In this document: positions 1-64,000 of the stretch, one piece after another
Numbering within the stretch: position 1 is the first letter of the stretch
Layout of the letters: each line of letters begins with the position of its first letter
Virus record (IMG/VR): IMGVR_UViG_3300028886_001624
Location: 62,001 to 126,000 of that record
DNA length: 64,000 nucleotides
Origin: an uncultured virus (IMG/VR IMGVR_UViG_3300028886_001624)
Taxonomy: Duplodnaviria; Heunggongvirae; Uroviricota; Caudoviricetes
Reading direction: 5' to 3' (one strand)
The notes under the pieces: model-generated
Databases searched by the model: none
Seen by the model: the letters and a program-made list of their open reading frames with translations, nothing else
Told to the model about the DNA's origin: nothing
Program-made: the position numbers and the translations under genes

Positions 1-39
1 ATAATCTGAAGGTCGTAGGTTCAATTCCTACCGGGTCCA
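1..39 (+). tRNA. 3' part of a tRNA, probably tRNA-Met/Ile2 (CAT); truncated by the window edge
   Basis: T-arm GTAGG-TTCAATT-CCTAC and acceptor 3' strand CGGGTCC-A. The window starts ATAA-TCTGA, consistent with the end of a CAT-AA anticodon loop. Confidence 0.75.
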
Positions 40-98
40 CAATTTTTTCTTTTTTTTTTTTCTTGTTATATATATTTATAAAGAAAAAAGTGATTATT

Positions 99-440
99 AT
101 GACAGAAAAAAGAATTAAAGAAATAATAAGGGAATGTATAAACGAAATTACAGACAACGCGAATGACGATAGAATTAAATTTAACCCTAATCAATTTAGT
201 AGTCTTACACAACGAATAAAAGAATTATACCCTAACGGTACTGGGGGGTTTCATCCCTACAAACCGGAAGAAAGGATAAGGAACTTTGAAGGATTATTTA
301 AGGCTGATAATCCGGATTATAGAAATTTTAAGAAATGGAGGGAAAGGAAAATAAACGTGGAGCATTGGGATTCAATAAACGCAAATTGGGAGAATTACTG
401 GAAAGAACTAGAACAACAAAAAACTTATAAAAAAATATAA
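99..440 (+). CDS. Hypothetical protein with a distant version of the IVKESV/ILNE N-terminal motif (MTEKRIKEIIRECINE)
   Basis: ORF with ATATTTATA at 72-80 upstream; N-terminus resembles the motif in 3215-3682 and 36670-37065. Confidence 0.7.
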   Translation: MTEKRIKEIIRECINEITDNANDDRIKFNPNQFSSLTQRIKELYPNGTGGFHPYKPEERIRNFEGLFKADNPDYRNFKKWRERKINVEHWDSINANWENYWKELEQQKTYKKI

Positions 441-512
441 AGAAAAAGATACTTTTTGAAAAGTATGTTATATTTATATTAAAAAAATCAGAAATTTTAT
501 TTGAAACATATT

Positions 513-608
513 ATGGATAAAAAGTATATCACGACATCATTTTTCACATCGGTAGCCGCAAATAACTTTTGTGGTTGTTGTTGCGTGTCCGTTTCTTTAA
601 AGGTTTGA
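513..608 (+). CDS. 31-aa candidate leader peptide MDKKYITTSFFTSVAANNFCGCCCVSVSLKV
   Basis: Translated by hand. Follows ATATTTATA (470-478) and precedes a terminator and the tRNA cluster. Confidence 0.5.
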   Translation: MDKKYITTSFFTSVAANNFCGCCCVSVSLKV

Positions 609-668
609 GACAGTCGTGAGAATACATAAATATCTATAGGCACTTACTTCAATATATATTCCCAAAAA

Positions 669-709
669 GGCTGTTGAAAACTGTAAAATGTATTCAGCAG
701 TCTTTTTTT
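669..709 (+). terminator. Intrinsic terminator / attenuator hairpin
   Basis: GGCTGTTGAA (669-678) pairs with TTCAGCAGTC (693-702), followed by T7. Confidence 0.7.
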
Positions 710-765
710 ATGGAAATAATTTTGAAAATTGAAAATTTTTATATATTTTTGCATTGAAAAAAATT

Positions 766-837
766 GGTCCCTTTGCTGAGTGGTTTAGGCGGCGGTCTGC
801 AAAACCGTATACATTGGTTCGATTCCAATAGGGGCCT
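766..837 (+). tRNA. tRNA-Cys(GCA)
   Basis: Acceptor GGTCCCT/AGGGGCC, anticodon loop CT-GCA-AA, T-loop TTCGATT, discriminator T. Confidence 0.93.
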
Positions 838-842
838 CAATT

Positions 843-915
843 GGAATCTTAGCATAGAAGGTTCATGCGTGAGACTGAAAATCTTGAGAACGTAGTTCGA
901 TTCCACGAGATTCCA
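843..915 (+). tRNA. tRNA-Phe(GAA)
   Basis: Acceptor GGAATCT/AGATTCC, anticodon loop CT-GAA-AA, T-loop TTCGATT. Confidence 0.9.
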
Positions 916-1126
916 CAAACATTTTTTTCCAAGGTAATAACAATGTTTTTAACAAAACAAGCAACTCTGTGCGTAACTACCGATAAGAGCGGTGACCTTG
1001 GAAAAATTTTGGCTCGATAGTTTAAGGGTATATAACTGTTAACACATATTCTAATAAAATCTAATAAAAATATTATTGATTTTATGACAAAAATCGTTAT
1101 TTTTTAAATGTTAATGATATTTATAT

Positions 1127-1348
1127 ATGAATAGCAAAATAAATAATACGAAAAAATCATTACAGAATATGCAGTTAAAAGTTGTTGAGGTCACAAAGAC
1201 AAACTATACTCTTGAGAATGGCGATGTATATGAACATACATTCGATATTGATGAGGACATTACAGTAGATGAATTTCAGAAACTACTTGATAATGCGAAG
1301 AACACAATCATCGAAACACTAAATAAGATTGAAAAAGATGAGATATAA
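1127..1348 (+). CDS. Hypothetical 73-aa passenger protein in the IS607-like element
   Basis: ORF with GATATTTATA at 1116-1125; its stop overlaps the next start. Confidence 0.65.
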   Translation: MNSKINNTKKSLQNMQLKVVEVTKTNYTLENGDVYEHTFDIDEDITVDEFQKLLDNAKNTIIETLNKIEKDEI

Positions 1349-1665
1349 TGGGCAAGTTACTAAAGATAGAAGAAGCGGCCCAATATCTCAATGTGTCACA
1401 AGATTGTCTTCGCAAATGGGATAGGGCAAATAAACTCAAACCACTTAAAACCGTTGGTGGGCATAGACGTTACAGCACAGATGTTCTTGACGAATTATTA
1501 GGAAAGAAAAATATTGTGAATTATGGAAATCTGTATGAACATCTTTGTTCCGCTAGTTACATTTCACAAATGATTGGTGACGATAATGCAGAAGAAATTG
1601 AAAAGATAAGAGTTGATGTGGGTGATAAACTACTTAAACTACACGAAAAAGAAATAGAATGTTAA
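1348..1665 (+). CDS. MerR/excisionase-type HTH protein (IS607 TnpA N-terminal domain without the serine-recombinase domain)
   Basis: LLKIEEAAQYLNVSQDCLRKWD...KTVGGHRRY matches the IS607 TnpA DNA-binding domain; no YARVS catalytic motif follows. Confidence 0.8.
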   Translation: MGKLLKIEEAAQYLNVSQDCLRKWDRANKLKPLKTVGGHRRYSTDVLDELLGKKNIVNYGNLYEHLCSASYISQMIGDDNAEEIEKIRVDVGDKLLKLHEKEIEC

Positions 1666-2858
1666 GGGCAATTAAGATAAGGTTATATCCAAATAAGGAA
1701 CAAGAACTGAAACTAAACAAGGTTTTGGGCTGCTACCGATTTGTCTATAACCAAATGCTTGCTCTCAAACAACAAGAATACAACGAGAATAAGAAATCAT
1801 TAGGGCTTACAGACCTTTCAAAATACTTTCACGGAACATTGCTGAAAGACGAACAATATGAATGGTTGAAGGAACAGAACACAAAGGTGATGAAGCAGTC
1901 AATAAGGCAGATGCTTTCAGCCTATGACAAGTTCTTCAAACAACATAACGGATTTCCAAAGTTCAAGTCAAAGAAGGACAAACAATCAGCATTGTTCCCA
2001 TTGGAAGCAATATCAAAGGGAAACAAGTTCAATGAGAGAAAGATAACATTAACACAACCGTTAAAGGATATTAGATTCAGATGCTCAGACTTATACTTTA
2101 AGAGGCTTCAAACATACAAGGAAGGAATAAGGAGTGCTACCTTATCGAAAACCAAGAGTGGTAACTATTTCCTATCCATCCTTATAGAGTTACCTCAAGA
2201 AGAAATAATCAAGTTTGGGCAAACTAGTGAACGAGTTGGCATTGACCTTGGAGTTAAGGATTTTGTAATCACAAGTGACGGAGAGGTGTTTGAAAACAAG
2301 CATTTCTTTAAGTCACAAGAAAAGAAGATTGCAAAGTTGCAAAGACAATTGTCAAAGAAACAGAAAGGTTCTAACAATAGGAACAAACAACGTGTTAAGG
2401 TTGCAAAGGTATTTGAAAGGCTTGCCAATCAAAAGGATGCTTACATACATAGCGTTGTTAATGAGTTGTTGGTTTATTATGACACAGTATTTATGGAAGA
2501 CTTGAATGTTCAAGGAATGCTGAAGAATCACAAGTTGGCAAAAGCCATCCAAGAGGTTGGTTTCTATAGGTTCAAGCAGATACTTGAAGACAAGGCAAAT
2601 AACAACTACAAGGAAGTTGTATTTGTTGGTAGATTTTATCCAAGTTCAAAGACTTGCCATAAGTGTGGGTATGTGAATAAGGAACTGACGTTGAATGACA
2701 GGGAATGGACTTGTCCAGTGTGTGGCGAGCATCACGATAGGGATTTGAATGCAGCAATTAATATCCTAATGGAAGGTGAGAGAATAATAGGTAGCCGTAC
2801 TACCGAATTTACGCTTGTGGAGAAACCAACTGTGGATGACCGAACTTTATGTTCCTAA
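1659..2858 (+). CDS. tnpB: RNA-guided endonuclease TnpB
   Basis: N-terminal KIRLYPNKEQ; RuvC motifs GIDLG, MEDLNV, DRDLNAAINI; zinc ribbon CHKCG...CPVCG. Confidence 0.95.
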   Translation: MLRAIKIRLYPNKEQELKLNKVLGCYRFVYNQMLALKQQEYNENKKSLGLTDLSKYFHGTLLKDEQYEWLKEQNTKVMKQSIRQMLSAYDKFFKQHNGFPKFKSKKDKQSALFPLEAISKGNKFNERKITLTQPLKDIRFRCSDLYFKRLQTYKEGIRSATLSKTKSGNYFLSILIELPQEEIIKFGQTSERVGIDLGVKDFVITSDGEVFENKHFFKSQEKKIAKLQRQLSKKQKGSNNRNKQRVKVAKVFERLANQKDAYIHSVVNELLVYYDTVFMEDLNVQGMLKNHKLAKAIQEVGFYRFKQILEDKANNNYKEVVFVGRFYPSSKTCHKCGYVNKELTLNDREWTCPVCGEHHDRDLNAAINILMEGERIIGSRTTEFTLVEKPTVDDRTLCS

Positions 2859-2928
2859 AAAGCAGTGTTTCGCTGAAACAAGAAATAAAATATAGTAGAA
2901 TCATAGATTTTATTAGAATTTTATATAC
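2786..2928 (+). ncRNA. TnpB omegaRNA (right-end RNA) scaffold
   Basis: Overlaps the tnpB 3' end and element right end, as is established for TnpB; homologous with compensatory changes to 49308-49482. Confidence 0.7.
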
Positions 2929-2991
2929 GGTAAAATTTGGCTTTTGTACCGCTAAGTTCTCAGTTCAATTCTGAGTCGAGCCTCAAATTCT

Positions 2992-3078
2992 AGAGAGTTG
3001 GGGGAGTGGCTGAACCCGGAAGTCTTGAAAACTTCTGAACAAGTAATTGTTCCATCCGTTCGAATCGGATACTCTCTG
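2992..3078 (+). tRNA. tRNA-Ser(TGA)
   Basis: Acceptor AGAGAGT/ACTCTCT, anticodon arm GAAGT-CTTGAAA-ACTTC, long variable arm GAACAA/TTGTTC, discriminator G. Confidence 0.92.
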
Positions 3079-3189
3079 CAAAAAAAAGGCAATGATATAG
3101 AAGTTTACCCATAAAACAAAAAATGAGTGAATCAGAGAGATTCGCCCATATGTTCGACAAGTCAATTGGACTTGTTAAACCTAATAGGG

Positions 3190-3766
3190 TGTTTGTGTTG
3201 TGTGAGAAAGTGGCTTAATAACCCTTCTTAATTTGGGTGATACAATATTGGTACATTGATGGTAATTGGTGTGCATTATTAGTATCATCTTTTTCACAAT
3301 AATATGTGTGACCATTTGATTCCCATGTATGACATGTCATATGAATATCATCACAAAATCCTTCATATGCCATCTTGAGGTCTTCTCTTTCATTATCAAT
3401 ATAGTCTTTTAAGCAACGGACAATTTCCTTGTATTTTTGGGGGTTTGTTAATTTTAATTGAGTTGTTAACTGTTGTGCCATATTTTGCCACTCATCATAG
3501 TTATTGGTTGACTTACCGTTATTGGAATTAGGCAAAACGCTATATTTATCCGCATAAGACTTAGATGGATTAAAGTTGTCAATTTTACCAATCATATTTA
3601 TTTCATTCAACACCATATTCACAGACTCTTTCACTATTCTATGAAGGTCACTTTCTGTTAATCTTATAGGTTTCTTATTCATATTATAATACGTATTAAT
3701 TCGTTATTTATTAATAATAAATATCAGTAAGATGGAATTTGTTGGGTCAACTTCTATGTTATTACC
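3190..3766 (-). mobile_element. IS1595-family remnant: degenerate TIR + cargo + possible transposase tail
   Basis: Minus strand 3766-3742 reads GGTAATAACATAGAAGTTGACCCAA versus intact TIR GGCAATAATATAGCAGTTGGCACAA. The plus strand at about 3191-3217 reads FVLCEKVA* convergent onto the cargo stop. Confidence 0.6.
3215..3682 (-). CDS. LTESDLHRIVKESV-motif protein (cargo of a decayed IS1595 copy)
   Basis: MNKKPIRLTESDLHRIVKESVNMVLNE; GATATTTAT at 3717-3725 on the minus strand. Confidence 0.85.
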   Translation of the reverse strand: MNKKPIRLTESDLHRIVKESVNMVLNEINMIGKIDNFNPSKSYADKYSVLPNSNNGKSTNNYDEWQNMAQQLTTQLKLTNPQKYKEIVRCLKDYIDNEREDLKMAYEGFCDDIHMTCHTWESNGHTYYCEKDDTNNAHQLPSMYQYCITQIKKGY

Positions 3767-3797
3767 CTAATTAATGGTTAAAAAAAAAAACATTTCT

Positions 3798-3851
3798 TAA
3801 CATACAAAGTCTTGTGGAATTCAAAAATTTTATATATCTTTGCAACGTAAA
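3798..3851 (+). promoter_or_regulatory. Bacteroidota-type promoter, near-identical 54-bp copies at 3798, 8654 and 10030
   Basis: TAACATWCAAAGTCTTGYGGAATTCAAAAATTTTATATATCTTTGCAACGTAAA; contains the TAnnTTTG -7 element. Confidence 0.85.
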
Positions 3852-4164
3852 CATATTGTTCAACTAAAAAGTATATCTGCTATGATTAATTTGATTTTAG
3901 GCGCAGCATTGGGCTATTTCGCTGCAAAGTATTTCATGGAAAACTAAAGTGAAGGAGGAAAGAAAGTTATGTCAAAGATTCTTGAAAACGACTTTAGGAG
4001 AGAACTCTACAAGAACCTAGTAGAGGCCGGTTATTCAAAGGAAGAGTCTCAGAAAATTGTCGGCGCAAAATACTATACCGCCCTTAACAACAATGTTAAG
4101 GAAAGGCAATAATATAGCAGTTGGCACAAATAGTTTATAAAATGCTGTCAGAAATGACAGCATT

Positions 4165-4713
4165 TTATCGTTGTGGTCTACCCCATCTAAATAAGACAAA
4201 ATTGGATAAATCCTTTTTTATTATTTGATATACTCTTCTCGCAGACATTTCATTATCAAATGTAAAAGTAACTATACCTTTCACTTTTACAAGCCACACA
4301 TTTCTCCTACAATCACGTTCTACACAAATATCAATAACATTCTCATACTGTAATACGTCTGTTTTATTATTTTCAATGTAACGCTCTATAGTACCATTAT
4401 TTAAACGAACTATAGTTTGAACCTCATGATAAAGTAAAGTTGGAATATAGTTGTTGATTAGACCTGTTGTCTCTTGAAAGAATCTAATAGTCTCTTCTTT
4501 TTTTGATTGAATCGCCAAATCTCTTTCTTTATCACTTCCATTAGCAAATTCATCCCACAAATACAAAGCATAGGTCTCTACGCTATTACACTGAGGCATT
4601 TTTATTGCAAGTTTAAAATGCTCGCCATCATTTATTACATAATTACCATTACAGGCATAAATAGTTTCTGCTGTATCTAACATTTCTTTACTTGTATAAC
4701 CAACAAATTCCAT
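4165..4713 (-). CDS. Hypothetical passenger protein of the IS1595 element
   Basis: ORF from MEFVGY; TAATTTTGCA -7 element upstream on the minus strand; hairpin at 4140-4166 downstream. Confidence 0.65.
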   Translation of the reverse strand: MEFVGYTSKEMLDTAETIYACNGNYVINDGEHFKLAIKMPQCNSVETYALYLWDEFANGSDKERDLAIQSKKEETIRFFQETTGLINNYIPTLLYHEVQTIVRLNNGTIERYIENNKTDVLQYENVIDICVERDCRRNVWLVKVKGIVTFTFDNEMSARRVYQIIKKDLSNFVLFRWGRPQR

Positions 4714-4758
4714 ATTACTGATATTTATTATTATAATTGTTGCAAAATTAAAGAAATT

Positions 4759-5709
4759 ATGGATAACAACCAAATAAATGGGCAGAAAAATAACAAAAAG
4801 GCATATTGCCCAAATATGTTTTTTGATAATGGCACTGTAAGTATTGGTGAATTCAAGACATTGGATGATGCAATGAACTTCCCAATAAAGGAGATTTGGT
4901 GTATCAACAGAACTGAGGATAATAAATTTCAATCATACCAATCACAAGGGTCTAGACTTCTAATTATTTGTAGTTGGAATAGAAGCATCCAAGACACGTT
5001 GAAATTTGTGATGGCAGTGATTCACAAGAACAAAGTTGGTAAGATTTACTATTGGGGTATGGATGATTTACCATTATATCCTGAAGAAAAAAAGAATCAA
5101 TTTGAAGGTAGTCTTGGTGACGATGCAACATACACATTATATCAAATAGCAAATAACAGATTAAATTGTAATACAAATATGAATAAGAAACTTATAAGAT
5201 TAACAGAGAATGACCTTCACAAGATTGTGAAAGAGTCTGTAAAGAGAGTACTGAGAGAAACTGCACATGACATTAATTCACCTGAATACAAACAAATGTA
5301 TGACAGTGGTATTGAAGATATGTGGGGGAATTATGACAACCCAGATATGGAGTATGAACCATATGCTGAAAAGTTCTTGAATACGCCAAATGCATCACAA
5401 AACTTTAAAGAGTTTCCAAGACAAAGTGTCAAAAGAGATTTGGATTTTGACCCGTTATCAAATAAAGGAATGCGGCGTTACTATGACCAAAAAAGATTAG
5501 ATAAGATTAGGAATAAAAAATACGTTGAAGATAGGTATGATGAAGCATTGAAAGGCCTTATGCGCCTTCATATCGTCAAGCAATTTGGACAAGACCCAAG
5601 AACATTAAGTAAAGAAGAAGTTGTTGATTTGTATGATGGTTATATGAATGAACGTGGTAGAGCAGCAGAACGAACAAGAGAACTTAACGCCCGTGATAAT
5701 GAGTTCTAA
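4759..5709 (+). CDS. Passenger protein containing the LTENDLHKIVKESV motif (possible internal start at 5179)
   Basis: MNKKLIRLTENDLHKIVKESVKRVLRE begins at 5179; GATATTTAT at 4720-4728. Confidence 0.8.
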   Translation: MDNNQINGQKNNKKAYCPNMFFDNGTVSIGEFKTLDDAMNFPIKEIWCINRTEDNKFQSYQSQGSRLLIICSWNRSIQDTLKFVMAVIHKNKVGKIYYWGMDDLPLYPEEKKNQFEGSLGDDATYTLYQIANNRLNCNTNMNKKLIRLTENDLHKIVKESVKRVLRETAHDINSPEYKQMYDSGIEDMWGNYDNPDMEYEPYAEKFLNTPNASQNFKEFPRQSVKRDLDFDPLSNKGMRRYYDQKRLDKIRNKKYVEDRYDEALKGLMRLHIVKQFGQDPRTLSKEEVVDLYDGYMNERGRAAERTRELNARDNEF

Positions 5710-6701
5710 GCAGCAACCAATCCCACTCTAATCTCATCCCAAGTCCTAACCAAACCAATAGACTTAACAAACATATCTGAAAAGCGTTCGGATTCGGACG
5801 CTTTTCTTGTGTTCCAGCGGTACACAGCCTCGTCAATGTAAGACTGCAAATGCTCGTCAGATACATCGTGATAGCAACCGACTATCATTCTACGGAAGTG
5901 GCTCCAGAAGCCCTCAATGGAGTTGGTAAAGATGTCACCGTTGGCATACTCCTCAGCCTCGTGCTTTACCACTGCATGAGTATATCCCAACTCAGCAAGA
6001 CCATTGTAGGCTGACAGTTCATCAGTGATAACTCTTGAACCATCAGCAACGAACTGCTGAATGATGGGCTGCAAGGTAGCCTTATCCGTCTTCTCCACAA
6101 CAAATGCGTGAACATACGTGATAGACTCTTCTTCACCCTTACTGTTGATAAAGGTGCTGCGCTCCATCATACCGAAGACAGGTGTCTTGGTCTTTGTGGA
6201 ACGACCTTGGGTCTTAGGTGTACGCATTGACTTGTGCTTCCATTTCTCCTTACCACCGATGTACGCCTCATCACACTCCACAGTACCCTCAAATGCTTCT
6301 GCATCACTCTGAGGATAAAGAAGACGTATCTTCTGAAGCATATACCAAGCAGTTGACTGAGTAACAGAAAGGTCACGGCTCAACTGATGACTGCTGATAC
6401 CCTTCTTATGGGAAGATATAAGATACATGGCAACGAACCACTTGATGAGTGGCAACTTGGTATTCTCGAAGATAGTACCAACAAGGCAAGAAAAGTTCTT
6501 GTTGCACTCAGTGCAGTGGAAACGTCCGTTCTTGGACATCTTGCAGTGATGTTTACCACAATATGGGCAAACAACGTCTTGTTCATTGCCAATACCCCAA
6601 CGACTTTCAACGATGGCTTGCTTACACTTCTCTTCAGATGTGAAATACGCTGTGAGTGAAATGATGTTGTTGAATTTCTTGAAATTAATCATATGCTGCA
6701 T
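5706..6701 (-). CDS. IS1595-family (ISXO2-like) DDE transposase
   Basis: Zinc ribbon CPYCG..CTEC, HTH KGISSHQLSRDL, motifs VECDEAYIGG, ITDELSAY, TNSIEGFWS, YRWN. Confidence 0.95.
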   Translation of the reverse strand: MQHMINFKKFNNIISLTAYFTSEEKCKQAIVESRWGIGNEQDVVCPYCGKHHCKMSKNGRFHCTECNKNFSCLVGTIFENTKLPLIKWFVAMYLISSHKKGISSHQLSRDLSVTQSTAWYMLQKIRLLYPQSDAEAFEGTVECDEAYIGGKEKWKHKSMRTPKTQGRSTKTKTPVFGMMERSTFINSKGEEESITYVHAFVVEKTDKATLQPIIQQFVADGSRVITDELSAYNGLAELGYTHAVVKHEAEEYANGDIFTNSIEGFWSHFRRMIVGCYHDVSDEHLQSYIDEAVYRWNTRKASESERFSDMFVKSIGLVRTWDEIRVGLVAA

Positions 6702-7050
6702 TGTTTCTCAATTACAATGCAAATATACGAAAAAAACGGGACATAGAAAAGTCCCGTATACCTATAAATAAGCCGATTTTGTGCCAACTGCTATATTATT
6801 GCCTAAGGAAATTGTCGGGGCTTTTCTTAATGAAATCGAAAGTGAAAACTATGAGAATGGTTTGAACTGTGAAGAACTCACGGCAAAACTAGGTGACTTA
6901 AGAACTCTGAAGGAACTTCTCTCAAAGTAGAAGAAACAAAGTGAAGGAAACCCACAGCAATTTTATATAGTTTCAGAATAAAGGATTTTAAACTCAAGGT
7001 TTCCTATAAAAATTAAAAAAGGTGAGCGAAAAAATGCTCACCTTTTATTG

Positions 7051-7794
7051 TTATTGTTTAACCTTGGTCCAATTATATAAACCTAAGTAATAAGCACTTG
7101 TTCCCATCCAAACGTCATATCCACTGCTACCTTGTGGAACATAAAGAGTACCACCCGTCTTAACATTTTGGAAAGTATTACTTTGTATTGTTGGTGCTGT
7201 TGTGGCAAGCGAGGTTATACTTGTTAAACCGTAACAACGTTCGAAAGCACTACCACCAATGCTTGTGATACCACTGCCAATTGTACAACTTGTCATGGCA
7301 GAACAACCACTGAAAGTGTTTTGACCAATACTTGTAACACCATTTGGTATTGTTATGCTTGATAAACTGAAACAACCATAGAAAGCAGCGGCACCAATGC
7401 TTGTAACACTGTCCGGAATTGTTATGCTTGATAAACTACGACATTGATAGAAAACCAATTCACCAATTCTTGTAACACTGTCCGGAATTGTTATGCTTGT
7501 TAAACCGGAACAACTATTGAAAGCCCAATCACCAATGGTTGTACAAAGTCCACCAATTTCAGCACTAACACAAGTTGCGCTGTATGGTTTTGTCATTGCG
7601 CTTGTTAATGTTCCACTTCCTTCAAGTTTAACAACTTCACCATTGCTAAGGGTTAATTTACATAATGGGGGGGGGGTAGGATTGTAGTGGACATCACCCT
7701 CAGCAACACAAAGTGATACGTTTGGCTTGGGATAATCCGTGGCAACGTATGCTGTATAATCGGCATGCGTTGCAAATTCTTTAACGTACTTCAT
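7051..7794 (-). CDS. BspA-type leucine-rich repeat protein, paralog 1
   Basis: Repeats of LTSITIPDSVTSIGxxAFxxC; shared N-terminus MKYVKEFATHADY and C-terminus GTLYVPQGSSGY..WTKV; G10 tract at 7667-7676 in frame. Confidence 0.92.
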   Translation of the reverse strand: MKYVKEFATHADYTAYVATDYPKPNVSLCVAEGDVHYNPTPPPLCKLTLSNGEVVKLEGSGTLTSAMTKPYSATCVSAEIGGLCTTIGDWAFNSCSGLTSITIPDSVTRIGELVFYQCRSLSSITIPDSVTSIGAAAFYGCFSLSSITIPNGVTSIGQNTFSGCSAMTSCTIGSGITSIGGSAFERCYGLTSITSLATTAPTIQSNTFQNVKTGGTLYVPQGSSGYDVWMGTSAYYLGLYNWTKVKQ

Positions 7795-7916
7795 AATTAT
7801 TATTTTTAAAGATTTTAATATAAGTTATTTTCTTTATAAATATCTTGTTATTTTCATATTTTTTATATATCTTTGCAATAGTTAAAAAAATGTTAAATTT
7901 AAATTATAATAAAATT

Positions 7917-8285
7917 ATGCTTTTAAGTGATTTGAAAAATAAAATCGGGGAAACCGTTGATGGTTATGAGATAAAAGGTCTTAAATTGGTCCCGGCTAGG
8001 TTCCAAATTTTAAGAAAACTATCATCAACCGATGATTTGGTTCTAATGAAAGTTGATAAGTTAGGTAGAAACTTATTCAGTTTTTATTTAATGTCAAGGT
8101 ACCAAGAAGATACGGATAGAATTCCTAACCATAATTTTTACGGTTATGGTAACGGCACAACCTTTTTCGACGCCGAAGTTGCATATAATGCATTGTTGGC
8201 AAAAATTCACGAAAAAAAGAGAGAACTTGGTAAGGCTGAATTTGAATTACAAAAAACAATGCACAATGTCTTGTCCGTTCTGTGA
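7917..8285 (+). CDS. Hypothetical protein
   Basis: ORF after a TATCTTTGCA promoter. Confidence 0.65.
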   Translation: MLLSDLKNKIGETVDGYEIKGLKLVPARFQILRKLSSTDDLVLMKVDKLGRNLFSFYLMSRYQEDTDRIPNHNFYGYGNGTTFFDAEVAYNALLAKIHEKKRELGKAEFELQKTMHNVLSVL

Positions 8286-8637
8286 TATTAAGAAGGATTC
8301 AATTATATTTGATGGTGATAATTGGGTTGGCGTGAAGGATGGATTTCCGGTTTCAGAAGGACATACTCTGTTAATTCCAAAAAGGCACTGCGAAACATTC
8401 TTTGATTTAAACAACGATGAGTTAACTGAATTGGTTTCGTATTGCATTCCAACAATAAAGGAGATATTGGATGGGGAATATCATCCGGACGGTTATAATA
8501 TCGGCGCAAATTGTGGAACCGCTAGCGGACAAACCGTAATGCACTGCCATATTCACATCATACCAAGATATAATGGTGACGTGGATGACCCTAGAGGTGG
8601 AGTGAGAGGTGTAATTCCAAAAAAACAAAAATATTAA
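8266..8637 (+). CDS. HIT-family nucleotide hydrolase
   Basis: CPFC N-terminus, GHTLLIPKRH, histidine triad HCHIHIIPR. Confidence 0.93.
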   Translation: MSCPFCDIKKDSIIFDGDNWVGVKDGFPVSEGHTLLIPKRHCETFFDLNNDELTELVSYCIPTIKEILDGEYHPDGYNIGANCGTASGQTVMHCHIHIIPRYNGDVDDPRGGVRGVIPKKQKY

Positions 8638-8950
8638 GGTGAATGACAATTTTTAACATACAAAGTCTTGCGGAATTCAAAAATTTTATATATCTTTGCA
8701 ACGTAAATAAAAACAACGTTATACACTAAGTAATAGACACGTTCGGAGGCTGTCGAGGAGTTTCAAGTTTCTTCTCTTTTTTCACAGTTGCGTAAACTTG
8801 AGGTACGGGCCGAACCAAAGAAGCCTTGGCTGGGTTGTCGGATTTCGAGCCATGCGGGTAAATTTCAATAAACCGTCCGTCCATACCGCGTTAAGGTTGC
8901 TGTTTTTTTCCATTAGGGGGTTGTACAGCGCTAGCACAAACAACCCAAAC

Positions 8951-9021
8951 GCCCAATCGTCTATTGGTAAGACACCATATTATATTAATTTGGGAAATGA
9001 GGTTCGAATCCTCAGAGGGCA
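8951..9021 (+). tRNA. Degenerate tRNA / tRNA-like element
   Basis: Good D-arm GTCT-ATTGGTA-AGAC and T-arm TGAGG-TTCGAAT-CCTCA; imperfect acceptor stem and AT-rich irregular anticodon arm. Confidence 0.6.
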
Positions 9022-9047
9022 CAAAGATAGTTTAATAAGCATTCACA

Positions 9048-10022
9048 ATGAATCAAGAGAGACCATCAATTACGGATATTTTCAGCGCAATGACAGCCAA
9101 TCAGACAATGGCGGTTGCAAAGGAAGAAAAAAATCCAACCAAACTTTGGAAAGAGTTTTGGATTGAGAATGAGGTGTGTTGTCTCTTTGCTGATGCCAAT
9201 GTTGGCAAGAGTATTCTTGCCGTACAAATAGGAAACTACATATCCGAAAACATATTAAAGGATAATGAAACGGTATTGTATTATGATTTTGAATTAAGCA
9301 AGAAACAATTCGAATTAAGATACACTGACAAAGAGTCAAAAAAGCCGTTTAATTTCAGTGACCGATTCATAAGAGTTGAACTTGACAGTGATGTGGTTAG
9401 GGATTATTGCGAATACAGCAAGAAACCGTTTGATGAGGTTATTATCCAAGCCATTGAGGCAAATATATCCAAGTATAACTCAAGAGTCCTTATTGTGGAC
9501 AATCTAAGTTGGCTTGTAAATATGAAGGATACTGCCACAACTGCCGGAAAGTTAATGAAGAACTTGTGCAATATCAAAAAGAAATATAATGTAAGCATAT
9601 TGGTTCTTTCACACACACCAAAACGTAATCTTGGCTCACCGCTCACGCAAAATAGTTTAAGTGGCAGCAAGAAACTGACAAATTTCTTTGATGCAATGTT
9701 TGCCGTCGGTATGAGTATTAAGGATTCTTCCCTAAGGTATCTTAAGCAAATCAAGGTCCGGACCGGGGAATTCAAATATGGAGAAGACCACGTCGCAATG
9801 TGCAAGATAGAAAAGGATGGCCCGTTCCTAGGGTTCAAGATGCTTGGCTTCTCAACGGAGAAGGAAGAACTAAAGGCACCCTCCGGCAAGAATAAACCAA
9901 GTGTCAAGTCGAAAAGAAACACAACTAAAAAGAAACGTGGTAAGAGGTTCAAGAGTGAACTGACGAATTTCCAAATTGACATGGTTGAAAAAATGGTTGA
10001 AGATGCCTTTTCAAGCCTTTAA
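9048..10022 (+). CDS. P-loop ATPase (RecA-like / AAA_25 type)
   Basis: Walker A-like ADANVGKS, Walker B LIVDNL, LVLSHTPK. Confidence 0.85.
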   Translation: MNQERPSITDIFSAMTANQTMAVAKEEKNPTKLWKEFWIENEVCCLFADANVGKSILAVQIGNYISENILKDNETVLYYDFELSKKQFELRYTDKESKKPFNFSDRFIRVELDSDVVRDYCEYSKKPFDEVIIQAIEANISKYNSRVLIVDNLSWLVNMKDTATTAGKLMKNLCNIKKKYNVSILVLSHTPKRNLGSPLTQNSLSGSKKLTNFFDAMFAVGMSIKDSSLRYLKQIKVRTGEFKYGEDHVAMCKIEKDGPFLGFKMLGFSTEKEELKAPSGKNKPSVKSKRNTTKKKRGKRFKSELTNFQIDMVEKMVEDAFSSL

Positions 10023-10151
10023 CATTTATTAACATTCAAAGTCTTGCGGAATTCAAAAATTTTATATATCTTTGCAACGTAAACAAAAACCCGCAACCTA
10101 GTTGCGATGAATTAACTAACTATTTTATAAACCTTTAAAACTTTTAAAACA

Positions 10152-10496
10152 ATGGGAAAGTTTTTACAGATGATGAGTCAGAATGACTCGAAGGCTCTTG
10201 TAGCACGTGCGTCACAAATCAACACTCAAGCAAAGATTGCTCAAGAGGAAGTTATCCACAAACTCAAGATTGAGAAGACCAACGTGGAAATGAAGATTCA
10301 AGGTCTCACTGACTTTGCTCCCGACACCACCGATTCTCTCCGTCCCGGCGTAAAGGGTTGGAACCCCAACACATGGGCCGCTGACTTGCAAGAGGCCAAG
10401 ACTCGTCTCTATGAGATTGGTATTGAGTTGAAGATTGCTCAGTCCACCTTTGACGAGTTCTTCGGCGGCGATGACGATGCAGCCGGTGAGGACTAA
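10152..10496 (+). CDS. Hypothetical coiled-coil protein
   Basis: ORF after the repeated promoter; terminator hairpin at about 10515-10550. Confidence 0.75.
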   Translation: MGKFLQMMSQNDSKALVARASQINTQAKIAQEEVIHKLKIEKTNVEMKIQGLTDFAPDTTDSLRPGVKGWNPNTWAADLQEAKTRLYEIGIELKIAQSTFDEFFGGDDDAAGED

Positions 10497-10583
10497 TCGT
10501 TCCCTCTGTGTGACAAGAATGGTGGTCACTATTGTGCCACCATTCTTTTTAAAGAAACTATTAATTATTTAAACAAAAAAGTT

Positions 10584-11147
10584 ATGTGGAATTACGTAAG
10601 ACTTCGTTCTAATCAAAGCCCAATGGCTAGCATTTTGTCTGATTGCACCAACAAGGCAAACTTGCAACTAGTAATCTACCATTTGAGTGAGAACCACGTC
10701 GAGTGTGCAACGGTTCGTTCTGAGTCTGAGGCAAGAGCCTTTAACTTGGATAACAATACCGCTAGTCAAATCTCCCGTGATGCCGTTCATGGTCCGCATG
10801 CAATACTCGCATACGACATGGCAAATTCAACAGTCTATCTCATTGACAGTGTCAAGGACTTGGTGGTTGCTTCTGCTGTTCTCCTCTGTGTGGTGACAGA
10901 ATTGTTAGGTGCACAAGTTAGCGTTGGCCGTGGTGTCCGTGAGGAACGTATGGGTGAGGTTGAGCCTAACACTCCAAACCAACGACCTAACCGTGAGGTA
11001 GCAATGCGAGACTCTAGGGGCCGTTTTGTTCCTAGGAGAAATGAGGATGCTTGTTGCAACGACGAGCCTTGGAAGAATCCGCCAACGCCATCAGCACTTG
11101 AGTGTGGTGGTCTGTTGAACCGTCGATTCAGACTAGGCAAGCATTAA
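10584..11147 (+). CDS. Hypothetical protein
   Basis: ORF with A-rich initiation region; hairpin GACCCACCAC/GTGGTGGGTC downstream. Confidence 0.7.
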   Translation: MWNYVRLRSNQSPMASILSDCTNKANLQLVIYHLSENHVECATVRSESEARAFNLDNNTASQISRDAVHGPHAILAYDMANSTVYLIDSVKDLVVASAVLLCVVTELLGAQVSVGRGVREERMGEVEPNTPNQRPNREVAMRDSRGRFVPRRNEDACCNDEPWKNPPTPSALECGGLLNRRFRLGKH

Positions 11148-11530
11148 TCCGATTTAACATTGACCCACCACTTTGGAGAATGTGTGGTGGGTCTTTGTAT
11201 TGAACCCATTAAGGTTTAAAATATCTGTTGAATTATTGATTTAGGTCAAAATAATGCTCATTTTTCGTATTTAACCCTTCTTAAAGATAGAAATTTGAAT
11301 CCAAATTAATATATATTATTGGTGCAAATTAAAAATAAGGGGAAACCCAACTTAAAAAAGGGAAAAATGATGAAGAAGATTGCAAATTTTTTTACTGCTT
11401 GGATAAATAGCAGTTCTATGACTCCTACCGGAGTAATTCCAATGATTAGATAATCAGAAATTATCTTTTCATTTTTTGAAAGAAAATTCTTAAAAACCAA
11501 ATAAATTAAAAAAATTAAATTTAAAAGAAG

Positions 11531-11704
11531 ATGAAAAAGATTTTATTTTTTGTAATGGCCTTAGTTGCCATGGTTGTTACTTCTTGCAATTGCAAGACAA
11601 GTAAGTGCGAGACTCTAGCAGACGAGGATAGTGTTGAAGTAGTCAATGACACCGTTGTTCTTGACACGGCTGTTGTTGTTACTGACACTCTCGCTGTTGA
11701 GTAG
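11531..11704 (+). CDS. 57-aa lipoprotein resembling small Bacteroidota PG1828-type lipoproteins (missed by the ORF track)
   Basis: MKKILFFVMALVAMVVTSC lipobox, then DSV, DTV, DTA, DTL motifs. Confidence 0.8.
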   Translation: MKKILFFVMALVAMVVTSCNCKTSKCETLADEDSVEVVNDTVVLDTAVVVTDTLAVE

Positions 11705-11855
11705 TCTTCAAAACGAAGAAAATAACAATTAAATAGCACCAAGTGGTATACGTCAAGTTTCCACTTGGTGTTTTTTTTTTGGTTTAAAAAGAATGATAAA
11801 CTTGTTTTTTTCATATTTTTTATATATCTTTGCACCAAAGTAAAAAATAAAAATC

Positions 11856-12389
11856 ATGAACAAATTTAAGATTATTGCTTGTGTTAACAAGAAAAACGTC
11901 ATTGGTAAGAATGGTAAACTAATCTATACCATTGGTAATGACTTGGCAAACTTTGCTAGTATGACAAAGTTTAACGGCGTATTGGTTATGGGGAGAAAGA
12001 CGTTCGAAAGCCTCCCGAATGGTGAGCCGCTTAAGGATAGGGTCAATATCATACTGACCGGTAATGAGGATTACGGGGTTGACCCCAAATATGATAACGT
12101 ATATATCGCCCATTCCGTTGGTGATGTTGTCGAATTATGCGAAGCATTTTTCTATGACAAGGAATTGTTTGTAGTAGGCGGTCAGTCCATATACAGCCAA
12201 TTTATGGATTTGGGCCTCGTGGATGAAATGCGACTGACAATCGTTAACGATGAAGAGGACGGTGATGTCACGTTTCCGGAATTTGATGAAAACGAATGGT
12301 ACACATATTATAAGTCAATGGCCCAAACTAGTTCATTTGAAGGTGTTGAGCGTTCATTCTATTTCAAGATTTTAAAGCGTAAATTCTAG
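11856..12389 (+). CDS. folA: Dihydrofolate reductase
   Basis: IIACV...VIGKNGKL, VMGRKTFESLP..PLKDRVNIILT, FVVGGQSIY, GDVTFP. Confidence 0.95.
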   Translation: MNKFKIIACVNKKNVIGKNGKLIYTIGNDLANFASMTKFNGVLVMGRKTFESLPNGEPLKDRVNIILTGNEDYGVDPKYDNVYIAHSVGDVVELCEAFFYDKELFVVGGQSIYSQFMDLGLVDEMRLTIVNDEEDGDVTFPEFDENEWYTYYKSMAQTSSFEGVERSFYFKILKRKF

Positions 12390-12400
12390 ATAGCCATCAA

Positions 12401-12646
12401 ATGTCGAAAAAAAAGAATGACCATTCCATAGATATTAGAGATATATGTTATTTCGTTGACCATGTACATGACATAGATTTCAGAGTATCCTTAATAAAGG
12501 ACTTGGGTTATTCAATAGGTGTAAATGTGGCAACGGAAAACTCTAAATTAAAAGAAGTTACGATTGGTAAGAGAAACGAAATAAGGATACAGATAACCCC
12601 AAGAACGAAACATTCTAAATTAGTAAAGTGTGCCATTATCCGTTAA
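12401..12646 (+). CDS. Hypothetical protein
   Basis: ORF directly after DHFR. Confidence 0.6.
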   Translation: MSKKKNDHSIDIRDICYFVDHVHDIDFRVSLIKDLGYSIGVNVATENSKLKEVTIGKRNEIRIQITPRTKHSKLVKCAIIR

Positions 12647-12729
12647 AAAAGGTTAATGGTTGACTGATAACTTGTTTTTGTGAAATAAATTATATATCTT
12701 TGCACAAAAAAACTTTAAAACATTAAATA

Positions 12730-14115
12730 ATGACTGATTCACAGACCCTACATGAGAACGGCAGCAATGTTGCCGATGTCGAGAAAAATGAAAATGCCGT
12801 CAACACATCCAATGGTGTTGAGAAAAACGGTGAGACAAATGGTGATGGTAAGACCACTGAGGAAACAAGCAGTGCTCAAAGTGACCCGGAACCCTCTACT
12901 GCTGTGGAAAGTAAGAGTGTCGTAAATAATGACCCTAGGGATGACGATATGGGCTTGAAATTCCTTAATAAGGATTTCGTATATGAATGTATGTCGGTTC
13001 CGTCTCACAGTAAGAAAGAGTTTAGAATGGTAATATTCATAATTCTTTGGGCTAGACGCAACCACATCAAGTATGAATTCGATGAGTACGGAAACGTATA
13101 TCTCACAAAGGGTGTGCTCAGTGAAGGCGAATTCTATCCATGTGTCACTTCTCACATGGACACGGTACAAGACCGACAAGACCCATACATATATGCCGGT
13201 GTGCCCCTTGACCTAAAGACGGAACTAACGGCAGATAATAGACACAAGATAAGTGTGGACTCCCACGGCGGAGCATCAATTGGAATAGGTGCTGACGATA
13301 AGGGCGGTATCTGTATATGTTTATCAATGTTTAAGCATATTGATAAATTGAAGGCTTGTTTCTTCCTTGATGAGGAAAGCGGGTGCAACGGCTCAAATAA
13401 TCTATCCACAGAATGGTTCAAGGATGTCGGTTATGTTATCGGATATGATTCTCCGGACTTGCATAGGGCCGCTTGGTCTTGCAGTGGGGTGAAGTTATTC
13501 AGTTATGAGTTCTATACCGAGCACATGAAGGAAGTGTGTGACAAGTGGGGTCTAGTCAAAGGATGCTTCTTCTCAGAGCCATACACAGATGTTAAGAATA
13601 TCCGTGAAAAAACCGATATTATATGTATGAATTTTGGTAATGGCGGATACAATGCACACATGCCGGGTGAATACAGTATAATTGAAGATATGGACCATGC
13701 TTGCGGAATGGGTGTGGAACTTATACAGTCAATTGGGTGCACGGAGCATAAATTGAAGCACCTTGGCTCTAATAAATCCGCCATACAATACAGACGGACC
13801 GAAAATGGGACCTACGAGCCTATCACAAACGATGATACATCGTTGCTCAGAAGTTTGGGTGATGACACTAGGTACGGCGGTAAGGGTTCAACTACGACGA
13901 GTTCGGCCACTACCTATCGCACGGTCACCAAGAAGGAAGATGAACTTAAGTTTGACAGTGTCAAGTACATCGTAAACCGTTACGACTCCCATATTCTTGC
14001 TATTAAGGAAGAATTGATTAGGGACATCAAGAAACACTGTAAGAAACTTAAGGTTGATTTCAGTGAGATTGAAAAGATTATAGAGGAAAAATTTAACAAC
14101 GAAATTAAATTCTAA
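12730..14115 (+). CDS. M20/M28-like Zn metallopeptidase
   Basis: SHMDTV, GADDKGG, DEE and late H motifs; low-complexity N-terminus. Confidence 0.85.
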   Translation: MTDSQTLHENGSNVADVEKNENAVNTSNGVEKNGETNGDGKTTEETSSAQSDPEPSTAVESKSVVNNDPRDDDMGLKFLNKDFVYECMSVPSHSKKEFRMVIFIILWARRNHIKYEFDEYGNVYLTKGVLSEGEFYPCVTSHMDTVQDRQDPYIYAGVPLDLKTELTADNRHKISVDSHGGASIGIGADDKGGICICLSMFKHIDKLKACFFLDEESGCNGSNNLSTEWFKDVGYVIGYDSPDLHRAAWSCSGVKLFSYEFYTEHMKEVCDKWGLVKGCFFSEPYTDVKNIREKTDIICMNFGNGGYNAHMPGEYSIIEDMDHACGMGVELIQSIGCTEHKLKHLGSNKSAIQYRRTENGTYEPITNDDTSLLRSLGDDTRYGGKGSTTTSSATTYRTVTKKEDELKFDSVKYIVNRYDSHILAIKEELIRDIKKHCKKLKVDFSEIEKIIEEKFNNEIKF

Positions 14116-14123
14116 CGTTTATT

Positions 14124-16529
14124 ATGATTGGAACCAAAATTCGTGGAATCAGACATCTTTGGCGGTTGTCTGATTCTTCACTTAAAAAAATATTAGTTAG
14201 TATTGGCGGCAAAGAATCTAGCATTTGCTATGTTGTTAAAAGTCGGGTAGATTCACAAATTGGTGAAAGACTCTTAATATTCAATCGCGCCATCGACAAC
14301 GTGTCCTATAATTCCGATTCCTTGGAAGAATATTGTGGCATTAAAAGAGACGAGTTTTTTGCGCACCTAGTGTCATGTAATAAAATTTTTGAAGTATCAA
14401 ATCTATCTAGGGCACAAGAATATGACAGATATTTCAATGACATGATATTGTTCCCGGATGATTTTGACTATGCTTTTAAGGCATTTCTGAATGAAAATTC
14501 AAAAATGATTAAGAGCATTTGCGACAAATATTGTATCGAGGCTTCAAGTGATGTGTGTAAGAGTATATTCTTGCTCACCGGAAATTCCAAGAACTTTTTT
14601 TTGTGGGCCATTAACCTTTTCCTTAGGGAGAATTGTTCGTTATCAACGATACAAAGTATTCTCACATGGAATGAATGCTACGGGCAACTCACCAAAAAAC
14701 TGAAGAGGGGTGGAACGATAACGGCCTACACCCATCTTAACAGCATTAACGACCTATTAATCGAGTTAAGGGGTCTTAGGACTGAAAAGAGAATTAATGA
14801 TGCAATTAACTCATTCAATACTCTTCAGAAGAAACTGCTCCGGTCAAACAATCATACTAGCATTGACAAGCAGACGCTCGCAAGATTTTCAAAATTGTCT
14901 GAAATAAAAAAGAACAACTTCATAAAGAAGGTGTCAACTATTGATGACTATTCGGAATTGATGAAACAGATGAGGCACGTAACTAGTACTCATTTTGAGT
15001 GGAGTAAGGAATCATTTTTGGATTCCATAAACAACATTGACGGCATTGATTATGAAGTCATATACGATAACGGACCAATAGTGTTGGTATATGTAAAGGA
15101 CTATGAAACAATAAAGTATCTAGCCAAGACAACAAATTGGTGCATATCAAAAAATAAATCCTATTGGAACAACTATATAGAAAACGGACACAATAACGCA
15201 AAACAATATATGGTATTTGACTTCTCCAAGATGGAGGATGACAAATTATCAATAATAGGGTTTACCGTTACAAAAAACAAGGGTATAACATCTGCGCATA
15301 ACTTCATCAACGATAATCTCATGCAAGTCGATGCAAATGCCCGGATGTTGAAGTCGTATCTGTCCAAATTCACCAACAGTAATAATATTTTCAAAATACT
15401 TGATGGCTGCGGAATCGATATCAACATGATAACGCATTATGAGAGGCCGCAATACTCTTGGAACTATAAAGGTGTAATGGATTACTTGTTCGAGTGTGTT
15501 GACAAGGAGTGCGTCAATATTATCACCAACGCCAATAATAAAATGGTGATTTCAGTTAGGAGTGAGTACATCAGATATTTCTTTGGTGATGCATACATTG
15601 ATAGGGTTTCGAATGATTATTACGGGAATGAGCACATCTTGTTTATCGATTTCAACAAGAGTATGTATGACCCGGAAAGAATTGTCTTTGCAATAATCTC
15701 AAATGAGAATTATGACGAAGACTACTGTATCATGATTGATAACATATCCATGAATGCCCAAGGGCTGAATTTTGATACAATGTTGGTTGAATTCGGTGCA
15801 CCGTATGATTGCATAAAGAGAACGGATAACGTGGAAAAAAGAATTGTTGATTCTTTTTATTCATTAAATTCAGTTGTTCTCCGGAAATGCTTAGATGAAA
15901 ACGGTAAAATGTTTCATAAAATCTTAAAGAGTAAAATTGACCAAGGAGATTCATATGATGTGATTAAGGATTCCATTATGGGTCATTTATCCTTTGATTT
16001 GTTGGATATCATATACGACAGTGGCTATTCTCTTCAAGAGTATATCGGCGCTAGGCGTGTAGATTCCCTCCTCAGCGCACTTTTTTCCACGCTAAGGGAC
16101 TGTGCCGCTAGGATGGGACTGAAAGAGTTAGAAAAGCCGACGGACGAAGAAGTTGATGCGTTCTACAACGAAATGATTGACAATCGGACAAAAACATTCT
16201 ACATTGGTATGTATATAGCCATAAAGAAAATAATTGAACATGAAGGGAAGGACAATGAAAATTTTAAATCGTTTGTTTTCCGTTCGTTCAACAACAAGAT
16301 TGTCGGTTCTATGATGAAGGAGTTTTACTACCTAATCATCCGGAAAATAGATTTTTCACGGAAATGTGACTTGTCTTCCAAAATCTTTCTTTATTTGGCC
16401 CAATATGGTGACGAAGAAATGAAAGAGACTGCATCATCTTTGATGAAGAAATATCCTTGGTTAAATAAAGAAGTAAATCTAAAGGAAGCAATATCAGTTC
16501 GGGCACTCTCTGATGTTGATATATTTTAG
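14124..16529 (+). CDS. Large hypothetical protein sharing a WCI...QY.xFDF...IGFT domain with 16801-18858
   Basis: TNWCISKNKSYWNNY...QYMVFDF...SIIGFTV...GI. Confidence 0.8.
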   Translation: MIGTKIRGIRHLWRLSDSSLKKILVSIGGKESSICYVVKSRVDSQIGERLLIFNRAIDNVSYNSDSLEEYCGIKRDEFFAHLVSCNKIFEVSNLSRAQEYDRYFNDMILFPDDFDYAFKAFLNENSKMIKSICDKYCIEASSDVCKSIFLLTGNSKNFFLWAINLFLRENCSLSTIQSILTWNECYGQLTKKLKRGGTITAYTHLNSINDLLIELRGLRTEKRINDAINSFNTLQKKLLRSNNHTSIDKQTLARFSKLSEIKKNNFIKKVSTIDDYSELMKQMRHVTSTHFEWSKESFLDSINNIDGIDYEVIYDNGPIVLVYVKDYETIKYLAKTTNWCISKNKSYWNNYIENGHNNAKQYMVFDFSKMEDDKLSIIGFTVTKNKGITSAHNFINDNLMQVDANARMLKSYLSKFTNSNNIFKILDGCGIDINMITHYERPQYSWNYKGVMDYLFECVDKECVNIITNANNKMVISVRSEYIRYFFGDAYIDRVSNDYYGNEHILFIDFNKSMYDPERIVFAIISNENYDEDYCIMIDNISMNAQGLNFDTMLVEFGAPYDCIKRTDNVEKRIVDSFYSLNSVVLRKCLDENGKMFHKILKSKIDQGDSYDVIKDSIMGHLSFDLLDIIYDSGYSLQEYIGARRVDSLLSALFSTLRDCAARMGLKELEKPTDEEVDAFYNEMIDNRTKTFYIGMYIAIKKIIEHEGKDNENFKSFVFRSFNNKIVGSMMKEFYYLIIRKIDFSRKCDLSSKIFLYLAQYGDEEMKETASSLMKKYPWLNKEVNLKEAISVRALSDVDIF

Positions 16530-16800
16530 CAGTTTAAGAAAAATGGAAATTTTGCTTTTTTCTATTTCGTTAATGGTTACGCTATTTTTCCTTAACGATA
16601 AATTTAGCAAGGCTGTAAGAGTGATTGCATTCAAGGAAGATGAGACTAAACGTAGTGCCATCGTATCTTTAATTACCATGTTCGCAATGGTGTTACTGTG
16701 GGTGATTTTTTACTACTATGTTAAGGTTTATTAACACAAATAACTTGTCTTTACTGAAAAAAATATATATCTTTGCAAAAATCAATTAATTAATAACACA

Positions 16801-18858
16801 ATGAACTATAGCAAGAAACAAATGCAGCCGTTGATTGATAAATACTCAATCAATCCGGAAACCAACAAACTTTTCATTAAGGTATGCGAAATGTTTGAAG
16901 ACCAACCCAACTATCAAGTTTGGGCCGTTAAGATGGTTTTTTCATCAGCAATTCAGTTTGACGGGCTTGAGGAGATTCATCAGTGGATTACCGAAAACAA
17001 TGAGTTGATTCCAAGTTTATCAAAGAAGAATATTATCTCATACACAACGAAGAGTGATATTGAAAAACTCTTTGATGAAATGAGTGGGTTGAAAAAGGTG
17101 GCATTTATAAAGAAAATGATTTCCAATTTCAACACAACCCAAAGAAAAATGTTAATATCTGCCTTGTTTGGGTCAAACAATGTGCCACTTAACCTCAAAA
17201 GCAGAGTTATCGATGAGTGGTATAAAATATTCAAGATTTTCGACAAAAAGCCTTGGGCAATCAAACACAAGTTCTATAGCACTTGTTCGGCACTAAAATC
17301 TTCCACATCATTATGTCAAGCAATCAAGGATTGTCTAGCAGAATCCTATACATGGGAGAACGGTAAGGAAGATTTGCTAAGTTTCATATCATACAATACC
17401 CCGGACTGTGACGTTGTGTTCGATGAGGGGAATTGTGTGGTGGTTCGGGTTCCTTCATACAATTCTAGCCATAAACTATGCGGAAGCGGCCGTACCGGTT
17501 GGTGTATTTGCCGTGAAGAGGGCTACTTCAGAAACTACGTTACATCAAAGCCGAACCGTGCGCAGTATTTCCTATTCGATTTCAATAGGAAAGAGTCCGA
17601 TGCATTTGCTCACATTGGATTTACCATTGAGTTCGGAAGAGGTATTGTTGAGGCTCAGACGTGCCACAACTATGGTATGATGCAACCGTTCGAACAAGGT
17701 AACGAAAAACTCAGCATCCATGATGTGTTGAAGAATTTCGGAATATCCATGTCCACATTCATGAAACTACCAAAAGACCTTGGTTTTGGTTGGGACATTG
17801 ATTCAATCTGCAAATTAATCAGTGAAAACGGCGGAAAAGTAGTCTACAATGCCAACGGAAGGATTGTTGCAGAGGCCAACGGTCAGTTATTCACGGCAAT
17901 CACCAAGAAAACATTCATTGGAAAGAATGATTTTCAGTCAAATGGCATGAATAAGATTTTCCTATGCATTGATTTGAACCTACAAACCACTAACGGGAAT
18001 TGCATAATTGCAATCTCCTACGCAAAGGATAAGTACGGGTCCTATTCTCTAGGCAAAATAAACAATGCCTTGGGCGAGAAACTAGACGAAAAGAGTCTCT
18101 CTGAACTTGGCATAAATACTGAAAACTTGTTTGATTTGCCGAAATTAGACCCGTCCGTGCTGCTGCATAAGTATATTGATGAAAACAATGAAGAGGCTGC
18201 AATAAAGTTGATTAACAGTGACTCCAAGGTGAATGTAAACTACATCTTCAATAATAGGGCACCGGTATTTGCCGCCATAAACAATTGTATGACAAAGTTG
18301 TATGACACCATTGTCAACCACAAGGACTTTGACAGCAACTACAAGGACGGATATGGTGAAACCTTGTTGGAAATGCTTCTTTATCTCTATGGCAATCCGG
18401 AAGTGGCTATCACGAAGGATGACAAGGATATGCTGAAAACAATGATTAACTCAACCTTGGCAAGTGAAACCTTTGATTTCAATGCTAGAGACTACAACAA
18501 TGATACAGTTATCAATTCTGCTTGCACCTATAAGGAAGAGGAATGGGTAGTGGGTGTTATTGCCTCATTAAGGGAGGTTGACGTGAACGTGGTAGATGAC
18601 TTTGGGTCCTCGCCCCTTACCACTTGCATAACCAACAAGAACCTTGGTGCCTTGAAGATATTGGGAATGAGACCGGATTTGAAGGTAACTGACGAAGACA
18701 GAGAACTTGCCAAGTCATTTAAGATAGACTTGGACAAATACATAAAGCCGTCTGAAAGTATCTTCGGAATGTATCCAAGACCAAAGAGAATGGAGCATAA
18801 TCTTGAAGAGAAGCCAGTATCTGATGAGATTTTGGCTGAAGTCTTTGCCGAAGCATAA
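16801..18858 (+). CDS. Paralog of 14124-16529 with C-terminal ankyrin-like repeats
   Basis: GWCICREEGYFRNY...QYFLFDF...HIGFTI; DGYGETLL, DFNARDYNNDTVI, DVNVVDDFGSSPL. Confidence 0.8.
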   Translation: MNYSKKQMQPLIDKYSINPETNKLFIKVCEMFEDQPNYQVWAVKMVFSSAIQFDGLEEIHQWITENNELIPSLSKKNIISYTTKSDIEKLFDEMSGLKKVAFIKKMISNFNTTQRKMLISALFGSNNVPLNLKSRVIDEWYKIFKIFDKKPWAIKHKFYSTCSALKSSTSLCQAIKDCLAESYTWENGKEDLLSFISYNTPDCDVVFDEGNCVVVRVPSYNSSHKLCGSGRTGWCICREEGYFRNYVTSKPNRAQYFLFDFNRKESDAFAHIGFTIEFGRGIVEAQTCHNYGMMQPFEQGNEKLSIHDVLKNFGISMSTFMKLPKDLGFGWDIDSICKLISENGGKVVYNANGRIVAEANGQLFTAITKKTFIGKNDFQSNGMNKIFLCIDLNLQTTNGNCIIAISYAKDKYGSYSLGKINNALGEKLDEKSLSELGINTENLFDLPKLDPSVLLHKYIDENNEEAAIKLINSDSKVNVNYIFNNRAPVFAAINNCMTKLYDTIVNHKDFDSNYKDGYGETLLEMLLYLYGNPEVAITKDDKDMLKTMINSTLASETFDFNARDYNNDTVINSACTYKEEEWVVGVIASLREVDVNVVDDFGSSPLTTCITNKNLGALKILGMRPDLKVTDEDRELAKSFKIDLDKYIKPSESIFGMYPRPKRMEHNLEEKPVSDEILAEVFAEA

Positions 18859-18909
18859 AGAAATTGAAACTAAAAAGAAAGGTGGCCAATATCTGACCAC
18901 CTTTTATTG

Positions 18910-20074
18910 TTATTGTTCGACCTTTGTCCAACCACTCAATCGGTTCATCCAAGTATCATAGCCACTGCTACCTTGTGGGACATAGAGAGTACCACCGGTC
19001 TTAATATACATGAAAGTATTATTTGCTATTGTTGGTGCTGTTGTGGCAAATGAGGTTATTGCTGATAAACTAGTACAATTAACGAAACCTTGACTATCAA
19101 TACTTGTAACACCACTTGGAATGTTTATACTTGTCATAGCAGTACAACCATTGAAAGCCTGTACACCAATGCTTGTAACACTGTTCGGAATTGTTACGCT
19201 TGTTAAACTACGACAACCGGAGAAGGTTTGATTATCAATACTTGTAATACCATTTGGAATTGTTATGCTTGTTAAACTATAACAACTAGTGAAAGCGCTA
19301 TTACCAATGCTTGTAACACTGTCCGGAATTGTTATACTTGATAAGCCGTGGCATCTAAAGAAAGCATTATTACCAATACTTGTAATATCATTTGGAATAA
19401 ATGCCGCATCAGAACCCTTTATTAAGGTATTTGTAGCAGTTTCAATAATTGCATTACAGTTGTTTCTTGAGTCATAAACTGTGTTGGCAGCATCAACTTC
19501 TACGTCTGATAACCCAATATAATCTATGTCTCGAATGACTGCATTTATATTTGTAATCGCACTCCCAATATATAAAAATTTAATTTCAACACAACCATCA
19601 AAAGCACTTCCGCTTATACTTGAAACACTGTTTGGAATAATAAGAGTCTGAAGGAAAGGTCTAGCACGTTCAATTCTCATTACCTCATCTTCAGATTCAA
19701 CACAAGAACCTCCCCAACCATTATATAAGTCACCAATGCTTGTGCATAATTCGCCGCAAACAATTGAGGTAATACAAGCACCGCTTAGTTCACCCGTTTC
19801 CGGGTCATAGTCCAAAGTTAAATAAGATTTAATCATGCATTGTGTCAGTTCTCCGCTTCCTTGTAACTCAACTTCCGTTGGTTCGCCAACCGGAACATCA
19901 TTCAAATATTCTTGTACGGTTAACTTAACAAAGAATGGTGGGGGGGGGTGGAACATCCGGATTGTAGTGTACGGCACTGTCAGCCATAACATAACTTACG
20001 TTTGGCTTTGGATAGTCCGTGGCAACATAGGCTGTATAATCGGCAACAGTTGCGAACTTTTGTAAATACTTCAT
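18910..20074 (-). pseudogene. BspA-type LRR protein, paralog 2, frameshifted at a G9 tract (19940-19948)
   Basis: True start at 20074 (MKYLQKFATVADY...HYNPDVPPPPTILC*). Deleting one base of the tract gives ...VPPPPPFFVKL and an open frame to 18910. Confidence 0.88.
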
Positions 20075-20203
20075 AATTATTATTTAAAAATTTAAATATG
20101 GTTATTTTAACAATAAATATCACAAATATCTTGTTATTTTCATATTTTTTATATATCTTTGCAACAGTTAAAAAAAATGTTAAATTTCAAACCTAATTAA
20201 TTC

Positions 20204-21391
20204 ATGTACTACGAATATAGCAATATTAAGAAATTATTGGTGTGCGGTAACATTTCTGATAACCTTGATAATTTCATTAAGAGAGTGGTGTCCAAAATGC
20301 CGGAAAAGGGTGACTATGGTAATAAGGTTCACCCAAAGGAAATTGAAAGAAGAGAAAGAATCAATCGTCAGTTACAAGAAAACCCGACATTAACACTAAC
20401 AAGTGGATTGTATAAAAACAAATCAAGGTATTCTTTAGATTCATTCAATTCATCAAAAAACAATTTGATTGTTGTGTGTGGTTCCAACACATTCTATAAC
20501 GATGATTATGGTTTTTATTTGAAAAAACTTGAAGAATTAAATGAAGTATTGTCCATGAATGAAAGCCATGTGGTTTTTATCCGTGGAAATGATAACGTTA
20601 CGCTCTTCAAGAACAACGTATTAAACCTCAGTAACATTAAATGTATAGATGACTTTGGTGTTATTAAGGTTGGTGGATTCAATATGATGTGCATCGGCGG
20701 TTCAATATCAATTGACCGTGAATGGAGGAAAAGACAACAAGAAAGGATAGGTAAGAGGTTGTATGATGAAAATGAGGGAATGGATTATAGAGACGAAGAC
20801 GTTGACAAAGTTTTCAATGAACTCCCCATCCATTGTATTCTGTCCTCTTGCGGCCCGTCATTCTCCAACCCCGGTATGGGTTTCTATTCATCCTCCAATT
20901 GGGTTCGTGATGACAAGAAACTGTATGAGGATATGAAGAATGAGAGGCTGAAAATGGATGCCTTATATAATAAGTTGATTGAAAAGAACAAGAAACCATA
21001 CTTATGGATTTATAGCAAGTTCAATATGAGCAGCGAAAGCAATATGAATGATATGATATTCTTATCCATTAATAATACGCGGTTCATCAACATCAATGAA
21101 ACAATGCACGAGGCATATTCAATATCCGACATAACCAAAATTAAGGGTGACAATACGGAAGATGCCAAGTCAAAATCAAAAAGGCGCAAGAAGAAGGAGG
21201 AATCACGAATGGCTTGGGATGTCGCTTGGGAGATTCAACATCCGGTTTATCACCTTGATGTTGGAAACGATAGACAGATTGTTGGAGACTTAATAGAAGA
21301 TGGTAGGGAGATTGAAGATGAAGTTGACCAAGAGTTGGACGAGGGAGAAATCTTCGGAGAAGAACAAATTGTTGAACGCTTGGAATTTTAA
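20204..21391 (+). CDS. Metallophosphoesterase-like protein with degenerate metal-binding motifs
   Basis: LLVCGNI, VVCGS, FIRGND, CIGGSISIDR occupy the positions of the DxH, GD and GNH motifs. Confidence 0.65.
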   Translation: MYYEYSNIKKLLVCGNISDNLDNFIKRVVSKMPEKGDYGNKVHPKEIERRERINRQLQENPTLTLTSGLYKNKSRYSLDSFNSSKNNLIVVCGSNTFYNDDYGFYLKKLEELNEVLSMNESHVVFIRGNDNVTLFKNNVLNLSNIKCIDDFGVIKVGGFNMMCIGGSISIDREWRKRQQERIGKRLYDENEGMDYRDEDVDKVFNELPIHCILSSCGPSFSNPGMGFYSSSNWVRDDKKLYEDMKNERLKMDALYNKLIEKNKKPYLWIYSKFNMSSESNMNDMIFLSINNTRFININETMHEAYSISDITKIKGDNTEDAKSKSKRRKKKEESRMAWDVAWEIQHPVYHLDVGNDRQIVGDLIEDGREIEDEVDQELDEGEIFGEEQIVERLEF

Positions 21392-21398
21392 GGTAATT

Positions 21399-22166
21399 AT
21401 GGCACAGACTAACAGTAGATTTTTCTCACTCATGGTTGTTGGTGAGAACCCAAATGAAATTATAAAGAAATATGGTTCGGACTTTATTGTCGAGCCGTAT
21501 GTGAAATACAAATACTTGAATGCCAAGAAGTATCAAGACACGGCAATAAAGACGCTTGGTGCCTTATTGGATAAATCTGACACAATAGGCATTGACCCTC
21601 AGATGAAGGATGCATTGATTAACAGACTCAACAATCTGAAAAAAATGTCATCGTTTGAATATTATCGCAATCTGACTGACGGAATGTATTATGACGAGGA
21701 CGGCAATGCCATTTCCGAAGAAAACCCTAATGCCAAATATAATACTTGCAGATTGGGGAGGAATTTTGCCCTGCCGTTAATACTTATGGACGGTTCTGAG
21801 TCTTATTCCGCATTGGTTAAGAATGTCAATTGGGATGTGATGAACGGTGCAAACAAGGAACCTTATGAAAGGGCTTGGGACATGGTGGTTGAAGGAAAGG
21901 AACCGCAAACTGAAGAAGATAAATCCATTTTTAAGGCAATGGGTGACAAGGAGGCTTATTTTAGAAACTTTAAGTCAAAGGAGGATTATGTGGCTTATAA
22001 TACAGCCTATTGGAACTACGCCTTTGCTGATAAAGACTCATGGGTGGACGTTGATGATTGCGGGGATGAGCAAAAATGGATTAGGGAGTATTATGACCGG
22101 TTTATAAAAACATTAAATCCGGATGACCTAATTACAATATTCGAATGCTCCATCAATAACGGATGA
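21399..22166 (+). CDS. Hypothetical protein
   Basis: Long ORF closely following the previous gene. Confidence 0.75.
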   Translation: MAQTNSRFFSLMVVGENPNEIIKKYGSDFIVEPYVKYKYLNAKKYQDTAIKTLGALLDKSDTIGIDPQMKDALINRLNNLKKMSSFEYYRNLTDGMYYDEDGNAISEENPNAKYNTCRLGRNFALPLILMDGSESYSALVKNVNWDVMNGANKEPYERAWDMVVEGKEPQTEEDKSIFKAMGDKEAYFRNFKSKEDYVAYNTAYWNYAFADKDSWVDVDDCGDEQKWIREYYDRFIKTLNPDDLITIFECSINNG

Positions 22167-22310
22167 ACTACCCATCAACTAAAGATTTGTGGAATTTTTT
22201 GGTGTTTTTTATTAAAAAACATTAAAATAATGTGGGATATCTTGTGTATCTCACATTTTTTTTATACTTTTGCAAAAAATGATGGTACAAACACAGAAAG
22301 AATAATCACT

Positions 22311-23702
22311 ATGCAGATATTCAAAGAAGAAAGAATTATCAAGTTAATTGAGTTCATAAAAGATGAAATTAAGGATACTGCCTTCAGAAACCATGTATTC
22401 GTGGTCGGTGGCAGCATCAGAGATTCATTATTGGGACTTAAGGTAAAGGATATTGACTTGGTGGTGGACATCCCAAACGGAGGTGTATTACTATCGACGT
22501 TCTTGACAGCCAAGAACAACTGCTATAGAACCGGAAAGAACCCCGTCATTTACAACAAATACGGTACCGCAAAGTTCCAATTTCTCAACCACAACGAATT
22601 CAACGACATTGAAATAGAGTGTGTACAAACTAGGAAGGAACAATACCACAATGAGAGCCGGAACCCAAAAGTCGTATTCGGCGAACTTGAAGAAGATGCC
22701 AAGAGAAGGGACTTTACGGTCAACTCAATTTACTACAACATTAGCAGTGATAGGATAGAAGACCCGAATAACGGGTTGGATGATATTCTAAATGCTGTCA
22801 TCAAGACTCCGTCAAACCCAAGAATAATCTTCATGGAAGACCCGCTCAGAATTCTGAGGGCGGTGAGGTTTTCTTGTAAATTGGGTTGGGGTATTGAAAA
22901 GGATACTTGGTTGGGCATGATTGAAAATGCCCATAGGATAGATATCATATCCCAAGAAAGAATAACCGATGAGATAACCAAGATTTTGACATCACACAAG
23001 CCTAGTGTCGGGATAAGGAAGATGCTAGGGTGCGGATTGCTACATAGGGTATTGCCGGACATATACGACCTAATTGGCGTATCTGAGTGCGGCAAACTGT
23101 CTCTGTTTGACCATACAATGTCTGTGTTGGATGTCGTAAACCCGTGCATAGAGCACCGTTTAGCAGCCCTTTTCCATGATGTGGGCAAAGTCGTTGTCAA
23201 TGGGGTTAATTCAAAACACGTTGATGTCCCCTCTTTCAGCAGTGATATTGCCTCCCATGACTTGTTTATGATGAAATATCCGAATTCCGTAATAGATACG
23301 GTTGAAAAGGCAATCAAGTATCACATGGCCTTTTCCAATTACGGGGAATATGAAATCCCAAGGGATAAGATACTCCGGAAATTCATTCATCTAGTAGGTG
23401 ATTCGATTGCACCGACATTCGACCTTATGAATGCAAACAACGCATTCTGCGGGCGAAACAAGAAGAAGACCCAAGTCATGAACATACTGAACCGGATGGA
23501 AGAGTTGGAAAACATAGAAAATATGCAGAATGTTAAACTTCCGGTTTCCGGAAAGGATATTATGGAGAAATTCAATCTGAAACAGTCTCCGCTGATTGGT
23601 ACCCTCTTGAATGAGATAAGAGAGGCTTATTTTGAACGTCCGGACATTACAAAGGAAGAGTGCTTTGAATTGGTAGACAAAATCTTAAATAAAGTTATCT
23701 GA
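22311..23702 (+). CDS. cca: CCA-adding tRNA nucleotidyltransferase with HD domain
   Basis: VVGGSIRD, KDIDLV, DAKRRDFTVN, EDPLRILRAVRF, ISQERI, ALFHDVGK. Confidence 0.93.
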   Translation: MQIFKEERIIKLIEFIKDEIKDTAFRNHVFVVGGSIRDSLLGLKVKDIDLVVDIPNGGVLLSTFLTAKNNCYRTGKNPVIYNKYGTAKFQFLNHNEFNDIEIECVQTRKEQYHNESRNPKVVFGELEEDAKRRDFTVNSIYYNISSDRIEDPNNGLDDILNAVIKTPSNPRIIFMEDPLRILRAVRFSCKLGWGIEKDTWLGMIENAHRIDIISQERITDEITKILTSHKPSVGIRKMLGCGLLHRVLPDIYDLIGVSECGKLSLFDHTMSVLDVVNPCIEHRLAALFHDVGKVVVNGVNSKHVDVPSFSSDIASHDLFMMKYPNSVIDTVEKAIKYHMAFSNYGEYEIPRDKILRKFIHLVGDSIAPTFDLMNANNAFCGRNKKKTQVMNILNRMEELENIENMQNVKLPVSGKDIMEKFNLKQSPLIGTLLNEIREAYFERPDITKEECFELVDKILNKVI

Positions 23703-23704
23703 CA

Positions 23705-24727
23705 ATGGGAACGAAATGCACGAAATGTCCTTTTAAGAAAACAAAGGACTGCACTCAGAGTTTTATTAGAAAATATCATAATAGTTGTACGACGTATAAC
23801 ATAGACAGTAAAGATGAAAGCGTCAACACGGATATTGACAATTTTCTCGTTTCAAACGGTTTTGTGAAAGAAAAACCGAAGAAGGCCAAATCACAACCGA
23901 AAACCGTAAAGAAAAATACCAAGACAAATGGTACAAAAAAAAAAATAAGTCATGAAAAAAGCCAAGGAACCCACGTTTAATAGATTTCTGAAAAAATGCA
24001 GCAATGCATCTACATTTAAATTGGGATTTATTTATAAAGGAATTACTAGAGGGTTTGGTGCTCATAACATCTTCCCATACTCTAACTTTATGATGTTCGT
24101 TAGGAATGCACACCATAATGAATTTGTGTCATTAGGTAAACTGAATCTGTTTACAAATATTTTGCATTATTCTGACGTATTTGATGAAATAATGAAAATA
24201 AGACTTGGAACAACCATAAGTCCGTACTATGATTGTCAGATATTAAAAAATGTACAAGTCTTTAAAAAAGGTCCGATGGCTGCATTTGATGAGTTCATGA
24301 AGGAATATCTTGTATTCTATTTCAATGACAAGTCAAATAGGACACGACATTCGATATTATTTTATTGCTTTCTGTTCGGAATATTGTTTGCGACAATGAC
24401 TAGCATCGGTGTCTTTTATTTAGCATACCGTTTTTTAGGTTATGAGGTCACCATATTTTTTACCTTGTTCTTCTTGATTGTATTATTAGTATTAAAAAAC
24501 ATAAAGCAAAAAATATGAGGGATTTTTTAAGGGCCATACTAAGAACTTTGATTCTGTTGGCAATTGTCGGTTCGTGCACTGAAACAATTCGCTTTATGGG
24601 TAAACTAACTGAAGTGGAAGATTACCCGTACAAGGAGCGGAAAGAGTATGTCATATCAAATAATTCTGAAGACACACACGAATATGAACCGCAAGACAGT
24701 GAGTATTACACCAATACACCAAATTAA
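23705..24727 (+). other. Three small hypothetical ORFs (23705-23980, 23952-24518 with two C-terminal TM helices, 24515-24727 with a possible lipobox)
   Basis: Overlapping co-directional ORFs; hydrophobic segments; LAIVGSC. Confidence 0.6.
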
Positions 24728-24859
24728 ATAACAATAACGATGAGACTTGAAGAATTTAAGAAATTAGTGAAAATCACCATAATGTTTCTAATAATTTTAT
24801 GGATGGTTGGACTTGGCACAATTATAATTCGTGAATTACTTTAAAAAATAAAAAAAATT

Positions 24860-25426
24860 ATGAACGATTTTAGAGAGAAAGTCTCCGCGCTTATCAACAC
24901 GGCATCGGAGCAAGCAAATTCATTGCTTGGAGAGTTTAACAACATCGTCAACTCATTTGAGATTGACGAAAAGTATGGTTCCCTTCTCAACGAGAAGAAG
25001 AATGACTTGATTAGCAAGAGCAACAAGGTTCTCAACGATTTCTCCGATTTGCTCAAGCAAGTCAAGGACAACTTTAAGGACATGACAATCGTCGTTCCGT
25101 TCAATGAGGACAAGGGGGAAAAGTTCACCATCACAAAGGAAGGTAACAGAGTTACCGTAGAGGTGAAATACGAGGACGAGAAAACAACCAAGCACAACAA
25201 GACAAGTGTGCTTATCGGCGAAGAATGTGATTGGGACAACCACACTGTTTCAGTGAACAAGTTCAACAACACATTGACACTCACAATCCCCAAGAAGAAG
25301 ACTGAAGGTGATGATGCCAAACCGACATTCTTGTCCAAACTTGAAAGGAAACTCAAGGAGAACGAGGACAAGTTCGCCAAGATTATGGAGAACAACGGAA
25401 TGCGGTTTGTCCGTAGGAACCCATAA
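24860..25426 (+). CDS. Possible small heat-shock (Hsp20-like) protein
   Basis: Beta-rich core ending NNTLTLTIPKKK resembles the alpha-crystallin C-terminal motif. Confidence 0.45.
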   Translation: MNDFREKVSALINTASEQANSLLGEFNNIVNSFEIDEKYGSLLNEKKNDLISKSNKVLNDFSDLLKQVKDNFKDMTIVVPFNEDKGEKFTITKEGNRVTVEVKYEDEKTTKHNKTSVLIGEECDWDNHTVSVNKFNNTLTLTIPKKKTEGDDAKPTFLSKLERKLKENEDKFAKIMENNGMRFVRRNP

Positions 25427-25477
25427 GACAAAAAAAGAAAGGTGGTCAGATATTGACCACCTTTTTATTGTTAAGTA

Positions 25478-26764
25478 TTATTGTTCAACCTTTGTCCAAT
25501 TATTTAACTGGGTAATCCAAACATCATAGCCACTGCTACCAATTGGAACGTAGAGGGTGCCTCCTGTCCTAACAATTTGGAAAGTAGAATTAGTTATTGT
25601 TGGTGCAGTTGTTGCAAGTGATGTTATTGCTGATAAATTAGAACAATTAGTGAAAGCATTATTACCAATGCTTGTAACACTGTCCGGAATTGTTATGCTT
25701 GGTAAACTTGTACAATAATAGAAAGCACTATTACCAATGCTTGTAACGGTGTTTGGAATTGTTATGCTTCTTAAACTTCTACAATCAATGAAAGCACTAT
25801 CACCAATGCTTGTAACACCACTGCCAATGGTACAAGTTGTCATAGCAGAACAACCATAGAAAGCACTACCACCAATACTTGTAACACTGTCCGGAATTGT
25901 TATGTCTGATAAACTTTCACAATAAAAGAAAGTACTATCACCAATGGTCGTAACACTGTCCGGAATTGTTATGCTTGTTAAACTAGAACAACTATGGAAA
26001 GCCCTATTACCAATACTTGTAACACCGCTGCCAAGGGTACAAGTTGTCATAGCAGAACAATTTTGGAAAGCATTACTACCAATGCTTGTAACACTGTCCG
26101 GAATTGTTATGCTTGTTAAACTATAACAATTAGTGAAAGCACTGTCACCAATGCTTGTAACACCGCTGCCAATGGTACAAGTTGTCATAGCAGAACAATT
26201 TTGGAAGGTATAATCAGCAATGCTTGTAACACCACTGCCAATGGTGCAAGTTGTCATAGCAGAACAACCACTGAAAGCATAATTACCAATGCTTGTAACA
26301 CTGTCCGGAATTGTTATGCTTGGTAAACTAGAACAATAAACGAAGGCATTATTACCAATGCTTGTGACAGTGTTTGGAATTGTTATGCTTGTTAAACTTC
26401 TACAACCATTGAAAGCATACTCACCAATGCTTGTAACACCACTGCCAATGGTACAAGTTGTCATAGCAGAACAACCATAGAAAGCCCAATTACCAATGCT
26501 TGTACAGAGTTCACCGATTTCAGCGCTGACACAAGTTGTACTGTAACCGCTTATCATTGCTCTTGTAAGTTCCCCACTGCCTTCAATTTCGACAACTTCT
26601 CCGGTGCGAAGGGTTAACTTACAGAAAAATGGTGGTGGGGGGGGGGTAGGATTGTAATGGACATCACCCTCAGCAACACAAAGTGACACGTTTGGTTTTG
26701 GGTAGTCCGTGGCAACATACGCCGTATAGTCAGCATGTGTTGCAAATTCTTTAACGTACTTCAT
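25478..26764 (-). CDS. BspA-type LRR protein, paralog 3 (longest)
   Basis: Many 23-aa repeats; same N- and C-caps; G10 tract at 26637-26646 in frame. Confidence 0.93.
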   Translation of the reverse strand: MKYVKEFATHADYTAYVATDYPKPNVSLCVAEGDVHYNPTPPPPPFFCKLTLRTGEVVEIEGSGELTRAMISGYSTTCVSAEIGELCTSIGNWAFYGCSAMTTCTIGSGVTSIGEYAFNGCRSLTSITIPNTVTSIGNNAFVYCSSLPSITIPDSVTSIGNYAFSGCSAMTTCTIGSGVTSIADYTFQNCSAMTTCTIGSGVTSIGDSAFTNCYSLTSITIPDSVTSIGSNAFQNCSAMTTCTLGSGVTSIGNRAFHSCSSLTSITIPDSVTTIGDSTFFYCESLSDITIPDSVTSIGGSAFYGCSAMTTCTIGSGVTSIGDSAFIDCRSLRSITIPNTVTSIGNSAFYYCTSLPSITIPDSVTSIGNNAFTNCSNLSAITSLATTAPTITNSTFQIVRTGGTLYVPIGSSGYDVWITQLNNWTKVEQ

Positions 26765-26867
26765 AATATTATTTTTTAAAGTTTTAAATTAAGTTATTTA
26801 TTTCTTGTTATAAATATCTTGTTATTTTCATATTTTTTATATATCTTTGCAAAAAACCATACAAATT

Positions 26868-27548
26868 ATGAAAATTTGCGCATTCTCAGATATGCACGGT
26901 CAGTTGGATTTTACAGTGGAGCCGTGTGACATCGCTCTGATATGTGGCGATGTCGTGCCGTTGTACATACAAATGTATAATAAGGAAAGTGAACAATGGT
27001 TTAAGGAAACGTTCATTCCTTGGTGCCTAAATCTTCCATGTGAAAAGGTTGTCTTCATTGGTGGAAACCATGATTTTATTTTGGAAAGGCAACCGAATAA
27101 AATAAGAAAATTATTGGAAGGACAAGATAAGGTCGTATATTTGGACTGTGAGGCGTTTGAATATAACGGCAAAATAATATTCGGTACACCGGTATGCAAG
27201 CCATTCGGTTCATGGGCCTTTATGGAACCATATGAAAAACAAGACTCTAGATATGAGTCTTGCATAAATGATATTGGACACGTTGATATTATAATGTCCC
27301 ACGATGCACCATACGGAATAAGTGACATACTCTTGCAAAAAGATTGTCCTTGGGCTGACGGTACACACATTGGAAATCATTCCCTAAGAAAACTATTAGA
27401 CAATGTGAAACCAGAAATACATGTGTTTGGTCATTTGCATTCATGCAACCATGACGTGGTAAAGCATAATGACACTTTGGTTTCATGCGTTTCAATGCTA
27501 AATGAAAACTATATGATGGTGTACAAACCGCTTTATATTGAGATTTAA
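26868..27548 (+). CDS. Calcineurin-like metallophosphoesterase
   Basis: SDMHG, CGD, GGNHD, SHDAP, FGHLH. Confidence 0.92.
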   Translation: MKICAFSDMHGQLDFTVEPCDIALICGDVVPLYIQMYNKESEQWFKETFIPWCLNLPCEKVVFIGGNHDFILERQPNKIRKLLEGQDKVVYLDCEAFEYNGKIIFGTPVCKPFGSWAFMEPYEKQDSRYESCINDIGHVDIIMSHDAPYGISDILLQKDCPWADGTHIGNHSLRKLLDNVKPEIHVFGHLHSCNHDVVKHNDTLVSCVSMLNENYMMVYKPLYIEI

Positions 27549-27603
27549 CAAACTTTAACCTAAATAATTTTGAATTTTAAACGAAAAATAATATATTTGC
27601 ATT

Positions 27604-30600
27604 ATGGATAGTGAAAATATTGTTAAGATAACGGTAAAATGTTTTTTGAAGGTGATTAAGTACAAAGGATTTTATCCAATATTCAGATGTTTTGTCGGGC
27701 ATGAAGCACAAAACTGTGGGTTTAATTATTCACGTCGCTGTTCATTCCCGATGTTAGAGTGTCTAGAGCCATATGTCACCATGGCAACTATGTATGCGCA
27801 TAAAAATATGTTCTATTATGCACATAGTGCTGATGAAATTGGGGTTATAATAATTAAGACATTGCCGAAGTATGCAATGTTCTTTAATGATGAAGCCACC
27901 AATGAGGGCATAGAAAAAACCGTTTCCTATATTGTGAACACTCTCTTGATGAACACGATTCAACTCTCAACAACTAACCACAAGTCAATGGAACAAATCG
28001 GGAGGGAGGCTTATAACCTTTCTTGTAAACTAATAATAGGTGACTCCTTTGTTGAAGAGACGGAAGAAGATACTGCAAAATCCATAAAAGAGTTTAACCA
28101 ACTATTGAAGAATTCTTTAGGTGATATTTTACACATAAGTGATTCGCATGATTTTTCCAAATTTTATGCGGATATTCTCCGGGATAGGGTGCAAATGTTT
28201 CAACAAGGGCAAAATTTTGCTACATACTATCCTCTTGATGCAAATGGATTTGCCGCAAGTGCATACCAATGGACTACTACTAGTGGTGATGATTTATATT
28301 AAAAGAAAAAAAAATTAAAACTATAGACTATGGAAACTTGTCATCTTTGTAAAGAGTTAATTAAAAATTATATCGGTGACGAAAGAGTATTCTTTGACGC
28401 TTGCTGTGCTAGGTCATTGGTTATTAAAGGAACATTCACAAAACCTAGGCTGATTACCGCAAACGCTTCCCCCATGAGCACCCTTACAACACCGAATTGG
28501 TGCCCGAAAATGAGGGGTGTGCTCCGGGAGAGTTTTGTGGAGACAACCGAAAACAAACTGCTTCCGCCGCCTCCAACAACTAGTCAAGCATCAAGCGAAG
28601 TTCCGTTCAAGAACTTGTCATATTACGAGAAGATGAAGAGACTCTCCGAACTGCCTAAGCATATGACTTGGGATGAAATAAAGGTTGGGAACACATACGT
28701 GATTCCAAAGATATTAACAAAGAAGATGAAAATAGTGAAGGTGGTTGAAAAGACCGCAGCGATGATTCGTTGCAGTGAAATAGAAGACGGAAAAGAGAGC
28801 CTATACATGACAACCATATACCCAAATGATGTTGAGGCAGTGTTTATTGTTAACTTTTTAACCTTTTAACTTATGGTAACTACTATTGAAGAATTAAAGG
28901 AGGCATTGGCCGGTGTTCCTAGTTCGACTCCGTGGGAAGATGTCAAGGTCAAGACGTTATACCACATCCCGACTCTGTTGAATCTTAGTCGGCGTGATAT
29001 CATTATACTTAAAAAAGATGATGAGAAGGCAACCTACCGGAAGATAGGAGACACGGAAGAGAGGGTGATGAACAGATACTCCCTATTTGCCAAGGTTATG
29101 GTTAAAAAGAGAGTGTTTTAACCTATTTTAACTTAAAATGTTTGTGTTTTCAAAATAAAATTTGTATTTTTGCAAAAAATCAGAAAACAATGCTATATTC
29201 CTTTTTCAGAATCATATTTGGGATTGCCGACTGTTTCGCTGTTTGCTATATGTTTACAAATGGTGATTATGAATACGCTTTCTTCCTAATCACCATATTA
29301 CTATGGTGCGCCTACTCCTTTTTTAGGGAGGATGATAATGAATATCTGATTAGGGAAGGTATCGACCCGGAAGAGATTTCTTGGTATTTCCCGCAGATGA
29401 CATACGAGGAAGCCATTAGGAATAGAAGCAAGCAAAACTACATTGCGTCCGATGGTAATATTAACTACACGCAAAATAATAGGTATTACAGTAAACGTAA
29501 GACGAATACGGCCACCACTACTACCACTAGCGACCCTAACGCATCTAACAAGTTAAAGAATAAGGTTAGCATAAAGATAACCGTTGCAAAAGACGGAGAA
29601 AAAAATGTTGAAAAATTATAAAATAAAAATATCGATATGGACACAAAGACAGAAAGCAAGGTTGAGGTATTGACTTGCGCGAGCACCGCAGACGGTGAAA
29701 TTAAAATGGAAGCACCATTGTTCATACTTTTTGCCGAATATTTTGGCTATGTCAGTATGTTCAATAAGGTTGCGGAAGATTGGTGTGTCGGAGCAAATGT
29801 TCCGGAATTGCATGTGCAGAAACTGATTATAGTGGAAGCAAAGAGCATATTGCGCCAAATGCTCAAGGATTATTCCGTGGAGGATATACGGGATATATAT
29901 AACCAATATTATCCGTTGGTGCTTGAAGAATATGCCGAATCATTGGCCGAACTCACCAAAAAGAAGTAACGCTATGGCACAGAAGTGGTACGAAAAACCA
30001 ATATATAGAAGCAATTTCTCCATCAGAATAGGGAAAGACGGTAAGATATACATCAGACATTCAGAGTGGGACAAGAATATCTATATAGGGCCATACGACA
30101 CCATGATTGATGCCAATAACGTTATGGATGAATATGTCAAGGCATCCAAGATTGGTCCGCTTGACAGACACTGCAATGAATATGCCGTCAGCAGCGTTCA
30201 CGTGGAAAACGACAAACTATTCTTCATTTAAAAATAAAAATATGGGAGAACAAGTAATAATATTCATTTCATCACTTGCCGGATATTTTTCAATTGCCAT
30301 AGTTGTGTTTGTTTTCCTTAAGACACGCAACCCAATTGTAGAATTCGCAAATTATCAAAAAAATGAATTCGGGATTGTTGACACTTCCCTAACGGATTAT
30401 TTGGGCAATATCTATGTAAATAAAAATAATACCTATATGAACATAGTCAAGTGTCTGAGCCTCTTGTGGATATTGACAATACCATTCTACCTTGGCGGAC
30501 TGTTTGGCATATTCTTCTATAGACATATCGTCACCCGTGGGAACAAAGAGAAATTAATATCATCTTATTTTACTGAGAAATTTTAAAAATAGTTATGGAA

Positions 30601-31499
30601 AAAAGGACATTTCAAAAGGGGGATTTTATTAAATACCGTGCATATAACGATACCACGGATAAAATCACCTTTGGTATCTTTGAGGGCAACGACTTGGCAC
30701 CACAGTACCAATATACAAAAAAACTATCCTTGGTATTGTATTACGATTCAAAGAAATACAGTCAAGACAAGGCAGGACAGTGGGGCTACCGTCCTTCTCT
30801 TGAAATTGCCAAGGACGGTAATGAATGTGAAAAGACGATTGACACAACAATAGAGGATTCATGGTGGTCCATATGCACGGAAGAGGAAAAGGAGTTTGCC
30901 TTGCAAATCCTAAGCGCAAACGGATACATATGGGACGAGGCAACAATGACCCTCTTCGACAAAGATACAAATGAAGTTGTCCATAAGATAGTTGTTCCAA
31001 AGAACGAATATAACGGCAATATCATAAAGCCGATTTCAGATTGGTTCATGGATAAACTGAGAAAGTTTGTTATCTCAAAGAACGCCTTTGGGTCCTATGC
31101 CGGAACCCCCAACTACGGTGGCGGATACCATCCGCAATACGGATATTACAATGAGTGGGATTCCGCTTATGATTAAAAAGAAAGTAAATGTTGTTAGTTT
31201 TTGCCGTTGTTGTTAACTTCAGATTGCCTCTTGTTAACATACAACGGCTTTTTGTTTAAAAAAGGTTAAGAAATTTGTTTTTCCCAATTTTTTTATATAC
31301 TTTTGCACAAAAAGCAAAGAAAATGGCATCAAAATCAGTATTAATCAAGGCAATAGAGATATTGGAAAAAGCCAATAACACGCTTAACCGCACTCTGCTT
31401 TCAACCGATAGCAGCAGTGAAAGGGAACGCATTTCCAAGGAAATCACCAAAAACGAATCAATGATTTTAGATTATAAATTTAGGATTAACCATGAATAA
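27604..31499 (+). other. Run of hypothetical ORFs (27604-28302, 28330-28869, 28873-29121, ~29190-29621, 29637-29969, ~29974-30231, ~30242-30586, 30595-31176, ~31323-31499)
   Basis: Tightly packed co-directional ORFs. 28330 and 28873 share WDEIKVGNTYVIPKIL / WEDVKVKTLYHIPTLL. Confidence 0.65.
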
Positions 31500-32328
31500 T
31501 AAATTGCGCGAAGAGAGAATTGCACTCTTCAATGAGACGGTGGATACCGCCGAAAGAGGTTCATACCTCATCAACGGGAACGAAGTTGTCATCAACGAAC
31601 TTGATGACTACATGACCAACAAGACAGTCTTCTACAAGAAGAAGGTTGATATGGACCATAGCACACTCCCGAGATTCGAAACGGTCATAAAGGTTATGAA
31701 CAATGATTCCCTATACGAGGGAAAGAATCTGTTGGACGATGGCCTAAAGGTTGCAGTGCTCAATATGGCAAGTTACGTTATGCCCGGCGGAGGCGTAAGG
31801 AAGGGTTCACACGCCCAAGAGGAAGAAATATTCCTCAGAACAAACCTATACAAATCCCTCTACGCATTCCATGACATAGCGGGTGAATACAACGTGGAGA
31901 GAAACCCAAAATACTCATACCCGTTGGACTTCAGATACGGCGGAATCTACACCCCGAAGGTGACAGTCTTCCGTGGAGGCCAAGACACCAACTATTCGTT
32001 CTTGGAAGAACCCTACACCCTTGATATTATCTCTGTCTCTGCCGTAAGGAACAAGGAGGGCATGGAGACCTCAAAGAAAACCAACGACATCACTAGGACA
32101 AAGGTAAAGCAAATGCTTGACATTGCCTTGGAAAACGGCAACGATGCCTTGGTATTGGGTGCCTTCGGCTGTGGTGCATACCACAACGACCCCACCACGG
32201 TTTCCAAGATATTTGCGGATGTATTGGTGTCTGAGGAATATTCAAACCTCTTCAAGAAGATACACTTCGCAATCTTGGACGGTCCAAAGACCAACAATTA
32301 CAACATCTTCAAGACAATATTCGGATAA
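31492..32328 (+). CDS. Bacterial-type PARG macrodomain protein (TIGR02452/DUF2263-like)
   Basis: VAVLNMAS..PGGG...GSHAQEEEI, YTPKVTVFR, LVLGAFGCGAY.N.P. Confidence 0.9.
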   Translation: MNNKLREERIALFNETVDTAERGSYLINGNEVVINELDDYMTNKTVFYKKKVDMDHSTLPRFETVIKVMNNDSLYEGKNLLDDGLKVAVLNMASYVMPGGGVRKGSHAQEEEIFLRTNLYKSLYAFHDIAGEYNVERNPKYSYPLDFRYGGIYTPKVTVFRGGQDTNYSFLEEPYTLDIISVSAVRNKEGMETSKKTNDITRTKVKQMLDIALENGNDALVLGAFGCGAYHNDPTTVSKIFADVLVSEEYSNLFKKIHFAILDGPKTNNYNIFKTIFG

Positions 32329-32347
32329 ATAATAATAGAATAACGAT

Positions 32348-32863
32348 ATGGATACAAACACAAAGGAATATTCATCTTCAATATTGAAGAAGATAGACGA
32401 TAGCATGTCATCGCTGATGGCACTTCTTGCACACGGAGAGAACAACACAGAGGCAAGGAGCCGTCTCGACACGTTGAAGTTAATCAAGTCTGAATTGGTC
32501 AGAGAAAACGGCAAGTTGCACTCAAACGTGCAATACAAGATGTTGCCCCAAGAGTAACTTAAGTTGCTCTCGACCATGAAGAAATCCCATGAGGAAACCA
32601 TAGAGGGCTACATGAAGGTGAACAACACCCAATCCGCAGAATCTGAGAGGGCGGAACTCTCCATCATCATGGAATACCTCCCCAAGATGCCTTCCAAGGA
32701 GGAAACGGAATCATTCATAAGGGAGATAATCTCCCTACACCTTGCAGAGAACGGCACAATATCCATAAAGGACATGGGAAGGATTCTCCCCAAGGTCAAG
32801 GAGAAGTACCCCTTGGTTGACGGAAAACTAGTCAAGGACATTATCTTGTCTCACCAACAGTAG
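32348..32863 (+). pseudogene. GatB/YqeY-like protein with an in-frame TAA at 32555-32557
   Basis: Both halves are in the same frame; ...QE*LKLLSTMKKSHEETIEGY...ELSIIMEYLPK...KDMGRI...DGKLV follows the YqeY pattern. Confidence 0.75.
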
Positions 32864-32871
32864 CGCAAAAA

Positions 32872-34184
32872 ATGAATAGGCCCAAATATGTATTCAAGTC
32901 ACTTGGAGGGAACGATTCGGACAACTCCATAGATGATTATATTTTTTTCTGCGAGCCTCACATTTCCGGCCGCAACAACGAAGGCTATATAACAAGACAC
33001 TGTGCGTCAATAAGAAAAATAAACGGCAATGGAATGGCCTCGTTAGCAAACTTAGGTAACGAGAAACTGTTCAGAAAGGATAAGGTTGAAATATTCAACT
33101 TCAAGAGATATATCCGGACAAACATGTCTCTCATGGCCACCGGAAGGATATATAACAAGAACAAATTCCGTCACGAGTTAAACAAGGTGATTAAATGAAT
33201 GGACGCAAATATATACTCAAGTCACTTGGGGGACATGATTCGGACAACTCCATAGATGATTATATCTTTTTCTGTGAGCCTCGCATTTCCGGCTGCAACA
33301 ACGAGGGTTATGTGACAAAATACTTTGTGTCGGTAACCAAAATGAATGCCAAGGGAATTTCTTATGTGAGAAATGAAGGCGACGAGATACTGTTCAAGAG
33401 TGACTTGGTGGAAAACTTTACCTTCAAGAGATATATCCGGACAAACATGTCCCTTATGGCTACCGGAAAAATATATAATAAGAACAGATACCGTCATGAA
33501 TTAAATAATAAAACATAATCAGATGAAGAGGCCCAAATACATGCTCAAGTTAATTGTTGCCGAAAAAAGTTTAAACGGTTCAATTTATGACTGTATTTTT
33601 TTCTGTGACCCCAAAGTCTCGGGTTATAAGCACGAAGGACACATGACAAGGTACTTTGCACAAATAAAGAACTTGTCCTTCTTTGGAGGAGTGGCAATAA
33701 ATGATAAGGAAGGACTCTTAAATGAAGAGTTTGTGGAGAATTTTACCTTTAAGAAATACATGCAAATAAATATGGTGCTCATGTCCTCCGGAAAGATTTA
33801 TAATAAGAACATGTACCGTTACCAATTAAGCCGTGGGCGGTCAAAATAAAAAAAAATAAAATGAAAAGACCCAAATATATGCTAAAGTCACTCAGTGGCG
33901 CAGATAATGACATTTCAAAAACTGATTGTATTTTCTTCTGTGACCCCAAAGTCTCGGGTTTTAACAACGAGGGTTATGTGACAAAAGCATTCGTGACGAT
34001 AACCAAAACGAACATAGGCGGTAAATCAATAGCCAATTATAATTTCTTCGGTGATGAAAAACTATACAAACAAGATTTTGTTGAGAGTTTTACCTTCAAG
34101 AAATACATGAGAATAAACATGACCCTCATGTTCGCCGGAAAGATATATAACAAGAACAGATACCGTTATGAATTAAATAAATAA
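32872..34184 (+). repeat. Four tandem paralogous genes of 107-108 aa (32872-33198, 33195-33518, 33523-33849, 33861-34184)
   Basis: Shared KYxxKxL...IFFC(E/D)PxxSG...EG and FxFKxY...GxIYNKNxxR motifs. Confidence 0.9.
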
Positions 34185-34213
34185 GACGTAACTAGTATAA
34201 TGAACTGTTAATC

Positions 34214-36547
34214 ATGCTTCAATTAATTGAAATATCTACACGTGGACGTATATACGAGGGAGCAAAATTTGTTGCCTTGTGCAGCAATGAAACATTCAAG
34301 ATTCTTAAAGAGAAACAAGAAGGCAAACACCTTGGAAAAAAGGTTTATGCCCCATATTTCATATGGGTTAACAAACAATCTCCGGACACATTTGGAGACA
34401 TAACAACCCACGAGGAACTAGGCCCATATGACGTTCCTAGTAAAATCACGTTAAAGACTTACATGTGCCTCAATGAAATTCTAATGGAAAAGAACAAGGT
34501 TTTCAACAAAAATAAACATAAGAGAGAATGTCAAACAATAGAGTAGCAAAGACCTATGAAGAAGGCATAGAAGAGGCCATTTCATATGTCAAGAGAATGA
34601 TTGTCAAGAGCGACGCGCTCTTCACCACACCAAGGGAAGCCTTGGAGAATGTCAAGGTTTTCCTAGAGAACCGTTTCAAGCGTTTTATATAGAAAAAGAA
34701 AAAAAAGAAAATAAGAACAAATGAAAGAGGATATAACCATCTTTAAGTTTTTCAACTCCATAAGTGATTTCACAAAGGAGTTTGTCACAAGCCTTGAGTG
34801 TTCTCCCATAAAGGTCAAGGGTGACTTGCACGTCTTGGGCATAAGAAGACACTACAAGAACGGCATACCTTCCATAGACTTCCACCTAAAGCACTTGAAG
34901 GAGAGAAGTGACGGAAAGATTTCAAACATACCGTGTGAGGACAACGGAGAGATATGGATAGACAGCACGCTCTTCCAAGAGTCCACCTCAAGGGACGTAG
35001 TCTCCAAGATTGTATCTTGGTATGAGTCCCTAAGTGAGTTCGACTTGGCCAAAATGGCATATAAGCCCTCTCACGAGCCTTCAAATTGCGCAAACAAGGA
35101 AGAGGTCACCATATATGAAAACAACCACGCAGCATGCGAGGGAATGCGGAAAAAACGCCTTGCCTCAACATCCTTCAGAGCGGAGATAAGGCACTTTGAA
35201 AAAAACGGCAAACAAGAAAAGAAATACACGGACGAGGAACTTGCCGAACTGTAACACGCACACATAATGACAATAACCCATAATGATGAACAAAACCCTT
35301 CACTTGGACGAGATATTGGAAAGGCTCAGACTTGAGAGTTGTTCCATGTTGCGTTTCTCACCGAATTTGGATGAGTTCTTGGAATTCTTGAAACACGATT
35401 TCTACATCTTGGACTTGCACAACTTTCCGAAAAATGCTTGCGTGAGTTTCATATACGTGCCCATGCCAAGGTCAACCGTTGAAATTTCCTTCTCTAGCAC
35501 CGGAAGCAACATCTTGACGGTCAATACCAATGATGATGTAATATGTTCGTTCTCAACACCTCTCATGAATTTCTCAAAGGCAAGGTACGATAAGAGGGTC
35601 TTCCGTTTCATAGTACCCTTCTTCGGCTCCTTCCGCGTAGTATATTTCTCGGACGATGACAAGGCACTCGTTGACATCTTGAGGACATACTCCATCTTGG
35701 AGAGGCTAGGGCCGAAGACCCCCGACAATATTTTCCACACCTTCGGAACAATTTACAGAGGAATCTGCAACAAGATAAAAGAATGATGGAAAGACTAACA
35801 TACCAAACCCCCTTGGGTTCAAGACTCTTGAGCAACGTAAGAGAACACGACACCATTGCGGGACAGATAAAAGAACAAGACCAAGTGTACGAACTCTTGC
35901 GTTCCGTCTTCACGGACAAGGACACCGCAGAGTTGGTGAAGAAGAGGGTGGATGCAAACACCAACACGGCTTCTTTGTCCCTACGCTTTTACGGCCAAGA
36001 CCAAGTAATGAGGAGGATACCGAGAACGGTTCACCTCATGTTGGAGAACTATCTCTTCATCCTCAAGGTCACGTACATGAACTACGGAAAAGAGACGTAC
36101 CAAGCAAGCATAAACCTTTTTACGCTCAAGCCACACGACGTTCTCACCGTCAACTACCACGTCTGTCCGCTTACGCTTGACACGGCCCCATACGCTTATC
36201 CCACCAAGTTGGCCGCACTAGATTTTTACGAACGCACAAGCAAGTGGACGGTCAACGTGGACAAGATGGTTCGGTGCGGCGACGCTTCAAACTCTCTCAA
36301 GATGTTGAGATATTCCGGCCCCGCCACTTCCGTTTCCTTCCTCTCCACGGACAAGCGGTTCATAGTTAGGAAGGCAAAGGAACTGCTTGCACTCTCCTCT
36401 CTCACGTCACCGGTCATCTTCAATCTTTTAAAGTTAAAGTTGGACAACTTGAAGGAACTTGAACCAAAATATTATTATTTAAGGGAGACCTATGGCACTA
36501 AAAATGCTGCAAGCCAAGACCTTCCCACGTTTCTGTGCAGCACTTGA
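34214..36547 (+). other. Hypothetical ORFs 34214-34546 (distant member of the preceding family), 34721-35254, 35283-35786, 35783-36547
   Basis: Co-directional ORFs; 34214 ends KTYMCLN..LM..NKVFNKNK. Confidence 0.65.
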
Positions 36548-36637
36548 CCAAAAAGTTTATCAAATTTAAAACAAGGGCAATAATGTTAGGATAAAAAATG
36601 AGCGAACCTTGAATGGGTTCGCTCTTATGTTTATAGA

Positions 36638-37181
36638 TGGTGTGAGATTAGAGTTGGTCTTGTGGCTGCTTAATCATCAGCATAATCACCAAGACCTAAG
36701 TTTTGAGCCATTCTTTTACCTTTTTGGTGGTATCCTTTGAAATATGGACTTCGCTTCATTATTTGTTCTGCACCGCTTAATCCATCAGAGTTGGTTAATT
36801 CAATTCCGTTTTCTTGGTCTCTCCTTCCGATATTCCATTCTCGTTCCGCACTTCTTGCTTTCTCTAGATTGTTATGAATATCTCTTTCATCTTGGTCACG
36901 CCACCCTCTTGCGCTTCTTACTCGGTGGACGGCCCCCCAATCTTCTGCGTTATTACCGTGAAGACTTTCTCCACCATATTCTACTTCATTGAGTATTCTA
37001 TTCACTGACTCTTTCACGATTCTATGAAGGTCACTCTCCGTTAATCTTATAAGTTTCTTTTTCATATTGTTTTATATGTGTTTATTTTGTTATTTTTATA
37101 ATAAATATCACAATAAACAGAAAATGCAGCCATTTCTGACTGCATTTTAATATTTGTTGTGCCAACTGCTATGTTACTGCT
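36638..37181 (-). mobile_element. IS1595-family remnant: left end + cargo gene + last 11 codons of the transposase
   Basis: Minus strand reads AGCAGTAACATAGCAGTTGGCACAA then AAAATGCAGTCAGAAATGGCTGCATTTT, matching 4105-4166. Plus strand 36638-36673 encodes WCEIRVGLVAA* versus transposase end WDEIRVGLVAA*. Confidence 0.85.
36670..37065 (-). CDS. LTESDLHRIVKESV-motif protein (IS1595 remnant cargo)
   Basis: MKKKLIRLTESDLHRIVKESVNRILNE; GATATTTAT at 37101-37109 on the minus strand. Confidence 0.88.
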   Translation of the reverse strand: MKKKLIRLTESDLHRIVKESVNRILNEVEYGGESLHGNNAEDWGAVHRVRSARGWRDQDERDIHNNLEKARSAEREWNIGRRDQENGIELTNSDGLSGAEQIMKRSPYFKGYHQKGKRMAQNLGLGDYADD

Positions 37182-37860
37182 CAACCTTGGTCCAATTATA
37201 TAATCCCAAGTAATAGTTTGCATTTTGCATCCAAGTATTATAGCCACTGCTACCTTGTGGAACGTATAGAGTACCATTAGATGCTATTTCATTAAATGTG
37301 TCATCAATTAAGGTAGGTGCCGTCATGGCAAGTGACGTAATGGACGTAAGACTACTACACTCAAGGAAACACTGACTGCCAACGCTTGTAACACCACTTG
37401 GTATCGTTATGCTTGTTAAACCACTACATTCTCTAAATAAATCCTCACCAAGCCTTGTAACACCGCTTGGAATCGTTACGCTCGTTAAACTCGAACATTG
37501 ACTGAAAACAAAATCACCAATGCTTGTAACGGTGTCCGAAATCGTTATGCTTGATAACTCATAGCACCCGCTGAAAACACTATCGCCAATGCTTGTGCAC
37601 AGCGTACCGATTTCAACGCTTGTAATCTCATATTTCATGTCCACCACATCATATATCATGCTATCGGTCAGTTCTCCGCTTCCCTCAATCTCCATGGGGC
37701 CACTATAACTTGATGTCAGTTTACAGAAGAAGGGTGACTCCACGTACGGAGTATAGTGCATTTCGTTTTCTTGTACGCAAAGTGACACGTTAGGCAGTAT
37801 CAATCCGCTTTGTGCAGCCTCATATGCGCTGTGATTCTCAAATTCTTTAACGTATTTCAT
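37174..37860 (-). CDS. BspA-type LRR protein, paralog 4 (no poly-G tract)
   Basis: MKYVKEFENHSAY..PNVSLC..HY; LTSITIPSGVTS repeats; GTLYVPQGSSGY..WTKVEQ. Confidence 0.92.
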   Translation of the reverse strand: MKYVKEFENHSAYEAAQSGLILPNVSLCVQENEMHYTPYVESPFFCKLTSSYSGPMEIEGSGELTDSMIYDVVDMKYEITSVEIGTLCTSIGDSVFSGCYELSSITISDTVTSIGDFVFSQCSSLTSVTIPSGVTRLGEDLFRECSGLTSITIPSGVTSVGSQCFLECSSLTSITSLAMTAPTLIDDTFNEIASNGTLYVPQGSSGYNTWMQNANYYLGLYNWTKVEQ

Positions 37861-38274
37861 AGTTAAATTAATTAATAAAGATTTAAGTTAAGTTATTTAT
37901 TTCTCTTTATAAATATCACAATGAGTTTGTTTTTCATGGAGAAATATCCACATATTTCACGTCTTCCCGCATAAATAGGGAGGATTGAACGTATAGTAAG
38001 CGTAGAAATTAATTTTTTAAAACACTTAATTCATTGATAATCAGATAGTTAGTGTTAAACCTTATGAATTAAGTTCATAAGACTTCATAAGGGTGAAAAA
38101 TTGAAGGCGAAACCGTCAATGAAACATATATTGTTGTGGTGTTATAGTATGGTTTTGACTGACGGTTTTAAGGGAAATAAGAAAAAAAGAAAGGTGATAA
38201 TGAAAGGGTGATAAAAAAAAGAATAAGAAGAAACAAGAACAAATTAAAAGTAGTAATGATTAGAAGGAGTAATA

Positions 38275-38790
38275 AAAAGAAAGGTGATATAAAAACCTTA
38301 AAACAACAAAAAACAATAATAAAATTGTGATAAAAATAGCATTTTTTCTGACCACTGCAAAAACCTTAAAAACTGTGATAAAAAGAAGCATTTTTTGTTA
38401 CTGTTGTAAAAATCTTAAAAACCTTAATAAAAGGTGATAAAAAACAGCATTTTTTCCGACTGTTGAAAAAACCACAAAAACTGCAATAAAAACCTTAAAA
38501 AGAAGCATTTTTTCCGGCTGTTGTAAAAACCTTAAAAACCTTAATAAAAACCTTAAAAAGAAGCATTTTTTCCGGCTGTTGTAAAAACCTTAAAAACCTT
38601 AATAAAAACAGTTTTCTTTTATTAATATTTTAATTTTTATTAATTTATTTAAACTCTGCTAAAATAAATTTCGCCTATATGAAAAATTTATTTTAACTTG
38701 GCTAAAATAAATTAATATGATATTATTACCGGTACTATATTATTACATTATTATTTTCAGTACTATATTATTACATTATTATTACCGGAA
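38275..38790. repeat. AT-rich non-coding tandem repeat block (candidate origin or genome boundary)
   Basis: About five degenerate ~60-bp units with AAAAACCTTAA, GTGATAAAAA and AGCATTTTTT(C)CGGCTGTTGT; direct repeat GTACTATAT(AT)TATTACATTATTATT at about 38731-38785. Confidence 0.75.
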
Positions 38791-38937
38791 TTAATTTACT
38801 GAAAATGTAAAATCAGAAAATAAGTCTTACAGATTAAGTTTTTAGTACTAGAGCGAACCAAAATAATTTGTGCAAATATTTGTATTTCTCATATTTTTTT
38901 TATATATTTGCAAAAATTCATATTTCAGTGTAAAGAA

Positions 38938-39954
38938 ATGGCTAAAAAGAAAGAAGTGAAGGAAAGACCAAATCTGATTGAGTTGTTCCGAAACTATATG
39001 ACAAGGAAATCATCTGAACAACAGAACGATGATGATGGTTGGGAAGATATATATGGTGTCTTTAACAATTGGTGGGAAGATGAGGATGACGGATTCGCGG
39101 AATATATGAAATCCAAATACGGGAAGAAGAATAAGCATAAGAAGAACAAGAAGAAACAATTTGATGATGATGACGAGTATGACTTCAACTTTCCGGACAC
39201 CAATGAAGACGTTACCGTCCTTGATAATGACAAGAAGATATATTTCTATTATGACTATCATTATGAGGACGAGAGGGAAGAGTTTGATTCAATTGAGGAA
39301 TTCAATGAATTCTGTGAGTCCATGGGGTATTTCATCCCGGACTATGTCATAGCGGAAATGTTCTATGGGACAGAGTTCCACTGTTGCATATATCCTAGCA
39401 CTGAGCGGGACGGTACGTTTGAGGTTGCTTGCGAGTTGAGTTACGGGGAATTGTTTTTTGAGGTTTGTGATAATAGTGAGTTGGAATAGACGGTGATTAA
39501 TTATTATTTCAATAATAGAAGGTTTGAACTCCGCGAGTTGGTCAAGGATTATCTGAAGGGTAGGATAACAGACCCCTCCGTGTATGGGGGGTATGGGTAT
39601 AATTCCTTTGGAAACAGCGGCAATAAGGGTACCATTACGGTCCATAGCGTGAGGGATGTCCCGGGGTTTAATATGGTAAGGATATATTTCTATGAGTTTT
39701 CAAATCTGTATCATACACCACGGACGTTTACTAGCGTGAAAGACTTTGAGGATTTCTGCAAGAAATATGAATTGGAGTTGAATGATTGTCAGAAGACAAT
39801 GATAGCAACGCTTGGAATTGCGTATGTTGCTTGCTATGAAGGGTTTAAGGACTTGAATATCAGAGGTTCGTATAAGAATCTCAAGGATACCATGGGAGAA
39901 AGGGGTGCGTTGAAGTTAATGGACGGTATTGTGAATAACAAATTCAAACTATAA
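38938..39954 (+). other. Two related hypothetical genes (38938-39489, 39493-39954)
   Basis: IYFYYDY...FDSIEEFNEFCE versus IYFYEFS...FTSVKDFEDFCK. Confidence 0.7.
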
Positions 39955-39986
39955 AAACCATATCTCATTTCTTTTAATTGTTGAAT

Positions 39987-40789
39987 TGTACTTAATTAAG
40001 TACATGAGGGGGTGCTGCCTAGGGTGGTGCCCCCTTATTATAATAAGGTATAAAAAAGAGGTTGGTACCCTTGAATGGTGATGCCAACCTCTTCTCGTAG
40101 AAATAAAATCTTAATCTTTATGAAAACAGTAAACATGACATGTGCTATAATACCATTGTACTTAATTAAGTACATAGAGGGGGGATTTTTAGTTATCTAC
40201 TACCCTCAAGGTGGTTACCTTCTCTTTATATTCATCCTTGAAGTGGAACTGTATGAACTGTTGTTCATTTTCAGCATCCCAAAAGCCTCCTCCCGGCATT
40301 CCGGCATAGTTCTTTGCCTTTTCAACATCTGTGGTGAACTCAAGTTTATGGTTGGCTCCATCCAACTTGCTTAAGTATTCACCTTTCTCATTCTTTAAGA
40401 AATATCCACTCATAATTATATTATTGCTTAGATTTAAGTTTTATTCAAGAGACATTAAGCATTACTACGTACTTAATTAAGTACATTGGGCGGGGTGGAC
40501 CTAGTACTCATAGTCTAGGTGTACCACCTCGGGGTACTGTTCTTTGAAGAGTGTCATTATCTGTTCTCTCAAGGCCCCCGCGTAATATCCGTCCCGGCCT
40601 TCATATGCCTCGTCTTTATTATTGGTGAAGGTGAGTTTGGTATTGGGGAAGTCTATCTCCTTGATGTATACCTTAGCATTGCCCTTCTTATAAAAATAGT
40701 TTGCCATATTTTTAATATATTATTTGTTAACACTGCAAAGATATATAAAATATCTGAGAATTCCAAATTATTGTACTTAAAAAAGTACA
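39987..40789 (+). repeat. Cluster of four (T)GTACTTAATTAAGTAC(A)-type palindromes
   Basis: Copies at 39987-40004, 40157-40174, 40469-40484 and 40772-40789 (variant), each followed by a G-run. Confidence 0.9.
40189..40707 (-). other. Two small paralogous genes (40189-40413, 40501-40707)
   Basis: YLSKLDGANHKLEFTTDVEKA versus YIKEIDFPNTKLTFTNNKDEA; both end F(K)xxY.E.V. Confidence 0.7.
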
Positions 40790-41099
40790 AAGGGGGCATG
40801 CTTTACGTATATATACAATAATAGCAGCAATAATAAAATGGTGATGGTATTCATAATCAAAATTCTGAATTAAATTAATTCTTTCTTTTATCCGAGTACC
40901 TTGGTTATGAATCTACCAATTATTTATTATTATTGCCGTCGCTATGTATATATATTCTATTATCCCAATAGATTTCTTCTTATATATACCGTGGTACTAC
41001 ACTATATATATGGTTTCTATTTTTTTCTTTTCTTCTTCTTTTTTTTTCTATCTTTTTATTTGTTGATTCTTCTTCTAACTATTTGATAGATGGTGGGAG

Positions 41100-41423
41100 T
41101 CATCCCATGACATCAATTACATGGAGTTCAACGGTTTTCCATTCCCATTTGTCATCCAAGTAATTCTGTGGGTCAAGCGGGTCTAACGTCTTCACCTTTA
41201 TATAATATGTGGATATCTTCCCGCCGGTATGTGCCGTGAAGTTTGCGCACAGCCCTTCAATACCCAAATATGGTGCTGAATATATTTGGCCGTCTACGGA
41301 TTGATTCCGGATAAACTCCTCTGCTCTTTTTGATGGGTAACAATAGCCATGCGCATCAACTCTTAAAATGGTAGAGAAACGCGGCCTAACCACCCCTTCT
41401 AAATTAATCTGAATTATCTTCAT
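41100..41423 (-). CDS. Hypothetical protein
   Basis: ORF with a reverse copy of the island promoter (GGTACTTTTG) at about 41450. Confidence 0.7.
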   Translation of the reverse strand: MKIIQINLEGVVRPRFSTILRVDAHGYCYPSKRAEEFIRNQSVDGQIYSAPYLGIEGLCANFTAHTGGKISTYYIKVKTLDPLDPQNYLDDKWEWKTVELHVIDVMG

Positions 41424-41666
41424 CTAATGTATTTTTGAATTTCGGGGACAAAAGTACCTTCAATAATTGAAATGACGAAATGAAATATGGATTTTTTGAA
41501 AAAATGCCCCTTATATATAATATAATAATGTATATGGAAAAAAATTGTTTTTATTTGAAAATAATTTGATTTTTGTTTCGCTAATTCAAATTATTTGGGT
41601 ACTTTTGCAACGTCAAAACAAAAAAACAATTAACATTATCGTCAAACAATTTAAATTTCAAAGATT

Positions 41667-42761
41667 ATGGCACACGGATTAGAAGAGAGAAATGGTAAGT
41701 TTTCATTCGCAGAGAATGGCAGTAGGGAACGCGCATGGCACGGCCTTGGTGAGGTATTTGACCGTCCAATGTTCATTGGTGAGGCTCTGAAGGCTTGTCG
41801 CGCTGACTTTAAGGTGCAGTTGCAGCCCATCGCAGCACTTTCGGATGACATTATCAATGCCATCGAGAACGGGGAAAGCATTGACGCTTCCATATTGCGC
41901 GGCCTCATTGTTGAGGGCAAGAAGGCCACGGTACGCACCGACTTGAATGCTCCCTTGGGTATTACGAGCGACACCTACGGCATTGTACAGAATGAAGATG
42001 CGTTCAAGTTCGTGGATATGCTCTGCTCCGGCTTGGAGGCCGATAGGGATTCTCATCCTACGATTGAGTCATGCGGAGTGCTCGGCAAGGGTGAAAGAGT
42101 GTTCGTAACGTGCAAGATGCCGGAGGATATTATCCTTGACGCAAAGCGTGACGATAGGATTGAAACCTATGTGGTGTTCACCACGTCCCATGATGGCACC
42201 GGCGCCGTTCGCTGCATGGTCACTAACATTCGCGTGGTATGCTCCAATACGCTTGCATGGGCAATGCAGAACAATAGCGGACGTATTGCCTTCCGTCATT
42301 CTTCAAGAGTTATGAGCCGCCTTGACCTGCTCAACAAGGAGAACGCTGAATTCGCATATCGTACGCTTGGTTTGTGGCGTGAATATGAGAGTTCCTTCAA
42401 ACAGAGTCTTGAGCACCTTCGCAATATCAAGATTAGCGAGCGGTTCTTGGAGGACTTGGTGGCCGAGGTGGCTTTGAGTGATGAGTCCAACAAGATTTTC
42501 TTGGAGAGCCGCAACATCTTCCACGAGGACATACCGACAAGAGGCCGGAACATCTACCTTGGCATGATGAACGCCATGGAGAACGGCATCGGGCAGGACA
42601 TCTTGGAGAGCGGAAACGCATTGTGGGCATTGAACGGCATTACAACGTATTTCCAAAACGAGGCCAACTTCAAGAACAGCGAAGTGATGTTCGAGAACAT
42701 TATGGACGGCAACGTGTACAAGAAGGTACAGAAAGCATACGACAAGTTGGTCGCAGCCTAA
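41667..42761 (+). CDS. DUF932/DUF945-family phage/plasmid protein
   Basis: MAHGLE..AWHGLG, YGIVQNEDAF, TSHDGTGA, IRVVCSNTL, RH, WALNGITTY. Confidence 0.88.
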   Translation: MAHGLEERNGKFSFAENGSRERAWHGLGEVFDRPMFIGEALKACRADFKVQLQPIAALSDDIINAIENGESIDASILRGLIVEGKKATVRTDLNAPLGITSDTYGIVQNEDAFKFVDMLCSGLEADRDSHPTIESCGVLGKGERVFVTCKMPEDIILDAKRDDRIETYVVFTTSHDGTGAVRCMVTNIRVVCSNTLAWAMQNNSGRIAFRHSSRVMSRLDLLNKENAEFAYRTLGLWREYESSFKQSLEHLRNIKISERFLEDLVAEVALSDESNKIFLESRNIFHEDIPTRGRNIYLGMMNAMENGIGQDILESGNALWALNGITTYFQNEANFKNSEVMFENIMDGNVYKKVQKAYDKLVAA

Positions 42762-42904
42762 AATGAGAGTCCTAAAGGTGGGTGCTGAAAGATGCACCCA
42801 TCTTTTTTTTATTTTTAATTGAAAATAATTTGATTTTTGTTTCGGTATTTCAATTTATTTGGGTACTTTTGCAGCGTCAAACAATTTTAAAATAGTTATA
42901 GATT

Positions 42905-43676
42905 ATGTTCGTATTAATTTTTGTCAAGAGTTATGAAAACGGGTTTTCGATAGAAAACTCCTATCAGACTGCCCTTTATGAGAGCAGGGAAGAAGCCGTA
43001 AAGGTTATGAAAGAGAGCGCAGAGAAGCACGTTAATTCCTATTTGGAAACGGAAGATGATGAGCACATAGAATTTACCGAATACGGGGATTTGGGGGAAA
43101 AGGGTTTGGGCTTGGATATTGAATATCAAGCCAATAAGATTTCGGTGACGGATGATTGCAGTTTGAGCAACCACTATAGGAAATGGGAATGGGTTGTTAC
43201 GGCAAGTAAGCCGGAGATTGAAGTTTATTAACATTAAAGAAAAAAAGTTGGGATAATATTTCGTTATTCCAATTTTTTTTGGTATATTTGCAATGTGAAA
43301 TAAATAATCAATATTAATTATGTTAGTTAGAGTATATATTACATCAATAGAAATTGGCCTTGTGGTGAATGAGGCCGTTGATAGCGGGCTTTTGAGGCTA
43401 CAGCGTAGTTTTGACGGTAAGAACGGGATTCTCGCCATATATGACGGGGAAATCAGCAAGATTGGCTTAGTTGCCCTTTCCGTCTTCGGGGTTAAGTTTT
43501 TCCCCTTGGATAACTATGGGGAATTTAAGATTACTTGCCCACATTGCGGCCGGAGAATTGAGGACGATTGGATTCTCACTTCATATACAGATGAGGTGTT
43601 GAGTGGAAAGAATATAAAGTGCGACAATGAGGAATGCGGCCATCAGATGGCTAATGTGGAATTTATTTTTAATTGA
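42905..43676 (+). other. Small hypothetical genes 42905-43231 and 43320-43676 (CxxC zinc-ribbon-like)
   Basis: Each follows a promoter copy; CPHCG...CDNEECG. Confidence 0.7.
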
Positions 43677-43900
43677 AAAATGTGTATGAGGATTACGAAA
43701 GATTTCGTTATAGGGCAAGGACACGATACAGATTAGTATGACTGCATAATATAGTAATGAGATTGTTTTTGGAAATGGCATTTGTTGTGAAACACGTGCC
43801 ATTTTTTATTTTTAATTGAAAATAATTTGATTTTTGTTTCGGTATTTCAAAACTTTTGGGTACTTTTGCATTGTCAAACAAATAAAAACAATTTAAGATT

Positions 43901-44806
43901 ATGAAAAAGATTGAAGATGCTATCGCCTATAATCTGTTTCAATACGAAATGAACAGATTAAGCAAAATTACCTACAAGGGTTACGAAAAAACTTTGAAGG
44001 AGATTGGAATTGCCTATATTGCTTATTGCAATTCTTCTGCAAAATTAACGCATAACGGCAAGAAACATATGCTTACCTATGGCCTTTATTTGGCATCATC
44101 TGACTTGTCCGGAGTGAACGTATGCCCAAAGAGCAAAATATGTCGTGAAAGTTGCCTTGTAGGTAGTGGTCACGCGAGGGTAGAGGGTTTGGCAAGTAAG
44201 GATAACTTGATTAATTCCCGTATCACCAAGACAAGGCTATTCTTCGCAAATAAGCCATTGTTTATGAAGTTAATGTGCATTGAGATTGACCGAGCCATTA
44301 GAAAGGCTGAAAGGGAAGGCATGGGCTTTTCCGTCCGGCTGAATTGTACAAGTGATATAAGCCCCCTTGCATTTTCATTGAATGGCAGGAACATTCTTGA
44401 AATATATCCGAATGTTTCATTCTATGACTACACCAAGGTAAAAAACTATTGGAAGATAACAGAGAGATATAATAACTATTATCTTACCTTTAGTCGTGAC
44501 GGGAGCGAGGAAAACGATTCAGAGTGCATGGAATGGCTTTCGAGGGGCAATAATGTAGCCGTAGTATTTGGTGTACGCAAAGCGTCTGAATTGCCCAAGA
44601 AATGGAGAGGCTACGAAGTGTTGGTGGGTGACGATTACGATTATAGGGTATGGGACAAGTTGCAGGTTGGCAAACAGATTGTCGGCCTTGTATATAAAGT
44701 GACCAAGAATGACTATGTAAAGGGTGAAGATGGCAAGTTTCACTTTGGTGGGATACCTAAATCTCCCTTCATCATACAAGCAAATGACAAGGATTGTGAG
44801 TATTAA
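43901..44806 (+). CDS. GP88-like phage protein
   Basis: NVCP...CRESCL..SG, VRLNCTSDI, FYDYTK, YYLTFS, NVAVVF, GDDYDYR, IVGL. Confidence 0.75.
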   Translation: MKKIEDAIAYNLFQYEMNRLSKITYKGYEKTLKEIGIAYIAYCNSSAKLTHNGKKHMLTYGLYLASSDLSGVNVCPKSKICRESCLVGSGHARVEGLASKDNLINSRITKTRLFFANKPLFMKLMCIEIDRAIRKAEREGMGFSVRLNCTSDISPLAFSLNGRNILEIYPNVSFYDYTKVKNYWKITERYNNYYLTFSRDGSEENDSECMEWLSRGNNVAVVFGVRKASELPKKWRGYEVLVGDDYDYRVWDKLQVGKQIVGLVYKVTKNDYVKGEDGKFHFGGIPKSPFIIQANDKDCEY

Positions 44807-45027
44807 TTACTCACAATCTTTTTTGAAAAATAATTCCATTTTTATTTCGTCAATTCAAAAAGTTTGGGTAATTTTGCATTGTAAATAGTAAATGTTGTTT
44901 GTTTAAGGTTGAGTGGCATTTGTTGTGAAACACGTGCCATTCTTTTTTTGTTTTTATTTGAAAATAATTGTGATTTTATTTCGTCATTTCAAAACTTTTG
45001 GGTACTTTTGCATTGTCAAACAAATAA

Positions 45028-48000
45028 ATGATAAAGATTATGAAGTTTACATTGCATGGAAGAGAGTATGAAAGTTACCAATTGAGCAACGGCGCAATAT
45101 TGGAATTGCTTGAAGGTAACACAATAAGCAATAAGCAGCGTGAATATCTCACCGGGAAGGTTCTCGAAAGATTTAAGAGCGATTTGTGTCCGAGATATGG
45201 AGAGGGCACGGATGAGGTGTTTGCTCGTTTCTTCAGTGACTACGTGAACAGATGCCCCAATGATTTCAATAAGGCTGCAAGAGCCATGGGCACGGAACAC
45301 AGATACTTACAGAGTGAAATGTTCAAGATGTGCCTTGCCTACATTAAGGAATTGTCGGAGCATTACGAAAGTGGCCGTTATGATGCCCGTAATGAATGGG
45401 CTTGCCGGACAGCCAATGAGATAAACAAGATATTATAAAAATTTAGTAGCATATGAAGATTAAGGATTTGCCGAAGTTTTGCCTAAACATTGGCAATACA
45501 TTGGAAGATGAGTATGACGTGGCCGCAACCAACAATGGAATTTCCGTAAATGGTGAGATAGTTGGTGGCTATGATGAGGAAAGGGACATCAATGATACTG
45601 ATGATTTCTTAGAGTTGATTGATGATGCCATTCGTGAATGTGATGCCTTCACAGATGAGGACAAAGAAGAATTGGGAGTTGTTCTCTATAGTGACGTACT
45701 GACATACGATATTGATTCTTGGTGGGACGAAGAAAAATTGTGAAAAAAAGTTGTGATTTTATTTCGTCAATTCAAAACTTTTGGGTACTTTTGCAACGTC
45801 AAAACAAATAAACATTTTAATTAATATAGTATAAACAATAAAAAGATTAAAGTTATGAAGTTAGAAGTAAATGACATCGTGAAGATTCGCAGAGGCGACT
45901 TCGGAGTAGTAGTAGGTTTCAACAACAAGCCCTGCGCAATTCTGTTCCACTCCTTCACAAGTGTGCTGACGCGCTACAATGAGAACTTGAAGCACTCCAA
46001 CAAGGAATACGACATTGTGGCCGTGTACAACGGTGACAAGGTTGAGTCCTACAAGGAAGTATATCGGGCTAAATTCGACCCGGATGCCCTTGAATTGGAG
46101 TTGCGGTACGAAGAATCCGTTTAACAATAATTAACAGAAATTGGAAAGGCATATTCTTTGCTTTTCCAATTTTTTTTTATATCTTTGCAAAAAAAGATAA
46201 GAAAAATGAAAATAACCACGGACGAAAGTAAGATTTATGAGAAGCATTGTGGCAAGAAGATTTGCACAGAAAATCTCAACATCGAAGGTTTTAAGAAGCC
46301 GATTCCATTTGACATCTATGATGGCTATGCAGTATGTTTAGACCATGGTGGCCATAGGTTTGATTTGGTTTATCCGACATTAAAGGCAATCAGCGAAAGC
46401 AAGGAACTATCCGATGCCATAATAGACTATGTCGGTGACATTTCAAACAAGTATGAAATCAGCGTCATTCATATCTTAATAACGTTTTCTACCTTATACA
46501 AAGATGGGGTTGAGATAAAACCTAAGAAAAAATAAAAATTTAGGACTATGGGAAGATTTACTATTGAAATGAATTACAATGCCTCTATAATTGTTGAGGT
46601 GAACGCAGAAGATGAGGGAAAGGCATTAGATGAGGCAAGGAACATTGCCGAGGATGCGGATATTCGTGAATTTACGATTACATCTGAAAGAGAATCAAGG
46701 ATTCTCAAACGGGAATAAAAAAGTATCTCTGTTTTTAGACTGCAATAAATTGACTTGGTGAATTGCGTTTGTCGTGATGATAAGCGCAATTTTTTTTTAA
46801 AATAATTCCATTTTTGTTTCGGTAATTCAAAACTTTTGGGTACTTTTGCATCGTCAAACAAATAAAATGATAAAGATTATGACTAAAGAGGAAATGGTTT
46901 TCGAGATTATGAAGTTTATCGCCCCCACGTTCGCGTCAAAAGGCGTTGAATTACAAGAACGTATAATTGCAGGTGGCGGCAACCCACAAGAGTGTACAAT
47001 TGGGGGTTATACAATTCTCGAGGCACAAGCGCAAAGCGCAAAGGAATGGGCAGAGGCTTTCGTAAATGTGTTATATAAATAAAACTTTAAACAATGATTA
47101 AAGAGGAATTTTTGAAAACAATTGGTGGCTATCAAGCAGAGATAAGCGCACTCCATGACAAGATTGTAGAAACCACGGCCAAGTATCTCAAAGAGGCTGA
47201 AAAGCCCTACCCGGTTGGCTCGAAGGTTAGAGTCATCACCAATGAGCGAGGCACTAAGATTGTTCAAGCCGGAATCGTGACGGACTACACGCTCAATCTT
47301 CAAGATGACATCACTCCGGTGATTATGAAGATGAAGAAGGACGGGACACCACATCCGACACAGAAGATTTGGTGTACATGGCGAAGTGTCATTGAACCCA
47401 TAACAGAATAAGGTTATGAAAAGGTTAGAAGAACTAAAGAGAAACAATGATACACGTTACTTCACCAATGGGAAGGTTTCCTTCCCATTGGATTTGTCCA
47501 AGATAACGTATGCGTCAAGAATTGATTTGGAACACGCAATGTACGCGGAGCGTGACGAGGAATGTGACTATCCTACAATTAATGAGTTGATTGCAAGCGG
47601 TTCTTTGCAGGAAAAGTCATATATCAAGATGTGTGATATAGATTATGAAAAATATCCGGCACAAGTTAGGCGAATGGATGAGAAGCAGATAGATGCCTTG
47701 TTAAAGAGGGTTCAAAACAAATTCAAGGCCAACGGATTCAATGTTACATTAGAGGCTTTGGTACATAACTTGAACGCATGGCTATTGGACTATAAGAGCG
47801 GCTATCTGGATGAGGCAAACAAGTATCATCTGTTCACTCCCTGCGGCTGCAACCCATTATCCTTTAGGGCTTCAGAGTTGGATGAGCACTGCCGAGATTG
47901 GCAAACAACATATGAAGCATAAAAAAAGTTGTGATTTTATTTCGGTATTCCAAAACTTTTGGGTACTTTTGCAATGTCAAACAATTTAAAACAAATAAAG

Positions 48001-48534
48001 ATTATGAGAATAAAAGGAAAAAAATCAATCAGTAATCGCATAGTTGAGATTGCTGAAAGCGGCAAGGCGATTGGGATGCCGAGCAAGTTTAATCTTCCAC
48101 AGAACAAGGCCGTGCGCGAAAAGCATATTGCCATCTGTAAAGAGTTGGTTGAGATTTCTAAAAAGAACGGCAATTATCCGATAGGTACGCTTATTTACTT
48201 TGCCATCGGTACAAATTCCCATCGGACGGAAGTGTTTGAAAAGTGCTATCGGAAGATAGATGCCAAGAAGGCCGAAACCATCATCAGTTGGGTAAAGTTG
48301 TTCGCAGAGTATAACGATAACCCGAAAATGGTCAAGAACGCGAAGATTGCCCATGCCATCTGTTCCTTCTATGACAAGAACAATGGTGATACAAAGGCTT
48401 TCAAGATTGCCTTGGGGTGCTCGCAGCCGAATCCGGCAATAGAATCATTCAAGGAAACCGCCCAAGCATTGGGAATTGCGAAGGAGTCGCTTTCAGAGGC
48501 CGAGGCTGAAATGGCGGTGGTAACGGTTGAGTAG
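45028..48534 (+). other. Small island ORFs (45028-45438, 45453-45743, 45855-46124, ~46206-46535, 46548-46718, ~46879-47082, 47094-47411, 47416-47922, 48004-48534)
   Basis: Co-directional ORFs directly after promoter copies; 46548-46718 translated by hand. Confidence 0.7.
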
Positions 48535-48646
48535 TTTTATTTTATATCAATCATATTTCCGATTTTCTATTTTTTGGTGAGTACCATCCGTGAGGAGCGG
48601 AAAGCCATTTTATTAACAAGAGTTTTAAATTTAAAATTAAATCAAT

Positions 48647-49120
48647 ATGAAAAAAATAGTTTATTCATTAGTGTTGATGATGTGTGTTATGTCGGTATTT
48701 AATTGTTCGAGCAACAATAGGCCGAAAACCATCATCGGGAGTTGGGAAACCATCAGTGTCAAGGGTGAAGTGAAGGAGTTTGGCGGTGAGTTCGAGCAAG
48801 ATTTCACATCACAGCAGATAAACCCCATCTATGAGGAAATGTATCGTTTCAAACTAACCTTTGACGAGAACACTTGCGTAACACTTGTTTCGTCTGTCAA
48901 TGGTCAATGGAAGGAAGATTCAGTTGATGTGTACAATTATATCCTCAACAATGGTATGGTGCGCATCTTGGACGTACGCAATAAGATGTTCGGAAATGAT
49001 AATGATGTGCCGCCCTTGGACGAAACGTTTGAGTATGCAATAATAGGTGACGAATTGTTTATGACTTGCTATAACGAGGATGAATATGTCACTTACCGGC
49101 TGAAACGCATAAAAAATTGA
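48647..49120 (+). CDS. Lipocalin-like lipoprotein
   Basis: Signal peptide ending SVFNC, IIGSW motif, beta-rich body ending YRLKR. Confidence 0.65.
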   Translation: MKKIVYSLVLMMCVMSVFNCSSNNRPKTIIGSWETISVKGEVKEFGGEFEQDFTSQQINPIYEEMYRFKLTFDENTCVTLVSSVNGQWKEDSVDVYNYILNNGMVRILDVRNKMFGNDNDVPPLDETFEYAIIGDELFMTCYNEDEYVTYRLKRIKN

Positions 49121-49307
49121 AAAAAGTTGTGATTTTGTTTCGGTAATTCAAAAACTTTGGGTACTTTTGCAATGTCAAAACAAAAAAACGAATAGAAAAT
49201 GAGTAAAAGAAGTTTCAAAAGAGCGGTTGCGGCCGCAAAGGTTACGGCCATCCCGTCAAAGAAGAAAGGCAATGGACAAGATGCCATTCAGTTGTACAAC
49301 GTGTACA

Positions 49308-49482
49308 AATAGGTAGCAGCACTACCGAATTTACGCTTGTGGACTACCCAACTGCCGAAAGGCGAACCACACGAATGTGTGGGGCTATGGATGACAGACT
49401 CGGCAATGAGGTACTAAAAAGTAGTGGTAGGTTGAAGCAAGAAGTTAATAATGGATAAACAAATTTGTTCAAGTTTTAACAT
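49308..49482 (+). ncRNA. Orphan TnpB omegaRNA-like element without tnpB
   Basis: AATAGGTAGC..ACTACCGAATTTACGCTTGTGGA, TGGATGAC, CTAAAAAG and TGAA(A/G)CAAGAA are shared with 2786-2884. Confidence 0.8.
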
Positions 49483-49749
49483 GCTGTACAAGTAACTGAT
49501 TATTAACCCGTGGAATATGGGGGTGTCCTCCGGAACACGATAGGTCGAGCAAGTTCATCGGTCACCCCCATCCACACAATTCAAGCCATTATGGAACGTC
49601 CTCCACCCAAGTAAGGAATAATTCAGATAATTTATTTTTATTATTATATGCAAATTTAAAGCCCATAACACAATGAATCCAAGAGCAAGTCCCATAAAAT
49701 AGATTTTAATTCGTCTATACATTATACATTAATTATTTATTCTCTCGCA

Positions 49750-49855
49750 GGGATAAACCCAAACGATGGGTATCACCCTTGACGCAACGAAGTCCCCGGA
49801 GAGTCCGGCTGACATGAACGTCATTGGCGATTGCGGTTCGTTCCGCATTATCCCA
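49750..49855 (+). ncRNA. tRNA-like RNA with a multibranch domain in place of the anticodon arm
   Basis: Acceptor GGGATAA/TTATCCC-A, D-like ACCCA/TGGGT, T-like TGCGG-TTCGTT-CCGCA. Confidence 0.65.
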
Positions 49856-50018
49856 CAATAAAAAAACTGTTTTTCGTAATTTGAGTTGTTTAGGTTAATT
49901 GTAACAGATGTGTTGTGATAACACGTCTGTTATTTTTTGAAAATAATTCTGTTTTTATTTCGTCAATTCAAATTATTTGGGTACTTTTGCATTGTCAAAC
50001 AATTAAATAATATAAGTT

Positions 50019-53000
50019 ATGATTGAAAAGAAAGAAAATTTAGTAGAGTTGTCAAAGAAAATCGTAGATTTCAATGAGGCCGTGATTGCCGCTTGCAAGG
50101 CAAAAGGCATCGCAGTACCAAGCGCAGAGGAAATGAGCGACTATATGCACAATTATGGCTTTGATGTCCAAGATTTCATGCAAACCATCCAAGAGCAAGA
50201 GAAGGAGATAACTCCATTCGATGAGTTTAAAAATGAGGTTATGGGCATTTGTTGGAGCGATATGCCCACGGATAAGGAAATGCTTGCCTTCTTCAATGAG
50301 AACGGCCACAATGTCCGCTTATTCATGATGCAGAGAACCATTCAAGATTTTAATAAGATTGAGAAGGCCATATATGACGCGGTAATTAACAAGTTTAGCA
50401 TCGAAGAACTTGTTGGCCTTTGGAACTTCTTTATTGAAGAAAGTGCATTGTATGGGGAAGATTCCAAAATCTATGACCTTAAAAATTCGGATTCCATCCC
50501 CATCATTGCAAACATGGGAGAAGCAGACGCAAGGAAATTGTTTAACGATGTAATCTGCAAGGGAAAGAGATTCTTCCAATTCATTGTCAGTATTGATGTG
50601 AAAGAAGAAGATGATATTAAAGGCATCATTACGGCCTTTTGGGAGGAAATATGTGCGAGAATACTCATGTTCCCGATGGAGTATAATAATAATGTTGCTC
50701 CAAGTTCCTGCCTATTTATGGAAGTTGTGTGGCCGATAATTACCAAAGAGGCCGGAGTTGTTATTAATTATTTTCAGAATGAATTAAAATACACCCATTA
50801 AATAATTAGATTAGATATGAAATTAAGGGACGAAATAATCGACCACATTGACCGAGGGTTTAGGGATGTGGTGTTTTACAAAAGGGATGCCAAAGGCATA
50901 TATGGGATTTTATCGGCAAAGATACATGGAAGTTCAACTTTAACGATGATTCCGAAGATACCAAAGAATATTGTTGTTACGGCAATAGATGAGCGGCACG
51001 ACAAGGTTGTCTTTCCATATGAAGATTTGGAAGTAGAAGCGGTTATAACGTGGAACAAGGCACAAAACGGATGGGCGATGAAAGCGATAGAGTGACAAGA
51101 TAAAACTTAATTTATAAAAACCTTCTTGTATGGAATTTTTCTTTCAAGAAGGTTTTTTCTTTGTTTATTTCTTGTTTTTTAAAAATATTTTATATATCTT
51201 TGCATTGACAATGTTTAATTGTCGTTCAAGGAATAAAAACCTTTTTAAATTGAGATAAGCAAACGTTGGGGGACGTTTGCTTATTTTTTATTTGAAAATA
51301 ATTGTGATTTTATTTCGGTATTTCAAAAACTTTGGGTACTTTTGCAATGTCAAACAAATAAAAACAAATAAAGATTATGGAAAAGATTTGGTTAATGACC
51401 CAAGAAAGCAAGGTGGATGGGGATATTTTCTTTAATGTCATTCCTTGCGCAACGGAAGAGGCCGCAAAGGCTGAAATGGAGAAGGAGATTCGCACCTTGA
51501 TGAATAAGAGTCCTTATATCGAATATACGAATAGGTCTCTCGATTTTATCCGTGAAGAAACTGAAACCTCATACTACATTGAGGACACTTGCGATGCTTA
51601 TTATGAGTACATTAGGATAGAGAAAAAGGAAATAGTAAAGTAATAATAAGATTATGAGCACACCTTGTAAAATTATCATGAAAGTTCCCGAAGAATACAA
51701 GGGAACGACCATTAAGTTCAATAAATCAGCCCTTCCTATTGAATTGAAGGAATGGTACGAGAAGGACGAAAAGACAAATGAGGTTTGGTTAGACCAAAGA
51801 TGTAAGGAAAAATCACGGCCAATAAAGATTAAGGGTGATTACATTGGCATATATTGCCATTGGGATGGCGATAAAATCGGCAAGGTATTGAAGGAACTAT
51901 TCACCGACAAGAAAGCCGTATTGAACCTTATTGCCGGTGGTTTCTGCTCATTTATATGGTATGATGGTGTTAAACGCTATGCCAATAGGAATTGCGAAAT
52001 GTGGAAGGACATAAAGCCAATACAAGGCTCTCGTAAAAAGGTAGAAGAGAGCATCTACGGACTCTATGAGTATGTATTTGTCAATACTTGGACTAAAAGG
52101 AAACTATGAAAAAATAACTTGATTTTTATTTCAGTATTTCAATTTTTTCCGGTACTTTTGCAATGTCAAACAATTTAAAGCAAATAAGATTATGGGTAAA
52201 CATGTTCATGTAGCAGTAAAGTATGAGGTAAGTTATGATTCCTCATGTGGTTTTAATTGGCACAATGTGGAGTTTAAGGAATTACTCCAAGCCTTGAATG
52301 TCAGCACATACGATGCAGATGGAGAATTAACTGACGGATTTTCCGACACATGGGAATGTCATTCGGATGAGTACAACGAGGCATTGACTTTCTTGAAGGA
52401 GCATAAGGAGGACATACGCAGCCTTGATGAGGATGGTGATAAGCCGGAGTGTAACGGCTACGATGTCGAGTGTGAGGACATCTATGAAGCAATAATTGGC
52501 CTTGAATGCGGCAATGGCTTTGAGGATTCATACGAAGAAGTTGTTAAGATGATGGAACTATTCCAAAAACAAGCGGCAACATCGGACGGATATATGCACT
52601 TTTGTGCCTTCTGAAATAATGGTTGGGGTGAGGATTTTTATCTTCACCTCAACTTTTTTTGTTTTTATTTAAAAATAATTTGATTTTTATTTCGGTATCT
52701 CAAAGTTTCTTGGTACTTTTGTATCGTCAAACAATTTAAAATAAATAAGATTATGAAGAAAGCAATCGAATTAATGAATCAGATGATTCCTATGAAGAAG
52801 GAAGTAAAAAAGACTTGTATCGCATACCTAAAGAGGGTGTTGGAGAAGTGCAATAACAATTACTTGTCCTTCTATGACGAGGATGGTGAGGCATATGGCA
52901 ACAGATACGTTTCCGTCACCTATGACGGGGGAAACCATCCGGAGTATGAAAGCAATGCCTTCAGTACCGTAAAGGGTGTTTTCATTGACAAATACGGGGA

Positions 53001-56000
53001 CATCTGCCTTGACACAGAGGATGATGATGCCTATGCCATTGAGAACATCAACCTTGAAGAACTCTATGACATCGCGGAGTATGTGTATGCAGACGTGGAA
53101 GAAACAATAAACCAATAATTTAGAAGAACGTTAAATTGAGGTGGGGATTTTATCTTCACCTCTTTTTTTATTTTTAATTGAAAATAATTACATTTCTATT
53201 TCGTCAATTCAAAACTTTTGGGTACTTTTGCAATATCAAACAATTTAAAACAATAAATATTATGACCTATTCACTTATAATTGAACAATATTGCGCTGAT
53301 GCCAAGTATGTCAATGACATAAAGACTTGGAAGGAAGTAACCGATTTCTTGAAGAATCAGTTATCACAACTAACAACTTGTGTTCACATCTTCAAGTTTT
53401 CAAGCAACAGCAAGACCCTCGGCTCGAAGGTTGTGACAATGGGCAACCTCTTTGATGTGTGCAATTCTCTTACGGACAAGATATTGTTATAAATCAAAAA
53501 CAAAATAAGACTATGGCACATTATAAAGAAGAAGTTAGATTTTCTACAAAGTTCAAGAGATTCAATGTTTTCACAACAAGTGGGGAAAACGTAGTAGTGA
53601 AAAGTGACAAGCCAATGACATTGGATGAGGCAATGTATGAGTATAAGGCACTTGCCATTGGCGGAATAGATTAAATAAACTAAAAACAAAATAAGATTAT
53701 GAGAAGATTAGCGATTATTGACCATGACACCCATACATTGTATGTGGACGATGTGGATGAGAAGGAGTTAGAGGAATATTATGATGGTGATGAACAAGCC
53801 TACATCGAGGATAATTATGCCCTTCTTAATAATTACTCATGGGATTGGGTTACAGATGGCATCTATTACAAGAAGATGTACGAAACTGGAATCGACATCG
53901 ATTTTGACAAGTTAATAGAAGAATAAACAATTATTAAATAAAAAGTAAACAAATGAACAAAGAATTATTAACGGTCGAGTTTCGTTATCACGTCATTCCA
54001 AAATCAGAATATGATTCCGACTTTGAGTCAAAAGAAGTTACGATTGGAGTGTATGAAACGCTCGATGAGGCTATAAAAGAAGGAAACAATGTCCTTAAAA
54101 AATTATCTTCAAGATTTAAGTTTCGTGAATCATTTGGCACTCATAATGGCGTGTTTGGTTCTCCCACACGACTTGTTTGTGACTGCTTCAATGGCTATCC
54201 GCAAGTGTTCTGCAAAATAACGCAACTAAAATATGACAATATAAATAATGTTGCGAACGTGGCTTTTGACAATGAGGAAAAATATCGTAAATGGTGTGTA
54301 TAAGTTAAAAACAAAATTATGATTGCAAGAATTACATTCCGAAGCGAAGTTTACGTTGAAGGCGATAATATCGAAGATATTGCAAGGAAATGGGAAGGTA
54401 TGGAACTTTACTCCGCTGAAGCAAACAAGGGAATGGTATCACTATCCCCGGCCGAGTTTGTTGAACTTGACAAAGTAGAAGATGAAAATTATAACGACAT
54501 CACAGATGAATTTAAGAGAAAATAAGTGGTGGGGGAGAAATCCTCCACCTTTTTATTTAAAATAATTTGATTTTTATTTCGTCATTTCAAAACTTTTGGG
54601 TACTTTTGCAATGTCAAACAAATAAAAACAATAAGATTATGGAAGAAATAATTAAACTTCAAGAAGAAATTGACAAGAAGCAATGTAAGGTTAGAAAAGG
54701 CTGTATTGAATACCTTAAAAGAGCCACCGAAAAAGTTGGTGGAACAATCTGCATGGATGATGAGGAAGACGTAGTTATGGTAGCCTATGATGGTGGACGT
54801 CACCCGGAATATGACAGCAATTTGTATTCAGCGGTAGAAAGCGTTTTTCTCAAAGATGGTAAACTCTACCTTAGCATAGAGGACTGCGATGAGTATGAGA
54901 TTGACCGCGTAAGTAGCGATGAAGTCTATGCCGTTGCCTTGTTCGTTTACGGCATGCTTAACGAAAATGCCTAATAGAAATACTTTTGCAATGTCAAACA
55001 AATAAAGATTATGAAAACAAAAAATGATTCAAGGACAAAGAGAAGGGTTGTCGAAACCTACAAGGGATTTGACATCATAAAGGTAATTGTTGAGTATTTT
55101 CATAAATCCTTCTACGGCTATGAGTATGATGATGATTGGGTAGATAGAAGGACTGTTTACTTTGACTTCTGCAAGGAAGGAGAGGGCAAGAAGTCAAGCC
55201 AAGCATATTCGGTATATGCAAAGAACATTTCAGATTGCAAGGAATGTATTGACAAGTTCATCGAGGATGATTCCTTGTACTTCACAGATGAGGAAGTAAG
55301 GAAGTATGTAACAAAGCCGAACCATGATTGCGGTTGGGCTTATGGGTACGACTCATTGATGAAACTCATGAAGCAGCACCAAAAGGCTGATAAGCGAATG
55401 AAACGGCTTATTGAGGATAGGCTATCCGATGCTAACTTTCATTCCGAGGCTGGTTTCCTCTCGCAAGAAGATTATGTAGGTTTCACTGATTTGGTAAGAA
55501 AAACCTACAAGTTCTGTGAGAAGTTTGAAATCTATACTGAAACAATGGGAAAGAGGATTGACAATCCCAAAGGGCTTGAAGAAGGCTTGAAGATGGTTAT
55601 CAATGACTTTCTTAAAAAACGAGGCATAGAAGATACGGACGTTAAGGTCAATTTTGTGGAAAATTGGTGAGTGGAGCAATCCACCACCATTTTTTTTTTT
55701 GAAAATAATTCTATTTTTATTTCGTCAATTCAAAAAGTTTTGGTACTTTTACATTGTCAAACAAATAAAAACAAATAAAGATTATGAAAAGAACAACTAA
55801 CATTAGGATTGAATCATTCGACCTATCACGAGAGCAGCATGATATGGCGGTTGAAATGGTCGTGAATGACAAGCGCAAGGTAGCCTCTTACACCTTGGAA
55901 GAGGTGGATGGCGAAATGGCTAATGTATGGATTTCCGAAGCCCATTCCGAGGGCAATACAGATTATGCGGAGTTCCTTCGCAAAGCCATTGCTGAGAACG

Positions 56001-57829
56001 CAGAACTTTACACCCTCACAGACCATTTAGGTGGGTTTGCACAGCCTATCGGTGAGGTGGCAGCATTTCAGAAGCAGTATTTCACAATTGATATTTAATG
56101 GCATATGTTTACTCTATTCACATTACTTTTAATCATTTATTGGTTATCCATATCGATAATTGAAGACGGTTTTGAATACACTTGCAAGGAGTATCTTAAA
56201 GGGTTAATTATGATGCTATTGTTTGCTATGGCCGTTGATGGGTTCTTCATAGTAATATCACATCTGTTATAATCATGGAAAAGAAAGCATTTTATAATAA
56301 GTTGTCCGGCACTCGCTATGAGATAGTGGATAGCGCATGGATAGACAAAGATACATTCGTCATTGTCTTTCAAGATATGAAAGACATAGATGGTGACACG
56401 TTCCATTTCGAGGCTGAATACCATAAGGACGAACAAAAGGTGACATTCTGCTTGGTATATGAGAATCAAGTGTTAAGCGGAGAGGACTGCATCCCAACCT
56501 CAATAAAGAGAGAGATTGAGGAATATATGCTAAAGCAATTAGATGTGGTCAAGGGGATGCTTATAAAGCATAATATTACGCTTGAATTGTCGCTTGACAT
56601 TGACGAAAACTTGACAATGGATGAATTAAGGGCATATCTTAATACCTTGGACATAGATGTGAAGGGTTATGGTGACAAAGTGAATTGCATAGGAGTTAAA
56701 CGAATAAATTAGGCGGATTTTATGATGATTGAAGCAAAAATAATTCTGTTTTTGTTTCGGTAATCCAAAAAGTTTGGGTACTTTTGCATTGTCAAACAAT
56801 TTAAAAACAAATAAAGATTATGGAATACAAAGACATTGCACCCGTTGTTAAACATGATTATGCAAAGCCATATAGGGTCAAGTACGCAAACGGAAAGACA
56901 GCCATTGTGCGCCTTTGGCTTGCATCTAACGGATTGGTAGCCAAGTTGGCTAAAGGGAGAAAGGTACACGGCTATGTGCTTGGTTATTACGACTACAAGG
57001 ATTGGGTGTCGTTGAAGGCAGTGGAGAAGAAGCCGACAAGCACGTTCACCCTCATGAAGAAAAGGGCAACAGATGCCTTGAAGTATCTCACACAGAGCGG
57101 AATGTGGCCTTCAATTAAGAAGGAGATAGAACATTTCCTTTCCGATGATGCCATCATACAAGCCGTAGCCGATGCCATTGACAAGGATTCATACGAGTCT
57201 TTCTACAAGGAATGCTACGAGAACGGGAAATTCCCATGGTGTCACACCACACAAGTGTTCGAATCCTTTGCCGCCAAAAGATGTTGGCAGTCTATCCCAT
57301 ATCAAAGGTGGGAAAGGGAAAGGATGAACCAAAGAATAAGTAATGCCATTGAGGATAGGCAAGACTTCAGTTACCGTTGGACTAACGGCTATGACAATAC
57401 AATAGAGATTAGCGGTGGCGAAGAACTAAGGGGATGGCTATCATGTGAATACAGAGGCTGCGGAAACGGACATTACTACCTTCTATTTGATGCTACCCAT
57501 GCCATCTTCTACGAGGACGATTGAAAAGTAATTAAAAATAGATTAATAATAAAAAGATGAACAAAGATATTGAAAGAATAAAGGGTATTGTGCTCTCGAA
57601 AGGGAGCACAGACCCAAAAGGCGGCAGGGTGCTCAAACTAGAGGCCGGAAAGGTTACGGTACTATCGAGGGCCAAAGAAAGACTTTATCCCGTGGCCCTG
57701 CGCGTATACCAAGAAGAATTGCAAGTGGTTTTCGTTAATAAGAGAAAGAGATTCTTTTCCTATCCATTGCTATCACTGCAAAGTGATGCTCCTAAGTTAT
57801 TCGAAAAGGTCATATCCGTCTTTTGTTAA
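50019..57829 (+). other. Array of small hypothetical island genes (50019, 50817, 51377, 51654, 52192, 52753, ~53262, ~53513, 53699, 53953, 54319, 54639, 55011, 55784, 56275, 56820, 57557)
   Basis: ORFs after promoter copies. 52753-53118 and 54639-54974 are paralogs (YDGGxHPEYxSN); 51654 has IYCHWDG. Confidence 0.7.
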
Positions 57830-57987
57830 CAAATGTTAAAATGTTGGCAAATATTTTGGATTGTCAAATATTTTATATATCTTTGCAATGTCTTGAAAAG
57901 GACGATAAAACATAATTAAAGAACTCGGTTGCGGTGGACAACACGCCAAACTATAGTTAAGAGTTAGGGCATTTAAAAACCACCTTT

Positions 57988-58112
57988 TGGGAAGTACTAG
58001 AGGAGAACCATCTTGCAATCCTGCAAGGGTGGATGTAGACAAATAGGTATCAAGTTTGTGCTTGATATGTCGCCTACGGGCGGCTTCGGCGGTGCAAATC
58101 CGTCCTTCCCAA
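57988..58112 (+). ncRNA. Expanded tRNA-like RNA, copy 1
   Basis: Acceptor TGGGAAG/CTTCCCA-A, U8A9, variable arm GTCGCC-TACG-GGCGGC, T-arm GGCGG-TGCAAAT-CCGTC. Confidence 0.8.
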
Positions 58113-58169
58113 CAAATTTCTTGCGGTGGACAAGGACGGAATTAATCCGAAAAAAAACCACCTATCTTT

Positions 58170-58285
58170 TGGAAGATACCGGAGGAGAACTATCCGCAAG
58201 GGTAGATGTAGACAAACGGGTATCAAGTATGTGCTTGATATGTCGCTTACGAGCGGCTTCGGCGGTGCAAATCCGCCTCTTCCAA
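58170..58285 (+). ncRNA. Expanded tRNA-like RNA, copy 2
   Basis: Acceptor TGGAAGA/TCTTCCA-A; same architecture as copy 1 with compensatory changes. Confidence 0.8.
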
Positions 58286-59033
58286 CACTTTTGTTTGACG
58301 CGATGAGGGTTCGGCTTTTCTAAATCTTTACGGCCGAACCCTCTATTTTTATTCAACCCCAATTGAAACATATATCACACCATAAAAAAGAAGTGTGTCA
58401 TAAAACACACTTCTTTCGCTTTCTGACGGCCTTTAACCATTGGGGCAATACTTTCCCGGTCACTTAATTCCAAGCCTCTTACATAACGCTTCAAGCATTC
58501 TATCCTTGATGCTTGCCACCTTCCAATTCTTTTCGTCCTTTCCGATTAAGATGTCTTTGACAATGAAGGACTTTAATTCTTGTTTTGTTTTAAACCCGCA
58601 TTTGCGGCAGAACGAAGCACATTCCTCAATGAACTTGTTAAACTTCTCGTCATCCATACACAGAAAAATATTTTTGGTTACACAATGCAAATATATCAAA
58701 AATATTTCGGTATTCCAAACTTTTGGGGTACTTTTGTGATGTCAAATAAAATAATAACGATTATGGCAATAGATATTTCGAAACTACCATTGACTCAGTT
58801 AAGGAGTTTAAGGAATTGCTGCTATAACTTGGTTATACGCAATCTAAGACAATGTCCGGAGGGCGATGAGAAATATAGGAAGATAAGAATACTCTTGTCA
58901 CAATTCTATCTTGGTATCGTTGCACAGAATGAGTTGCTTCAAGAATGTGTCGAACTCGGATGGATTAATGAAAAAAACATCACCCATTTCTTGTGATTAA
59001 AGAATATTTTATATATCTTTGCATTGTGACAAT

Positions 59034-59107
59034 CGGGGTGTAGCGCAGTTGGTTAGCGTGCTTGTTTTGGGAACAAGTGGTCGTGTGTTCGAGTCACACT
59101 ACCCCGA
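59034..59107 (+). tRNA. tRNA-Pro(TGG)
   Basis: CGGGGTG/TACCCCG acceptor, TAGCGCAGTTGGTTAGCG D-arm, anticodon loop TT-TGG-GA, T-loop TTCGAGT. Confidence 0.93.
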
Positions 59108-59199
59108 CATCTGCTTGAATCTATACTTGTATTTTCTACTACCAAATTCCAACCGGCTGTGAAGTTAGTTGGAATTTTATTTTACCCATTTCCCATATA

Positions 59200-59948
59200 G
59201 ACTTAATTAAGTACATAGAGGGGCGTACCACACCCATTCACCATTGTATCATTATTTATTATAGATTAATAATAATTTTCCCTTACAGATATTGCATATA
59301 AAAATTGTGCACCACACTTAAATTCATATGTGGTACACAATCCGTATAGTCCATTCCATATTACCTATGGACTTAATTAAGTACATAGAGGGGACTTTGG
59401 AATGACGGATTCCATTATATCCTCCGTCCATCATCACTTAATCACAATTTGACCCTCTAGCGACAATATGTGTCTATCCTTGTGTCATAGTGCTCATATC
59501 TAATCTTTTCACCCAACAACCTAGCAACCTTCTTGCACTCCAATACATCTTCCCATTTGCATCCCATTGTTGTCCGGTAGCAGAATCCATCACGAAGCCA
59601 ATCCACTGAATAGATTTTAGTTTTTCTGACTATCTTTTTTTCATTTCCAATTATTTTTTTCATAGTTCGCTATGTTATTATATGATTATCTATTAATTTA
59701 TTCATATATATTATCATTATATTATGTATGCAACTAACTTCTAAGTCCATCATGTGGAGCGTCCATCCTTTGCCGGAGGCAATTCCCCGGAATCCTTACA
59801 CCATCCACATATTTCTATATTTTTCTTCATATTCCTATCTAATTTCATTACAAAAGTACCCAAAAGTTTTGGAATATCGAAATAAAAATCAATTTATTTT
59901 TCCTCCCCCACAAATGATAGTATTAATTCTATAGACTTAATAAAGTAC
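59200..59948 (+). repeat. Second cluster of the ACTTAATTAAGTAC palindrome
   Basis: Copies at 59200-59214 and 59370-59384 (both followed by ATAGAGGGG) and a variant at 59934-59948. Confidence 0.85.
59457..59663 (-). CDS. Hypothetical protein
   Basis: ORF downstream of a reverse promoter copy. Confidence 0.55.
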   Translation of the reverse strand: MKKIIGNEKKIVRKTKIYSVDWLRDGFCYRTTMGCKWEDVLECKKVARLLGEKIRYEHYDTRIDTYCR

Positions 59949-59992
59949 AAGATAATAAAAAAGGGACAACCTTCCGGCTATCCCTTTTTTTC

Positions 59993-60619
59993 TCAATAGG
60001 CTGCGACTGCTGCGACTGCTGCGGTGGCTAACACTTCTGCCGGACGGATTGAGAATCCGGCTTGTGTGATGCTTGTCACATTAGAGAGTGTGAGAAGATT
60101 AAATTCCTCACTATTCTTTCCCTTTTCCAAACCTATCTCCTTCTGTGTGGACGATAACTTGTCCTTGTCCTTCTTTCCGGCCTTCCATGCCGTAATTTGC
60201 TCCTTTAAGGCCGGGTCGGTAACTTGTATTCCATCGAGGAACAGATAGGTATCAATATCACAAGCCTCTCTTTTCTCGTTACGCTGCAACTTCAAGTAAA
60301 TTTTACTCTCTGTGCTTTTGTCCGTTGAGAAGAATTCGGGGTAAAGGCTGCAAGGTTTGTGCCAGTTGTCCTTCAATTTGGCTTCCACCTTTTCTCCGGT
60401 GGCTCTCTCGGCTGCACCCTCAATGCAAGCCTTATAGTCCATCCCGAGGCCGTAGCCATGATAAACACTCTTTTGGGTCACTCTACCTAAATACGGGTTT
60501 CTGTTATTACCCCGTCCTTTGTTCATGGAGTAATCTTTTTCAAGAATGACTACGGTACCGGCTCCCTTCTTAATGTTTTGAGCGATAACGCTCATAACAT
60601 AAATTTCAATTTCTTTCAT
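59993..60619 (-). CDS. Hypothetical protein
   Basis: 208-aa ORF with TAATTTTGCA promoter at about 60680 (minus) and a terminator-like hairpin at about 59960-59990. Confidence 0.75.
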   Translation of the reverse strand: MKEIEIYVMSVIAQNIKKGAGTVVILEKDYSMNKGRGNNRNPYLGRVTQKSVYHGYGLGMDYKACIEGAAERATGEKVEAKLKDNWHKPCSLYPEFFSTDKSTESKIYLKLQRNEKREACDIDTYLFLDGIQVTDPALKEQITAWKAGKKDKDKLSSTQKEIGLEKGKNSEEFNLLTLSNVTSITQAGFSIRPAEVLATAAVAAVAAY

Positions 60620-61001
60620 AACATTGAATGTTTAGTGTAACAATAATTTAAAGAACTCCTTTGTCTTATTAAGACAATGCAAAATTACCCCAAAAAACCG
60701 ATATAACAAACATTTTCGGTAATTTTGAAGCCTTATTTGCAAAAAAACGAAAAAAAATGCCTTGAAACGCTATGAACGTGCATGCAAAAAAAGCGATTTA
60801 TTGTGCAATAAGAAATTTAACTTTTTATTATATAGGAGAATATCCTGCCATATATACATTATTATATTATAGGGAATTTTCAAATTATTTTCATTTTATG
60901 TTGTCAAACATATTTTTTTTGTTGTGTATTTCAAAAAATCGCCGTACCTTTGCAGCAGATTTAGAAAGAAATATAGTCAAACAAGTTAAACAACATTTAG
61001 T

Positions 61002-61685
61002 ATGAAAAAGATTTTCTTCAAAGAAAATTCTTCTGTCCATAGGACGGAAAATTTAGAGAGATTCTGTGTGGAAATGCGCAGAGTAACGAGAGTAACCAAC
61101 AACCGCAACAGTGAGGAAGAATTTAGTAACTTGCTTGCCGAGGCACAGGAAGGTAATACCGCTTCTCGGAACAAGTTAGTAGAAAAGCATCTTCGTCTTG
61201 CCTATAGTGTGGCTGCACATTATAACGGCATGGCAGAATTTGAAGATTTACTTCAAACGGCATCTATCGGCTTAATAAAGGCCATAGAAAACTATCGTAG
61301 CACTGATGGCTTATTTAGTTCCTACGCAGTTATGACTATGCGTAGGGAAATTACGCACGAACTAACCGCAAACGGCCGGAAGTTTGGGCATGAAGTAAAG
61401 AGCATTGACGAGCCGTTAGAAGGTGCAGAAGGCGCAGGAAACGAGCGTTTCAGTGACCTTTGCGCCGGAACATCACATGCAGACGATATTGTCAGCGCAG
61501 ACGAAAGAACAAGAGAGATTAAGAAGTATATATCTTTCTTGACAGAGCCGGAGGCAAAAATTATCTTAGGTGAATTTTTGCAGGACGAAACCGATTTTAC
61601 TATGAGTTTAAAACTCGGTGTATGTGTTGAAAGAATACAACAGATAAAGCGCAGTGCTCTGAAAAAATTAAGAGAACTGATGTAA
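61002..61685 (+). CDS. Phage-encoded sigma70-family RNA polymerase sigma factor
   Basis: Region 2 RNKLVEKHLRLAYSVA..Y..EDLLQTASIGLIKAIENY..FSSYA; region 4 LGVCVERIQQIKRSALKKLR. Confidence 0.92.
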   Translation: MKKIFFKENSSVHRTENLERFCVEMRRVTRVTNNRNSEEEFSNLLAEAQEGNTASRNKLVEKHLRLAYSVAAHYNGMAEFEDLLQTASIGLIKAIENYRSTDGLFSSYAVMTMRREITHELTANGRKFGHEVKSIDEPLEGAEGAGNERFSDLCAGTSHADDIVSADERTREIKKYISFLTEPEAKIILGEFLQDETDFTMSLKLGVCVERIQQIKRSALKKLRELM

Positions 61686-61699
61686 GATTAAGAATATAG

Positions 61700-61731
61700 A
61701 AGGCGGAGCGCAGTATTCCCTCCGCCTTTTT
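61700..61731 (+). terminator. Intrinsic terminator after the sigma gene
   Basis: AAGGCGGAG...CTCCGCCTT followed by a T-run. Confidence 0.8.
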
Positions 61732-61783
61732 CTATTTCTTTACTTTTTAAAAAAATAGTCACCTACCTATTACGTTTTTAAAA

Positions 61784-61799
61784 TGTTCCACATGGAACA
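61784..61799. promoter_or_regulatory. parS-like palindrome TGTTCCACATGGAACA
   Basis: One central mismatch to the parS-type palindrome TGTTCCACGTGGAACA. Confidence 0.6.
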
Positions 61800-61801
61800 T
61801 T

Positions 61802-62220
61802 CCCCACACCCCCCCCTATATACCCCCCACCTATGTAACCCCCGCCCCCCTACGGGATTTTTAGTACCCAAAAAGGTGGAACAGTTTCCTAAATATTTTC
61901 CTGGAAAAAATTCTGATGTTTTAAAAAAGAGACATGTGTTAAAAAATTTTGAAAAAAAATTCTAATGATTTAAAAATGATGCACATTAAATATTTCCTGG
62001 AAAAAATTCTGATGGTTTAAGAAAAGACATATGTTAAAAAAAAATTGGAAAAAAAAATTAGTATATTTTATTATGGGCTAAGTCTCTAAAAAAAATTTTG
62101 GAGAAAAAATTTTGATGATTTAAAAAAGAGACATGTGTTAAAAAAAATTCCGGAAAAAATTTTTCTAATGTTTTACGGAGACCTCTTAAAAAAAATTTTG
62201 GAAAAAAATTTTAACGTTTT
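61802..62220. repeat. C-tract cluster followed by A-tract direct repeats
   Basis: Five C4-C8 runs at 61802-61850; three copies of AAAAAATTYTGATGxTTTAARAAAGA(GA)CATRTGTTAAAAAA. Confidence 0.8.
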
Positions 62221-62246
62221 AAAATACAGTTGCCTTTACTTATCTA

Positions 62247-62705
62247 TTATTTTATTGAACTGAGTGTGTCGAATATTTTCCTTAAGGGTGACTCGTTGAC
62301 CCTTATGGAACTTAGTGTGCCAAATATTTCCCTTAAGCGTGGTTCGTTGACCTTTTGTGTTTCGTCGTTAAGGTTAACCGTCAAATGGTTTAGGAAGTTG
62401 GTCGCCCAAGTGTCACTAACGTTACGCCAAAATCCGGAACCTTCCGGTGTGTTTGCCCACTCAAAGGCGGTTATAAAGATGCTCTGCTTAAAGGACACCG
62501 TGGAATTAATTTCCTTGAAGTGACATAACATTAACTTCAAGTTACTAGTTTTGTTCTTCCACCTACTTCTTCCAACAACACACAACGCGCTATATTTTCT
62601 GAACGAGTGGTAACACTTGTTGTGCTTGAGGAAAAGTACGAACAAGAAAAGAAATTCTTGTCTGTTTATGACGTAGGTTGACAAATCTTTTAGTTTATCT
62701 TTCAC
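62247..62705 (-). CDS. Hypothetical protein with a C-terminal 17-aa tandem repeat
   Basis: VNEPRLREIFGTLSSI / VNESPLRKIFDTLSSI; FEWANTPEGSGFW motif. Confidence 0.65.
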   Translation of the reverse strand: MKDKLKDLSTYVINRQEFLFLFVLFLKHNKCYHSFRKYSALCVVGRSRWKNKTSNLKLMLCHFKEINSTVSFKQSIFITAFEWANTPEGSGFWRNVSDTWATNFLNHLTVNLNDETQKVNEPRLREIFGTLSSIRVNESPLRKIFDTLSSIK

Positions 62706-63509
62706 GGTGCTTGTTTAAGTCTACGATGTTTTTTAGTATGGACTCATGGAAACAATCTCTTGTCAAACGCTTGTAGAGTTCAAACTCGGTTTCTGTCAGC
62801 GTCCTAACTATTACGTCCTTGAGGAGTGTTCCGTTGTTGAGGTATAGTGTAAGACAAGTTTCCATCGGACAAGGGGCGTAGTTGTCATACTTAGATGACA
62901 AGTAAAGCGTATAAATGCCTAGAACAACACTTTTCTTATCGTCGTACTTTGTCACCGTCTTCACGTAATAACACTCGTTGCTCGTTGCGAAGAGAAGCGG
63001 GCGTCCCTTGTACTCGTTGATTTCATGAGTGAACGTAAGCCGCTTGTTAAAGACGTAACCGCCGTCATCCAAGTTAAAGTTAACTTGGAAATAAACCACG
63101 TCGTTTGTGTAAAATTTATGAGCCATTTTTATCATTTTATTATTATTTACTTAAGGGTACCGTACGGAACGAGCCGTGAGAATCCACATCTGTACTTGAG
63201 TGTGAGTCTCCGGTAGAGTTCAAACTCTGTTTCTGTTAAGGTTCTAATAACCATTTCATTGCAGTTGACGTGCAGCACGGTTTCCCTTGGCGTGAGGCTT
63301 GTGGAACAGTTGTTCAAGAGGGAAGAAAACATAACCGTGTACATTCCACGGACCGTACCGCGTTCAACGTCACACTCTGTTATGGTCTTGACGTAACCTC
63401 CGTCATCTTCTATGAAGAGAAGTGGTCGCCCCTTGTACTTGTTAACGTCATAAAGATTTATTTCTTTATTGAAGACGTAATCGATATTTTCTTCAAATTT
63501 TGAAATCAT
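62695..63509 (-). other. Two paralogous genes (62695-63126, 63147-63509)
   Basis: Both contain YVFNK, YKGRPLLF, YVKT and RTLTETEFELY. Confidence 0.8.
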
Positions 63510-64000
63510 TTTTTTTCTTTATTTATTTTATCTTGGTATGAAACTCTTCAGTTCTTCAAAAGAGTGCAGCGTTTTGTTAAAATGGTAGTCCATGTGTGGG
63601 TGTGTTTGTTAAACCGCTAGTCCACCTAGTGTGGCGGTGTGGTGGCTTAGTGTGTTTTAAGATTTTTTTGTCAACTGAGGCGGCAACCTCTGTTATTTCT
63701 TTGGGTAGCGGTGTTCGGGGTTCCGGCCATTCCATGAGATAGTTGACGTTTGACTCTTCCAATCCTCTTGCGGACAAGTTTTCTATGAGTTTATTCATTC
63801 TAAGAGACAAGACATCGTTGAATTTGCAGTGCAAGTTGTGCCAAAACTTATAACCTTGTGGAGTGTGGTCCCAAACAAAGGAGTCGAAAATTATTCTCTC
63901 AAATCTTAAGAAATGTCTAGTGCTGATAATTATCCAAAAGAAGGCAAATATTTTCGGTTTGTGACCGTGTCTAGCACCAAAACAGTAAAAACTCGGATTA

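Follow-up and report, generated by a model that had tools for sequence, protein, structure and literature searches.

An IS607-derived, gene-less omegaRNA scaffold that is polymorphic among rumen phages, as a candidate nuclease-less homing cassette

The DNA analyzed here, a stretch of 64,000 nucleotides referred to below as the window, was taken from a 135.8-kb virus record of IMG/VR (G+C content, 37.9%; CheckV completeness, 45%), of which it covers bases 62001-126000. The cassette and the resident element described below lie on its + strand. A 366.7-kb metagenome contig contains the same DNA with 100% identity over 3029 nt, and the runs in which this stretch was located in public data are bovine gut or rumen metagenomes. 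When the interval 49130-49640 was compared with the INPHARED phages, Prevotella Lak megaphages alone matched (6 records, 29% of the query, 82% identity), and the matches were confined to the scaffold portion described below. TAG recoding is known in Lak phages. It was considered for this record and rejected: the ORFs gained less length from opening TAG than from opening TGA or TAA, the search for a suppressor tRNA was negative, and genetic code 11 was kept. Searches of IMG/VR with the flanking genes 48647-49120 and 50019-50801 gave no confirmed relatives and no syntenic loci by that route.

The locus of interest begins with a putative promoter at 49134-49179, formed by TTTG (49134-49137) and TACTTTTG (49162-49169) inside a repeat of about 70 nt; we take this TTTG/TACTTTTG motif to be the Bacteroidota -33/-7 consensus. 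The repeat at 49145-49179 is one of 15 near-identical + strand copies found in the window between 41583 and 56796, where none was expected by chance. A looser scan of the 135.8-kb record gave 19 copies, most of them with the ATG of a small gene some 20-30 nt downstream. A scan for sigma-70 promoters gave 5 sites versus 5.0 expected from shuffled sequences, and comparison of 25 ORFs of the promoter-repeat island with PHROGs gave no functional annotation. Downstream of the promoter lies a 37-codon ORF (49199-49312), without a Pfam or PHROG family, which takes its final sense codon and its TAG stop from a 183-bp insert at 49305-49487. This insert is an omegaRNA scaffold lacking tnpB. Its predicted guide, the first 20 nt past the scaffold end, occupies 49488-49507, and a 15-pair hairpin followed by a T run at 49901-49933 is the likely terminator of the cassette. 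Judging from these predicted signals, the scaffold is embedded in the promoter-to-terminator unit of the 37-codon ORF, in agreement with the initial annotation, which had placed it just after this ORF and behind the promoter. The ORF ends in a perfect inverted repeat (TTGTACA-ACG-TGTACAA, 49290-49308), seen in the empty allele as well, and it is the right arm of this repeat that holds the insertion site. A weak FopS-like Rfam match (27.9 bits versus a cut-off of 56) covers 49867-49939, over the terminator hairpin.

A covariance model (R1) constructed from 37 copies of the scaffold family found exactly two matches in the 135.8-kb record, one at 49305-49487 (128.7 bits, E = 8.1e-25) and the other at the omegaRNA of a resident tnpB element (162.9 bits). 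The sequence 49303-49487 could be aligned with that element over the 3' end of its tnpB and its right end (alignments A1 and A2), and a BLAST comparison within the record showed 89% identity over 47 nt (E = 2.3e-12). The single tnpB gene of the record is located 46 kb away and no tnpB residues are encoded upstream of the scaffold, so that the claim of a homolog of the tnpB right-end RNA, 46 kb off and without tnpB, is borne out. RNAalifold analysis of the 37 copies yielded 26 consensus pairs, with compensatory changes in 15 of them, and the scaffold at 49305-49487 retains 26/26. The stem that had been described as compensatory between the two scaffolds (GAAAC/GTTTC versus CTACC/GGTAG) corresponds to alignment columns 42-46/133-137 and covaries across the 37 copies. 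The fold of the scaffold as a single sequence is not significant by itself (z = -1.5), and the structural support therefore rests on covariation. The two extra hairpins noticed at the outset, GCC-GAAA-GGC and CCACAC-GAAT-GTGTGG, proved to be a 33-nt insert (an in-frame length) at 49354-49386; both appear in the single-sequence fold. This insert is unique to one of the 37 aligned scaffolds, the present one, and an 18-mer taken from it had no exact match in IMG/VR. Being homologous to the 3' end and right end of tnpB, and having a structure backed by covariation, the sequence can be classed as a TnpB omegaRNA by sequence and folding. With neither effector nor transposase adjacent and an effector locus elsewhere in the genome, it also agrees with the stand-alone omegaRNAs as defined in the cited portion of PMC10691335.

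The resident element (1029-2930) was identified by Pfam, end homology and tRNA restoration as a non-autonomous IS607-type element carrying a 73-aa ORF, a truncated tnpA and tnpB. Of the MerR-type TnpA only the HTH half is left (105 aa, 1348-1665). The tnpB gene (1659-2858) encodes 399 aa and matches the Pfam families OrfB_IS605 (1.4e-23), Cas12f1-like_TNB (2.9e-23) and HTH_OrfB_IS605 (1.4e-19); its product aligned with the ISDra2 TnpB structures 8BF8/8EXA with an E value of 1.9e-54. The motifs GIDLG, EDLN and DRDLNAA were aligned in both 9yyg_A and 8iaz_A, two solved chains of the TnpB family, and are presumably the RuvC catalytic D/E/D. Given that these motifs are retained, the protein does not belong with TldR, the nuclease-dead repressors. 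The resident omegaRNA, of the GG-core type, extends from 2781 to 2931, ends in ...TATACGGT and is followed by a guide starting at about 2932. Homology of the left end to other loci starts near 1024. Removal of 1029-2930 in silico joins 1011-1028 to 2931-2984 and produces a 72-nt tRNA-Thr(TGT), which places the element at the GG of the tRNA D-loop; since the element splits the tRNA gene at this point, its guide matches the intact gene. No second tRNA-Thr was found in the 135.8-kb record. The intron mode of ARAGORN proposed instead a tRNA-Val with an intron of 1882 nt around the element, which was dismissed as a mis-parse because excision gives a clean tRNA-Thr. The related element L056 (91%) encodes a 206-aa protein with HTH and Resolvase domains, and a segment of approximately 730 nt in L056 is represented by some 160 nt of the window.

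The scaffold at 49305-49487 is closest to the copies L094, L079 and L071, with 91.4% identity to the tnpB-linked L094, 86.8% to L071 and 69.6% to the resident omegaRNA. Copies ending in CTGT (TG-core) accompany TnpBs 53-57% identical to the resident protein, and those ending in CGGT (GG-core) accompany TnpBs 72-94% identical to it. Among the loci with a recognisable left end, a GGGT left junction goes with a CGGT right end in 8/8 (winRES, L028, L034, L044, L092, L040, L051 and L055) and a GTGT left junction with a CTGT right end in 3/3 (L026, L035 and L071). This covariation suggests that two variants of recombination core and TAM, GG and TG, coexist in one IS607 lineage; the predicted TAMs would differ at one position, GTGT for the scaffold at 49305-49487 versus GGGT for the resident TnpB. 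The rule used to define element boundaries was verified on the resident element, whose excision restores the tRNA-Thr. The left junction of the scaffold in the window reads GTGT and then TAC, with which the left ends of L071 and L026 also begin, and the scaffold follows. A full TnpA with MerR-HTH and Resolvase domains (198-209 aa) lies upstream of tnpB in L033, L044, L056 and L071 (4/36 ORFs scanned). These proteins show the ancestry of the scaffold and not present membership: the serine-recombinase TnpA with MerR-type HTH beside tnpB that marks an IS607 transposon is missing at 49305-49487. Nor is the scaffold a mini-element with both ends and a matching core, its left end being reduced to about 3 nt (TAC). 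As to origin, one of the two readings offered in the initial annotation, a deleted IS607 relic, agrees with these data, in that relatives with the same scaffold carry the serine-recombinase TnpA and the left junction shows GTGT plus TAC, as do left ends of this subtype. The simplest reading would be that a TG-core IS607 element integrated at G|TG|T and lost its interior later. The scaffold was not assigned to the RAGATH-18 reRNAs of IS607 TnpB (PMC11061315), since Rfam searches for that motif were negative, both across the window (gathering threshold) and, with limits relaxed to E<=5 and E<=10, around the two scaffolds.

Two DNA contigs from other cattle metagenomes, X6 (627 nt) and X7 (573 nt), pass directly from 49301 to 49485, skipping 183 nt, and represent the empty site. 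Seven letters (TGTACAA) fit either side of this joint, and owing to this repeat the register of the insert is ambiguous within 49302-49491. A third DNA contig, X3, carries a diverged empty allele that passes from 49308 to 49502 with 6 other letters between; here 6 letters replace 10 in the guide-matching stretch, with mismatch from guide position 9. X3, X6 and X7 come from three separate cattle-gut studies, the empty allele being present in 3/3 of these DNA runs, and the filled allele was found in the 366.7-kb contig and in the RNA-library run X10 of a further study. No full element was observed at the 49305 site in the four runs X3, X6, X7 and X10. Because near-identical contigs from elsewhere skip exactly 183 nt, the insert is a presence/absence polymorphism, and because empty alleles are common (3/3 other DNA runs) it is not fixed. 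This exact difference between near-identical phage contigs of different studies also makes the scaffold an evidently mobilised one. At its 3' end the ORF reads AAA TAG in the filled allele versus AAG TAA in the empty allele, so all 37 encoded residues stay the same; no differences were listed within it other than two synonymous ones at third codon positions (49204 and 49207). Homology, conserved structure, boundaries, polymorphism and IS607 ancestry identify 49305-49487, at the level of sequence, as a real, intact and gene-less omegaRNA scaffold that segregates in a rumen phage population.

The X10 RNA-library contig (422 nt) covers 49325-49746 with 0 mismatches, crossing the scaffold-guide junction and continuing for 260 nt beyond. 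As one contig of one RNA library in which DNA carry-over is possible, it gives a weak hint of transcription of scaffold plus guide, and contigs of this kind give neither transcript ends nor strand. X10 had no cover on 48700-49075 or 49781-49921, and such absence from contigs carries no weight.

All copies of the scaffold end in ...ACGGT or ...ACTGT/GCTGT and continue into unrelated sequence. The guide therefore begins at 49488, after the conserved end at 49487 (...GCTGT), and the start near 49482 proposed initially has to be moved 5-6 nt downstream. It had also been asked whether relatives keep the scaffold and vary the guide, and this is the case: in 38/38 listed copies with a recognisable end, the downstream sequence differs between sites, and where related contigs carry a copy at one and the same site, the guide is common to them (L084/L091 and L037/L052). 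A comparison of the guide with host and phage sequences, proposed at the same time, found no target. In the window the 20-nt guide is a single-copy sequence, and exact searches of IMG/VR and of 185,579 GTDB species genomes gave 0 matches to it; those with the empty-site 20-mer likewise gave 0. The guide is the native 3' flank of the insert and equals the empty allele of the other cattle metagenomes; on current sequence records, the sole known match to it is the uninterrupted allele (GTGT plus the guide sequence) of sister phages. The initial annotation had counted a guide that matches only the empty insertion site as evidence against a trans-acting RNA, and that is, to the letter, the situation found. 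Such a match is the normal homing configuration of TnpB elements and no sign of inactivity.

We looked for further scaffolds of this family with a 19-nt core pattern, which occurs at at least 85 IMG/VR loci; 5 chance matches in G+C-rich coding DNA were dropped, and 81 copies were retained. Of these 81 listed copies, 45 directly follow a tnpB of the same strand, in 32 no more than 44 tnpB residues are left, and none is intermediate; the upstream DNA of 4/81 is too short for classification. Split by distinct sequence, the matches listed comprise 42 linked, 27 gene-less and 4 unclassified scaffolds, the gene-less share of the sampled scaffolds among these matches being about 40%. The census took copies with the exact 19-nt core, and the structure counts also required a recognisable end. 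The mean number of pairs kept, out of 26, is 24.8 in 19 stand-alone copies and 25.6 in 16 linked ones (L027 having been mislabelled as linked), a near-equal intactness that is no proof of selection because the sampling favours intact copies and misses decayed relics. A left end is present in the gene-less copies L040 and L051 (one junction, two sites), L055, L028 and L026; other gene-less copies, like 49305-49487, are without it. Scaffolds outnumber tnpB genes in a complete 553-kb phage (5 scaffolds, 4 tnpB) and in an 82.7-kb record (6 scaffolds, 4 tnpB). The incomplete 120-kb record G009 has 2 scaffolds and 0 full tnpB, and in the incomplete record G005, which carries a stand-alone copy, tnpB relatives were found at 44% and 27% only, none of them matching. 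Other arrangements were also seen. In L067 and L072 gene-less scaffolds lie within phage tRNA arrays and the predicted guide is tRNA T-arm sequence, and in L081 tRNA ends flank the scaffold. The record of L091 (G008) contains at 60951-62544 one tnpB and then two tandem scaffolds, of which the first (62067-62200) scores weakly, at 43.7 bits, and the second (62394-62544) strongly, at 157.4 bits. In the record of L060 (G002) the interval 414283-414692 holds a scaffold beside a fragment encoding TnpB residues 1-57 only, an internal deletion unlike the usual one.

The reading we favor, which we regard as having an even chance of being correct, is that 49305-49487 is a stand-alone omegaRNA gene, a remnant of a TG-core IS607 element, that works as a nuclease-less homing or drive cassette with a TnpB supplied from elsewhere. 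A TnpB element of the TG-core IS607 type would have entered a G|TG|T site where the 37-codon early ORF has its stop codon; a later loss would have removed everything after the first 3 or so nt of the left end, up to the 5' border of the omegaRNA. Since left end and transposase are both gone, the remnant can no longer transpose. A compatible TnpB made elsewhere would excise the omegaRNA from the ORF transcript and use the 3' flank from 49488 as its guide, and the target would be the empty allele, GTGT plus the guide sequence, in co-circulating sister phages. During mixed infection the cassette would convert or destroy empty alleles, the host not being a target. We infer transcription and processing of the RNA, its binding by TnpB, cleavage and a GTGT TAM. 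For use in trans speaks the resident tnpB of the same genome with its D/E/D motifs. Activity of the cassette is plausible and not more, chiefly because a TnpB of the matching subtype was not seen: no cognate TG-core tnpB is present in the 135.8-kb record, the sole tnpB of which is GG-core. In addition, the unique 33-nt insert could impair TnpB binding, and a matching tnpB is likewise missing from G009 and G005, two incomplete records with stand-alone copies. The resident TnpB may use the RNA as a second guide, as the initial annotation suggested, the scaffold being intact and placed in a predicted transcription unit, but the scaffold is of another subtype than the omegaRNA of this TnpB and the predicted TAMs differ.

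The main competing explanation is that the scaffold is an inert relic, the neutral scar of an internally deleted IS607 element that is co-transcribed with the ORF, is not bound by TnpB and drifts to loss. We consider this a real possibility, although we lean against it. The loss of the left end and of all genes would fit such a scar, as would the lack of a cognate-subtype tnpB in the 135.8-kb record, a 33-nt insert that may be damage, and an insertion that is not fixed, with empty alleles in 3/3 other DNA runs; moreover, the terminal hairpin is decaying in some relatives, L019 retaining 20/26 pairs and L081 18/26. However, the scaffold at 49305-49487 has kept 26/26 pairs, its 33-nt insert forms two perfect hairpins, one of them GAAA-looped, and the deletions end just 5' of the scaffold in 32/32 listed tnpB-less copies, which is not expected from random deletion.

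A further idea is that the remnant is a drive-resistance allele, which interrupts the target and shields its phage from sister phages carrying the full element, the RNA itself having no role. The insert does part GTGT from the guide-matching sequence, and the X3 allele is altered inside the guide-matching stretch, a variation expected of a targeted site. However, any scar would protect, which leaves the retention of a whole scaffold unexplained, and the four runs contained no full element at this site; we judge this explanation improbable. The other reading of the initial annotation, a domesticated guide that sends the phage TnpB against host or unrelated competitor DNA, draws on the strong promoter context of the scaffold and the intact nuclease gene of the same genome, but it is hardly credible for a guide that is native 3' flank identical to the empty allele, with 0 exact 20-nt matches in the 185,579 species genomes and IMG/VR, and at a locus where the INPHARED phages match only the scaffold part of 49130-49640.

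As a kind of element, the scaffold at 49305-49487 is not new, since stand-alone, trans-acting omegaRNAs are already described (PMC10691335, PMC10055086). PMC10691335, citing Altae-Tran et al. 2021, refers to stand-alone and evidently mobilised omegaRNAs in genomes that contain effector loci, and to their demonstrated function in trans. The scaffold at 49305-49487 is like them, as far as the cited portion of that paper describes them, in having no adjacent effector or transposase, an effector elsewhere in the genome, signs of mobilisation and a guide that is its own flank. It differs in residing in a large phage and not in a bacterial chromosome, in being of IS607 type, in being fused behind a small phage ORF, at the 3' end of the latter, with a phage promoter in front, and in the other subtype of its co-resident TnpB. 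According to the preprint of Meers et al. (PMC10055086), omegaRNAs are often encoded by PATEs and depend on a TnpB acting in trans. The present scaffold shares with PATEs and minimal IS200/IS605 elements, in the terms of that text, the absence of protein genes, the retained guide RNA and the TnpB borrowed in trans, and minis with a left end and an omegaRNA that resemble PATEs occur in other phage contigs (L040, L051, L055, L028 and L026). Unlike PATEs as described there, the scaffold has no left end (about 3 nt are left), which is why a transposase cannot move it, and the recombinase of its ancestral family is a serine recombinase and not a Y1 transposase.

The ends of the family recall the IS607 CboIStron, for which a TAM/target TGGG and a right-end terminus TCGG, one position apart, are given in 10.1101/2023.11.20.567912. 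In both cases, within what that source reports, a serine-recombinase TnpA lies beside TnpB, a core dinucleotide is common to both ends and the TAM-like end differs at one position, here GGGT/CGGT and GTGT/CTGT if the TAM is taken from the junctions. The family studied here differs in having a conserved T after the core and two core variants (GG and TG). Unlike in CboIStron, no group I intron was detected by Rfam. The proposed effect is also that of the free-standing homing endonucleases Seg and Mob of T-even phages, and transposon homing against co-infecting phages is a category listed in PMC13565253. As in the account given there, a co-infecting sister allele without the insert would be cut, and the insert with its flanks copied. 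The differences from that account are the proposed recognition by RNA and the location of the nuclease gene away from the locus.

If the cassette is active, it would be a 183-bp RNA-guided homing element segregating in a phage population, with its nuclease encoded elsewhere, and the 'selfish inheritance' model of TnpB would extend to competition of phage versus phage. More broadly, giant gut and rumen phages may keep gene-less omegaRNAs as extra guides, so that a few phage TnpBs cut sister phages at many loci; this generalization is speculative and in our opinion rather unlikely. Were it true, it would amount to RNA-guided marker exclusion, or to a drive with unlinked guide and nuclease, in mixed infection, and it would form a natural link from transposons with one guide to arrays with many. 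The locus offers a clean natural test system, as filled, empty and target-variant alleles co-circulate, and the covariation of GGGT/CGGT versus GTGT/CTGT predicts two specificities of TAM and core within one IS607 lineage.

Some minor features were observed in the DNA that follows the guide. A long G+C-rich hairpin (GGGGGTG...CACCCCC) is located at 49517-49572, 30 nt 3' of the guide, and a 55-codon hydrophobic ORF lies on the opposite strand at 49555-49722. Further downstream, 49750-49856 can adopt a cloverleaf-like fold with a 7-bp closing stem and three hairpins, the final loop of which is T-loop-like. ARAGORN predicted no tRNA at 49750-49856, and the fold of 49730-49945 has a z score of -3.75. 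The X10 RNA-library contig stops at 49746, directly before this cloverleaf-like fold.

What the first reader, a model, noticed from the sequence alone, without database searches (positions are those of the whole stretch)
57929..58288. Tandem pair of novel expanded tRNA-like RNAs with built-in covariation
Two copies follow a dedicated promoter (about 57880). Both have a 7-bp acceptor, U8A9, a 3-bp D-stem, a 7-bp TATCAAG/CTTGATA stem with a 6-nt loop (TWTGTG) instead of a 5-bp/7-nt anticodon arm, a long variable arm and a Tyr-like TTCGGCGG-TGCAAAT-CCG 3' end. The D-loop is expanded to GAGGAGAA-[hairpin]-ATGTAGACAAA. Differences between copies are largely compensatory (acceptor, CTA/TAG versus CCG/CGG, CCATC/GGTGG versus CTATC/GGTAG, GCC/GGC versus GCT/AGC), while the unpaired GAGGAGAA and ATGTAGAC are identical. 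This points to selection on a functional structure, not decay. Inference: a tRNA scaffold displaying a protein-binding or catalytic module, for example an anticodon-nuclease decoy.
Basis: partly seen in the sequence, partly recalled or inferred. Interest (0 to 1): 0.82.

Follow-up and report, generated by a model that had tools for sequence, protein, structure and literature searches.

The report
Phage tyrosine-tRNA look-alike RNA family
A giant cattle-gut phage carries two expressed copies of a previously uncatalogued RNA that is built from a tyrosine tRNA but has an extra module in one loop and a rebuilt, non-reading anticodon arm, and such RNAs are found only in related phages that also bring their own tyrosine-charging enzyme.

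Summary
Window 57988-58112 and 58170-58285 are two tRNA-shaped units under one promoter (TATCTTTG, 57878-57885) and one terminator (58305-58352). Every one of 32 pairs forms in both copies, and 7 pairs differ by compensatory changes.

ARAGORN and Rfam 15 do not recognise them. They belong to a large family: 126 distinct full-length members from virus and metagenome contigs, 99.3% of cells paired, 25 of 32 pairs covarying.

The family derives from a phage tRNA-Tyr. GAGAA-[5-6 bp, mostly GNRA-capped hairpin]-AUG was inserted in the D-loop. In most members the anticodon arm became 7 bp plus a 6-nt loop, which keeps only G34-U35.

Units sit in tRNA operons in arrays of up to five. Cattle-gut metatranscriptome contigs cover the locus but not its flanks.

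Arrays occur in 7 of 7 (near-)complete relatives that encode a TyrRS. They occur in 0 of 5 relatives that lack one. TyrRS lies beside a Ro60-fold protein.

Best reading (about 0.4): processed, non-decoding tRNA-Tyr mimics acting in the phage-host conflict over tRNA-Tyr. The function is untested.

The scan had met near-identical DNA in another genome, for a different feature.

The parts
57878..57885 (+). Bacteroidota-type -7 promoter box TATCTTTG; RNA contigs of three studies begin at 57900
   Evidence: Pattern search finds the same octamer before tRNA-Pro (59014-59021) and before many ORFs. Contigs from runs X7, X16 and X17 all start at 57900. This is a weak hint of a 5' end, because contigs cannot show ends.
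57928..57984 (+). Leader element 1: GUUGC-GGUGG-ACAAC, a 37-nt linker ending in AAAAA, then CCACC. Candidate H-type pseudoknot (hairpin loop GGUGG pairs with CCACC)
   Evidence: Repeats D4 and D6. 29 distinct variants stand directly before units in relatives. The outer stem pair is G:C, C:G or U:A. The loop-tail pairing is GGUGG/CCACC, with one variant each of GGUGU/ACACC and GGUGA/UCACC.
57988..58112 (+). Unit 1: tRNA-Tyr-derived RNA. Acceptor 57988-57994/58105-58111; D stem 57997-57999/58044-58046; D-loop insert with 25-nt hairpin 58008-58032; 7 bp + UUUGUG arm 58048-58067; variable arm; T arm; A73 at 58112
   Evidence: R1 scores 165.6 bits and R2 scores 120.2 bits.
58120..58162 (+). Leader element 2: CUUGC-GGUGG-ACAAG, a 23-nt linker holding a small hairpin and an A run, then CCACC
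58170..58285 (+). Unit 2: same architecture. D-loop hairpin CUAUCC-GCAA-GGGUAG (58190-58205); arm 7 bp + UAUGUG (58221-58240); A73 at 58285
   Evidence: R1 scores 153.6 bits and R2 scores 128.8 bits. Contigs of RNA run X19 cover 58166-58220.
58305..58352 (+). Intrinsic-terminator-like hairpin: 11-bp perfect stem, 17-nt loop, followed by UAUUUUUAUU
   Evidence: Inverted repeat I4. The consensus terminator scan misses it because it allows loops of 3-8 nt only.

Best explanation
The two units are members of an uncatalogued family of phage RNAs derived from a phage tRNA-Tyr.

Shown:
- They are transcribed from their own promoter.
- They keep the full tRNA scaffold and the same 5' and 3' gene context as the phage's real tRNAs.
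- They carry a conserved D-loop module.
- Their anticodon arm cannot read a codon in the normal way.
- They keep the features that mark tRNA-Tyr: A73, the U1-A72 and G2-C71 pairs, the long variable arm, and G34-U35 held in register counted from the 3' side.
- They are multi-copy.
- They occur only in phages that also encode a TyrRS.

Inferred:
- They are cut out by RNase P and a 3' nuclease, and CCA-tailed by the phage CCA-adding enzyme (window 22230-23702).
- As tRNA-Tyr look-alikes they are bound, and perhaps charged, by the phage TyrRS.
- They are also bound by whatever host factor attacks tRNA-Tyr.
- They thereby buffer or divert that attack without entering translation.
- The D-loop module serves as a handle for a partner not yet identified.
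For: Structure and family:
- 100% pairing and 7 compensatory pairs between the two copies.
- 42 distinct relatives: 99.3% of 1325 cells paired, 25 of 32 pairs change on both sides, 0 of 500 shuffles reach this, slid controls pair 32-47%.
- 126 distinct full-length members in all.

Origin:
- The model hits the ordinary phage tRNA-Tyr(GUA) L071:1501-1589 at 42 bits.
- Its D-loop GAGUAGACAAA and T loop UGCAAAU equal the family's once GAGAA-hairpin-AUG is taken out.

Kept features:
- U8A9 in 125 of 126 members.
- A73 followed by C in 122 of the 122 members the pattern matched.
- T loop UGCAAAU in 114 of 122.
- The variable arm covaries.
- In the three arm sequences that one search printed as examples (class A, class B, canonical), 9 nt follow the U of G-U in each, by my hand count.

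tRNA-like processing context: units follow a tRNA-Met gene and each other at 5-nt gaps, inside tRNA/tmRNA clusters.

Expression: RNA-library contigs of 4 runs cover 57900-58231 and none covers the flanking ORFs at 57000-57846.

Co-occurrence with TyrRS:
- G002, G003, G006, G007, G012, G013 and G014 have both arrays and TyrRS.
- G017-G021 have neither.
- In G003, TyrRS is the only aaRS among the 121 ORFs of 200 aa or more (120, the largest). The same genome has RtcB, two RNA ligases, RlaP, Thg1-like and CCA-adding enzymes.

Known biology:
- Septu and retron-Eco7 cut tRNA-Tyr in the variable loop.
- Phage T6 escapes by tandem amplification of its tRNA-Tyr gene.
Against: - No experiment bears on this RNA; binding, charging and protection are all inferred.
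- In the retron-Eco7 system, changing the anticodon of a phage tRNA-Tyr abolished rescue (PMC11555353, figure legend). There the tRNA works as a supplement, not as a decoy.
- The host and its defences are unknown, and no Septu or other tRNA-Tyr nuclease was looked for.
- The decoy idea does not explain why the D-loop flanks and the UUCGUG loop are so strictly conserved.
- Co-occurrence with TyrRS rests on related phages and no tree-aware test was made.
- The window's own record (45% complete) holds no TyrRS in what is available.
- The metatranscriptome data are contigs. They cannot show ends, CCA tails or strand, and DNA carry-over is not excluded.
Confidence: 0.4

Rival explanations
1. Dedicated partners of the phage TyrRS with a role other than defence. 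They would be tyrosylated but kept off the ribosome, so they could carry activated tyrosine for a non-ribosomal reaction, or bind TyrRS to regulate it.
For: - Same co-occurrence with TyrRS.
- TyrRS identity-type features are kept: A73, the first two acceptor pairs, the long variable arm and G34-U35. That these are identity elements of bacterial tRNA-Tyr is recalled knowledge.
- The TyrRS of G002, G006 and G007 have HLGH and KFGKS motifs. The G003 enzyme is a full-length tyrS equivalog with the C-terminal domain.
- High copy number fits a stoichiometric substrate.
Against: - No aminoacyl-tRNA-dependent transferase was seen among the 121 ORFs of 200 aa or more of G003; shorter ORFs were not scanned.
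- The G003 TyrRS has GVHH in place of HIGH, so its activity is uncertain.
- This reading does not explain the D-loop module.
Confidence: 0.2
2. Y-RNA-like partners of the phage's Ro60-fold protein. The tRNA-shaped body plus the D-loop module would form an RNP with the Ro-like ring, which is encoded next to TyrRS and near RtcB, for surveillance or repair of damaged tRNA-Tyr.
For: - The 558-aa DUF2828/DUF7788 protein folds at pLDDT 91. Its 12 best PDB matches are all Ro60/TROVE structures (1yvr E 4.4e-9, TM 0.54/0.57), including a phage Ro60.
- A profile of the family hits Ro60 first in PDB sequences (E 0.0017).
- It is 80-83% identical in G002, G006 and G007.
- TyrRS lies within 4 kb of it in 20 of 80 loci.
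- No Rfam RNA and no T-arm-like motif lie around it in G003, so its RNA partner is unassigned.
- Bacterial Y RNAs are tRNA mimics (PMC4201824, passages read).
- Some jumbo phages carry TROVE proteins 'with a tRNA-like partner' (PMC7824862, passage read).
Against: - Five complete or near-complete phages have the Ro-like protein but no arrays, so the protein does not need this RNA.
- The units are not next to the Ro-like gene: 137 kb and 241-242 kb versus 278-279.5 kb in G003.
- The topology differs from YrlA, and no GNCGAA motif is present.
- Pfam TROVE itself does not match (0 of 5 records).
Confidence: 0.15
3. Working tRNAs. The D-loop hairpin is tolerated by the ribosome, and the odd anticodon arms read Tyr or other codons in an unusual way.
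For: - 2 of 126 members have a canonical CUGUAAA loop on a 5-bp stem, and a diverged G012 unit does too.
- 17 members have a 7-nt loop YGGUAAR with GUA in place.
- The insert lies in the variable alpha region of the D-loop (position inferred from the alignment).
Against: - About 106 of 126 members, including both window copies, have 7 bp plus a 6-nt loop.
- Class B members lack U33.
- The complete relatives checked for it carry an ordinary tRNA-Tyr as well (G002, G006 and G007 from hits of tRNA-Tyr size at 44-49 bits; G003 by ARAGORN).
- tRNA finders reject the units.
Confidence: 0.08
4. Intron-containing tRNA-Tyr genes whose D-loop insert is spliced out.
For: - Removing GAGAA-hairpin-AUG restores exactly the D-loop of the ordinary phage tRNA-Tyr.
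- The phages encode RtcB.
- The same phages hold other tRNA genes with inserts of about 50 nt.
Against: - No EndA-type endonuclease in 5 of 5 records, while the control found it in 4 archaea.
- RNA contigs keep the insert, and no joint skipping it was listed.
- Splicing would still leave a non-canonical anticodon arm in most members.
- The insert flanks are more conserved than an intron would need.
Confidence: 0.04
5. Decaying tRNA-Tyr pseudogenes left by duplication.
For: Tandem duplication of phage tRNA genes is common, and the units fail tRNA finders.
Against: - Near-perfect pairing with compensatory changes across 42 and 126 distinct members.
- Invariant unpaired segments.
- Own promoter and terminator.
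- RNA-level cover.
Confidence: 0.02

Closest known systems
Phage-encoded tRNA-Tyr used against Septu / retron-Eco7 (T5 tRNA-Tyr; amplified T6 tRNA-Tyr locus; PMC13096335, PMC11555353)
   Same: A phage-borne tRNA-Tyr scaffold with a long variable arm, strong own promoter, tandem multi-copy arrangement in a T4-like phage, and a setting of tRNA repair genes.
   Different: Those are ordinary decoding tRNAs whose anticodon is needed for rescue. The window's units have a D-loop insert and a non-decoding arm. The arrays are fixed, diverged paralogues, not fresh amplifications. No defence system is known for this host.
Bacterial and phage Y RNAs of the YrlA type (PMC4201824)
   Same: A non-coding tRNA mimic with T arm, D arm and acceptor-like stem, in a genome that has a Ro60-fold protein and RtcB. 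Some YrlA are cut by RNase P and CCA-tailed.
   Different: In YrlA the ends form the Ro-binding helix and the 'acceptor' is a closed stem-loop. YrlA has a GNCGAA motif and lies beside rsr. Here the ends are at the acceptor stem, the extra module is in the D-loop, and the genes lie in tRNA operons far from the Ro-like gene.
Bacterial class II tRNA-Tyr
   Same: 7-bp acceptor, U8, 3-bp D stem, long variable arm, T arm, A73.
   Different: A D-loop enlarged by 22-42 nt; a 7 bp/6 nt arm in place of 5 bp/7 nt; T loop UGCAAAU (G at 55); not found by ARAGORN or RF00005.
RtT RNA of the E. coli tyrT operon (Rfam RF00391)
   Same: Repeated RNA units tied to a tRNA-Tyr operon and containing tRNA-Tyr-derived sequence. 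The lead came from earlier finding e1-1155614; the description is recalled.
   Different: No match to RF00391 in a scan of all Rfam families at E up to 10. RtT units hold only a partial tRNA, whereas these are complete tRNA-shaped molecules.
Tyrosine-accepting tRNA-like structure of brome mosaic virus (recalled, no call)
   Same: A viral RNA that mimics tRNA-Tyr without decoding.
   Different: That structure is the 3' end of an RNA virus genome of plants, with a quite different fold. There is no sequence or structural test here.

Membership tests
Canonical tRNA (tRNA-Tyr) | Cloverleaf with 7-bp acceptor, D, anticodon and T arms, supported by covariation | tested here: met
   32 pairs. 100% paired in the two copies. 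99.3% paired over 42 distinct relatives.
Canonical tRNA (tRNA-Tyr) | Recognised by tRNA gene models (ARAGORN; Rfam RF00005 at 29 bits or more) | tested here: not met
   Not called by ARAGORN. No RF00005 hit at gathering score or at E up to 10. Relatives are not called either.
Canonical tRNA (tRNA-Tyr) | 5-bp anticodon stem with 7-nt loop, U33 and an anticodon | tested here: not met
   The window copies have 7 bp + UUUGUG or UAUGUG. Only 2 of 126 relatives have CUGUAAA.
Canonical tRNA (tRNA-Tyr) | Aminoacylation with tyrosine and use on the ribosome | not testable with these tools
   Needs charging and translation assays.
YrlA / bacterial Y RNA | 5' and 3' ends form the Ro60-binding helix; order T arm, closed acceptor-like stem-loop, D arm; GNCGAA motif | tested here: not met
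   The ends lie at the acceptor stem, the arm order is that of a tRNA, and no CGAA occurs in either unit. Features taken from PMC4201824 passages.
YrlA / bacterial Y RNA | Encoded next to the Ro60 gene | tested here: not met
   In G003 the units lie at 137 kb and 241-242 kb, and the Ro-like gene at 277.9-279.5 kb. No Ro-like gene is found in the held part of G000.
YrlA / bacterial Y RNA | Bound by Ro60 | not testable with these tools
   Needs pull-down or EMSA with the Ro-like protein.
Intron-containing tRNA | A splicing endonuclease is available | tested here: not met
   PF01974 found in 0 of 5 phage records; the control found it in 4 archaea. Bacterial hosts lack EndA (established knowledge).
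Intron-containing tRNA | Removing the insert gives a canonical tRNA | tested here: not met
   The D-loop would be restored, but the anticodon arm of both window units stays non-canonical.
Intron-containing tRNA | A spliced form is present in RNA | tested here: inconclusive
   RNA contigs keep the insert and no joint across it is listed. Contigs show presence, not absence.
RtT RNA (RF00391) | Match to the family covariance model | tested here: not met
   No hit in the scan of 4227 families at E up to 10 over 57600-58600.
Counter-defence phage tRNA-Tyr (T5/T6 type) | Tandem multi-copy phage tRNA-Tyr-scaffold genes with a long variable arm | tested here: met
   Arrays of 2-5 units. The variable arm is kept and covaries.
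Counter-defence phage tRNA-Tyr (T5/T6 type) | Functional Tyr anticodon (needed for rescue in the tested system) | tested here: not met
   for the family. The requirement is read in a figure legend of PMC11555353.
Counter-defence phage tRNA-Tyr (T5/T6 type) | Protects the phage from a tRNA-Tyr nuclease | not testable with these tools
   Needs plating and cleavage assays.

The most novel reading that the evidence does not exclude
The units are the RNA subunits of a phage tRNA-Tyr care module. In this reading a tyrosylatable, non-decoding tRNA-Tyr body carries a D-loop docking module for the Ro60-fold protein that is encoded beside the phage TyrRS and near RtcB. They would then be a new, independently evolved class of Y-RNA-like molecules, built directly from a tRNA and tied to a single amino-acid system.
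Probability: 0.15. Interest if true: 0.9.

Novelty: new variant of a known kind. Interest (0 to 1): 0.78.

Why it matters
tRNA-Tyr has recently emerged as a target of bacterial immunity (Septu, retron-Eco7), and phage tRNA-Tyr genes as counter-measures.

This finding adds a natural, widespread, strongly conserved family in which a phage tRNA-Tyr has been turned into a non-decoding RNA. The RNA carries an added module, is kept in several diverged copies, and is tied to a phage TyrRS and a Ro60-like protein.

It offers a concrete, testable system for two questions: how viruses use tRNA mimics, and what phage Ro60-like proteins bind.

It also shows that standard tRNA and Rfam scans miss a whole class of tRNA-derived genes in giant phages.

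Tried and rejected
- Two first pattern scans of viral contigs were too strict and gave only chance or coding matches. One search gave 44 stretches, none with further motifs. One search gave 11 stretches, all unrelated.
- blastn against GenBank phages found no match.
- The genome-contig scan gave 2 matches, in Rhodopirellula and Anaerolineae MAGs. Neither was confirmed by model R2, so I take them as chance.
- The csRNA catalogue of PMC10690425: its tRNA-Tyr-overlapping DNAVirus_1423 is a 66-nt soil motif, not this family. Three of its supplementary files could not be searched, so the family may still be listed there.
- The Ro-like protein gave nothing by several routes: single-sequence AlphaFold model useless (pLDDT 38), phmmer against PDB nothing, Pfam TROVE 0 of 5, and a literature search for DUF2828 nothing relevant.
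- A Y RNA next to the Ro-like gene was looked for and not found.
- R2 hits beside distant Ro-like genes turned out to be ordinary tRNA-Tyr genes within tRNA clusters.
- The sigma-70 promoter scan and the consensus terminator scan are uninformative here.
- Parts of the locus without RNA-contig cover (58232-58385) are not evidence of anything.
- RNA runs X16-X20 held small shares only. The habitat statement rests on 20 runs from 11 studies recorded as bovine or gut metagenomes.
- A preQ1-type riboswitch was considered for the leader because of its A-rich pseudoknot shape. No Rfam match at E up to 10.
- Complex prediction was not used, because it takes no RNA.
Full report
**What is at the locus.**
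Window 57700-58500 holds one transcription unit:
- a Bacteroidota-type promoter box TATCTTTG (57878-57885; the same octamer precedes tRNA-Pro and many ORFs);
- two units of the same build (57988-58112 and 58170-58285), each preceded by a small leader element (57928-57984 and 58120-58162);
- a strong hairpin followed by a U run (58305-58352; inverted repeat I4).

The repeat finder reports a 100-nt direct repeat at 87% identity, plus the exact leader repeats TTGCGGTGGACAA and AAAAACCACCT. ARAGORN finds four ordinary tRNAs in the window but not these units. Rfam 15 gives nothing at gathering score and only noise at E up to 10.

**The structure is real.**
I drew the tRNA-like structure on the alignment of the two units: 7-bp acceptor, 3-bp D stem, D-loop hairpin, 7-bp arm, 6-bp variable arm and 5-bp T arm.
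- All 64 cells pair. 7 of 32 pairs differ on both sides; 2 of 500 shuffles reach this; sliding the partners drops pairing to 39-48%.
- MFE folding recovers the same arms, with z = -2.58 and -3.42.

**Where the window comes from.**
- The window is part of a 135.8-kb virus record estimated 45% complete.
- Its genes are mostly unknown. Recognisable ones include a DnaB-like helicase, a sigma factor, a transposase and a tRNA nucleotidyltransferase.
- Relatives found through a neighbouring protein are phage records of 237-412 kb.
- One relative, G003, has T4-like capsid, portal and terminase genes.
- Runs holding the stretch are recorded as bovine or gut metagenomes: 20 runs from 11 studies.

**A large family.**
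- A covariance model of the two copies (R1) found homologues in 4 of 5 related records.
- A pattern made from the conserved D-loop flanks then found 30 loci in viral contigs, with up to five units per locus.
- R1 gave 54 hits, 42 of them distinct.
- R2, built from these, gave 102 hits in 74 sources. The 74 sources were the two MAG loci and 72 of the 80 metagenome loci with DNA.
- Together this makes 126 distinct full-length members.
- On the 42 distinct sequences, 99.3% of 1325 cells pair and 25 of 32 pairs change on both sides. No shuffle of 500 reaches any measure, and slid controls pair 32-47%.

Two caveats apply. These alignments are fitted to the model. The members were picked by a pattern that fixes the D-loop flanks, so the conservation of those flanks (GAGGAGAA 116 of 125; AUGUAGACAAA 114 of 125) is biased upward.

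Features not fixed by the pattern are also nearly invariant:
- U8A9 in 125 of 126;
- T loop UGCAAAU in 114 of 122;
- A73 followed by C in 122 of 122;
- CUUC before the T arm in 120 of 126.

**Origin from tRNA-Tyr.**
- The model also hits, at 42-49 bits, an ordinary 84-nt phage tRNA-Tyr(GUA) in G002, and hits of the same size and score class occur in G006 and G007.
- That tRNA has the same unusual T loop (UGCAAAU), the same U1-A72 and G2-C71 pairs and A73, and the D-loop GAGUAGACAAA.
- The family's D-loop is this sequence with GAGAA-[hairpin]-AUG inserted after G15.
- The hairpin always closes with C-G (124 of 125), has 5-6 bp in 110 of 125, and a GNRA loop in 98 of 125. Its stem covaries.

**Anticodon-arm classes.**
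- About 106 of 126 members have 7 bp plus a 6-nt loop. UUCGUG is exact in 99; the window has UUUGUG and UAUGUG.
- 17 have a 7-nt loop YGGUAAR, which keeps GUA but not U33.
- One has CCGUAAA.
- Two have the canonical CUGUAAA.

In the three arm sequences that one search printed as examples (one of each class), I counted by hand 9 nt after the U of G-U in each. The main class therefore reads as a 3-nt insertion 5' of G34 plus new 32-38 and 33-37 pairs.

**Genomic setting.**
- In relatives the units follow a tRNA-Met gene and each other at 5-nt gaps, like genes of a tRNA operon, or are separated by conserved spacers of about 190 nt.
- The arrays lie in tRNA/tmRNA clusters.
- Many units are directly preceded by the leader element. 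It has 29 distinct variants. The outer stem pair is G:C, C:G or U:A. The loop GGUGG pairs with CCACC, with one variant each of GGUGU/ACACC and GGUGA/UCACC.
- This supports a small H-type pseudoknot with an A-rich linker. Its role is unknown.

**Expression.**
- Contigs of four RNA-library runs from four studies lie on 57900-58231. None lies on the ORFs at 57000-57846.
- Three contigs, from three studies, start at 57900. That is 15 nt after the promoter box.
- All contigs that cross the D-loop keep the insert, and no joint across it was listed.
- Contigs cannot show ends, strand or tails, and DNA carry-over cannot be excluded. This is good but not final evidence of transcription, and a weak hint of the start site.

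**Link to TyrRS.**
- All four complete relatives with units encode a TyrRS. So do two fragments.
- The G003 enzyme is a tyrS equivalog (331 bits) with the C-terminal domain.
- G003 was fetched whole. Among its 121 ORFs of 200 aa or more (120, the largest), TyrRS is the only aminoacyl-tRNA synthetase.
- G003 also has RtcB, two RNA-ligase-family proteins, RlaP, a Thg1-like enzyme and a CCA-adding enzyme.
- It has 36 tRNAs and a tmRNA, including an ordinary tRNA-Tyr.
- TyrRS lies next to a 558-aa DUF2828/DUF7788 protein that is 80-83% identical in G002, G006 and G007.
- With an alignment of 63 relatives this protein folds at pLDDT 91. Its 12 best PDB matches are all Ro60/TROVE structures. The family profile also ranks Ro60 first among PDB sequences. 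Pfam TROVE does not match.
- Among 80 viral loci with a relative of this protein, TyrRS lies within 4 kb in 20.
- Three more distant (near-)complete phages with the pair (G012, G013, G014) all carry tandem, diverged units at 66-78 bits. These have a shorter D-loop insert or none, GGUAA-type or canonical loops, and an ordinary T loop.
- Five (near-)complete phages with the Ro-like protein but no TyrRS have no units.
- In total, arrays occur in 7 of 7 TyrRS-positive and 0 of 5 TyrRS-negative (near-)complete genomes.
- The genomes are related, and I made no tree-aware test.

**Interpretation.**
Shown:
- a conserved, expressed, multi-copy, tRNA-Tyr-derived RNA family;
- in most members it cannot decode;
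- it keeps what marks tRNA-Tyr;
- it travels with a phage TyrRS.

Inferred:
- maturation by RNase P, a 3' nuclease and the CCA-adding enzyme;
- recognition by TyrRS.

The most likely role, at about 0.4, is as tRNA-Tyr mimics in the conflict over tRNA-Tyr. Septu and retron-Eco7 cut tRNA-Tyr in the variable loop. T6 escapes by tandem amplification of its tRNA-Tyr gene, and the authors consider a decoy or supplement role (PMC13096335, abstract and passages). Against a pure decoy, rescue from retron-Eco7 was lost when the anticodon of the phage tRNA-Tyr was changed (PMC11555353, figure legend).

Rival readings:
- a non-defence role with TyrRS (0.2);
- a Y-RNA-like partnership with the Ro-like protein (0.15). 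It fits the unassigned RNA partner and the literature on tRNA-like Y RNAs (PMC4201824, passages; PMC7824862, passage). It is weakened by Ro-like phages without units;
- true decoding (0.08);
- a spliced insert (0.04; no EndA);
- decay (0.02).

**Novelty.**
- There is no match in Rfam 15.
- Literature searches gave no description: tRNA-like, phage, D-loop, tRNA-Tyr, decoy; huge phages; tyrosyl-tRNA synthetase, jumbo phage, tRNA-like; tRNA, D-loop, insertion, bacteriophage.
- The viral csRNA catalogue PMC10690425 could be checked only in part.
- tRNA mimics are a known kind of RNA. This one differs in its origin, its D-loop module, its array organisation and its tie to one synthetase.

Noticed in passing
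window 1011-1045 and 2928-2984 (transposase ORF 1659-2858 between them): A tRNA gene with a perfect 7-bp acceptor and a perfect T arm appears split by about 1.9 kb that holds a transposase (phrog_506). ARAGORN with introns reads it as tRNA-Val(AAC) with a 1882-nt insert. It could be an IS insertion or an intron-borne gene.
   Followed up: partly
G000:C1:58102-58232 (outside the window, 3.8 kb before its start); L068:18-140, L077:2604-2729, L099:430-550, L078:222-345, L075:3211-3331, L082:35-169: These phages also hold tRNA-model hits of 120-135 nt with an insert of about 50 nt near the anticodon region. This is a second kind of enlarged tRNA gene.
   Followed up: no
L090:1601-1787, L099 and L084 spacers; L075:2020-2212 and L078 spacer; downstream of arrays in L075, L077, L080, L084, L099, L101: Three further conserved non-coding stretches of 150-200 nt lie between and after units in relatives. 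One begins GUAGGCUUCGGCUGAAAA. None matches Rfam. They are absent from the window's locus.
   Followed up: no
G003:C1:238172-238263 (L119:4172-4263, minus strand): A 92-nt tRNA with anticodon CUA, a long variable arm and C at position 33. It is a possible amber suppressor in a complete relative.
   Followed up: no
L105:1195-2475 (G003 TyrRS) versus L102-L104: The G003 TyrRS has GVHH where G002, G006 and G007 have HLGH. KFGKT/S and the tyrosine-pocket motifs are kept.
   Followed up: partly
L071:1501-1589; L193:603-689; tRNA genes upstream of arrays: Several ordinary tRNAs of these phages have G in place of U at T-loop position 55 (UGCRAMU) and A in place of G18. This is an unusual elbow shared with the unit family.
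   Followed up: no
L308, L319, L331, L305 (distant phages): In distant jumbo phages the Ro60-like gene lies inside dense tRNA gene clusters of 8-10 tRNAs within 9.6 kb.
   Followed up: partly
window 58427-58634: A separate RNA-library contig (run X7) covers this stretch downstream of the terminator. It overlaps short ORFs at 58440-58739 and 58580-58996 that match no family.
   Followed up: no
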